DNA of 63,900 bases, filler included, from Vicugna vicugna (Eukaryota): NCBI GenBank assembly GCA_013265495.1. It is 81 parts of 79 records of this genome, joined end to end, with 100 filler letters (N's around TTAATTAATTAA, not from the genome) between each part and the next. Parts side by side here need not be neighbours in the genome. Positions count along the whole stretch, not along the records: positions 35,440 to 36,092 come from PNXW01002838.1; 80 more parts are not named here. One strand, given 5' to 3'. This document shows positions 1-63,900 of this stretch, in pieces. The position numbers and the translations under genes are program-made. Every line of letters begins with the position of its first letter. The first letter of the stretch is position 1. Below the pieces are notes generated by a model. That model worked only from the letters and a program-made list of their open reading frames with translations, searched no databases and was not told where the DNA came from.

Positions 1-4
1 ACAG

Positions 5-194
5 GGGGGCTCATTCCCCTGGACGCCACCCTCTGCTTTGACGTGCTCCTGCTGGATGTGTGGGACAAGGTGGACACCATGCAGGTGAGCACCTTGCTGC
101 GCCCACGCCACTGCCCCTGCATGGTCCAGGACAGTGACTTTGTCCGCTACCACTACAACGGCATGCTGCTGGATGGCACCACCTTTGACAACAG
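5..194 (+). pseudogene. FKBP10: FKBP10 (FKBP65)-like exon from an intron-containing, probably degenerate copy
   Basis: AG at 3-4 and GTAAGG donor at 195; translates [63 protein letters not shown], matching the FKBP10 PPIase domain 1/2 junction as recalled. Confidence 0.85.
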
Positions 195-309
195 GTAAGG
201 GTTGGAGGGAGCCCTGGGGAGCTGGGGACTGTGGCAGGCAGGGGGCAGTCCGGGGGCCATCCTGTCTCTTCCAACAACAGCAGCCTCACCTCTACCTCCT
301 TTGCTGCAG

Positions 310-452
310 CTACAATAGGGGCGGCACTTACGACACCTACGTGGGTGGATGGATGATTAAGGGCATGGACCAGGGGCTGCTGGGAATGCGTCCAGGAGAG
401 AGAAGGAAGAGCATCATCCCTCCATTCCTGGCCTATGGCGCGAAAGGCTATG
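310..452 (+). pseudogene. FKBP10: FKBP10-like exon (PPIase domain 2)
   Basis: TTGCTGCAG acceptor and GTGAGG donor; [48 protein letters not shown]; one codon shorter than the recalled YVGSGWLIKG. Confidence 0.85.
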
Positions 453-819
453 GTGAGGGCAGCCAGGAGCGCAGGGGTTCTCTAGAAGTGGGCGGCCATA
501 TACAGTTACTCAGGCTGTACGCAAGGACATCTAGCCAAGGAGGCAAACAGGCATGAAACCTAGTACTTGGTGATCATCTCATTAAGAAGGGGTGCTTCAT
601 TCTGATTCACACAAAGGCTCAGTATGGGCAAGTGGTGGTCCTGGGGAAGCCTTAGCTCCGGCCTCACAGGGCAAGAACCAGGGCTGCTGATGGGTGGGAA
701 AGGACTCAGGAAAGCAGGCTTAGCACCTTTTTGCATGGCGCTCACGTAGACCTCCCTGAGTTGGGAAGAAGCCCGGCTTTGCTCTCCACTTGGATGGTTC
801 AAGCCTGTCCCTTCCCCAG

Positions 820-939
820 GGACTGTGATCCCCCCACAGGCCTCCCTGGTCTTCCATGTCCTACTGATTGATGTCCACAACCCAAAGGACACTGTCCAGC
901 TGGAGATGCTGGAGCTGCCGCTTGGCTGCATCTGGAGAG
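820..939 (+). pseudogene. FKBP10: FKBP10-like exon, truncated by scaffold end
   Basis: CCCTTCCCCAG acceptor; [40 protein letters not shown]; splice phases fit the previous exon. Confidence 0.85.
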
Positions 940-1039
940 NNNNNNNNNNNNNNNNNNNNNNNNNNNNNNNNNNNNNNNNNNNNTTAATTAATTAANNNNN
1001 NNNNNNNNNNNNNNNNNNNNNNNNNNNNNNNNNNNNNNN
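940..1039. other. Artificial scaffold-joining spacer N44-TTAATTAATTAA-N44 (first of about 80 copies)
   Basis: Same 100-bp structure between all unrelated fragments; the palindromic 12-mer has TAA stops in all six frames. Confidence 0.98.
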
Positions 1040-1225
1040 ATAGACAATATTATACTGTATAGCTCAGGGAAATATATACAAGATGTTGTGGTGGCCCATG
1101 GTGAAAAAGAATGTGACAATGAATATATGTGTGTTCATGTATAACTGAAAAATTGTGCTCCTCACTGGAAATTGACACAACATTGTAACTGACTATAACT
1201 CAGTAAAATAAAATTTAAAAAAAGA
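1040..1225 (+). mobile_element. L1 3' UTR end with A-rich tail
   Basis: ACTGTATAGCTCAGGGAAATATATACAA...GAAATTGACACAACATTGTAACTGACTATAACTC; homologous to 17099-17327. Confidence 0.8.
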
Positions 1226-2227
1226 GAAACTTTTATTTTGGAAAATAATAAATCACATCATTATCCCAACATCACTGAATGAGATTCAATGTGTGTAAAA
1301 TAACTTCTGTCTGGGTGTTATGTATTAGACTGCTCCCTCCAAATTCACTCTATTGAGACCTGTATAATTAATCCTATAAAATAATCATTGTGTTTTATAT
1401 TACCCTTTTTATTTAATCTCTGTTAAAGCTAGCAGCTCTACTTTTAATGAATAAGTATGTTCCAAGATATATGATGTGGATCATTTTAGATTATATATGT
1501 CTGCTATTCATTAATTATTAACAATATCAATAATATCTCAAAGGAATCCTTAGCAAATCAAATATATAAGTAATTTGCAGGCTGTGCTATCTGTATTTAG
1601 ACAGTGAAATTTGAAATATCTATGTAAATAACATGCTGCAGAATAACACACACATGTGAAAAATATAAATAAATGTTGTCTATAATATACATGGAATTTG
1701 CATTAATTTTATAGGATCAAATAAGGTAAATTGTGTAACAGAGAAAATGGGGAAGAAATAATTCCTTCTAAAATTATTAAGTGGAAGAAAAATATGAATA
1801 CCAGAAAATTAATTATATTTTGACATACAGTACAGTTAAANNNNNNNNNNNNNNNNNNNNNNNNNNNNNNNNNNNNNNNNNNNNNNNNNNNNNNNNNNNN
1901 NNNNNNNNNNNNNNNNNNNNNNNNNNNNNNNNNNNNNNNNNNNNNNNNNNNNNNNNNNNNNNNNNNNNNNNNNNNNNNNNNNNNNNNNNNNNNNNNNNNT
2001 TTGTCTCAATAGCTGACTCTGAGTACTTCATAGAAGTGGCATGATAGAGTATTTGCCTTTTTGTGAGAGGCTGATTTAACTTAGCATAACGTCCTTAAGT
2101 TTCACCCATGATGGAACGTAACGTATGNNNNNNNNNNNNNNNNNNNNNNNNNNNNNNNNNNNNNNNNNNNNTTAATTAATTAANNNNNNNNNNNNNNNNN
2201 NNNNNNNNNNNNNNNNNNNNNNNNNNN

Positions 2228-2700
2228 ATTTACATTTATTTTGAATAGCTATGGCTAGAATTTCCAATACTACAATGAATATAAGTGGTAAGAGTGAGCA
2301 CCCTTGTCTTCTTCCTGCTCTTATTGGAGATGCTTTAAGCTTTTAATCAGTGAGTGTCATGTTAGCTGAGTTCTTGTCATATAAGACCTTAACTGTTTTG
2401 AGGTATGTTTCCTCNNNNNNNNNNNNNNNNNNNNNNNNNNNNNNNNNNNNNNNNNNNNNNNNNNNNNNNNNNNNNNNNNNNNNNNNNNNNNNNNNNNNNN
2501 NNNNNNNNNNNNNNNNNNNNNNNNNNNNNNNNNNNNNNNNNNNNNNNNNNNNNNNNNNNNNNNNNNNNNNNNNNNNNNNNNNNNNNNNNNNNNNNNNTAA
2601 TCCTCTTAATGTATTGTTTGAGATGCTAACAATTTAGTGATGAATTTTGAATCTATACTAATCGCTAATATGTAACCTGTAATTTTTTGAGGTATTTATT
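2228..2700 (-). mobile_element. L1 ORF2 fragment (antisense)
   Basis: AAGTGGTAAGAGTGAGCACCCTTGTCTTCTTCCTGCTCTT is the antisense of the L1 RT RQGCxLLPL region. Confidence 0.75.
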
Positions 2701-2843
2701 CCTGTTTTAGTAGTAGTGTGATACAGAAATGTGGGGTAGGAAGNNNNNNNNNNNNNNNNNNNNNNNNNNNNNNNNNNNNNNNNNNNNTTAATTAATTAAN
2801 NNNNNNNNNNNNNNNNNNNNNNNNNNNNNNNNNNNNNNNNNNN

Positions 2844-3792
2844 GTTCTATATTATTTGTTCCAAATACTCTATTCTATGTTCTCTATTTTGTGTTCTACA
2901 TTCTATATTCTATATTCCATATTCTGCATTCCATATTCTATATTCTTTATTCTGTGTTCTACATTCTATATTCTAAATTCTATATTCAGTATTCTTTATT
3001 CTATATTCTAAATTCTGTGTTCTACATTCTTTACTCGAAATTTTATATTCAGTATTCTGTTTTTTATATTCTAATTTCTGTGTTCTGCATTCGATGTTCT
3101 CAATTCTGGGTTTTGTATTCTGTTTTCCATATTCTATATTCTGTGTTCTACATTCTATATTCTGTATTCTATATTCTGCTTTCCGTATTCTATATTCTAT
3201 ATTCTGTTTTCTACATTNNNNNNNNNNNNNNNNNNNNNNNNNNNNNNNNNNNNNNNNNNNNNNNNNNNNNNNNNNNNNNNNNNNNNNNNNNNNNNNNNNN
3301 NNNNNNNNNNNNNNNNNNNNNNNNNNNNNNNNNNNNNNNNNNNNNNNNNNNNNNNNNNNNNNNNNNNNNNNNNNNNNNNNNNNNNNNNNNNNNNNNNNNN
3401 NNNNNNNNNNNNNNNNNNNNNNNNNNNNNNNNNNNNNNNNNNNNNNNNNNNNNNNNNNNNNNNNNNNNNNNNNNNNNNNNNNNNNNNNNNNNNNNNNNNN
3501 NNNNNNNNNNNNNNNNNNNNNNNNNNNNNNNNNNNNNNNNNNNNNNNNNNNNNNNNNNNNNNNNNNNNNNNNNNNNNNNNNNNNNNNNNNNNNNNNNNNN
3601 NNNNNNNNNNNNNNNNNNNNNNNNNNNNNNNNNNNNNNNNNNNNNNNNNNNNNNNNNNNNNNNNNNNNNNNNNNNNNNNNNNNGGGTTCTATATAATCTA
3701 CCTTCTATATTCAGTGTTCAACATTCGATATTCTAAATACTATATTCTGCATTCTGTGTTCTATATTCTAAATTCTGTGTTCTACATTCTAT
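2844..3792 (+). repeat. Satellite E, degenerate 7-bp (TTCTATA/TTCTACA/TTCTGTG) repeat
   Basis: 7-bp periodicity throughout. Confidence 0.92.
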
Positions 3793-3893
3793 ANNNNNNN
3801 NNNNNNNNNNNNNNNNNNNNNNNNNNNNNNNNNNNNNTTAATTAATTAANNNNNNNNNNNNNNNNNNNNNNNNNNNNNNNNNNNNNNNNNNNN

Positions 3894-4693
3894 ACCTTTC
3901 ATCCACCAAACAAGGCATATATACCCTTAGAAATATTTTCTCTGAGTTCATAGATTTTTTCTATCACCCTGTTCTAAAATCGGACATACGGCACCAGAAA
4001 ACACTCTTTGAGCGAATTCTCACCAAAACACATGTAATTAACATTGTTTACATAACCATGGCATTCCGTATTCTGAACATGTTTCCTGCATCACGGATAC
4101 CTCAAACATGCATTTCTGAATTGTGAACATGCGCATGACTCATATTTNNNNNNNNNNNNNNNNNNNNNNNNNNNNNNNNNNNNNNNNNNNNNNNNNNNNN
4201 NNNNNNNNNNNNNNNNNNNNNNNNNNNNNNNNNNNNNNNNNNNNNNNNNNNNNNNNNNNNNNNNNNNNNNNNNNNNNNNNNNNNNNNNNNNNNNNNNNNN
4301 NNNNNNNNNNNNNNNNNNNNNNNNNNNNNNNNNNNNNNNNNNNNNNNNNNNNNNNNNNNNNNNNNNNNNNNNNNNNNNNNNNNNNNNNNNNNNNNNNNNN
4401 NNNNNNNNNNNNNNNNNNNNNNNNNNNNNNNNNNNNNNNNNNNNNNNNNNNNNNNNNNNNNNNNNNNNNNNNNNNNNNNNNNNNNNNNNNNNNNNNNNNN
4501 NNNNNNNNNNNNNNNTAACAGATATTTACATGAATTCCATCAACGTGGCATCCCGGGTTTTGTACATGCTACATGCATGATGGATTCGGGAAACATGCGT
4601 TTCTGAGTTGTGAACACGTGGATTACTGATCTTCCATCCACCAAACAAGCATATATACACGTAGAATTATTTACTCTGACTTCATAGGTTTTT
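3894..4693 (-). repeat. Satellite D
   Basis: Reverse complement of D motifs (CATGTAGCATGTAC, GTAATCCAC). Confidence 0.9.
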
Positions 4694-7177
4694 NNNNNNN
4701 NNNNNNNNNNNNNNNNNNNNNNNNNNNNNNNNNNNNNTTAATTAATTAANNNNNNNNNNNNNNNNNNNNNNNNNNNNNNNNNNNNNNNNNNNNTACCTTC
4801 AGACACTAGTGCAGGAGATGCCTTCTTGCCTGGCCCTCATACACCTGTTGCAGAAGGGCAACAGATTGGAATGAATACTGAGACCAGTACTTCTGCTAGG
4901 CAAAAAGAGCTCCCTCCTCCGTCTGGCTTCACTTCCAAGAGAGGCAGCATGTAAGTCTGGCCCAGCTACACTAACTTCCATTCTTTTGACTTTTATTTTC
5001 TTTTTCTTTTCCTTTTTTATATAGATACATGTTGCTAATTTCTTCTTTCTATTTTTTTAGTTATGTAAATAAGATCTCTAGTTTTCAAAGTAATTTCTGC
5101 TAGGTGTAATGTCCCCTAATTTTTTTGAATATTCAGAATAATTTAAATGAGATGTTCTTTGTTGAAATTGCTTTATCCTGTTTCTAAGTTTTAGGGTCTT
5201 TCTTAAAGATTATCATTTTTATAAAGGCTGAGATGTGAATTACAGACAAAATTTATTTAGAAACAAATGTAGGTTAAAGTGACACCTATAAAATCATTAT
5301 AACAAACAGAACCTTGAAGCCTCTCCAGTTTGCTCTGAATCATGGTACATCCTCATTCTAAGAGCCTGGGCAGGTGAGTAGAATTTTGCTGACACTTTTG
5401 AAGAAAAATGCAGATATCAATTACCAACTTAATACATTTTGAACTTTCCTAATTCTAAATTCTTTGCAGACATTGCTTGTCTGGGAAGAGTGTGTACACA
5501 AAGAATTGTTACTGTGTTATTAAAGAGTTGAAGTAGGGAACATTTCTTATCTATGATAATATTAACAAGACATTCTATTCAAACCAGATTTTATTTAGAA
5601 ATTGTTCGTAATTATCTTGAGAAGAAAGATTTTCCTACACAGGCCAGTGTGTGNNNNNNNNNNNNNNNNNNNNNNNNNNNNNNNNNNNNNNNNNNNNTTA
5701 ATTAATTAANNNNNNNNNNNNNNNNNNNNNNNNNNNNNNNNNNNNNNNNNNNNTCTAGAAGGAATGCTCACAACAGCCACTCACTTATCTGCAAGTGATT
5801 TAGGGTAACAGCTTCCTGAAATCCTCCCCACACGTCCTGATGAGCCAGGTGTCTGGTGTTTCTCTGGAAATCACTAGGCGCAGCCTGGAACTCAAAAGTA
5901 AAAATTAAAAACTGCAGTCAGGCAGCAAAGAGCCTGGCAGGACGTGTTGGACAAGAGTTGGTCAGAATCAACAAGGAATGGGGAGGGGATAGAACGTGTG
6001 CTGAGGACCCTGACTTCAAGGGTGGATTGTCTGTGTTGAGGACTCTGAGTCAGTATGAGTAGATGGATTGGTGTGGACTAAAATGGTGGCCATTGTTCAG
6101 ATAAGTGAATGATTTGGACTATATTTATTAGAGGAGGCTTTTTTTTTCCCCTTCAACATTTATCATTTCTAGGGAGCAGAAAAATACTAAACACATCTAA
6201 GTGCAAAAGAGATGCTACAGGATGATGGTGGTATGAANNNNNNNNNNNNNNNNNNNNNNNNNNNNNNNNNNNNNNNNNNNNTTAATTAATTAANNNNNNN
6301 NNNNNNNNNNNNNNNNNNNNNNNNNNNNNNNNNNNNNTCATTGTTGACACAACTTACTTTGGCTTTGAACACCCGTTGACTACTTTACTGAGCCTGAACC
6401 ACTGACTTATTCCCATTTACCTTGAAATTGCAATAAACTTTCTTCCTTGTACTTCCTGGAATAGAGTGTGCATAGTCATCATTTTGAAAGCAGTCCTCAT
6501 TCCTAATAATTCAGAACATTTTCACTTCTTTGCCCAGAACTTGAGCAAGAATGTTTGTTGTGGATCTCAGGGATTACCATCAAATTCCCTAATGCAACCA
6601 TGAGAACACACCACAATGTTATCTATAATCAAGTCTTTGTCAGTATTGCATTCCCATTGCAAAACAGTTAAGTATTTTAGGAGTTCTGAGATTTCACCAT
6701 GGTGAGATTTTTAGCAACCTAGCATGTGCATTTCTTACAGATAATGTCGGGGACATGAGACCATTGATCAGAGACAGTGAATTTTACCACTTACAGCAAC
6801 AGCAGCCAGTGTTAAATCTGTATCCATTAACTAATCTCAGATGAATACACAGAGTGAAATTTTGATGCCTACAGAATCAGTGGGCTGTTAACATTAAGAA
6901 AGTTTAAGCATGGTAAAATACTAATTTTATTAGTATCTTTATGTATAATTTATTAGAATCCCTAAATCCTTTATAGTATCTTTACCTAGAATAATTATAT
7001 CATGACCCAAGTTTACTTGCTGCAAAAACAGCCATGATAAATGACATGGGAAAACATTACCATTTATTTGCCATTGTNNNNNNNNNNNNNNNNNNNNNNN
7101 NNNNNNNNNNNNNNNNNNNNNTTAATTAATTAANNNNNNNNNNNNNNNNNNNNNNNNNNNNNNNNNNNNNNNNNNNN

Positions 7178-7500
7178 GTCAATCTGATTTTGCAGGGTTC
7201 CCAGGGTTTCTACTATTTGTAGGAGATTGTGGCTGAATTCACCTGCAAGCTGATAATAGTAATAAGAGGAAGAGGCTATGCCACTAATTCCTGTGCCTAC
7301 CCCTGCTGCCACTCCGAGCCCCACTAGCAAGGGGATCAATTGTATAGCTCTTTTTATTCTCCATGGATACTGGTGAGTTATGACACGGATATGTAGACTT
7401 TGATTATTAGGCATAATGTCCATTTGGGGAGTGAGATATGCCACAGCACACAACCCTGCCCTCCCAGCAGAGAGGTGTTGAGTCAGTGTGTACGTATGTT
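7178..7500 (-). mobile_element. env: Endogenous retrovirus env fragment (gamma-type SU/TM junction)
   Basis: LCAVAYLTPQMDIMPNNQSL, furin site RIKR (7349-7360), fusion peptide AIQLIPLLVGLGVAAGVGTG, heptad region ending TLQNQID. Confidence 0.88.
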
Positions 7501-7609
7501 TTTCAGAGTTTACATATCCATTGACATGTCTTCCTCCGAAAATATCGCTCATGGTTTGTTCTCCCACAGATGGACACTAGCTAGAATATCTATTAAAAAT
7601 ATTTGCGCA

Positions 7610-7931
7610 TATGATGAGCAAAAGTGCTTTTTCATTATTTTAGTTTGCATTTGATGACCAGTGATGTATTGAGCATTTTTCACTCATTAGCCATTTGACT
7701 TTTTTAAAATGAATGATTCCTTTTATCCTTTGCACACATTTAAGTGAGGGACCTTCTTGTTGCTTTGTGACAGCTCTTTGTATGTTATGAACATTAACTT
7801 CTTGTCTTCATCAACATGACAGAGCTTTTTCATTTCTTGCCTTTCATTTTGTTCAGGAGGATTTTAATTTTGGTTGTGTCTCTAAGTATTCTTATGATAG
7901 TAAATGTCTTCCTTATGGGTTTTATCTTTGA
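7610..7931 (-). mobile_element. Old L1 ORF2 fragment (antisense)
   Basis: TTTGCATTTGATGACCAGTGATGTATTGAGCATTTTTCA resembles 32280-32330. Confidence 0.65.
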
Positions 7932-9607
7932 NNNNNNNNNNNNNNNNNNNNNNNNNNNNNNNNNNNNNNNNNNNNTTAATTAATTAANNNNNNNNNNNNN
8001 NNNNNNNNNNNNNNNNNNNNNNNNNNNNNNNACTTTTTACATGACACAGCACTGCGTCTCAGCAGGATCTGGTCACATTTCTTTTAAAAGTAGCCTTCCA
8101 TGGCAGGGGACACCCACTCTGAATTTTAATTCTAATCAAACTATCACAGCAGTTAAGCTCATTTCTCATAGGGCAGAGGCAGAGTTTAGTGACCTTGTTT
8201 CTGGTATCACTTCTCTGCTCTGTGGACTCCCTCCTGCCCTCATTTCATTTTGTGTGAATGGACAAGTGAGGAAGTGTGTTGTCTTTTGTTAGACAATCAC
8301 TTAACTTCCTCCAGTTCTTTTTCTTTCATTGACTCTTTTCTCTATACTTAATTTTTTAGCTCCTTGATCAACAAATTCTTTCTCATTTCTTTTCTCTGCA
8401 GCAAAATGCATTATTTAATAGTTACAAACTGACAATACAGTTTTGCAGAGGAAAAGATATTAATCTTACACTCAATCCATGTAAAAGTGTGATCTACATT
8501 TTGCANNNNNNNNNNNNNNNNNNNNNNNNNNNNNNNNNNNNNNNNNNNNTTAATTAATTAANNNNNNNNNNNNNNNNNNNNNNNNNNNNNNNNNNNNNNN
8601 NNNNNAAAGGTATTAAAGCTGCTTTTGAAAAGAGGCATTCACCGTTACTGTAAATGCTAACTTTTTAAATTTAATGACTATAATATGTAAATGTGTATTT
8701 TCCAAATAAGGAACTTCAAAATATCGTCAGCATTCTTCATATTTGATGATATTATCTTTGCAGTGTAAACGTGAAATCTGAGGTTATATAGTTCAGGCTT
8801 TTTTAGAGTTGTGAAGTGTTGTATTTTGGTTCAAATTATTACTAAAATGTTTCTCCTTTGGTTGTAACTGCAGTTCTACCATAATCCAAATTTTAAACGA
8901 GGCTGTCCCCAGATTTTAATGAGAATAAAAAGAAGGGTTGGGATTAAATGTACCCCTCTGGTATCTCAATAGGCTGAAGATTTCAACAAGAAGCAATATA
9001 AAGCAGTGGGTAATGTGGTATTCATAATTCTGGTTTTGTGGCCTGACACTAGTGGAGAAAGTGCATTTTTACCTCTGCAAATTTAAACATGACTCTAATA
9101 AGAAAGCCCTCTACTAGCCACATAATTGGTGATACAAATACCACATTTAGATGTGATTTTTCTCCTCCATCATCAATTTCATTTAGACCACCAGGAGAAA
9201 TTGCAGTGGATCAACGTGGTATTTTAAATCAGTTGACCACTCCCCACGGGCACTCTCAAAGCAGCTACACTGAAGCAAATGGCCGTGTTGTGAACTTCAT
9301 TTCAACTAGAACTTCTACCTCTCAGTACAGCATCTTGTCTCCCAAAAAGGAATTAATTTGGACAGATGGTGGAGCCTTCTGTTTTTCCAAATAGATATCA
9401 CAACCTATCTGCCATTGAAGGTCACTTTTCTAAACTTCAAGCAGGGATGAACCCACATTTTCCAGTGCAAGTGATAGCTGATACATCAGCTACCTCTCTT
9501 TCAAGGCNNNNNNNNNNNNNNNNNNNNNNNNNNNNNNNNNNNNNNNNNNNNTTAATTAATTAANNNNNNNNNNNNNNNNNNNNNNNNNNNNNNNNNNNNN
9601 NNNNNNN

Positions 9608-10158
9608 CCGGAATAAAGAATTGTGGTGGGGAATTGTGTATCCCCACACCACGTAGATGGATTTGGGCACAGTTGTTCCCCTTTAAGAAGAATTCATCTA
9701 AATACTAGCTCAGTCCATCGGGGGGCACTCGCTACTATTTGGCCTCAAAGCCCAACCCCCAGCTTTCCTTCAGAGCCAGGCCTAGGGAAACACTCAGGGA
9801 TTACAAGCTAAGGGATTATATTAGANNNNNNNNNNNNNNNNNNNNNNNNNNNNNNNNNNNNNNNNNNNNNNNNNNNNNNNNNNNNNNNNNNNNNNNNNNN
9901 NNNNNNNNNNNNNNNNCTTTATGTGGGCACAGTTATTCACAGGTTGATGATGTATTTTAAACAGATTCACTGCCCATAGAGAGGCAATGGCTATTACTTG
10001 GATTTAGAGCCCAAACCCCACCTTAGCTCAAAGCCCGGCCTAGGAGTACATATAAGGAAGAAAAGCTAAGGAATACTATTAGATCCCTGGTGCTTGTGTT
10101 AGTTGGAGGAGCTTCCCCAAACTCAGGAAACGAGAACAATTCTTCGCACGTGTGCTGG
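9608..10158 (+). repeat. Satellite B
   Basis: Near-identical reverse complement of 14178-14710. Confidence 0.88.
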
Positions 10159-10258
10159 NNNNNNNNNNNNNNNNNNNNNNNNNNNNNNNNNNNNNNNNNN
10201 NNTTAATTAATTAANNNNNNNNNNNNNNNNNNNNNNNNNNNNNNNNNNNNNNNNNNNN

Positions 10259-10989
10259 AATACATAAACTCCTTTCCCCTGAGGGTTTTCCTAATGTCTC
10301 TGTTCCAGGGAATCCTAGCGGGTTTGCAGGATAACCCAGTGTCAGAGGCTGCATCCCCAAGGTCAGGGAAGGTATTTCTCGGACTTCCCCGAACAGGGAA
10401 CACCTGTGACTGAAGAGAGCTGAGTGGAGTTGTCTCTCGATTTCCAACACGCACTGACAATGATTCCGGAATCCTGAGCTTGGGAGGTTCCACCAACCGT
10501 CGGCAGCGCGTGGGTTCTAACGGAATGCCTAATCTCGTCTCCCATGAGGGTTTTCCTAATGTCTATATGCCAGGGAATGCTAGGGTGGATTCTAGGATAT
10601 CCCAGTGACACAGGCCGCCTCCCCAAGGTCAGGGAAGATATTTCTCGGACTTCCCCGTACAGGGAACACCTGTGACTGAAGAGAGCTGCGTGGAGTTTTC
10701 CTTACTTCGAAATCCCCCACGCACTGACAATGCTTCCCGAATCCTGAGCGTGGGCAGGTTCCAACAACGGTCGACAGCGCGTGGCTTCTAACGGAATGCC
10801 TAAGGTCGTCTCCCCTGAGGGTTTTCCTATTGTCTCTCTGTCAGGGTATGCTAGGGGTTATTGCAGGATATCCCAGTGTCAGAAGTTGCCTCCCCTAGGT
10901 CAGGGAAGATGTTTCTCGGACTTCCCTGAACAGGGAACACGTGTGACTGAATAGAGGTGCGTGGACTTGTCTTTCGAGCTCCCCCACGC
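10259..10989 (-). repeat. Satellite A (267-bp monomer)
   Basis: Tandem CAGGGAACACCTGTGACTGAAGAGAGCTG units. Confidence 0.95.
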
Positions 10990-11089
10990 NNNNNNNNNNN
11001 NNNNNNNNNNNNNNNNNNNNNNNNNNNNNNNNNTTAATTAATTAANNNNNNNNNNNNNNNNNNNNNNNNNNNNNNNNNNNNNNNNNNNN

Positions 11090-11388
11090 TTCTGTTCCCT
11101 GAGTGTTCCTTTAGGCCAGGCCATGAGGGAAAGGGGGTTTGGGCTTGGAGGCCAAGTAGATGTGAGTGCCCCCTGATCCACTGAGGAAGTACTTAGAGGA
11201 CTTCTCCCTAAACGGAACAGCTTTTCTTCCATTCATCTGGGTGGAGTGGGGCTGCACATCTCTCCCACACCTAAGAATGTGTTCTGGAATTCTGAGTGCA
11301 GGGAAGTTCCTCCAACTGACAGCAGCGCCTGGGTTCTAATTGAATCCCTTTGCTTGTCTTCCCTGATGGAAAGCCTAGGCGGGAGTGC
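11090..11388 (-). repeat. Satellite B
   Basis: Start matches 41573-41680 almost exactly. Confidence 0.85.
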
Positions 11389-11488
11389 NNNNNNNNNNNN
11401 NNNNNNNNNNNNNNNNNNNNNNNNNNNNNNNNTTAATTAATTAANNNNNNNNNNNNNNNNNNNNNNNNNNNNNNNNNNNNNNNNNNNN

Positions 11489-12014
11489 TTAAGGTGGGGT
11501 TGGGCACTAAACTAAAGTAACAGCGAGTGCCTCTCTATGAGCAGTGGAAGTGTTTAACTGCATCCCCAACCTGGGAACACCTGTGCCCCCAGAAAGATGC
11601 GTGGACTCTGTTTCCCTCCTCCAGCACACACACGGCATTGGGTTCACATGTCTTGAGGGTGGGGAGGTTCTTCCCACTAACAGCAGCGCCTGGGTTTTAA
11701 TACAATACATTAACTTGTATCCATGATGTATTGATAAGGCCGGTGTGAGGGGGAAAGTTGGGATTTTGCTCTAAACCAAGTATTAGCAAGAGCCTATCCT
11801 TGGGATGTGTGTGTTTGAACTACAACCCACAACCATGGAATAACTGTGCCCCCTGAAAAATGCGTGTGCTATGTTTTCCCACCTACAGAACACACAGGAA
11901 GAAGATTTCTGGGGTTCTGAGTGTGGGTAGGCTCCTCAAAATGACAGCAGGGCCTGGGTTCTAATACATTCCATTAACTTGTTTTCACTGATGGCTAGCC
12001 TAGGCGGGAGTGCG
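11489..12014 (-). repeat. Satellite B
   Basis: Two diverged monomers; similar to 41155-41580. Confidence 0.85.
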
Positions 12015-12114
12015 NNNNNNNNNNNNNNNNNNNNNNNNNNNNNNNNNNNNNNNNNNNNTTAATTAATTAANNNNNNNNNNNNNNNNNNNNNNNNNNNNNN
12101 NNNNNNNNNNNNNN

Positions 12115-13042
12115 TGTTTCCTAGTGCCGGTTGGAAGTTCCTGCGGTTTGCACTTTAAAGCCGAGTTGAAGTTTGTTTCTCCTCTTATATATGTAATGAC
12201 TGGAGTTTGCAACTGAATAGAAACTTTGTGTTCCCTTCAAGTTAGGTGAAGGACGGCTTTCACACACACTTATCTCTCAGAACTGAGCATGTGGAGAGAC
12301 GTTCGTTCATCAGTTCGTTCATCAAGCACAAAGGGAAAGGGTTGCAGGAGAAACACTTACTCTGGTTACTCAGTTTGTTTCCTAGTGCCAGTTTGAACTT
12401 CCTGTGGTTTGCACTGTAAAACCGAGTTGGAGCTTGTTCCTCCCCTTATATATGTATGGAATGGTGTTTGCAAGTGGCAAGAAACTTTGTGTTCCCTTCA
12501 AGCTAGGTGAAGAACGGCTTTCACACACACTTATCTCTCCGAACTGAGCATGTGGAGAGACGTTCGTTCATCCAGTACAAAGGGAACGGGTTGCAGGAGA
12601 AACACATGCTCTGGTTTCTCAACCTGTTTCCTAGTACCGGTTTGAAGTTCCTTCGGTTTGCACTGTAACACCGGGTTGCAGCTTGTACCTCCCCATATAT
12701 ATGTATGGTGTGGAGTTTGCAACTGAAAAGAAACTTTGTGTTCCCTTCAAGGTAGGTGAAGGACGGCTTTCACACACAATTATCTCTCAGAACTGAGCAT
12801 GTGGAGAGACGTTCGTTTATCCAGCACAAGCGGAGCTGGTTGCAGGAGAAACCCTTACTCTGGTTTCTCAGTCTGTTTCCAAGTGCCGGTTTGGAGTTCC
12901 TGCAGTTTGCACTGTAAAACCGTGTTAGAGCTTGTGCCTCCCCATATATATGTATGGTGTGGAGTTTGCAACTGTAAAGAAACTTTGTGTTCCATTTAAG
13001 CTAGTTGAAGGATGGCTTTCACACACACTTATCTCTCAGAAC
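12115..13042 (-). repeat. Satellite C (249-bp monomer)
   Basis: GAAACTTTGTG at 12220, 12481, 12730 and 12979 (spacings 261 including a 12-bp duplication, 249, 249). Confidence 0.95.
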
Positions 13043-13142
13043 NNNNNNNNNNNNNNNNNNNNNNNNNNNNNNNNNNNNNNNNNNNNTTAATTAATTAANN
13101 NNNNNNNNNNNNNNNNNNNNNNNNNNNNNNNNNNNNNNNNNN

Positions 13143-13532
13143 TAGGGGTGATTGCAGGATATCCCAGGGAACGAGGCCGTCTCCCCATGGTCAGGGAAGG
13201 TTTTTCCCTGACTTCCCCGAAGAGGGAACACCTGTGAATGAAGAGAGCTTCGTGGAGTTGTCTCTCGAGTTCCCACCCTCACTGACAATTGTTCCGGAAA
13301 CCTGAGCGTGGGGATAGTTCCACCAACGGACGGCAGCGCGTGGGTTCTAACGGAATGCCTAAGCTCGTCTCCCCTGAGGGTTTTCCTAATATCTCTGTGC
13401 CAGGGAATGCTAGGGGTGATTGCAGGATATCCCTGTGACCGAGCTGCCTCCCCAAGGTCAGGGAAGGTATTTCCCGGACTTCCCCGAACTGGAAACACCT
13501 GTGACTGAAGAGAGCTGCGTGGAGTTGTCTCT
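13143..13532 (-). repeat. Satellite A
   Basis: Same monomer as other A scaffolds. Confidence 0.95.
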
Positions 13533-14177
13533 NNNNNNNNNNNNNNNNNNNNNNNNNNNNNNNNNNNNNNNNNNNNTTAATTAATTAANNNNNNNNNNNN
13601 NNNNNNNNNNNNNNNNNNNNNNNNNNNNNNNNTGAACACCTTTAATCCATTTTTCAATTCGTTTATTGTATTTTACAGCTCCAGAGTTTTTCCTCTTATT
13701 GTTTGCATCTCTTTATGATATTCTCATTTTGTTCATAAATCATTTCCTAATTTTGCTTATTTGTCTGTCTACATTTTCCTTTTGGTTTTTGAGTAAACTT
13801 AAGGCGGTGTTTTGAAGTCTTTGTGTAGTTGGTTAGAAGTCTGAATTGCTCTAGGGTTAGTTTCTGGATGTTTATTTTGTTCCTTTGAATGGGCTGTTTC
13901 CCTGTTTCTTTATGTACCTGTGATTTTTACTGAGATTTGGGAATTTGAAAAAGCAGCCATTTTTCTCCAGTTTTTATGGAGTAGCTCTGTATAGAGGAAG
14001 ATCTTCACTTATCAGCTTAGTTTAAAGGCTCCATGTCCTTTCATATCTTTTCCAGGAAGGATGCATCTTGTCTGGCCNNNNNNNNNNNNNNNNNNNNNNN
14101 NNNNNNNNNNNNNNNNNNNNNTTAATTAATTAANNNNNNNNNNNNNNNNNNNNNNNNNNNNNNNNNNNNNNNNNNNN

Positions 14178-15015
14178 TTTCCTGAGTGTGGGGAGGCTCC
14201 TCCAACTAACACAAGCACCAGGGATCTAATAGTATTCATTAGCTTTTCTTCCTTGTATGTACTCCTAGGCCGGGCTTTGAGCTAATGTGGGGGTTGGGCT
14301 CTTAATCCAAGTAATAGCCATTGCCTCTCTATGGGCAGTGAAGCTGTTTAAACTACATCATCAACCTGTGAATAACTGTGCCCACATAAAGATGCATGGA
14401 ATCTGTTTCCCCACTTCCAACACACACACGAAGACATTTTCAGGTATCCTGAGTGTGGGCCGGCACTTTCAAGTGACAGCAGCGCCTGGGTTCTAATATA
14501 ATCCCTTAGCTTGTAATCCCTGAGTGTTTCCCTAGGCCTGGCTCTGAAGGAAAGCTGGGGGTTGGGCTTTGAGGCCAAATAGTAGCGAGTGCCCCCCGAT
14601 GATCTGAGCTAGTATTTAGATGAATTCTCCTTAAAGGGGAACAACTGTGCCCACATCCATCTACGTGGTGTGGGGATACACAAATCCCCACCACAAGTCT
14701 GTTTTCCGGAATACTGAGAGTGGGAAAATTCCTCCTTCTTACAGCAGTGCCATTGTTCTAGTAGAATCCTTAAGCTTCTCTTCCCTGATTGATTACATAA
14801 GCCAGAGTGCAGTTCAAAGTGGGATTTGGGCTCTAAATCCAAGTATTAGTGAGTGCCTATCCATGGGAATTGGAGGTGTTTAACCAACAACCTCCAACAA
14901 CTGAAAACCTGTGACCCCTGAAATATGCGTGAACTCTTTATCTCCACCATACAGCACACACACGAAGACTTGTTCAAGTATCATGATTTTGGAAGGCTCC
15001 TCCAACTGGAAGCAG
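14178..15015 (-). repeat. Satellite B, about 3 diverged 265-269-bp monomers
   Basis: CCTGAGTGTGGG-like anchor at 14181, 14448, 14713 and 14982. Confidence 0.9.
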
Positions 15016-15115
15016 NNNNNNNNNNNNNNNNNNNNNNNNNNNNNNNNNNNNNNNNNNNNTTAATTAATTAANNNNNNNNNNNNNNNNNNNNNNNNNNNNN
15101 NNNNNNNNNNNNNNN

Positions 15116-15335
15116 CTGAATCAAATGACAGCATTCTTAGGATGGTAGTGCTCCCCAGAGTGATCCATATATTCAACGTGGACTCGATCAGAATCCCAGC
15201 GGGTTCCTCTGCAGAAACTGACTATCTGCTGCTACAATTCATATGAGAATTCGAGGATCTCAGTAACCAAACCGTACTTGAAATAGAAGAACAGTTTGAG
15301 AGGACTTGTAATTCTCAATTTCAAACCTTACAACT
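15116..15335 (+). mobile_element. Old L1 ORF2 fragment
   Basis: TGATCCATATATTCAAC...CAGAATCCCAGC...AATTCATATG...ATTTCAAACTTACA. Confidence 0.6.
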
Positions 15336-15621
15336 GTATCTCCAGGTGAGGTTAGAGGCCATTTTTAAGTTATAATTGTGTTTATCCTTATTTTCTAAAT
15401 TCTGTACAACGAATATACCTATTAGAATAAGAAATTTAAAAAGTAAAATATCTTTAAAATATCTTTAAAAACATGTAAACCGATTCATTCATTGGGAAAA
15501 AAATATTTTGACTATAAAGAANNNNNNNNNNNNNNNNNNNNNNNNNNNNNNNNNNNNNNNNNNNNTTAATTAATTAANNNNNNNNNNNNNNNNNNNNNNN
15601 NNNNNNNNNNNNNNNNNNNNN

Positions 15622-16106
15622 CGCGCTGCCGACCGTTGGTGGAACCTCCCCACGTTCAAGATTCCGAAACTATTGTCAGTGCCTGGGGGAGATCGAGAGA
15701 AAACTCCACGCAGCTCTCTTCAGTCACAGGTGTTCCCTGTTCGGGGAAGTCCGAGAAATAACTTCCCTGAACTTGGGGAGGCAGCCTGTGTCACTGGGAT
15801 ATCCTGCAAACACCCCTAGCATTNNNNNNNNNNNNNNNNNNNNNNNNNNNNNNNNNNNNNNNNNNNNNNNNNNNNNGCTGCCGACCGTTGGTGGAACCTC
15901 CCCACGCTCAGGATTCCGGAACCATTGTCAGTGCGTGGGGGAGCTCGAGAGACAACTCCACGCAGCTCTCTTCAGTCACAGGTGTTCCCTGATCGGGGAA
16001 GTCCGAGAAATACCTTGCCTGACTGGGGAGGAAGCCTCGGTCACTGGGATATCCTGCAAATGCCCCTAGCTTTCCCTGGCACAGAGAAATTAGGAAAACC
16101 CTCAGG
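15622..16106 (+). repeat. Satellite A
   Basis: Same monomer. Confidence 0.95.
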
Positions 16107-16206
16107 NNNNNNNNNNNNNNNNNNNNNNNNNNNNNNNNNNNNNNNNNNNNTTAATTAATTAANNNNNNNNNNNNNNNNNNNNNNNNNNNNNNNNNNNNNN
16201 NNNNNN

Positions 16207-16998
16207 TCGGCAGCGCATTGGTTCTAAAGGAAAGCCTAAGCTCGTCTCCCCAGAGGATTTTCCTATTTTGTCTGTGCCAGGGAATGCTAGGGGTGTTGGC
16301 AGGATATCCCAGTGACAGAGGCTGCCTCCCCAAGGTCAGGGAAGGTATTTCTCGGACTTCCCCGAACAGGGAACACCTGTGACTGAAGAGAGCTGCGTGG
16401 AGTTGTCTATCGNNNNNNNNNNNNNNNNNNNNNNNNNNNNNNNNNNNNNNNNNNNNNNNNNNNNNNNNNNNNNNNNNNNNNNNNNNNNNNNNNNNNNNNN
16501 NNNNNNNNNNNNNNNNNNNNNNNNNNNNNNNNNNNNNNNNNNNNNNNNNNNNNNNNNNNNNNNNNNNNNNNNNNNNNNNNNNNNNNNNNNNNNNNNNNNN
16601 NNNNNNNNNNNNNNNNNNNNNNNNNNNNNNNNNNNNNNNNNNNNNNNNNNNNNNNNNNNNNNNNNNNNNNNNNNNNNNNNNNNNNNNNNNNNNNNNNNNN
16701 NNNNNNNNNNNNNNNNNNNNNNNNNNNCCTGAGCGTGGGGAGGTTCCACCAACGGTCGGCAGCGCGTGGGTTCTAACGGAAAGCCTAAGCTCGTCCCCCT
16801 GAGGTTTTTCCTAATTTCTCTGTGCCTAGGAATGCTAGGGGGATTTGGAGGATATCCCAATGACAGAGGCTGCCTCCCTAAGGTCAGGGAAGGTATTTCT
16901 CGGACTTCCCCGAACAGGGAACTCCTGAGACTGAAGAGAGATGCGTGAAGTTTTCTCTTGAGCTACCCCACGCACTGACAATGGTTCCGGAATCCTGA
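16207..16998 (-). repeat. Satellite A
   Basis: Same monomer. Confidence 0.95.
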
Positions 16999-17098
16999 NN
17001 NNNNNNNNNNNNNNNNNNNNNNNNNNNNNNNNNNNNNNNNNNTTAATTAATTAANNNNNNNNNNNNNNNNNNNNNNNNNNNNNNNNNNNNNNNNNNNN

Positions 17099-17327
17099 GG
17101 TAGAGGGTGGGAAGGGATAGACTGGGATTTCAAAATTGTAGAATAGATAAACAAGATTACACTGTATAGCACAGGGAAATATACACAAAATGTTATGATA
17201 AATCACAGAGAAAAAAGTGACAATGAGTGTGCATATGTCCATGAATGTCTGAAAAATTGTGCTGAACACTGGAATTTGACACAACACTGTAAAATGATTA
17301 TGAATCAATAAAAAATGTAAAAAAAAA
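17099..17327 (+). mobile_element. L1 3' UTR end with AATAAA and A-tail
   Basis: GGGATAGACTGGGATTTCAAAATTGTAGAATAGATAAACAAGATTACACTGTATAGCACAGGG...AATCAATAAAAAA. Confidence 0.85.
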
Positions 17328-17721
17328 TCTGCACTTCTATTTAACGATTTTTTTAAATGCAGATTCTTTCAACTAGAAAGCAGTTTGTTAAAATTATTTG
17401 TTTCTCCTTAATTTTGTCTCTTTCTAGACATTTGTCTATTTCTTCAAAGTTGACAAGATTTTTCGAATGTAAGTGTTGACAAAATGATCCCTTTTTTGTA
17501 TATCTGAGCTAACAATTGTTATTTCTCTTCTTTTATATCTTACTTAATTTCTTTGGGGCATCTCTCTATTATTCATGATGCACCTACCTAGAGGTTTTTT
17601 AATTTCGCTTATCTTAAAAAAAAAACAAAAATAATCTTCGGTTTTACTGCACTTTTTTCATAGTTTTCTTTTTCTCTCTAATGTATATTTACACCTGTAA
17701 TATTTAGGATCATGTTTTTAA

Positions 17722-17979
17722 ATTTTTTTAAATTTTCTTTATTGATTTACTGTCATTTTACAAAACTGTCTCCAATCACAGTGTAGAGCACAGTTTTGAA
17801 GTTACAATGAACAAATATACATTTTTTGTCCCATTTTTTCCACTGTGGGTTTCCGTAAGAACTTTTATATATTTCCCTTTGCTATAAAGTACATTCCTAT
17901 TTATCTATTCTACAATTTAGACCTCCCAGTCTATCCTTCCCACACCCCGCCCCCTTGGCTAACAAAAGCTAGTATTCTA
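17722..17979 (-). mobile_element. L1 3' UTR end (antisense)
   Basis: Reverse-complement homologue of 17099-17327. Confidence 0.8.
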
Positions 17980-18079
17980 NNNNNNNNNNNNNNNNNNNNN
18001 NNNNNNNNNNNNNNNNNNNNNNNTTAATTAATTAANNNNNNNNNNNNNNNNNNNNNNNNNNNNNNNNNNNNNNNNNNNN

Positions 18080-18816
18080 CCCCATGATATAGTGCCCCTG
18101 GGGGCTTGACTCAAGTGTAAGACGGTCCACTTAAGCTGTGTCTTTAATGGCAATGGCGACTTTAACAGTTCCGTTCACTATCTGACTTATACTATTTTCC
18201 TATACTGTCTTGAAAACCTGAGGCCCAATACATTTTCAAGTTCAGTCAATGATTCCCCTCACTTACCACACTCCCTTCACCCCAGAGAAGACATAAACCC
18301 AGCAATTGCTGAATCTAGTGGAAGGCCATCGTTTCTTTGTGGGAGCTAAGTATTCAATTCCTATCTATTTCAGTCGAGACTATTTGACCTCTAAGGAGTT
18401 CACTGTTGTTCACAGAGTGTGAATCTGGAGGAACTCTGATTCTAGGAGGGGCTTGCTCTTCTCGTACTGGCTTCATTGCAGCTCAGGTACTGATCCTTCC
18501 AAATGGATGCCTGAGTGGAGGGGAGGGAAGAGCATGTGCTTGCTAGCTAGGCCCCAACCTGGGAAAAGGCTTACCTGGGCTTGGTGCATTTTGGTCCGAA
18601 TGGCTTTGAAATGCCCCATGGTACGCGTGGATTCTCACGACCTCTTCCAAGAACATGAGCGTTTTGATCATCTCTGCCATCTCTTCTGTTTTAGATGTCA
18701 GGGATCTTGGACCCGTTCTTGGAGCAGAGAATCGAGGAACTTCCTCAAGTCCACGTTGGCACTCCGTATGTTTCTGCCAGGATCAGCGAGGTACAATATG
18801 TCTCATGAATGTCTTT
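18080..18816. repeat. Multicopy unit G (unidentified, gene-like)
   Basis: Highly similar to 26494-26665 and 57658-58141. Confidence 0.85.
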
Positions 18817-18916
18817 NNNNNNNNNNNNNNNNNNNNNNNNNNNNNNNNNNNNNNNNNNNNTTAATTAATTAANNNNNNNNNNNNNNNNNNNNNNNNNNNN
18901 NNNNNNNNNNNNNNNN

Positions 18917-19445
18917 ATTCCCTGGCACAGAGATATTAGGAAAACCCTCAGGGGAGACAAAATTAAGCATTCCGTTTGAACCCACGCGGTACCGACCGTT
19001 GGTGGAACCTCCCCACGCTCAGGATTCCGGAACCATTGTCAGTGCGTGGGGGAGCTCGAGAGACAACTCCACGCAGCTCTCTTCAGTCACAGGTGTTCCC
19101 TGTTCGGGGAAGTCCGAGAAATAACTTCCCTGACCTTGTGGAGGCATGCTCTCTCTCTGGGATATCCTGCAAAACCCCTAGCATTCCGTGGCAAAGAGAC
19201 ATTTGGAAAATCTGCAGGGGAGTCGAGCTTAGGCATTTCGTTAAACCCCACGCGCTGCCGACCGTTGTTGGAACCTCACCACTCTCAGAATTCTGGAGCC
19301 ATTGTCAGTGCGTGGGGGAGCTCGAGAGAAAACTCCACGCAGCTCTCTTCAGTCACAGGTGTTCCCTGTTAGGGGAAGTTCGTGAAATAAATTCCCTGAA
19401 CTTGGGGAGGCAGCCTATGACATTGGGATATCCTGCAATCACCCC
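18917..19445 (+). repeat. Satellite A
   Basis: Same monomer. Confidence 0.95.
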
Positions 19446-19545
19446 NNNNNNNNNNNNNNNNNNNNNNNNNNNNNNNNNNNNNNNNNNNNTTAATTAATTA
19501 ANNNNNNNNNNNNNNNNNNNNNNNNNNNNNNNNNNNNNNNNNNNN

Positions 19546-19990
19546 ACCAGTTTCAGAATCACACATTAATCCCAAAAAAACCCTCTTGGAACGAATACTA
19601 CCCTAGTGATATTTAATTTGAATAGATTCCATCTACATGATATTCCGTGTTCATACATGCTACATGTGTGACGGATTAGACAAACATGCATTCCTGAGTT
19701 GAGAGCATGTGGATGACTGATCTTTCATTCTCTATAAAAGGATTATTTTCATCTAGACAAGTGTACTCATTTTCACAATATTTCCCTAAAACCAGTTTCG
19801 AATTCGTGCATTTTTCACAGAAAAATACTTCTGGAGNNNNNNNNNNNNNNNNNNNNNNNNNNNNNNNNNNNNNNNNNNNTTACATGAATCCACATGGCAT
19901 TCCGGATCCGTACATGCTACATGCAGACGGATTCGGCAATTATGTGTTTCTGTCTTGTGAGCATGTGGATTACTGACCTTTCATCATCCG
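19546..19990 (-). repeat. Satellite D
   Basis: D motifs on the reverse strand. Confidence 0.9.
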
Positions 19991-20090
19991 NNNNNNNNNN
20001 NNNNNNNNNNNNNNNNNNNNNNNNNNNNNNNNNNTTAATTAATTAANNNNNNNNNNNNNNNNNNNNNNNNNNNNNNNNNNNNNNNNNNNN

Positions 20091-21306
20091 CGTTGGTGGA
20101 ACCTCCCCACCCTCAGGATTCCGGAAACATTTTCACTGCGTGCGGGAGCTCGAGAGACAACTCCACGCATCTCTCTTCAGTGAGAGGTGTTCCCTGTTCA
20201 CGAAAGTCCGAGAAATAACTTCCCTGAATTTGGGGAAGCAGCCTCTGACAATGGAATATCCTGCAATCACCCCTAGCATTCCCTGGCACAGAGACATTAG
20301 GAAAATACTCAGGGGAGACGAGCTTAGGCATTCCATTAGAACCCACGCGNNNNNNNNNNNNNNNNNNNNNNNNNNNNNNNNNNNNNNNNNNNNNNNNNNN
20401 NNNNNNNNNNNNNNNNNNNNNNNNNNNNNNNNNNNNNNNNNNNNNNNNNNNNNNNNNNNNNNNNNNNNNNNNNNNNNNNNNNNNNNNNNNNNNNNNNNNN
20501 NNNNNNNNNNNNNNNNNNNNNNNNNNNNNNNNNNNNNNNNNNNNNNNNNNNNNNNNNNNNNNNNNNNNNNNNNNNNNNNNNNNNNNNNNNNNNNNNNNNN
20601 NNNNNNNNNNNNNNNNNNNNNNNNNNNNNNNNNNNNNNNNNNNNNNNNNNNNNNNNNNNNNNNNNNNNNNNNNNNNNNNNNNNNNNNNNNNNNNNNNNNN
20701 NNNNNNNNNNNNNNNNNNNNNNNNNNNNNNNNNNNNNNNNNNNNNNNNNNNNNCCTGCCCTTGGGGAGGCAGCATCTGACACTGGGATATCCTGCAATCA
20801 CCCCTAGCATTCCCTGGCAGAGAGACATTAGGAAAACTCTCAGGGGAGACGAGCTTACGCATTCCATTACAACCCACGCGCTGCCGACAGTTGGTGGAAC
20901 CTCACCACCCTCAGTATTCCGGAACAATTTTCATTGCGTGGGGGAGCTCGAGAGAAAACTCCATGAAGCTCTCCTCAGTCACAGGTGTTCCCTGTTCTGG
21001 GAAGTACGAGAAATATCTTCCCTGACCTTGGGGAGGCAGCTTCTGACCCTGGGATATCCTGCAATCACCCCTAGCATTCCCTGGCAGAGAGACATTAGGA
21101 AAACTCTCAGGGGAGACGAGCTTACGCATTCCATTACAACCCACGCGCTGCCGACAGTTGGTGGAACCTCCCCACGCTCAGGATTCCGGAACCATTGTCA
21201 GTGCGTGGGGGAGCTCGAGAGAAAACTCCATGAAGCTCTCCTCAGTCACAGGTGTTCCCTGTTCTGGGAAGTACGAGAAATATCTTCCCTGACCTTGGGG
21301 AGGCAG
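20091..21306 (+). repeat. Satellite A, period exactly 267 bp
   Basis: TTGGGGAGGCAG at 20761, 21028 and 21295. Confidence 0.97.
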
Positions 21307-21406
21307 NNNNNNNNNNNNNNNNNNNNNNNNNNNNNNNNNNNNNNNNNNNNTTAATTAATTAANNNNNNNNNNNNNNNNNNNNNNNNNNNNNNNNNNNNNN
21401 NNNNNN

Positions 21407-21880
21407 GGGAATGCTAGGGGTGATTGCAGGATATCCCAGTGTATGAGGCTGTCTCCCCAAGGACAGGGAAGGTATTTCTTGGACTTCCCCGTACAGGGAA
21501 CACCTGTGACTGAAGAGAGCTGCGTGGAGTTGTCTCTCGAGCTCCCCCACGCACTGACAATGGTTCCGGAATCCTGAGCGTGGGGAGGTTCCACCAACGG
21601 TCGGCAGCGCGTGNNNNNNNNNNNNNNNNNNNNNNNNNNNNNNNNNNNNNNNNNNNNNNNNNNNNNNNNNNNNNNNNNNNNNNNNNNNNNNNNNNNNNNN
21701 NNNNNNNNNNNNNNNNNNNNNNNNNNNNNNNNNNNNNNNNNNNNNNNNNNNNNNNNNNNNNNNNNNNNNNNNNNNNNNNNNNNNNNNNNNNNNNNNNNNN
21801 NNNNNNNNNNNNNNNNNNNNNNNTTTTCCGGAATTCTGTGCGTGGGGAGGTTCCACCAACTGTCGGCAGCGCTTGGGTTC
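21407..21880 (-). repeat. Satellite A
   Basis: Same monomer. Confidence 0.95.
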
Positions 21881-21980
21881 NNNNNNNNNNNNNNNNNNNN
21901 NNNNNNNNNNNNNNNNNNNNNNNNTTAATTAATTAANNNNNNNNNNNNNNNNNNNNNNNNNNNNNNNNNNNNNNNNNNNN

Positions 21981-22502
21981 GGTTGTTCTGTCCTGTACAC
22001 CCACAGCCCCGGCGCCCAGCCCCTTGCAGTCCCCCGGAGCTGCCTCTGTGCAGCCGCCCCCGTCCTCCGCCCGGCTTGTGCAGCCTGGCCCTGCCCGCCG
22101 CTGCCGGCCCGCGTCTCAGGCTGGGTGTCGGGGGGATGCTCTGTGCCCGTTTAACTTAGTTCTGTCAGACAAGGGCTGCTCTGTACAGATCCGAGCTTTG
22201 GAGGCTCCCCCTCCGTCCCGCTGGCCTCTCAATTGGAGAGGGGAGACCCAGCGAGCAAGCGCCAGTCCTCCTTTGCCGCTCCCCACGGGACCAGTCCCGC
22301 GCTGCTTTGCCTTTGTTCTTTCTTTTTTCCTTTTCTCCTACCAGATTTTTGGCATCTTTATCTTTTGAAGAGGGCGATGTTCTGTCGGAGTTCCGCAGGT
22401 GCTCTGGTTGGCTGAGTGGGTCTGTAGATGTGGGTCTTGGTGTATTTGTGGGAGAGGGTGACTTACAAGCGTCCTTCTACTCCGCCATCTTGCCCGGAAG
22501 TC
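21981..22502 (-). mobile_element. L1 5' UTR / internal promoter, CpG-rich
   Basis: Minus strand starts GACTTCCGGGCAAGATGGCGGAGTAGAAGG with a YY1 motif at 22482-22492; homologous heads at 35752 and 48717. Confidence 0.8.
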
Positions 22503-22921
22503 TGATATTTCTCTTTTCTTACGTCCATCTTTTATGGAATAATAATGAAGATGATGATGATAAAAGCGGCAACAACATCCAGTCCTACTACTACTATTAC
22601 TACTACCACCACCACCACTTTATTGATCACATACTATTTCCAAGCTCTGTATGTGTTCATTATTGCATATGATACATACAGTGGTCTTAGGAAACTATTT
22701 TTATCAAAGAGTCAGTTCATTTCTTTTGTACATGGTCACAGATTTAGCAAGCAGTGAAGCCAGTACTGAAGTTTTCTGACCAGAGGTCGTATTTTTTATT
22801 TCTATTTAAAAAAATTTTATTNNNNNNNNNNNNNNNNNNNNNNNNNNNNNNNNNNNNNNNNNNNNTTAATTAATTAANNNNNNNNNNNNNNNNNNNNNNN
22901 NNNNNNNNNNNNNNNNNNNNN

Positions 22922-23210
22922 AACATTTTGTGTATATTTCCCTGTGCCATACAGTGTAATCTTGTTAGCTGAGTAATTTAATGTTGTTAATTATAACCCC
23001 TTTTATTGTATACATTTTTTAACATTTTTATTGATTTGTAATCATTATACAATGTTGTGTCAAATTCCACTGTAGAGCACAATTTTTCAGTTATGCATGA
23101 ACATACATACACTCGTTGTCACATTTTTTCTCTGTGAGCTACCACAAGATCTTATATATATTTCCCTGTGCTATACAGTATGATCTTGTTTATCTATTCT
23201 ACAATTTACA
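22922..23210 (-). mobile_element. L1 3' UTR fragments (antisense)
   Basis: TATTTCCCTGTGCTATACAGT motif occurs twice; reverse complement of the 17099-type tail. Confidence 0.8.
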
Positions 23211-23359
23211 TTTTTAATTTTAAAATAGAAAACAATTGAAAGCAACAATCACACATACTTCCACTGTCCAGAGGAAAACCCTGTGATGTCTTCTGGTCAT
23301 TTTAATATACCTTTAAATACATATAATTATGGTTATGGCAAAACATATAAGGAAAGAAG

Positions 23360-23637
23360 TGATCATCATTAGTCATTGGGGAATGTAAATTAAAATCGCA
23401 ATGAGATATCACTTCTCACCTCCAGCGGAATGGACGTAAATAATGACAGACAATAACAATTGTTGGTGAGAATGTGAAGAAACTTGAACTTTTACAGACT
23501 GCTTCTGGAGGTAGACTCTGGGAAAGCCACACTGGAAAAAAGTTTCAGAGTTTTTGAACAGTTAATATAAATTTACTATACGACGTACCAACTCCACCCC
23601 TAGACTTCAAGAGAAATGAAAACACACAGCTACACAA
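23360..23637 (+). mobile_element. Old L1 ORF2 3' fragment
   Basis: CATCATTAGTCATTGGGGAATGTAAATTAAAATCGCAATGAGATATCACTT. Confidence 0.75.
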
Positions 23638-23737
23638 NNNNNNNNNNNNNNNNNNNNNNNNNNNNNNNNNNNNNNNNNNNNTTAATTAATTAANNNNNNN
23701 NNNNNNNNNNNNNNNNNNNNNNNNNNNNNNNNNNNNN

Positions 23738-24818
23738 CCCAGTGACAGAGGTTGCCTCCCCAAGTCAGGGAAGTTATTTCTCAGAATTCCCCCTAACAAG
23801 GAACACTTGTGACTGAAGAGAGCTGCCTGGAGTTGTCCCTCGAGCTCCTGACGCACTGACAATGTTTCCGGAATCCTGAGCGTGGGGAGGTTCCACCAAC
23901 TTTCGGCAGCGCGTGGGTTCTAACGGAATGCCTAAACTCGTCTCCCCTGAGGGTTTTCCTAATGTCTCTGAATGCTAGGTGGATTTGCAGGCAATCCCAG
24001 AGACAGTGGCTGCCTCCCCAAGTTCAGGGAAAGTATTTCTCGGACTTCCCCATTCAGGGAACATCTGTGACTGAAGAAAACTGCGTGGAGTTGTCTTTCG
24101 AGCTCCCCACGCACTGACAATGCTTCCGGAATCCTGAGAATGGGGAGGTTCCACCAACGGTCGGCAGCGCGTGGGTTCTAACGGAATGCTTAAGCTCGAC
24201 TCCCCTGGGTTTTTTCCTAATGTCTCTGTGCCAGGGAATGCTAGGGAGGTTTGCAGGCAATCCGAGTGACAGAGGCTGCCTCCCCAAGGTCAGGGAAGAT
24301 ATTTCTCAGAATTCCCCCTAACAGGGAACACCTGTGAGTGAGGAGAGCTGCGTGGAGTTGTCTCTCNNNNNNNNNNNNNNNNNNNNNNNNNNNNNNNNNN
24401 NNNNNNNNNNNNNNNNNNNNNNNNNNNNNNNNNNNNNNNNNNNNNNNNNNNNNNNNNNNNNNNNNNNNNNNNNNNNNNNNNNNNNNNNNNNNNNNNNNNN
24501 NNNNNNNNNNNNNNNNNNNNNNNNNNNNNNNNNNNNNNNNNNNNNNNNNNNNNNNNNNNNNNNNNNNNNNNNNNNNNNNNNNNNNNNNNNNNNNNNNNNN
24601 NNNNNNNNNNNNNNNNNNNNNNNNNNNNNNCTCGAGCTACGCACTGACAATTGTTCCGGAACCCTGAGGGTGGGGAGGTTCCACCAACGGTCGGCAGCGC
24701 GTGGGTTACAACGGAATGCCTGAGCTTCTCTCCAGTGAAGGTTTTTCTAATGTCTCTGGGCCAGGGAATGCTAGAGAGGTTTGCAGGAAATCCCAGTGAC
24801 AGAGGCTGCCTCCCCAAG
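23738..24818 (-). repeat. Satellite A
   Basis: Same monomer. Confidence 0.95.
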
Positions 24819-24918
24819 NNNNNNNNNNNNNNNNNNNNNNNNNNNNNNNNNNNNNNNNNNNNTTAATTAATTAANNNNNNNNNNNNNNNNNNNNNNNNNN
24901 NNNNNNNNNNNNNNNNNN

Positions 24919-25723
24919 GAATTCGCTACAAGAGGGTTTTTGTGGGATCAAAGTTTGATTCTTAAAGCTAGTGATAGGAAGATGCTGCGAAGTCAAAGTA
25001 AATATTTCAGAGTGCGTAGGTAACTTGTTTGGTTTTTGAAACATCACTCATGCGCTTTTCACAACTCAGAACTTCATGTTTGAGGAGTCCGTGATGCATG
25101 AAACATGTTCGTAATACGGAATGCCATGGTTATGTAAACAATGTAAATTACATGTGTATTAGGACGAATTCGATCCAAGAGTGTTTTCTGGTGCCAGATG
25201 TCCGATTTTAGAACCTGGTGGTAGAAAAATCTATGAAGTCAGAGTAAATAATTCTAAGTGTATATACGCATTGTTTGGTGGATGAAAGGTCAGTAATCCA
25301 CATGCTCACAAGTCAGAAATGCATGATTGCCGAATCCGTCATNNNNNNNNNNNNNNNNNNNNNNNNNNNNNNNNNNNNNNNNNNNNNNNNNNNNNNNNNN
25401 NNNNNNNNNNNNNNNNNNNNNNNNNNNNNNNNNNNNNNNNNNNNNNNTGCACGAATTCGAACCTGGTGTTAGGGAAAGCTTGTGAAAATGTGTACACGTG
25501 TCTAGATGAAAATATTCCTTTTATAGAGGATGAAAGATCAGTAATCCACATGCTCTCAACTCAGGAATGCATGTTTGTCGAATCGGTCATGTATGTAGCA
25601 TGTAAGGAACACGGAATATCATTTAGATGGAATTTATTTAAATTACATATCTCCAGGGTAGAATTGGTTCTAGGAGGCTTTCCTGGGATCAAAGTGTGAT
25701 TCTTGAAACTGGTGATAGGCAGA
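24919..25723 (+). repeat. Satellite D
   Basis: All three subunit types in canonical order. Confidence 0.92.
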
Positions 25724-26451
25724 NNNNNNNNNNNNNNNNNNNNNNNNNNNNNNNNNNNNNNNNNNNNTTAATTAATTAANNNNNNNNNNNNNNNNNNNNN
25801 NNNNNNNNNNNNNNNNNNNNNNNAATCAACACTATCCAGGTACATTTCACAGAAATGTGATCTTTGTTTGTATACAGCCTTGGTGGGAGTGATTGTCCGA
25901 AGACACCTTTTTTGACAGTGTGTTGATATCTCATTTGCAGTCTTTAAGAAGTTTAACAGAATTCATTTACATGTTTTGGGAGTATACGAAAATGAAGTTA
26001 TTTTTTGAAACACACTGTATCGACCTCGAAGCCAGACTTGTCAATTTTGGTAACATTTTGTCAGCTCTACGGAANNNNNNNNNNNNNNNNNNNNNNNNNN
26101 NNNNNNNNNNNNNNNNNNNNNNNNNNNNNNNNNNNNNNNNNNNNNNNNNNNNNNNNNNNNNNNNNNNNNNNNNNNNNNNNNNNNNNNNNNNNNNNNNNNN
26201 NNNNNNNNNNNNNNNNNNNNNNNNNNNNNNNNNNNNNNNNNNNNNNNNNNNNNNNNNNNNNNNNNNNNNNNNNNNNNNNNNNNNNNNNNNNNNNNNNNNN
26301 NNNNNNNNNNNNNNNNNNNNNNNNNNNNNNNNNNNNNNNNNNNNNNNNNNNNNNNNNNNNNNNNNNNNNNNNNNNNNNNNNNNNNNNNNNNNNNNNNNNN
26401 NNNNNNNNNNNNNNNNNNNNNNNNNNNNNNNNNNNNNNNNNNNNNNNNNNN

Positions 26452-26665
26452 ATCATGTTGGGTAAAGCCATTTAACGCAACCAAGTCTGCACCCCCATGA
26501 TATAGTGCCCCCGGGGGCTTGAATCAATTGAAAGACGATCCACAGAAGCTGTGTCTTTACTGTCATTGGCGACATTTACAGTACAGTTCACTTTCTGACA
26601 TGTACTATTTACCTATTCTTTCTTGAAAAACTGATGCCTAATACAGATTCAAGTTCAGTCAAAGA
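26452..26665. repeat. Multicopy unit G
   Basis: AACGCAACCAAGTCTGCACCCCCATGATATAGTGCCCCCGGGGGCTTGA shared with 57639-57690. Confidence 0.85.
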
Positions 26666-26765
26666 NNNNNNNNNNNNNNNNNNNNNNNNNNNNNNNNNNN
26701 NNNNNNNNNTTAATTAATTAANNNNNNNNNNNNNNNNNNNNNNNNNNNNNNNNNNNNNNNNNNNN

Positions 26766-27488
26766 TCCTGGGCCAGTACACTCGAGTGCCTGCTCCAACC
26801 CGTGTCTGCACACTCCTGAGACTGCACAGTCCTGGGTCTGCAAACCCCTTGGCCTGCACACTCCTAGGCCTGTTCCGTCTTGTGTCTGCACACCTCTGGG
26901 ACTGCACACTCCAGGGCCTGCACACACCTGGGCCGGCACGAACCTGGGCCGCTACACTCCTGGGCCTGCCCTGGCCTTGGCCTGCACCCTCCTCTGTCTG
27001 CACACTCCTGGGCCTGCACGCTCCTGGACCTTTCCTCTCCTGGGCGTGCCCCCAATTTTACTGGCCCTCTCCTGGACCTGCACACCTTTGGGCCTGCACC
27101 CTCCTCTGTCTGCACACTCCTGGGCCTGTACACTCCTGGGATTGCATACTCCTGTCTCTGCACACTCTGGTGTCTACACACCCCTAGGCCTGCACACTCC
27201 TGTGCCTGTACACTCCTGGGCCTGCCCTGGCCTGGGCCTGCACCCTACTGGGCTGGCACACTCCTCTGTCTGTACACTCTTGGGCCTGCACACTCCTGGA
27301 CCTGTACACTCCTGGACCTTCCCTGGCATGGGACTGCACACTCCTAGGCCTGTTCCCACCTGTGCTGGCACACACCTGGGAGAGCATACTCCTGTGCCTG
27401 CACACTCCTGGGCCTGCATGAACCTGGGCCTGTACACTCCTGGGCCTGCCCTGACCTGGGCCTGCACAATAATGGGCCTGCACACTCC
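26766..27488 (+). repeat. Minisatellite F, 16-bp unit TCCTGGGCCTGCACAC, about 45 degenerate copies
   Basis: 16-bp register across the scaffold. Confidence 0.92.
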
Positions 27489-27800
27489 NNNNNNNNNNNN
27501 NNNNNNNNNNNNNNNNNNNNNNNNNNNNNNNNTTAATTAATTAANNNNNNNNNNNNNNNNNNNNNNNNNNNNNNNNNNNNNNNNNNNNAGTGTACCAAGT
27601 AGTGGTTTCCTTTTGGGACAGACAAGAAGGATGATGAAGACAGAAATATGCAAGATACCAGTTATAAATTAGAGGAGCAACAGGGCTATATTTACAACAC
27701 AGAGAAATATTTTAATAATTTAAATGATTTTAAAGAGATTATAGGCATATATTTTAGTAAAATGTACATGTATTTGGGGAAAACAATGAAGGAAATAACC

Positions 27801-27859
27801 CAGGAAAATCAAAATATTTTGTAGTACTAACAGGAAAATCAAAATATTTTGTAGTACTA
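27801..27859. repeat. 30-bp tandem duplication
   Basis: CAGGAAAATCAAAATATTTTGTAGTACTA(A) twice. Confidence 0.9.
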
Positions 27860-28450
27860 TGACATTAAGCGAGGTGATTTATTCACTTTCTTTACTTTTC
27901 TTATAATGTCCTAATTAGAATTTAAGCTTTTAAATGAAAAAGTTTATTCTGTGAAAAAAGTGACATAAGTTTAAACAATTTTTGTCTCTCCCCTTAAATC
28001 TACAGTAAGTAAAACATTCATATCTCAACAAAAATAACTAGAACACAAAACAATACTCCAGAACGCATGTGTAAAGCTGAAGTTTGGTGGGCTAAAACAC
28101 ACAACGGAGGCTCAAATGAGGGAATAGCAGATTAGGTGCCTACAACCAAGGCCCAATTACTAGAGTATCTGAGCCCACAGGCTCAGAGATCCCAGTAGGA
28201 ACAGAGTCTCAGTGGTTCACACAGCTTCGGCCTCCAAATGCACCAGCACTCATGGTCACAAGTAACTAGGAGGGAGCAACAATGGAGACAGAAATTCCAT
28301 CTTTTGGACACTCAGACATTCATGACACTGTCCTAACTCCCCATTCATATNNNNNNNNNNNNNNNNNNNNNNNNNNNNNNNNNNNNNNNNNNNNTTAATT
28401 AATTAANNNNNNNNNNNNNNNNNNNNNNNNNNNNNNNNNNNNNNNNNNNN

Positions 28451-28905
28451 AATGTACAACGCAGCATGTAGAATATGGAAAACAGAATACAGAACGGAGA
28501 ACTTATAATATGGAAAGCAGAACACAGAGTTTAGAATATAGAATACATAGTACTGAATATAGAATTTAGAATATAGAATGTAGAACACAGAATAATTTAG
28601 ATTATAGAACACAGAATGCTGAATATATTATTTAGAATATCGAATGTTGAACACAGAATATAGAAAATAGAATAGAGAATATAGAACCCAGAATTTAGAA
28701 CATGGAATTTATTACACAGAATTTAGAATATAGAATACAGAATACTGAGTATCGAACTTAGAATAAAGAATGCAGAACTCAGAATATAGAATATAGAATA
28801 CGGAATGTAGAATATAGAATAAAGAATATAGAACGTAGAACACAGTATTTAGAATATAGAATGTATAACACTGAATATAGAATTTAGAATATAGAATGTA
28901 GAACA
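28451..28905 (-). repeat. Satellite E
   Basis: (TATAGAA)n-type repeat. Confidence 0.92.
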
Positions 28906-30034
28906 NNNNNNNNNNNNNNNNNNNNNNNNNNNNNNNNNNNNNNNNNNNNTTAATTAATTAANNNNNNNNNNNNNNNNNNNNNNNNNNNNNNNNNNNNNNN
29001 NNNNNGTTTTCTAGGATATAATAAAGCAATGCTTGAGTTATAAGACAGAGAAACCCCTGGATATGAATCAGCGGCACCAATCAGTGGGTGCACATGCGTG
29101 CACACACACGCCCATGCACACGGAGCAGCCTTGGAGACACTCCATCTGTGCTGATGGAGCAAATTCATGCTGGGGAGATGAGGAAAATGTGCCTAATACA
29201 ATCAAACTATGACACCTGGGTAATGGGTCATAGGAGTCAATATTGAATTTTCTGGTTTGCTGAAGGTCAAACAAGAACACTTTAATTTCAAACGTCATTG
29301 ATAAAAATTTCCTTAAAGCACAGAAGCCAGTTTTTCTGCCTTGCTTAGTTTCATATGGCATATTAAACATGACAGATTCATACTTCTCTGACTGTNNNNN
29401 NNNNNNNNNNNNNNNNNNNNNNNNNNNNNNNNNNNNNNNTTAATTAATTAANNNNNNNNNNNNNNNNNNNNNNNNNNNNNNNNNNNNNNNNNNNNTTTTA
29501 TCTTTGAGGTCCCCAAGTGTTGGATGTGTGATTGCCCTTCTTGCTCTCGACGAAATAAAAACTGAGTATGGTTCAGGGAAAATGCTATTTCATTCTAAGA
29601 GGCTGCCTGCTTCTCAGGAATGGTCATCTTAAACTGCAAACATTACAAAAATGTTGAAAAGAAGAACTTGTGTACCCAATGACCCACTATTTTCTATAAA
29701 TTTGGTTGCTATTTAGTTCCCCTATCAATACCACAGAACCGATACTGCCTAGGATGGAGATACATCGATGCTTACATGGAAATGAAATCTGTATCTTTTT
29801 CCTAAACTCCATGGCTTCCAATCTTTATCCTCCATGGATTCCTTAACATCCCATTCCCCTTGAAATTTAGGGGTGTCCGGTATAAGAAATGAGAAACAGC
29901 TTGAGAAAATCCCGGCTCAGAATTACACAGCACANNNNNNNNNNNNNNNNNNNNNNNNNNNNNNNNNNNNNNNNNNNNTTAATTAATTAANNNNNNNNNN
30001 NNNNNNNNNNNNNNNNNNNNNNNNNNNNNNNNNN

Positions 30035-30974
30035 TGAAAGCCGTCCTTCAACTAGCTTGAAGGGAACTCAAAGTTTCTTGGCAGTTGCAAAATCCAACCC
30101 ATATATATATATGGGGAGGAACGAGCTTCTACTGGGTTTTACAGTGAAAAAGGCAGGCACATTAAACTGGCACTAGGAAACATACTGAGAAACCAGAGTA
30201 AGTGTTTCTCCTACAATCCGTTCCCTTTGTGCTGTATGAACGAACGTCTCTCCACATGCTCAGTTCTGAGATATAAGTGTGTGTGAAAGGCTTCCATCAC
30301 CTAGCTTGAAGGGTACACAAACTTTCTTGTCACTTGCAAACTCCACTCCTTACATATATATGTTGAAGTACAAGCTCCAACTCGGTTTTTCAGTGAAAAC
30401 GGCAGACACTTCAAACCGGCACAATGAAACTGACTGAGAAACCAGAGGCATTGTCTTCCCTGCAAACCGTTCCCTTTGTGCTGGATGAATGAAATTCTCT
30501 CCACATGCTCAGTTCTGAGAGATAAGTGTCTGTGAAAGCCGTCCTTCACCAAGCTTTAAGGGAACACAAACATTCTTTTCATTAGACAACTACCATTCAT
30601 ACATATATATGGGGAGGTACAAGCTCCAACTCGGTTTTTCAGTGAAAAAGGCAGGCACTTCTAAACGACAGTAGGTAACAGACTGAGAAACGAGTCAGTG
30701 TTTCTCCTGTAACCCGTCCACATTTGCCTGGATGAACGAACGTCTCTCCACATGCTCAGTTCTGAGAGATAAGTGTGTGTGAAAGCCGTCCTTCACCTAG
30801 CTTGAAAGGAACACGTAGTTTCTTGTCATTTGCAAACTCCAATCCATACATATATATGGGGAGGTATAATTTCCAACTCGGTTTTACAGTGAAAAAGGCA
30901 GGCACTTCAAACAGGCACTAAGAAAAAGTCTGAGAAACCAGATTAAGCGTTTCTCCTGCAACCCGTTCCCTTTG
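30035..30974 (+). repeat. Satellite C
   Basis: TGAAAG anchor at 30035, 30284, 30533 and 30780. Confidence 0.95.
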
Positions 30975-31074
30975 NNNNNNNNNNNNNNNNNNNNNNNNNN
31001 NNNNNNNNNNNNNNNNNNTTAATTAATTAANNNNNNNNNNNNNNNNNNNNNNNNNNNNNNNNNNNNNNNNNNNN

Positions 31075-31576
31075 CAGAAGTTATGCCATATTTACACAAT
31101 GGAATAATATTCTGTAATAAAAAATAATAAAACAATTACAATTGTAGCAAAATTGATTTCTCCAAAAAGTGTCATTCTAATTGAAATAAGCCAGAAAAAG
31201 AAAGAAATATAATACATGACATTACATATAAAGAAGCTTAAAATAATATTTGGATAAGAACACTATGATTTCATCTACAAAACTGAAATACACTCGCAGA
31301 TCTACTAAACAATTTTATGAAAACTATGGAAAGGGGCTGCGAGAGGATATATTTGGGAGCTGTATATTTATAAATGTTATCCACTATATATAAAAATAGA
31401 AGTTTTCAAAATTTTTTTGTATGACACAGAGCAGCATGTTAAATATTGTGAAGTAGAGTTTTATAGGCACAGAAATATATGCATGTATGGGGACACTATG
31501 CTATACATAACAGATTGAAACAATGTAAATGGGATATTTCAATGATAAATAAATGAATAAATATGTAAATAAATAA
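31075..31576 (+). mobile_element. L1 ORF2 C-terminus and 3' UTR, degenerate
   Basis: TATTTACACAATGGAATAATATTC...GTCATTCTAATTGAAATAAGCCAGAAAAAG; A-rich tail. Confidence 0.75.
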
Positions 31577-32028
31577 NNNNNNNNNNNNNNNNNNNNNNNN
31601 NNNNNNNNNNNNNNNNNNNNTTAATTAATTAANNNNNNNNNNNNNNNNNNNNNNNNNNNNNNNNNNNNNNNNNNNNCTAACCATTCAGAGAGCTCTCTGT
31701 TCTTAGGAGATTTGTAATCTCGGTGGAAAGGCAGAGAAAGGGGTTAATGAGGTCTATAAATTAAGTTAAAGCACCCCCAAGTGATATCCTTTCTGGTGAG
31801 AAAGGCTGGGGTGGTTAACATCATTAAGGGAAATTAACTACTTTCTCAGACTGTGAAGACAGAGTGAATAAAAACGTTACTGTAAGCAGGGGCTCTTTTG
31901 TTACAGGATCCATTCATTAGGGGGTAGGNNNNNNNNNNNNNNNNNNNNNNNNNNNNNNNNNNNNNNNNNNNNTTAATTAATTAANNNNNNNNNNNNNNNN
32001 NNNNNNNNNNNNNNNNNNNNNNNNNNNN

Positions 32029-32608
32029 GACACTAATTTCATTTCCTTTGTGTATACATCCAGAAGTAAGATTGCTGGATCATATAGTCGTTCAAATTTT
32101 AATTGTTGGAGGAAACTCCGCACTGTTTTCCATAGTGGCTGCACCAGCATGTCTTCCCACCCACATTGTACGAGAATTCCCTTCTCTCTAGATCTTTGCT
32201 GACATCTGTTATCTCTTGTCTTTTTGATGATAACCAATCTTCTAATAGGTATGAGGTAACAATACTTTATTGTGGTTTTAATTTGCATTTTCCTGATAGT
32301 TAATGATGTTGAGTATCTTTTCATAGACCTACTGGCCATTCACAATCTTCTTTTGAGGAATGTCTTTTCAAGTCCTTTGTCCATCTCTTAATTGACCTAT
32401 TTGTTGCTTTGCTATGGAGTTGTAGGAGTTCTCCATATATTTTAGACATTAACCTCTTATCTGATACATGTTGTGTAAATATTTTTTTTTCCGATTCCAT
32501 TGATTGACTTTTCATGTGTTGGTTGCTTCCTTTGTTGGGAAGAAACTTTCTGGTTTGGTGCAATTTTGTTTATTTTTCTTGTTGTTTCCTGTCCCTTTGG
32601 TGTTATAT
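32029..32608 (-). mobile_element. L1 ORF2 fragment
   Basis: MKRYSTSLTIRKMQIKTT...LVQPLWKTV...YDPAILLL motifs, frameshifted. Confidence 0.9.
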
Positions 32609-32708
32609 NNNNNNNNNNNNNNNNNNNNNNNNNNNNNNNNNNNNNNNNNNNNTTAATTAATTAANNNNNNNNNNNNNNNNNNNNNNNNNNNNNNNNNNNN
32701 NNNNNNNN

Positions 32709-33254
32709 GCTGCCGATCGTTGGTGGAACCTCCCCACGCTCAGTATTCTGGAAAAATTTTCATTGCGTGGAGGACCTCGAGAGAAAACTCCACGCAGCTC
32801 CCTTCAGTCACAGTTGTTCCCTGTTCGGGGAAGTCCGAGAACTAACTTCCCTGTCCTTGGAGAATCAGCCTCTGTCCCTGGGATATCCTGCAAACCCCCT
32901 AGCATTCCCTGGCATAGAGACAGTAGGAAAACCCTCAGGGGAGACGAGCTTAGGCTTTCCGTTAGGACCCACGCGCTGCCGACCGTTGGTGGAACCTCCC
33001 CACGCTTAGGATTCCGGAACATTTGTCAGTGCGTGAGGGATCTCGAGAGATAACTCCACGCAGCTCTCTACAGTCACTTGTGTTCCCTGTTCGGGGAAGT
33101 CCGAGAAATAACTTCCCTGTCCTTGGAGAATCAGCCTCTGTCCCTGGGATATCCTGCAAACCCCCCTAGCATTCCCTGGCACAGAGACATTAGGAAAACA
33201 CTCAGGGGAGACGAGCTTAGGCTTTCCATAAGAACCCACGCGCTGCCGACCGTT
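32709..33254 (+). repeat. Satellite A
   Basis: GCTGCCGA at 32709, 32975 and 33242. Confidence 0.95.
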
Positions 33255-34892
33255 NNNNNNNNNNNNNNNNNNNNNNNNNNNNNNNNNNNNNNNNNNNNTT
33301 AATTAATTAANNNNNNNNNNNNNNNNNNNNNNNNNNNNNNNNNNNNNNNNNNNNAGATGAGCCCACGTTGAGGAGGCAGGAGTACTCACACGTCAACCCC
33401 CAAGACTGGCCCCAATCTCGTGACCCTGGGGTCTCCTGCCCTGCTCCAGGAGAGGGTGCTGGCTGTGTGCCGCCTGCTCACACCCATGGGAGGGGGGCAG
33501 CTCCTGGCCCAGGTGAGCGGGGATGCAGCAGAGCTCTCCTGGCCTCAAGAAGCCAGCACCGCCCATTCTGGACTTACCCCCGCGTGTATCCTGGGAAGTT
33601 CTGCCTGGGCCCAGCTGGCCAGCTGCACAAGGTCGGTCACTCCTCTGCCGTCCCCTCCTGGGGTCCTTCCTGACAGGCCTTGTTGGCAGAGTAAGAGCTG
33701 GGAGTGGGTGGCATCTGTGTTAAGGCACTCTGAACATCTTCTTTCTTTTGTAATTGTCAGGCAGTGACTTCATGTAGTTGATATTTCTGAGTAATGTATG
33801 AAAAAAGAAAAGATAAACCTTCACAAATCCTGTTCGTCGAGTCAGAGGTCCTATTAAGAATGAGAGAAAAAAAAAATCTTGAGAATAAAAATTGAATTCA
33901 AACCCCAGGAATATGCTACTTTATAGTATAATGTGCAAATATCTGACTTTCTNNNNNNNNNNNNNNNNNNNNNNNNNNNNNNNNNNNNNNNNNNNNTTAA
34001 TTAATTAANNNNNNNNNNNNNNNNNNNNNNNNNNNNNNNNNNNNNNNNNNNNGGGCCGTGGGGGATGCAGGGCTCCGAGCCCTGGAGGAGTCATCAGTGC
34101 TGGCACTTCTCCAAGAAACCTGACTTTAAAGGGAAGAAGAAAGAGTAGAAAGTATCAGAGAGCAACACAGGGCTTTGAGAGGGTTGGGCGAGGGTTAGTT
34201 TTGTTTTACAGTGGGCGTTTCTGGCCTTGATGAGTTCCTAGGCCTTTGCTGTTATTGGTCTTTGTTCCAAAAGCTTTTTAGAAAGTTCTTCTCATTTGAA
34301 TATCTGAACAGATTAAATCATGTTGGGTTATTTCTGGTATTTTATTTTTTAATTAATAAATTATCTGGAATTTATTTTAATATCAAAAGTGGGGACACTG
34401 TGCCAGGTCTTCCAATGATTTAGCTAATTACTCCAGTACTTGAATCCACTGATTTGAAGTGTCAGTTTTATAATATTACTAAAATCTCAAATATATCCAC
34501 GTCTATTCTTGAAATGCATTGTATTACATTCATACTCTCAGTGCACTATTTCTATACTTTTTCCACGACCATAGATTAATGCCTCCTAGAGTTGGTCCTA
34601 TTTAATCTTTTTCCAGAATATCCCTAAATGCAAATTCAAACTTCCCTCCTCATTATTTTATTTGTATATTTGTGTATATTTCTGGAAGAACAATATGATC
34701 ACCTTTCAGATATTTTTCTAAAATCCATTCGGGATTATTAACTAAAATTGCATTCAGATTCTAAATTTACTTTGGAGAAATAATGTTCTATGNNNNNNNN
34801 NNNNNNNNNNNNNNNNNNNNNNNNNNNNNNNNNNNNTTAATTAATTAANNNNNNNNNNNNNNNNNNNNNNNNNNNNNNNNNNNNNNNNNNNN

Positions 34893-35339
34893 CAAAGTCT
34901 CTGAACCTCACCTCTCACAGGAGTAGAACGGCCACAGTAGATAACTCTTCGCATTGCAGGTTGAGAACAAAATAAAGCCGCCCTACAACAGGCCCTCCCA
35001 GAGACAGCATCAGCAGTCTTCTGCACACTCACGGTTGTGCAGCCCTCACCACCATCTATTTCCAGAACACTTCATCACCCCAAAACAATCCCCCTGTCAT
35101 TAGCAGTCACTCCCTAACACCCCTCCACCAAGCCTCTTCCAACCATCACCTACTCTCTGCCTCTGCATGTGCCTATTTTGGGCATTTCAGATCACTGAAA
35201 TCAACAATATGTGGCCCTTTGTGTCTGATTCCTTTCACTTAACATGCTGTTACCAAGGTTTGTCCATTTTGAAGTGGTATCAGTATCATTCTCCTTTATT
35301 TTTTTTGAAAACGTTAAAGATTATTAGAAGGTGGTAATT
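34893..35339 (+). repeat. Duplicated segment (paralogue at 55521-55987) containing an old antisense L1 tail
   Basis: Colinear near-identity over about 450 bp, including non-TE sequence. Confidence 0.9.
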
Positions 35340-35439
35340 NNNNNNNNNNNNNNNNNNNNNNNNNNNNNNNNNNNNNNNNNNNNTTAATTAATTAANNNNN
35401 NNNNNNNNNNNNNNNNNNNNNNNNNNNNNNNNNNNNNNN

Positions 35440-35615
35440 TTGCCTCTGTACTACTAAGTGGCTGAGTGACTTTGGGTAAGTCATCTAATCTCTCTGTGCC
35501 TAGGATTCCAAATGCTATAAGTGGAGACAATAATCTTCTCACTAATTCCTTTGTGAGGATTAAACATGCAGTGATGTAAAAGTGAGCACTAAACTATAAT
35601 TGAGTGTTACTTATG
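35440..35615 (+). mobile_element. MIR SINE fragment
   Basis: GTGACTTTGGGTAAGTCATCTAATCTCTCTGTGCCT...TTGTGAGGATTAAA core. Confidence 0.75.
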
Positions 35616-35751
35616 ATTATTTTTAAATCTGTTGATTTATGTTCTATCCTATCTCTGAAGAATTTATGAGGCTGGTTTCATCCAAAGACTTAAAAATGAA
35701 AAAAAAATTTAAATCACAAATAGATATAAATAAATAGAATATTTAAAAAAA

Positions 35752-36078
35752 GGAGTGGAGGTATCAAGATGGCTCACAAAGCCTCTCCCACAAATACACC
35801 AAGAATTACATCTACAAATCCACTGAATCACACAGAACACCTGCTGAACTCTGGCAAAGTGTCCCTCACTTTAAAATACGGGAGGATTCTCACAAAATCT
35901 GATAAACAACAAGTCCATACTGTATAGCACAGGGAACTCTATTCAATATCTTGTAGTAACTTATGGTGAAAAATAATATGGAAATGATATATGCATGTTC
36001 ATATGTGACTAAAATATTATGCTGTACACCAGAAACTGACACTATATTGCAAACTGACTATACTTCAATTTAAAAAAA
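35752..36078 (+). mobile_element. Bipartite L1 derivative: 5' UTR head fused to 3' UTR tail (putative spliced retrocopy)
   Basis: 35752-35901 aligns to the L1 head (22502-22342, minus strand); 35902-36078 is an L1 tail; junction AAAATCTG/ATAAACAACAAG. Confidence 0.75.
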
Positions 36079-36192
36079 TGCAAATATATATANNNNNNNN
36101 NNNNNNNNNNNNNNNNNNNNNNNNNNNNNNNNNNNNTTAATTAATTAANNNNNNNNNNNNNNNNNNNNNNNNNNNNNNNNNNNNNNNNNNNN

Positions 36193-36689
36193 AGAGACAA
36201 CTCCACGCAGCTCTCTTCAGTCACAAGTGTTCTCTGTACGGGGAAGTCCGAGAAATACATTCACATACCTTGGGGAGGCAGCCTCTGACACTGGGATATC
36301 CTGCAATCACCCCTAGCATTCCCTGGCACAGAGACATTAGGAAAATCCTCAGGGGAGACGACTTAGGCTTTCCGTTAGAACTCNNNNNNNNNNNNNNNNN
36401 NNNNNNNNNNNNNNNNNNNNNNNNNNNNNNNNNNNNNNNNNNNNNNNNNNNNNNNNNNNNNNNNNNNNNNNNNNNNNNNNNNNGTTCCCTGTACGGGGAA
36501 GCCCGAGAAATAACTTCTCTGACCTTGGGGAGGCATCCTCTGACACTGGGATATCCTGCAATCACCCCTAGCATTCCCTGGCACAGAGACATTAATAAAA
36601 ACTCATGGGAGACGTGCTTAGGCTTTCCGTTAGAACGCACGAATTGCCGACCGTTGGTGGATCCTCCCCACTCTCAGGATTCCGGAAAA
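36193..36689 (+). repeat. Satellite A
   Basis: Same monomer. Confidence 0.95.
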
Positions 36690-36789
36690 NNNNNNNNNNN
36701 NNNNNNNNNNNNNNNNNNNNNNNNNNNNNNNNNTTAATTAATTAANNNNNNNNNNNNNNNNNNNNNNNNNNNNNNNNNNNNNNNNNNNN

Positions 36790-37501
36790 GAAAGTTCACT
36801 AATCCTCATGCTCACAACTCAGAAACTCATGTTTGCCCAATCCGTCTTGCGTAAATCATTTACGGAATCCGGAATGCCCTGTTGATGGAATGCATTTAAA
36901 TTACATATCTGTTAGGTGGAAATCAGTCCAGAAGTATTTTTCTGTGAAAAATGCACGAATTCTTATCTGGTGTTACGGAAAGCTTGTGAAAATCTGTACA
37001 CGTGTCTAGAAGAAAATTTTCCTATTATAGAGGAAGAAACATCAGTAATCCACATGCTCTCAACTCAGGAATGCATGTTTTTCTTATCCGTCATGCATGT
37101 AGCATGTANNNNNNNNNNNNNNNNNNNNNNNNNNNNNNNNNNNNNNNNNNNNNNNNNNNNNNNNNNNNNNNNNNNNNNNNNNNNNNNNNNNNNNNNNNNN
37201 NNNNNNNNNNNNNNNNNNNNNNNNNNNNNNNNNNNNNNNNNNNNNNNNNNNNNNNNNNNNNNNNNNNNNNNNNNNNNTTTAAGTGCAAACTTGTAATGAT
37301 TGAAATATCATTCATGAGCATATACACAGCTCAGAAACGCATGTTTGAGGAAACGGTATTGCATGAAACTTGTTCGTGATATGAAATGCCATGGTAATGT
37401 AAACAATGTAAATTACATGTGTATTGTTGAAAATTCGCTCTAAGAGAGTTTTCTCTTGCCAAATGTCCGATTTTAGAACCTAGTGATACAAAAAACCTAT
37501 G
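36790..37501 (+). repeat. Satellite D
   Basis: D subunits. Confidence 0.9.
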
Positions 37502-38170
37502 NNNNNNNNNNNNNNNNNNNNNNNNNNNNNNNNNNNNNNNNNNNNTTAATTAATTAANNNNNNNNNNNNNNNNNNNNNNNNNNNNNNNNNNNNNNNNNNN
37601 NAAAGTGTAGTTTTAGTCCTTTATTAAGAAGCAAAAATAAAAAAAAATTGCTCATGTTTCTTACTAAAATTATATATGAGGTAGAAAAAGTAATTCTAAT
37701 AGAAAAGAACAAATTTCACTCCATGTTAGATGTGTTCGNNNNNNNNNNNNNNNNNNNNNNNNNNNNNNNNNNNNNNNNNNNNNNNNTTTCTGCACCTTTT
37801 GTAAAAGAATGTTGCCTTTAGCCTGAAATACCCAGGAGGGCCTATTCTCCGGGCTCTGATCTTTAAGGATATTAGCTCTTCTACACTTATGTACAGATGG
37901 CAAGTTGCAAAAAAATTCTTTTTTTTGGAGGTTATACGGGGGCACCATAATTTGACCCACATGAACAGCTGCAGGAACAAATAGAATAGAAAACAAATTC
38001 AAACAAAATCAAATAGAAACAATTTGTACAGCAAGAAGTTTGCAACAACCAGCCACATCCCCGCCGCTTTNNNNNNNNNNNNNNNNNNNNNNNNNNNNNN
38101 NNNNNNNNNNNNNNTTAATTAATTAANNNNNNNNNNNNNNNNNNNNNNNNNNNNNNNNNNNNNNNNNNNN

Positions 38171-38629
38171 TTTTTTTCAACATAAGCATTAAAGATTTCT
38201 CATTCTACTGCCTCTGGGTTTTGTTTGTTCTTATTTCTTGTTCTTTTGGGCAGGATGCTTCATCCTTTCTATGAGGTTTTTCTAGTTCCTTGTAGAAGTC
38301 TTGATTTGTTCTCAACTTCCCTCTTAGATTTGTCTTTGCTGCATCCCTTATGTTTTATGAAGCTGTGTTTTCATTTTAATTTATCTCCAGGTATGATTTT
38401 ATTACCTCTTTGATGTCATCATTGACCTTGTTTTATTGTATTTCTTTAAAGGATGTGGTTTGACTTCTTGATAGTGCTTTTCCTATTCTTCTTTCTAGAG
38501 TTGATACACAGTTTCTTACTTTTGTGTATGGAAAAATACTTGCTGAAATCTAAATTTGCTTAAAATAAAGTTCCTGAGGCAATTTTTATGACATAATATG
38601 TGGTTAATTCCTTAGATAACATCCTGTGA
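38171..38629 (-). mobile_element. L1 ORF2 fragment (antisense)
   Basis: TTGCTGCATCCCTTATGTTTT...GTGTTTTCATTT, typical of antisense L1 ORF2. Confidence 0.6.
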
Positions 38630-39383
38630 NNNNNNNNNNNNNNNNNNNNNNNNNNNNNNNNNNNNNNNNNNNNTTAATTAATTAANNNNNNNNNNNNNNN
38701 NNNNNNNNNNNNNNNNNNNNNNNNNNNNNTTTGTAGACATGCTTAGTACAATTAGAGTTATCACATATCAGTAGGTGTAATTCTTATAACACTATAAAAT
38801 TTTTAGAAAGGGAGAATATTTATGGAATATTATCAGGAAAAATTTTTTTAGGAAATTTGCTCTGTCCAAATATATACAGAGCTAAGGCTCTTACTGTGAG
38901 GGGAGCTGTATAGTTTAGAGATCAGATGTAATTTTTAAGTGTAGTCAGATTTATTAATCTTTTATTTTAAGCCTTGTGGGTTTGTTGTAATTCAGAGAAA
39001 GGCTTTTCTAATTCTGAGCTTCTTAAAAAATCTCTTGTGGTTTCTTTTTTACTTTCATGGATTCATTGTCTTCAGTTAAATTTTTCAACTTTGGGGGATT
39101 TCTGCTTGTATAGTTTGAGACATGTATCCAACTTTGGTTTTTCCAGTTGGATGTCCGCTTATTGCAAGCTTTTCATTATATAGACATAGAGATTAGTCTT
39201 TCATTCCAGAGAAAATTGTGATGTGTCAGTTTATTAAGTACTAGCTAAAAGTCTCCTTTGTTTTACTTAGGTTTCTCACAGTCATGACAAATTGATAAAA
39301 ACCAATTGTTGCAAGAAGAAATTGCCATGCTGAAATGAGATAAGAAAAAACAAAAAAAATCAGAAATGAGAAAAGGAAAATAA

Positions 39384-39515
<132 letters not shown>

Positions 39516-39616
39516 TNNNNNNNNNNNNNNNNNNNNNNNNNNNNNNNNNNNNNNNNNNNNTTAATTAATTAANNNNNNNNNNNNNNNNNNNNNNNNNNNN
39601 NNNNNNNNNNNNNNNN

Positions 39617-40349
39617 CAAATCATTGAAAGAGGGAGAAGGAGGCAGGAAAATAGAGAATTTGTTTTTGGTCTTTCTTTTTAAAAATTTCTGTTATCGGTA
39701 GGACGGTTTTGAGATCATGTTACTATCAGTTTAATAAAAGCAGTTATAATAATGGTCTAAAAGACTTATATAAAAGGGTAACAACAAGACAAAAACTTAT
39801 CAGGGTGTCACTAAAACTAAATAAATTCCATGATATTTCAAAGGAAAATGACCAAACCATAAAAGGAAGATGAAATGAACAAAGAGGAAATACCAAATCA
39901 ACTGCAAAGATAAGGTCAAATTGGCAATAAATGCAAACATATCATCGATTATTATAAATGTTAATGGACTAAATGCTCCAGTCAAAGTCATAGAGTGGCA
40001 GGGTGGATAATAAAACAAGAACTTTCAATATGCTGCCTACAAGAGATCCACTTCAGGGAGAAGGACACATATACATTGAGAGAGAAAGGATGGAAAAGGT
40101 ATTTCATACAAATGGAAAAGCCAAAAAGACAGGAGTCGCAGTACTGATTTCTGACAAAACAGTCTTTAAAACAAAGACCATAAAGAAAGATAAAGAACAC
40201 TTTATAATGATTGAAGGAGTGATAAAAGATGAGGATAGAACACTTGTTAGTACATATGCAGCAAATAGAGGAGCACCTAAGTACATAAAGTAATTATATA
40301 AAGCAATTACTAACAGATATAAAGGGGGATAGTGATGGGAACCTAATCA
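39617..40349 (+). mobile_element. L1 inter-ORF region and ORF2 endonuclease N-terminus, frameshifted
   Basis: INVNGLNAPVK, ICCLQEIHF, GVAVLISDK, HFIMIEG and YAANRGAPKYIK motifs. Confidence 0.92.
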
Positions 40350-40449
40350 NNNNNNNNNNNNNNNNNNNNNNNNNNNNNNNNNNNNNNNNNNNNTTAATTA
40401 ATTAANNNNNNNNNNNNNNNNNNNNNNNNNNNNNNNNNNNNNNNNNNNN

Positions 40450-41054
40450 AGCATTCCCTGGCACAGAGATATTAGGAAAACCGTCATGGGAGACGAAGTT
40501 AGGCTTTCCGTTATAACACACGTGCTGCCGACCGTTGTTGGAACCTCCCCACGATCAGGATTCCGGAACCATTGTCAGTGCGTGGGGGAGCTCGATACAA
40601 AACTCCACGCAGCTCTCTTCATTCACAGGAGTTCCCTGTTCGGGGAAGTCCGGGAAATACCAACCCTGACCTTGGGGAGGTATCCTCGGTCACTGGGATA
40701 ACCTGCAATCACCCCTAGCATTCCCTGGCACAGAGACATTAGGAAAACCCTCAGGGGAGACGAGCTTAGGCATTCCGTTAGAACCCACGCGCTGCCGACT
40801 GTTGGTGGAACCTCCCTACGCTCAGACTACGCTCAGGATTCAGGAACCATTGTCAGTGCCTGGGGGAGCTCGAGAGAGAATTCCACGCAGGTCTCTTCAG
40901 TCACAGGTGTTCCCTGTTCGGGGAAGTTGGAGAAATATCTTCCTACACCTAGGGGAGGCAGCCTCGGTCACTGGGATATCCTGTAATCACCCCTAGCATT
41001 GCCTGGCAAAGAGACATTAGGAAAAGTCTCAGGGGAGACGAGCCTAGGCATTCC
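40450..41054 (+). repeat. Satellite A
   Basis: Same monomer. Confidence 0.95.
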
Positions 41055-41154
41055 NNNNNNNNNNNNNNNNNNNNNNNNNNNNNNNNNNNNNNNNNNNNTT
41101 AATTAATTAANNNNNNNNNNNNNNNNNNNNNNNNNNNNNNNNNNNNNNNNNNNN

Positions 41155-41680
41155 TTAAACTACTTCCCCAAACTTGGAACACCTGTGCCCCATAAAGATT
41201 CGGGAAATATTTTCCCCACCTCCAGCAAACACACGGAGACTTGCTCAGGTATCCTGATTGTGGGGAGGCTCCTCCAAATGACAGTAGCGCCTGCGTTCTA
41301 ATAGAATCCATTAGCTTGTCTTCCCTGATGGCATGCCCAGGCTGGAGAGAGTGGGAAAGAGGGGGTTGGGCTCTAAACCAAGTATAAGCGAGAGCATATC
41401 CATGGGATGTGGGTTTTTAACCTACAACCCACAACCATGGAATAAATGTGCCCCCTGATTGATGCTTTGACTCTTTCCCTACATCCAGCACACACACGAA
41501 AAAGACTATTCTGAGTGTGGGGAAGTTCCTCAAACTGACAGCAGCACCTGGATTCTATTAGTATCAATTAGCTTCTGTTCCCTGAGTGTTCCTTTAGGCC
41601 AGGCCATGAGGGAAAGCTGGGTTTTGGGCTTGGAGGCCAAGTAGAATTGAGTGCCCCCTGATCCACTGAGGAAGTACTTA
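41155..41680 (-). repeat. Satellite B
   Basis: Overlaps both the 11090 and 11489 scaffolds. Confidence 0.88.
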
Positions 41681-41780
41681 NNNNNNNNNNNNNNNNNNNN
41701 NNNNNNNNNNNNNNNNNNNNNNNNTTAATTAATTAANNNNNNNNNNNNNNNNNNNNNNNNNNNNNNNNNNNNNNNNNNNN

Positions 41781-42327
41781 GTAGATGGAATCTATTCAAA
41801 TTACATATCTCTAGGGAAGGATTCGATCGAAGAGGGGTTTTGTGGGATCAAAGTGTGATTCTTGAAACTGGTGATAGGAAGAATCTACAAAGTCAAAGTA
41901 AATATTTCAGAGTGCATAGGTAACTTGTTTGGTGGTTGAAACATCAGTCATGCGCATGTTCACAACTCAGAAATGCATGTTTGNNNNNNNNNNNNNNNNN
42001 NNNNNNNNNNNNNNNNNNNNNNNNNNNNNNNNNNNNNNNNNNNNNNNNNNNNNNNNNNNNNNNNNNNNNNNNNNNNNNNNNNNNNNNNNNNNNNNNNNNN
42101 NNNNNNNNNNNNNNNNNNNNNNNNNNNNNNNNNNNNNNNNNNNNNNNNNNNNNNNNNNNNNNNNNNNNNNNNNNNNNNNTTGTTCGGAGAAGGTTTGTAC
42201 TCCACATGTTCACAAGTCAGAAACACACGATTGCCAAATCCGTCATACATGAAGCATGTACGAAACCCGGAATGCCATTTTTTCGGAATACATGTAAATT
42301 ACATATCTGTTAGGTGGAAATCGCTCC
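41781..42327 (+). repeat. Satellite D
   Basis: D subunits. Confidence 0.9.
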
Positions 42328-42427
42328 NNNNNNNNNNNNNNNNNNNNNNNNNNNNNNNNNNNNNNNNNNNNTTAATTAATTAANNNNNNNNNNNNNNNNN
42401 NNNNNNNNNNNNNNNNNNNNNNNNNNN

Positions 42428-43336
42428 GGAGTTGTCTCTCAAGCTCCCCCACGCACTGACAATGGTTCCGAATTGCTGAGCGTGGGGAGGTTCCACCAAC
42501 GGTAGGCAGCGCGTGGATTCTAACGGAAAGCCTAAGCTCGTCTCCCCTGAGGGTTTTCCTAATGTCTCTGTGCCAGGGAATGCAAGGGGGTTTTGCAGGC
42601 TATCCCAGTGACAGAGGCTGCCTCCCCAAGGTCAGGGAAGTTATTTCTCGGACTTCCATGTACAGGGAACACCTGTGACTGAAGAGAGCTGCGTGGANNN
42701 NNNNNNNNNNNNNNNNNNNNNNNNNNNNNNNNNNNNNNNNNNNNNNNNNNNNNNNNNNNNNNNNNNNNNNNNNNNNNNNNNNNNNNNNNNNNNNNNNNNN
42801 NNNNNNNNNNNNNNNNNNNNNNNNNNNNNNNNNNNNNNNNNNNNNNNNNNNNNNNNNNNNNNNNNNNNNNNNNNNNNNNNNNNNNNNNNNNNNNNNNNNN
42901 NNNNNNNNNNNNNNNNNNNNNNNNNNNNNNNNNNNNNNNNNNNNNNNNNNNNNNNNNNNNNNNNNNNNNNNNNNNNNNNNNNNNNNNNNNNNNNNNNNNN
43001 NNNNNNNNNNNNNNNNNNNNNNNNNNNNNNNNNNNNNNNNNNNNNNNNNNNNNNNNNNNNNNCCCTGAGGGTTTTCATACTGTCTCTGTGCCAGGGAATG
43101 CTAGGGGGGTTTGCATGATATCCCAGTGACAGAGGCTGCCTCCCCAAGTTCAGGGAAGCTATTTCTAGGACTTCCCCGAACAGGGAAAACCTGTGACCGA
43201 AGAGAGCTGCGTGGAGTTGTCTCTCGAGCTCCCCCACGCTCGGACCATGTTTCCGGAATCCTGAGCGTAGGAAAGTTCCACCAACTGTCGTCAGCGCGTC
43301 TGTTCTAACGGAATGCCTAAGCTCGTCTCCCCTGAG
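42428..43336 (-). repeat. Satellite A
   Basis: Same monomer. Confidence 0.95.
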
Positions 43337-43436
43337 NNNNNNNNNNNNNNNNNNNNNNNNNNNNNNNNNNNNNNNNNNNNTTAATTAATTAANNNNNNNN
43401 NNNNNNNNNNNNNNNNNNNNNNNNNNNNNNNNNNNN

Positions 43437-44281
43437 TCTAAATTATGGGTTCTATATTCTGTTCTCCATATTCTAAATTCTTTGTTGTAAATTCTATTTT
43501 CTGTATTCTATATTCTGCATTCTGTATTCTACATACCATATTCTGTGTTCTACATTCTATATTCTACATTCTATATTCTACATTCTATATTCTACATTCT
43601 ATATTCTACATTCTATATTCTACATTCTATATTCTACATTCTATATTCTACATTCTATATTCTACATTCTATATTCTACATTCTATATTCTACATTCTAT
43701 ATTCTACATTCTATATTCTACATTCTATATTCTACATTCTATATTCTACATTCTATATTCTACATTCTATATTCTAAATTCTATATTCTATATTCTAATT
43801 TCGATACTCAGTATTCTGTACTTTATCTTGTAAATTCTGTGTTCTAAATAAAATGTTCTAAATTCTGGTTTCTATATTCTATAATCTATATTCTATATTC
43901 TGTGATCTACATTCTATATTCTAAATTCTATATTAAGTATTCCGTATTCTATATTCTATATTCTGGTTTCTGCATTCCATGTTCTAAAATCTATATTCAG
44001 GATTCTGTATTCTATATTCTGAATTCTGAGTTCTGCCTTCCATGTTCTATATTCTATATTCAGTATTCTGTATTCTATATAGTAATTGCTGTGTTCCGCA
44101 TTCAATGTTCTAAATTCTATATAAATTATTCTGTATTTTATATTCCAAATACTGTTTTCTGCATTCCATGTTCTAAATTCTGGGTTCTATATTCTGTTAT
44201 CCATATTCTAAATTTTGTGTTCTACATTCTATATTAGTATTCAATATTCTGCATTCCGTATTCTACATTCCATATACTTTG
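43437..44281 (+). repeat. Satellite E with a perfect (TTCTACATTCTATA)16 core at 43548-43771
   Basis: Direct reading. Confidence 0.95.
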
Positions 44282-44669
44282 NNNNNNNNNNNNNNNNNNN
44301 NNNNNNNNNNNNNNNNNNNNNNNNNTTAATTAATTAANNNNNNNNNNNNNNNNNNNNNNNNNNNNNNNNNNNNNNNNNNNNGATTCTCCAAGAAATTATA
44401 CCATATTTTCACTCTAGTATCTTAAGATCTATCCTATTGTTTCCCCATTTTCTACAAAATTGAAACCATTCTGTATATGGGTAAACTTAAGCTGTGTGCC
44501 TATTTTAATTCAACTTATTTCAGGGACCATAAGGAGAGACACAAGCGTGGGGGCATAAATGTAAATTTATACTTAGAACCAAGGAGCTTCCTTGGGCAGC
44601 ACTCAGCCTCAGGGAAAAAGGAGTCCAGTTGTGCAGACTTCATCCAAGAGCATGGGGGCAGAGGTGATT

Positions 44670-45140
44670 GTGGAACATCATGGACTAAGTCATTATTCAG
44701 CCATCAAAGAGAAGGAAACCTTGCTATTGTGAAAACAAACGTGGAGGACACGTTGCTGAGTAGAAAGATTCTGAGGCAGAAAGAAAAATACTGCAGGAAC
44801 TCACCTATGTGTTAAGTCAAAAAAGTCAAACTCCTAGAAGAGGGTAGGATGGTAGTTGCTGGGGCTGGTCAGTGGGAGAAATGGGGAAATGGTCTAAGGG
44901 TACAAACTTTCAGTTTTAAGACTAAGTTCTGGGGGTATAACCTACAATGTGGTGACTGTAGTAAATAATACTGTATTGTACACTTGAAATCACCTAAGTG
45001 CTCTTACACAAAAATATGGTAACTACATGAAGTGATGGATGTGCTAATTAGCTTAATGGTCACAATCATTTTGCAATGCATATTAAAGTATCATGTTGTA
45101 CATCTTAAATATATAAAATGTTTTGTTTGTAAATTTCAAA
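44670..45140 (+). mobile_element. Old L1 3' end
   Basis: AAGGGTACAAACTTTCAGTT...GTGACTGTAGTAAATAATACTGTATTGTACACTTGAAAT. Confidence 0.8.
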
Positions 45141-45361
45141 AGCATTGCCTTTTGATGGAGTATGCAAGGATTTGTTTCTGAACCTTGGAAAGAAAAGGAA
45201 GAAACGATAGTATTTTGGTCAAAGTGCTGTATCCTAAAGTCTCTGTAAAATCTACAAATCGNNNNNNNNNNNNNNNNNNNNNNNNNNNNNNNNNNNNNNN
45301 NNNNNTTAATTAATTAANNNNNNNNNNNNNNNNNNNNNNNNNNNNNNNNNNNNNNNNNNNN

Positions 45362-46908
45362 AGACCGAGAAATACCTTCCCTGACCTTGGGGACGCAGCC
45401 TCTGTCCTGGGATATCCTGCAAACCCGCCTAGCATTGCCTGGCACAGAGACATTAGGAAAAATCTCAGGGGAGACGAGCTTAGGCATTCTGTTAGAACCC
45501 ACGCGATAACGACCGTTGGTGGAACCTCCCCACGCTCCGGATTCCGGAAACATTGTCAGTGCGTGGGGGGTCTCGAGAGACAACCCCACGCAGCTCTCTT
45601 GAGTCACAGGTGTTCCCTGTTCAGGGAAGTCGGAGAAATGCCTTCCCTGACCTTGGGGAGGCAGCATCTGACACTGGGATATCCTGCAAAATCCCCTAGA
45701 AATCCCTGGCACAGAGACATTAGGAAAACCCTCAGGNNNNNNNNNNNNNNNNNNNNNNNNNNNNNNNNNNNNNNNNNNNNNNNNNNNNNNNNNNNNNNNN
45801 NNNNNNNNNNNNNNNNNNNNNNNNNNNNNNNNNNNNNNNNNNNNNNNNNNNNNNNNNNNNNNNNNNNNNNNNNNNNNNNNNNNNNNNNNNNNNNNNNNNN
45901 NNNNNNNNNNNNNNNNNNNNNNNNNNNNNNNNNNNNNNNNNNNNNNNNNNNNNNNNNNNNNNNNNNNNNNNNNNNNNNNNNNNNNNNNNNNNNNNNNNNN
46001 NNNNNNNNNNNNNNNNNNNNNNNNNNNNNNNNNNNNNNNNNNNNNNNNNNNNNNNNNNNNNNNNNNNNNNNNNNNNNNNNNNNNNNNNNNNNNNNNNNNN
46101 NNNNNNNNNNNNNNNNNNNTCACAGGTGTTCCCTGTTCGGGGAAGCCCGAGAAATACCTTCCCTGACCTTGGGGAGGCAGCCTCTGACACTGGGATAACC
46201 TACAAACCCCCCTAGCATTCCCTGGCACAGAGACATTAGGAAAACCCTCAGGGGAGACGAGCTTATGCTTTCCGTTAGAACCGACGCACTGCCGACCGTT
46301 AGTGGAACCTCCGCACGCTCAGGATTCCGGAAACATTGTCAGTGCGTTGGGGAGAACGAGAGACAACTCCACGCAGCTCTCTTCAGTCACAGGGGTTCCC
46401 TGATCGGGGAAGTCCGAGAAACACCTTCCCTGACCTTTGGGAGCCAACCTCTGTCACTGGGATAACCTGCAAACACCCCCAGCATTCTCTGGCACAGAGA
46501 CATTAGGAAAACCCTCAGGGGAGACGAGCTTAGGCATTCCATTAGAACCCAAGCCCTGCCGACCGTTGGTGGAACCTCCCCACGCTCAGGATTCCGGAAC
46601 CATTGTCANNNNNNNNNNNNNNNNNNNNNNNNNNNNNNNNNNNNNNNNNNNNNNNNNNNNNNNNNNNNNNNNNNNNNNNNNNNNNNNNNNNNNNNNNNNN
46701 NNNNNNNNNNNNNNNNNNNNNNNNNNNNNNNNNNNNNNNNNNNNNNNNNNNNNNNNNNNNNNNNNNNNNNNNNNNNNNNGGAGACGAGCTTAGGCATTCC
46801 GTTAGAACCCACGCGCTGCCGAACGTTGGTGGAACCTCCCCACGCTCCGGATTCCGAAACATATGTCAGTGCGTGGTGGAGATCGAGAGACAACTCCACG
46901 AAGCTCTC
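45362..46908 (+). repeat. Satellite A
   Basis: Same monomer. Confidence 0.95.
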
Positions 46909-47008
46909 NNNNNNNNNNNNNNNNNNNNNNNNNNNNNNNNNNNNNNNNNNNNTTAATTAATTAANNNNNNNNNNNNNNNNNNNNNNNNNNNNNNNNNNNN
47001 NNNNNNNN

Positions 47009-48124
47009 ATTTTTTCTATCACCATGTTCTCAATTCGGACATTTGGCACTAGAAAATACTCTTTGAGCATATTCTCACAAATACACATGTAATTTGCATT
47101 GTTTACATAACCATGGCATTCCGTATTCCGAACATGTTTCATACATCACGGATTCCTCAAACATGTATTTCTGAGTTATGACCATGCGCATGACTGATGT
47201 TTCAACCATAAAAAGTTACCTTTGGACATTGATCTATCTACATTGACTTCATAGCTTCTTCCAATCACCAGATTCAAGAATCTCAACTCAAGAATCACAA
47301 TTTGATCCCAGAAAAACCCTCTTGGAGTGAATACTACCCTAGAGATATGTAATTTGAATAGATTCCATCTTCATGATAATCCGTGTTTAGTACATGCTAC
47401 ATGCATGACAGATTTGGCAAACATGCATTCCTGAGTTGAGAGCATGTGGATTACTGATCTTTCATCCCCTATAAAAGGAATATTTTCTTCTAGACACGTG
47501 GACTCATTTTCACAAGCTTTCCCTAACACCAGGTTCGAATTCGTGCATTTTTCACAGAAAAATACTTCTGGAGCGATTTCCANNNNNNNNNNNNNNNNNN
47601 NNNNNNNNNNNNNNNNNNNNNNNNNNNNNNNNNNNNNNNNNNNNNNNNNNNNNNNNNNNNNNNNNNNNNNNNNNNNNNNNNNNNNNNNNNNNNNNNNNNN
47701 NNNNNNNNNNNNNNNNNNNNNNNNNNNNNNNNNNNNNNNNNNNNNNNNNNNNNNNNNNNNNNNNNNNNNNNNNNNNNNNNNNNNNNNNNNNNNNNNNNNN
47801 NNNNNNNNNNNNNNNNNNNNNNNNNNNNNNNNNNNNNNNNNNNNNNNNNNNNNNNNNNNNNNNNNNNNNNNNNNNNNNNNNNNNNNNNNNNNNNNNNNNN
47901 NNNNNNNNNNNNNNNNNNNNNNNNNNNNNNNNNNNNNNNNNNNNNNNNNNGGGCATGACTTTCAACCATAACATGTTACCTATGCTCTTTGAAATATTTA
48001 CTTTGACTTCGTAGCTTCCCCTATCACTAGTTTCAATGATCACACTTTGATCCCATGCAAACCATCTTGGAGCGAACTGTACCCTAGAAGTATGTAATTT
48101 GAATAGATTCCATCTACATGATAT
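47009..48124 (-). repeat. Satellite D
   Basis: D subunits on the reverse strand. Confidence 0.92.
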
Positions 48125-48269
48125 NNNNNNNNNNNNNNNNNNNNNNNNNNNNNNNNNNNNNNNNNNNNTTAATTAATTAANNNNNNNNNNNNNNNNNNNN
48201 NNNNNNNNNNNNNNNNNNNNNNNNATGTTCTAAGAACTGTATGTTTACGTAAGTTAAGGTCTAAAGATA

Positions 48270-48465
48270 CCTCCCCTGTGTTTTCTTCAAGAACTTCCAT
48301 GGTTTTATCCCTAAATTTTAGGTCCATGTTTAATTTGCAATATTAGTTTCTTTATATGGTACGAAGTAATGGCCAAAATTCACTTTTTCTGGATGTCCAA
48401 CTTATCCAACACCAAGTGTTGAAAAGGTTGTCTTTTCCCCTCCATTGAAATACGTCGATCTCCTT
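48270..48465 (-). mobile_element. L1 ORF2 fragment (antisense)
   Basis: GGATGTCCAACTTATCCAACACCAAGTGTTGAAAAGGTTGTCTTTTCCCC. Confidence 0.7.
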
Positions 48466-48469
48466 GCAC

Positions 48470-48716
48470 TTTAGCCCAGCTGAATGAACGCTTCTCCACA
48501 CGTTCCGTTCTGGGGTCCGAATGTGTGTGTAAGGAGACCTTCACCTACCCTGTTTGGAACACAGAGTTTCTGGGTTTGAGAGAGAGCCCTACCTATATAT
48601 CTAAGGGGTGGCACTTACTTACACTTGCTTTTAAAGGGCAAACATCCTATAACTTGAAACTGGCTCTAGGAAACATGCTGAGAAGTCAGGGTAAGTGTTT
48701 CAAGATTTACCCTTGT
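48470..48716 (+). repeat. Single diverged C/D-family satellite monomer
   Basis: GAATGAACGCTTCTCCACA, TGTGTGTG...CCTTCACCTA, GGAACACAGAGTTTCT and AAACTGGCTCTAGGAAACATGCTGAGAAGTCAGGGTAAGTGTTTC in the same order as in satellite C. Confidence 0.75.
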
Positions 48717-48892
48717 GGGGAGGGAGGCCAAGATGGTAGAGCAGAAGGACACTGGTAACTCACCCTCTCTCACAAATATACGGAAACTCACATCCACGGA
48801 CCCACTCAGTCAACCAGAGCACCTGCAGAACTCCGCCAGAACATCACCCTCTTCAAAAGACAAAGATGCTAAAAACCTGGTAGGAGAAAAGG
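48717..48892 (+). mobile_element. L1 5' UTR head (about 175 bp)
   Basis: CAAGATGGTAGAGCAGAAGGAC...CCTCTTCAAAAGACAAAGATGCTAAAAACCTGGTAGGAGAAAAGG, homologous to the reverse complement of 22329-22492. Confidence 0.8.
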
Positions 48893-49195
48893 TGGTGTCC
48901 CAGATGGTTCAGTGTGGCTTCCTCGTGAACATTTGTTGTGACAGATTCGGGCTTTGGAATGGTCACGATCTCATTCTGAGGAACGCTCCTGGAAGGTATG
49001 GGCAGACCGTCTTCATCTGCCATCCTTAGGGAACATCCCAGCAGAAGTGTTCCAAGGGCCTCTAGGGGTGATGACTATTCTTGGTGGACTTCGGTNNNNN
49101 NNNNNNNNNNNNNNNNNNNNNNNNNNNNNNNNNNNNNNNTTAATTAATTAANNNNNNNNNNNNNNNNNNNNNNNNNNNNNNNNNNNNNNNNNNNN

Positions 49196-61739: not shown

Positions 61740-62619
61740 NNNNNNNNNNNNNNNNNNNNNNNNNNNNNNNNNNNNNNNNNNNNTTAATTAATTAANNNNN
61801 NNNNNNNNNNNNNNNNNNNNNNNNNNNNNNNNNNNNNNNAAGAATCACAGAGAACTGCCTTCACGGCGGGCCCAGCAGCATGTGGAAGGTTCTCCGACCG
61901 TCACCTGTGGGACCACCACGAGCCCTCTCCAGACTCAAGGACAGAGGCCGTAGGCCGGGGGAACACAGCTTCCCTCACTCTCCCCAGCAAAGGTTTCCAC
62001 GTCTCGGAAAAGGACACCTCACCCTCTAACCCTCTTCTGCCCAAGGGACAGCACGATAGATACACCGGGAAACAGAGCAGAAGGTGGGGGGGTAGTCAGC
62101 CCAAAAGAGCTCGTCTGTACTTCCGAGTCAAAGTGGGGCCTTTGACTTAATCACAGGGACAAACTGAAAATGAACATTTCCCTGCTCTGTCCCATTCACC
62201 GTGATAGGCCTTTCCCTGCATAAGGAATTCATTCAGAAGTCCCTGGCGTTGTTTCTGATATCCTAACTTGGCATGGTGGCTGTCGGGCAAGAAGNNNNNN
62301 NNNNNNNNNNNNNNNNNNNNNNNNNNNNNNNNNNNNNNTTAATTAATTAANNNNNNNNNNNNNNNNNNNNNNNNNNNNNNNNNNNNNNNNNNNNTTAAAG
62401 TTATGATCAGAAAATATGATAAGAAGAAACTTGAGGAAACAGAATGGAAAATTTTCCTGTTTCTTAAGAAATATTGAACCCATTAAGTGCTTGGAAGAAA
62501 AATGGAAATGTGTCAAGTTTGTAAAAGTTCTGAAATGAATTAGAATTGATTTCACAGACCATGTAGGAGACAGTGCTATATAGTTAGTGTGTCTTTGGTC
62601 TCTTTCAGTATTTCAGTTC

Positions 62620-62770
62620 TTTCACTTAATAGTTGCTTCATTTGGGGCAAATTGCATCATCTCCACGTGGCTCTATTTCCTCATCTATAAAAAATATTAC
62701 CTTCCCCACAGGGTGATCGTGAGGATTTAGAAAAATAGATGTGTGCTGAAGCATTAGTAAGCATTTAAAG
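62620..62770 (+). mobile_element. MIR SINE fragment
   Basis: TTGGGGCAAATT...TTTCCTCATCTATAAAA...GTGAGGATTTAG. Confidence 0.7.
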
Positions 62771-63047
62771 AATCTTAAGTATTATGATTACTTAATACAT
62801 AATTAAAAAATTATTATGCAGACTTTTAAAAAATGCTTACTATTTAAATGGCCTAAATGTGCCGTACAAGAGAGCAAGGCTTAATATACATTATATAGTA
62901 CACTTTTTCTCAGCCTTAACTAATTTTCACATTTAATCACACACACANNNNNNNNNNNNNNNNNNNNNNNNNNNNNNNNNNNNNNNNNNNNTTAATTAAT
63001 TAANNNNNNNNNNNNNNNNNNNNNNNNNNNNNNNNNNNNNNNNNNNN

Positions 63048-63749
63048 ATATTTCAAAGTGCATAGGTAAATTTTTTGGTGGTTTAAACATCTCTCATGCG
63101 CATATTCACAGCTCAGAAATTCATGTTTGAGGAATCCGTGATGCATGAAACATGTTCAGAATACGGAATGCCATGGTTATGTAAACAATACAAATTACAT
63201 GTGTATTGGTGAGAATTCGATGAAAGAGTGTTTTCTAGTGCCAAATGTCCGATTTTAGAACCTAGTGATACAAAAAACNNNNNNNNNNNNNNNNNNNNNN
63301 NNNNNNNNNNNNNNNNNNNNNNNNNNNNNNNNNNNNNNNNNNNNNNNNNNNNNNNNNNNNNNNNNNNNNNNNNNNNNNNNNNNNNNNNNNNNNNNNNNNN
63401 NNNNNNNNNNNNNNNNNNNNNNNNNNNNNNNNNNNNNNNNNNNNNNNNNNNNNNNNNNNNNNNNNNNNNNNNNNNNNNNNNNNNNNNNNNNNNNNNNNNN
63501 NNGAATTCGAAACTTGTCTTAGGGAAAGCTTGTGAAAATGTGTACAAGAGTCTATATGAAATTATTCCTTTTATAGAGAATGAAAAATCAGTAATCCACA
63601 TGCTCTCAACTCAGAAATGCATGTTTGTCGAATCCGTCATGCATGTAACATGTACGGAACATGGAATATCATGTTGAAGGAATCTATTCAAATTAAATAT
63701 CTCTAGTAGAATTCGCTCCAAGAGGGTTTTTCTGGGATCAAAGTGTGAT
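63048..63749 (+). repeat. Satellite D
   Basis: D subunits in canonical order. Confidence 0.92.
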
Positions 63750-63849
63750 NNNNNNNNNNNNNNNNNNNNNNNNNNNNNNNNNNNNNNNNNNNNTTAATTA
63801 ATTAANNNNNNNNNNNNNNNNNNNNNNNNNNNNNNNNNNNNNNNNNNNN

Positions 63850-63900
63850 TGCGCACTACCGACCGTTGGTGGAACCTCCCCAAGCTCAGGATTCCAGAAC
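63850..63900 (+). repeat. Satellite A (start of a scaffold)
   Basis: CCGACCGTTGGTGGAACCTCCCC. Confidence 0.9.

What the first reader, a model, noticed from the sequence alone, without database searches (positions are those of the whole stretch)
35752..36078. Mini-L1 made of promoter head plus 3' tail, joined at an apparent GT-AG splice junction
Seen: 35752-35901 is an L1 5' UTR head (YY1-type CAAGATGGC, CTCTCCCACAAATACACCAAGA, CACCTGCTGAACTC) ending AAAATCTG, followed directly by ATAAACAACAAG...ACTGTATAGCACAGGG and an A-rich end. Two unspliced heads in this window continue CTG|GTAGGA at that point (22342/22341 on the minus strand; 48879/48880). An intact tail reads GAATAG|ATAAACAAG (17146/17147). 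The missing interior (both ORFs) therefore begins with GT and ends with AG. Known: spliced, retrotransposed L1s (SpIREs) are described in primates. Inference: this is a camelid spliced L1 that keeps the promoter start and the tail, and it could seed a non-autonomous SINE-like family. Caveats: the acceptor is A-rich and weak, the copy is diverged, and no target-site duplication is evident before the scaffold ends.
Basis: partly seen in the sequence, partly recalled or inferred. Interest (0 to 1): 0.78.

Follow-up and report, generated by a model that had tools for sequence, protein, structure and literature searches.

The report
Spliced gene-less mini-L1 copies in camelids
This 327-base element is the front end of a LINE-1 (L1) jumping gene joined directly to its tail, the same join recurs in several other diverged copies, and it is likely a DNA copy of L1 RNA from which ordinary splicing removed both genes, a short form not among the published spliced-L1 classes I could read.

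Summary
In detail: 35752-35901 is an L1 5' head and 35902-36078 an L1 3' tail, with nothing between. The join is not unique. In contigs of four public runs, 11 of the 32 listed records bridge it with at least 31 letters per side and differ from this copy by 10-16%. Two camelid gene models leave the L1 head exactly at CTG|GTAGGA. GT..AG at random breakpoints has a chance of about 0.2%. Best reading: L1 RNA spliced from 5'UTR to 3'UTR and copied back in trans, an ORF-less SpIRE-like class. Not shown: the GT in the matched subfamily, copy number, target-site duplications at other loci, and whether the short element propagates itself. This copy is decayed (18-nt deletion in the head, altered poly(A) signal). 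Human SpIREs keep ORF2, and a 2018 survey lists no ORF-less bipartite L1, so this is a new variant of a known kind; unchecked AI notes of this scan already report such elements.

The parts
35742..35751 (+). TTT followed by A7: L1 endonuclease-type site (TT|AAAA on this strand) and candidate left target-site duplication
   Evidence: chance of such a site within a 14-nt span is 0.011 window-wide but 0.086 in this AT-rich flank, so weak
35752..35901 (+). L1 5'UTR head from its G-rich start to the proposed donor; predicted first exon
   Evidence: tblastn of two camelid gene models hits 35784/35796-35876
35765..35773 (+). CAAGATGGC motif (YY1-type label is recalled, not tested), followed by an 18-nt deletion relative to the 48k head
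   Evidence: table 2
35901..35902 (+). Head-tail junction CTG|ATAAAC; the G at 35901 can belong to either side (1 nt of slide)
35902..36071 (+). L1 3' tail; predicted last exon; reads AATTTA at 36067-36072 where three other tails in the alignment read AATAAA
36072..36078 (+). A7: remnant poly(A) and/or right target-site duplication
22336..22500 (-). Comparator: unspliced L1 head of another subfamily, continuing CTG|GTAGGA into GC-rich 5'UTR (361 nt to the contig end)
48716..48892 (+). Comparator: L1 head fragment with CTG|GTAGGA, diverging from the 22k copy 13 nt later
17099..17330 (+). Comparator: L1 tail of another subfamily with G-rich upstream sequence and GAATAG|ATAAAC
23009..23207 (-). 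Comparator: L1 tail with GAATAG|ATAAAC (23194/23193)
17712..17979 (-). Comparator: L1 tail with GAATAG|ATAAAT (17905/17904)

Best explanation
The element is an L1 head joined directly to an L1 tail, the same join occurs in several other diverged copies, and it is likely a retrocopy of an L1 transcript that was spliced from a 5'UTR donor to a 3'UTR acceptor and then likely reverse-transcribed by proteins from another L1. Steps: (1) shown: head and tail abut and the join recurs; (2) shown: AG precedes tails of the matched type, GT follows heads of two other subfamilies at the same register; (3) inferred: a full-length L1 of an older camelid subfamily was transcribed from its own promoter and the spliceosome removed the rest of the 5'UTR, ORF1, ORF2 and the start of the 3'UTR as one intron; (4) inferred: the roughly 0.35-kb polyadenylated RNA, coding for nothing, was inserted by ORF2p acting in trans at a TT|AAAA site, full length because it is short; (5) inferred: most copies arose as separate one-off events from full-length L1 RNAs and are dead, as human SpIREs are.
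For: Recurrence: 11 of 32 listed records bridge 35901/35902 with at least 31 letters on each side (X13 3 of 8, X2 1 of 8, X6 5 of 8, X17 2 of 8), 9.8-16.2% different from this copy, whereas the flank records differ by 3-10 letters in 151-159. Control: an unspliced head forced over 71-76 tail letters gives 46-59 mismatches from that part alone, against 20-30 differences in total for the four records with that much tail; an ordinary tail forced over 65-73 head letters gives 46-51. Three X6 bridging records run on 363, 1174 and 1698 letters beyond the head end of their match, and the listed piece does not extend onto this flank. Acceptor: loose ends before 35901 in 493, 444, 452 and 174 contigs share a consensus ending TATATAAAATA, then G (table 7). 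Donor: CTG|GTAGGA in 2 of 2 other heads, 6 of 9 matches to the recalled donor consensus; gene models EPY76918.1 and XP_072828304.1 stop matching at 22342 and 48879, and their continuation is none of the three unspliced frames in the 361 nt available. Random breakpoints read GT..AG in 0.15% of 200,000 draws, 0.24% with sliding. Three bridging records carry 4 gap letters, the length by which the other two heads differ from this one near the donor, a weak hint of more than one source subfamily.
Against: The GT was not seen in the matched subfamily: no loose-end row behind 35901 was displayed (1204 rows hidden). The acceptor is A-rich with no pyrimidine tract, and the loose-end consensus has only 0.56-0.63 agreement. 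AAAAT lies just before both breakpoints, one base out of register, which could favour a template jump. The gene models may be predictions without RNA support, and both continue with Gly, so their exact boundary is not known at base level. Four of the 11 bridging records have fewer than 45 tail letters, and two of those (X6 r29, X17 r12) are not separated from the unspliced control by the tail part alone. Records in different runs may be the same orthologous locus; the 4-gap records may be one locus and the gap position is not shown. No target-site duplication was read at any other locus. Nothing here separates repeated splicing from amplification of one founder.
Confidence: 0.62

Rival explanations
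1. Born by splicing once or a few times, then amplified as a non-autonomous family from short master copies transcribed from the retained head (a Pol II, SINE-like mini-L1).
For: One shared junction in many diverged records; the element keeps the extreme 5' end and the poly(A) tail, the layout of bipartite non-autonomous LINEs in other clades (Kojima 2018). A spliced human L1 regained activity under a host promoter (bioRxiv 10.1101/2025.02.02.635956, passages).
Against: Human spliced 5'UTRs that keep the first 97 nt have much reduced promoter activity and are called dead ends (Larson 2018). Kojima 2018 lists only RTE, Ingi, Vingi and R2 as sources of ORF-less bipartite LINEs. No diagnostic shared mutations could be read.
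Confidence: 0.2
2. The interior was lost without the spliceosome, by a DNA deletion or a reverse-transcriptase jump at AAAAT/G similarity, and the product was then multiplied by retrotransposition or duplication.
For: 1 nt of exact microhomology (G) and an offset AAAAT at the two breakpoints; weak acceptor; GT not seen in the matched subfamily.
Against: GT..AG by chance 0.15-0.24% (computed on the window's other subfamilies); two gene models leave the head at the same position.
Confidence: 0.13
3. This copy is a one-off: a 5'-truncated L1 tail inserted next to or into an older head, or a misassembled 653-base scaffold.
For: No listed record spans this locus from flank to tail; best runs hold only 0.38 of its sampled words; the window is a chain of short repeat-rich scaffolds.
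Against: The same join is in contigs of all four runs laid, from four studies, at 10-16% divergence; an accident would not reproduce it.
Confidence: 0.05

Closest known systems
SpIREs, spliced integrated retrotransposed elements of human L1 (Larson et al. 2018, PMC5860796; seen: abstract, Introduction, Results part 1 of 4, Discussion part 1 of 2)
   Same: Genomic L1 copy missing a segment bounded by a 5'UTR GT donor and an AG acceptor; recurs at many loci (131 in human); endonuclease-type site and A-rich end.
   Different: The classes described there splice within the 5'UTR or into ORF1 and keep ORF2; here the acceptor is near the 3' end, so both ORFs are inferred lost and mobilisation would be wholly in trans. 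Camelid, about 0.33 kb.
ORF-less bipartite non-autonomous LINEs (RIME, NARTc, Bov-A, Vingi derivatives; Kojima 2018, PMC5786205; seen: passages and section 23 whole)
   Same: Only the 5' and 3' ends of a LINE, no ORF.
   Different: Reported there for RTE, Ingi, Vingi and R2 only, described as internal deletions, and self-amplifying; here L1, junction at splice signals, self-amplification not shown.
HAL1 (half-L1), as described in Kojima 2018 (section 23)
   Same: Internally shortened non-autonomous derivative of the L1 clade.
   Different: HAL1 keeps ORF1; this element has no L1 ORF (longest stop-free frame overlapping it 65 codons; no database match).
Processed pseudogenes mobilised by L1 in trans (Larson 2018 Introduction)
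   Same: Spliced polyadenylated Pol II RNA copied into the genome by L1 proteins.
   Different: The template is L1's own RNA rather than a cellular mRNA.

Membership tests
SpIRE (spliced integrated retrotransposed L1) | Both sides of the junction are L1 sequence, in order and on one strand | tested here: met
SpIRE (spliced integrated retrotransposed L1) | Missing segment ends in AG in the source subfamily | tested here: met
   loose ends before 35901 in 444-493 contigs per DNA run; 3 of 3 informative window tails
SpIRE (spliced integrated retrotransposed L1) | Missing segment begins with GT in the source subfamily | tested here: inconclusive
   GT in 2 of 2 heads of other subfamilies and two gene models leave there; matched subfamily not displayed
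SpIRE (spliced integrated retrotransposed L1) | Same junction at several loci | tested here: met
   11 of 32 listed records bridge it, 5 of 8 within one run with different difference and gap counts; the number of distinct loci is not known
SpIRE (spliced integrated retrotransposed L1) | Target-site duplication, poly(A), endonuclease site | tested here: inconclusive
   TT|AAAA and A7 on both sides, not separable from poly(A); other loci not readable
SpIRE (spliced integrated retrotransposed L1) | Splice event shown in RNA from a full-length L1 | not testable with these tools
   only contigs were served; RNA-library records may be DNA or transcribed genomic copies
SpIRE, published classes (intra-5'UTR, 5'UTR/ORF1) | Acceptor in the 5'UTR or ORF1, ORF2 retained | tested here: not met
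   tail starts about 170 nt before the A-run; no ORF sequence
ORF-less bipartite non-autonomous LINE family | Only 5' and 3' ends of the parent LINE | tested here: met
ORF-less bipartite non-autonomous LINE family | Amplifies from short master copies (own clade, shared diagnostic changes) | not testable with these tools
   no genome held; contig letters of bridging records not returned; collection scans gave no camelid loci
SINE (Pol III, small-RNA-derived head) | Head derived from tRNA, 7SL or 5S RNA | tested here: not met
   no Rfam match at E up to 1; head is L1 5'UTR
HAL1 | Retains ORF1 | tested here: not met

The most novel reading that the evidence does not exclude
A splice-born, ORF-less mini-L1 became a self-propagating non-autonomous family in camelids, transcribed from the retained L1 head and mobilised in trans: a bipartite L1 of the kind so far listed only for RTE, Ingi, Vingi and R2, and a route to a SINE-like parasite that needs no Pol III promoter.
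Probability: 0.2. Interest if true: 0.75.

Novelty: new variant of a known kind. Interest (0 to 1): 0.52.

Why it matters
If splicing can remove both L1 genes and the product is still copied repeatedly, the fossil record gives a direct measure of how often a non-coding L1 RNA captures L1 proteins in trans against cis preference, and of splicing as a brake on L1 outside primates. It also offers a concrete origin for ORF-less bipartite L1 elements, which a 2018 survey did not list. Comparing joined with unspliced copies in one camelid assembly would test whether such products are dead ends or founders. This single copy is decayed and has no function of its own in evidence.

Tried and rejected
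No whole genome is held, so no genome-wide count. A 21-letter junction/donor pattern found nothing in viral contigs and 10 metagenome loci, none with similarity to the scaffold beyond the pattern. A head motif in prokaryote genomes and viral contigs and a tail motif in viral contigs found nothing; blastn against plasmids and phages found nothing. A protein search with the 65-codon frame across the junction found no candidate. Searches with the 22k head frame returned only P0002 and P0003, neither a head-tail product, so the junction was not shown in that subfamily. The element folds no better than shuffles (z -0.07) and has no Rfam match. Depth was not used as copy number, as the tool states; RNA-library bridging records were not taken as evidence of transcription or ongoing splicing. 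Four records that cross the junction with fewer than 31 tail letters (X13 r2, X2 r19, X6 r27, X17 r10) were left out of the count of 11. The control with the 17.9k tail was two bases out of register and is not cited. A TACTAAC branch-like word appears in the loose-end consensus of 1 of 4 runs only and is not relied on. Belancio 2006 is not held and was not seen. Literature searches (listings only, except the papers named) showed no camelid or ORF-less spliced L1; Repbase and Dfam could not be searched and no supplements were opened, so a deposited consensus (for example in the PMC8605555 library) is not excluded.

Full report
Setting. The window is a chain of short scaffolds separated by N runs and a 12-base spacer. 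The finding lies in a 653-base, AT-rich scaffold, 35440-36092. No whole genome is held. A translation of a related L1 head in the window matches gene models of Camelus ferus (91%) and Vicugna pacos (98%), which supports a camelid origin without fixing the species.

Observation. 35752-35901 aligns to two other L1 heads in the window and ends in register with their CTG; both continue GTAGGA. 35902-36078 aligns to six other tail pieces, and the three that reach upstream read GAATAG|ATAAA. The copy is decayed: 18 nt are missing just after CAAGATGG relative to the 48k head, and the 3' end reads AATTTA where three aligned tails read AATAAA. TTT followed by A7 precedes the head and A7 ends the tail; this fits an endonuclease site with an all-A duplication but is weak in this flank (0.086 by chance).

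Is the join real and recurrent? I laid contigs of 4 of the 24 listed runs (three probable DNA runs of three coded organisms, one RNA library) on the scaffold at 80% likeness. The tool listed 32 records, the longest of about 67,000. Fifteen cross the junction and 11 do so with at least 31 letters on each side (X13 3 of 8, X2 1 of 8, X6 5 of 8, X17 2 of 8). They differ from this copy by 9.8-16.2%, while the four flank records differ by 3-10 letters in 151-159, so they are not simply this locus. As a control, an unspliced head forced across 71-76 tail letters gives 46-59 mismatches, but the four records with that much tail carry 20-30 differences in all. Two of the shorter ones (X6 r29, X17 r12) are not separated from the control by the tail part alone. 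Within X6 the five records have different difference and gap counts, and three run on for 363-1698 letters past the head end of their match. So the joined form exists as several diverged sequences. How many loci that means cannot be read: depth is not a copy number, and records in different runs may be orthologues. No listed record spans this locus from flank into head, so this one scaffold is not independently confirmed.

Splice signals. In 493, 444, 452 and 174 contigs the alignment starts at 35901 and the loose letters before it end TATATAAAATA (agreement 0.56-0.63). With the G at 35901 this is AG directly before the tail in the matched type. The donor of the matched subfamily was not displayed. 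Indirect support: EPY76918.1 and XP_072828304.1 match the head translation and stop at 22342 and 48879, the bases before GTAGGA, and continue with sequence that is none of the three unspliced frames in the 361 nt available. Whether those models rest on RNA, on prediction or on spliced genomic copies I could not see. Random breakpoints between the window's head and tails read GT..AG in 0.15% of 200,000 draws, 0.24% allowing slide. Against this, AAAAT lies before both breakpoints one base out of register and the G is shared, which a template jump could use.

Mechanism. Most likely (0.62) a full-length L1 of an older subfamily was transcribed, spliced from the donor about 170 nt into the 5'UTR to the acceptor about 170 nt before the poly(A), and the short non-coding RNA was inserted by ORF2p from another L1; this happened repeatedly and the copies are dead. 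That both ORFs lie in the removed part follows from general L1 anatomy; no full-length camelid L1 was available to measure it. Rivals: a splice-born master that then amplified (0.20); a non-spliceosomal deletion later multiplied (0.13); an accident or misassembly (0.05). Three bridging records have 4 gap letters, the length difference between this head and the other two near the donor, a weak hint of several source subfamilies; they may equally be one locus.

Comparison with what is known. Larson et al. [quoted passage not shown] The camelid repeat survey PMC8605555 (passages) reports MIRs as nearly all SINEs, and the passages shown mention no such element. Passages of PMC13756887, PMC5860798 and bioRxiv 10.1101/2025.02.02.635956 add no ORF-less class; the last describes a SpIRE revived by a host promoter. 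Belancio 2006 was not available, and Repbase, Dfam and supplements were not seen, so prior description is not excluded. The element works like a SpIRE but fails the published classes on acceptor position; it has the layout of a bipartite LINE, with self-amplification untested.

Earlier notes of this scan (AI notes, unchecked) report a spliced mini-L1 with several hundred copies in this same genome and similar elements in other genomes. I read them after one search had shown recurrence. Look-ups by sequence found no look-alike, so I cannot say that they are the same subfamily; they are not counted as support, but they mean the finding is probably not new within the scan.

Verdict. Real, recurrent, likely splice-born; a new variant of a known kind. 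Interest 0.52; 0.75 if the family proves self-propagating (probability 0.2).

Noticed in passing
window 48462-49095: An L1 head fragment (48716-48892) directly follows a unit of a roughly 240-bp tandem repeat (also at 12115-13042 and 30035-30974) and leaves L1-like sequence 13 nt after the donor; what follows has no match elsewhere in the window.
   Followed up: partly
P0002 (EPY76918.1) and P0003 (XP_072828304.1): Two camelid 'uncharacterised protein' models contain translated L1 5'UTR head, both leave it at the same donor, and share a short RAERAAA stretch further on; they may be intra-5'UTR splice forms of L1 rather than genes.
   Followed up: partly
window 22922-22966 (minus): A truncated L1 tail whose match begins about 3 nt downstream of the acceptor position; the tail at 1040 also starts at that position but at a scaffold edge.
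   Followed up: no
table 7, before 35920: 213-230 contigs per DNA run carry an A-run and a variant 11-letter word directly before the tail core, a second class of 5' context for these tails.
   Followed up: no
window 35450-35620: The upstream flank looks like an old MIR remnant (label recalled, not tested; low repeat depth at 35462-35505), i.e. ordinary genomic DNA rather than L1.
   Followed up: no
window 7178-7576 (minus): A stop-free frame resembling a retroviral envelope transmembrane region (resemblance recalled); described only.
   Followed up: no
table 5, run X17: One RNA-library contig goes from the tail end (36076) back to the head (35782), a tail-to-head arrangement with unknown sequence between.
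   Followed up: no
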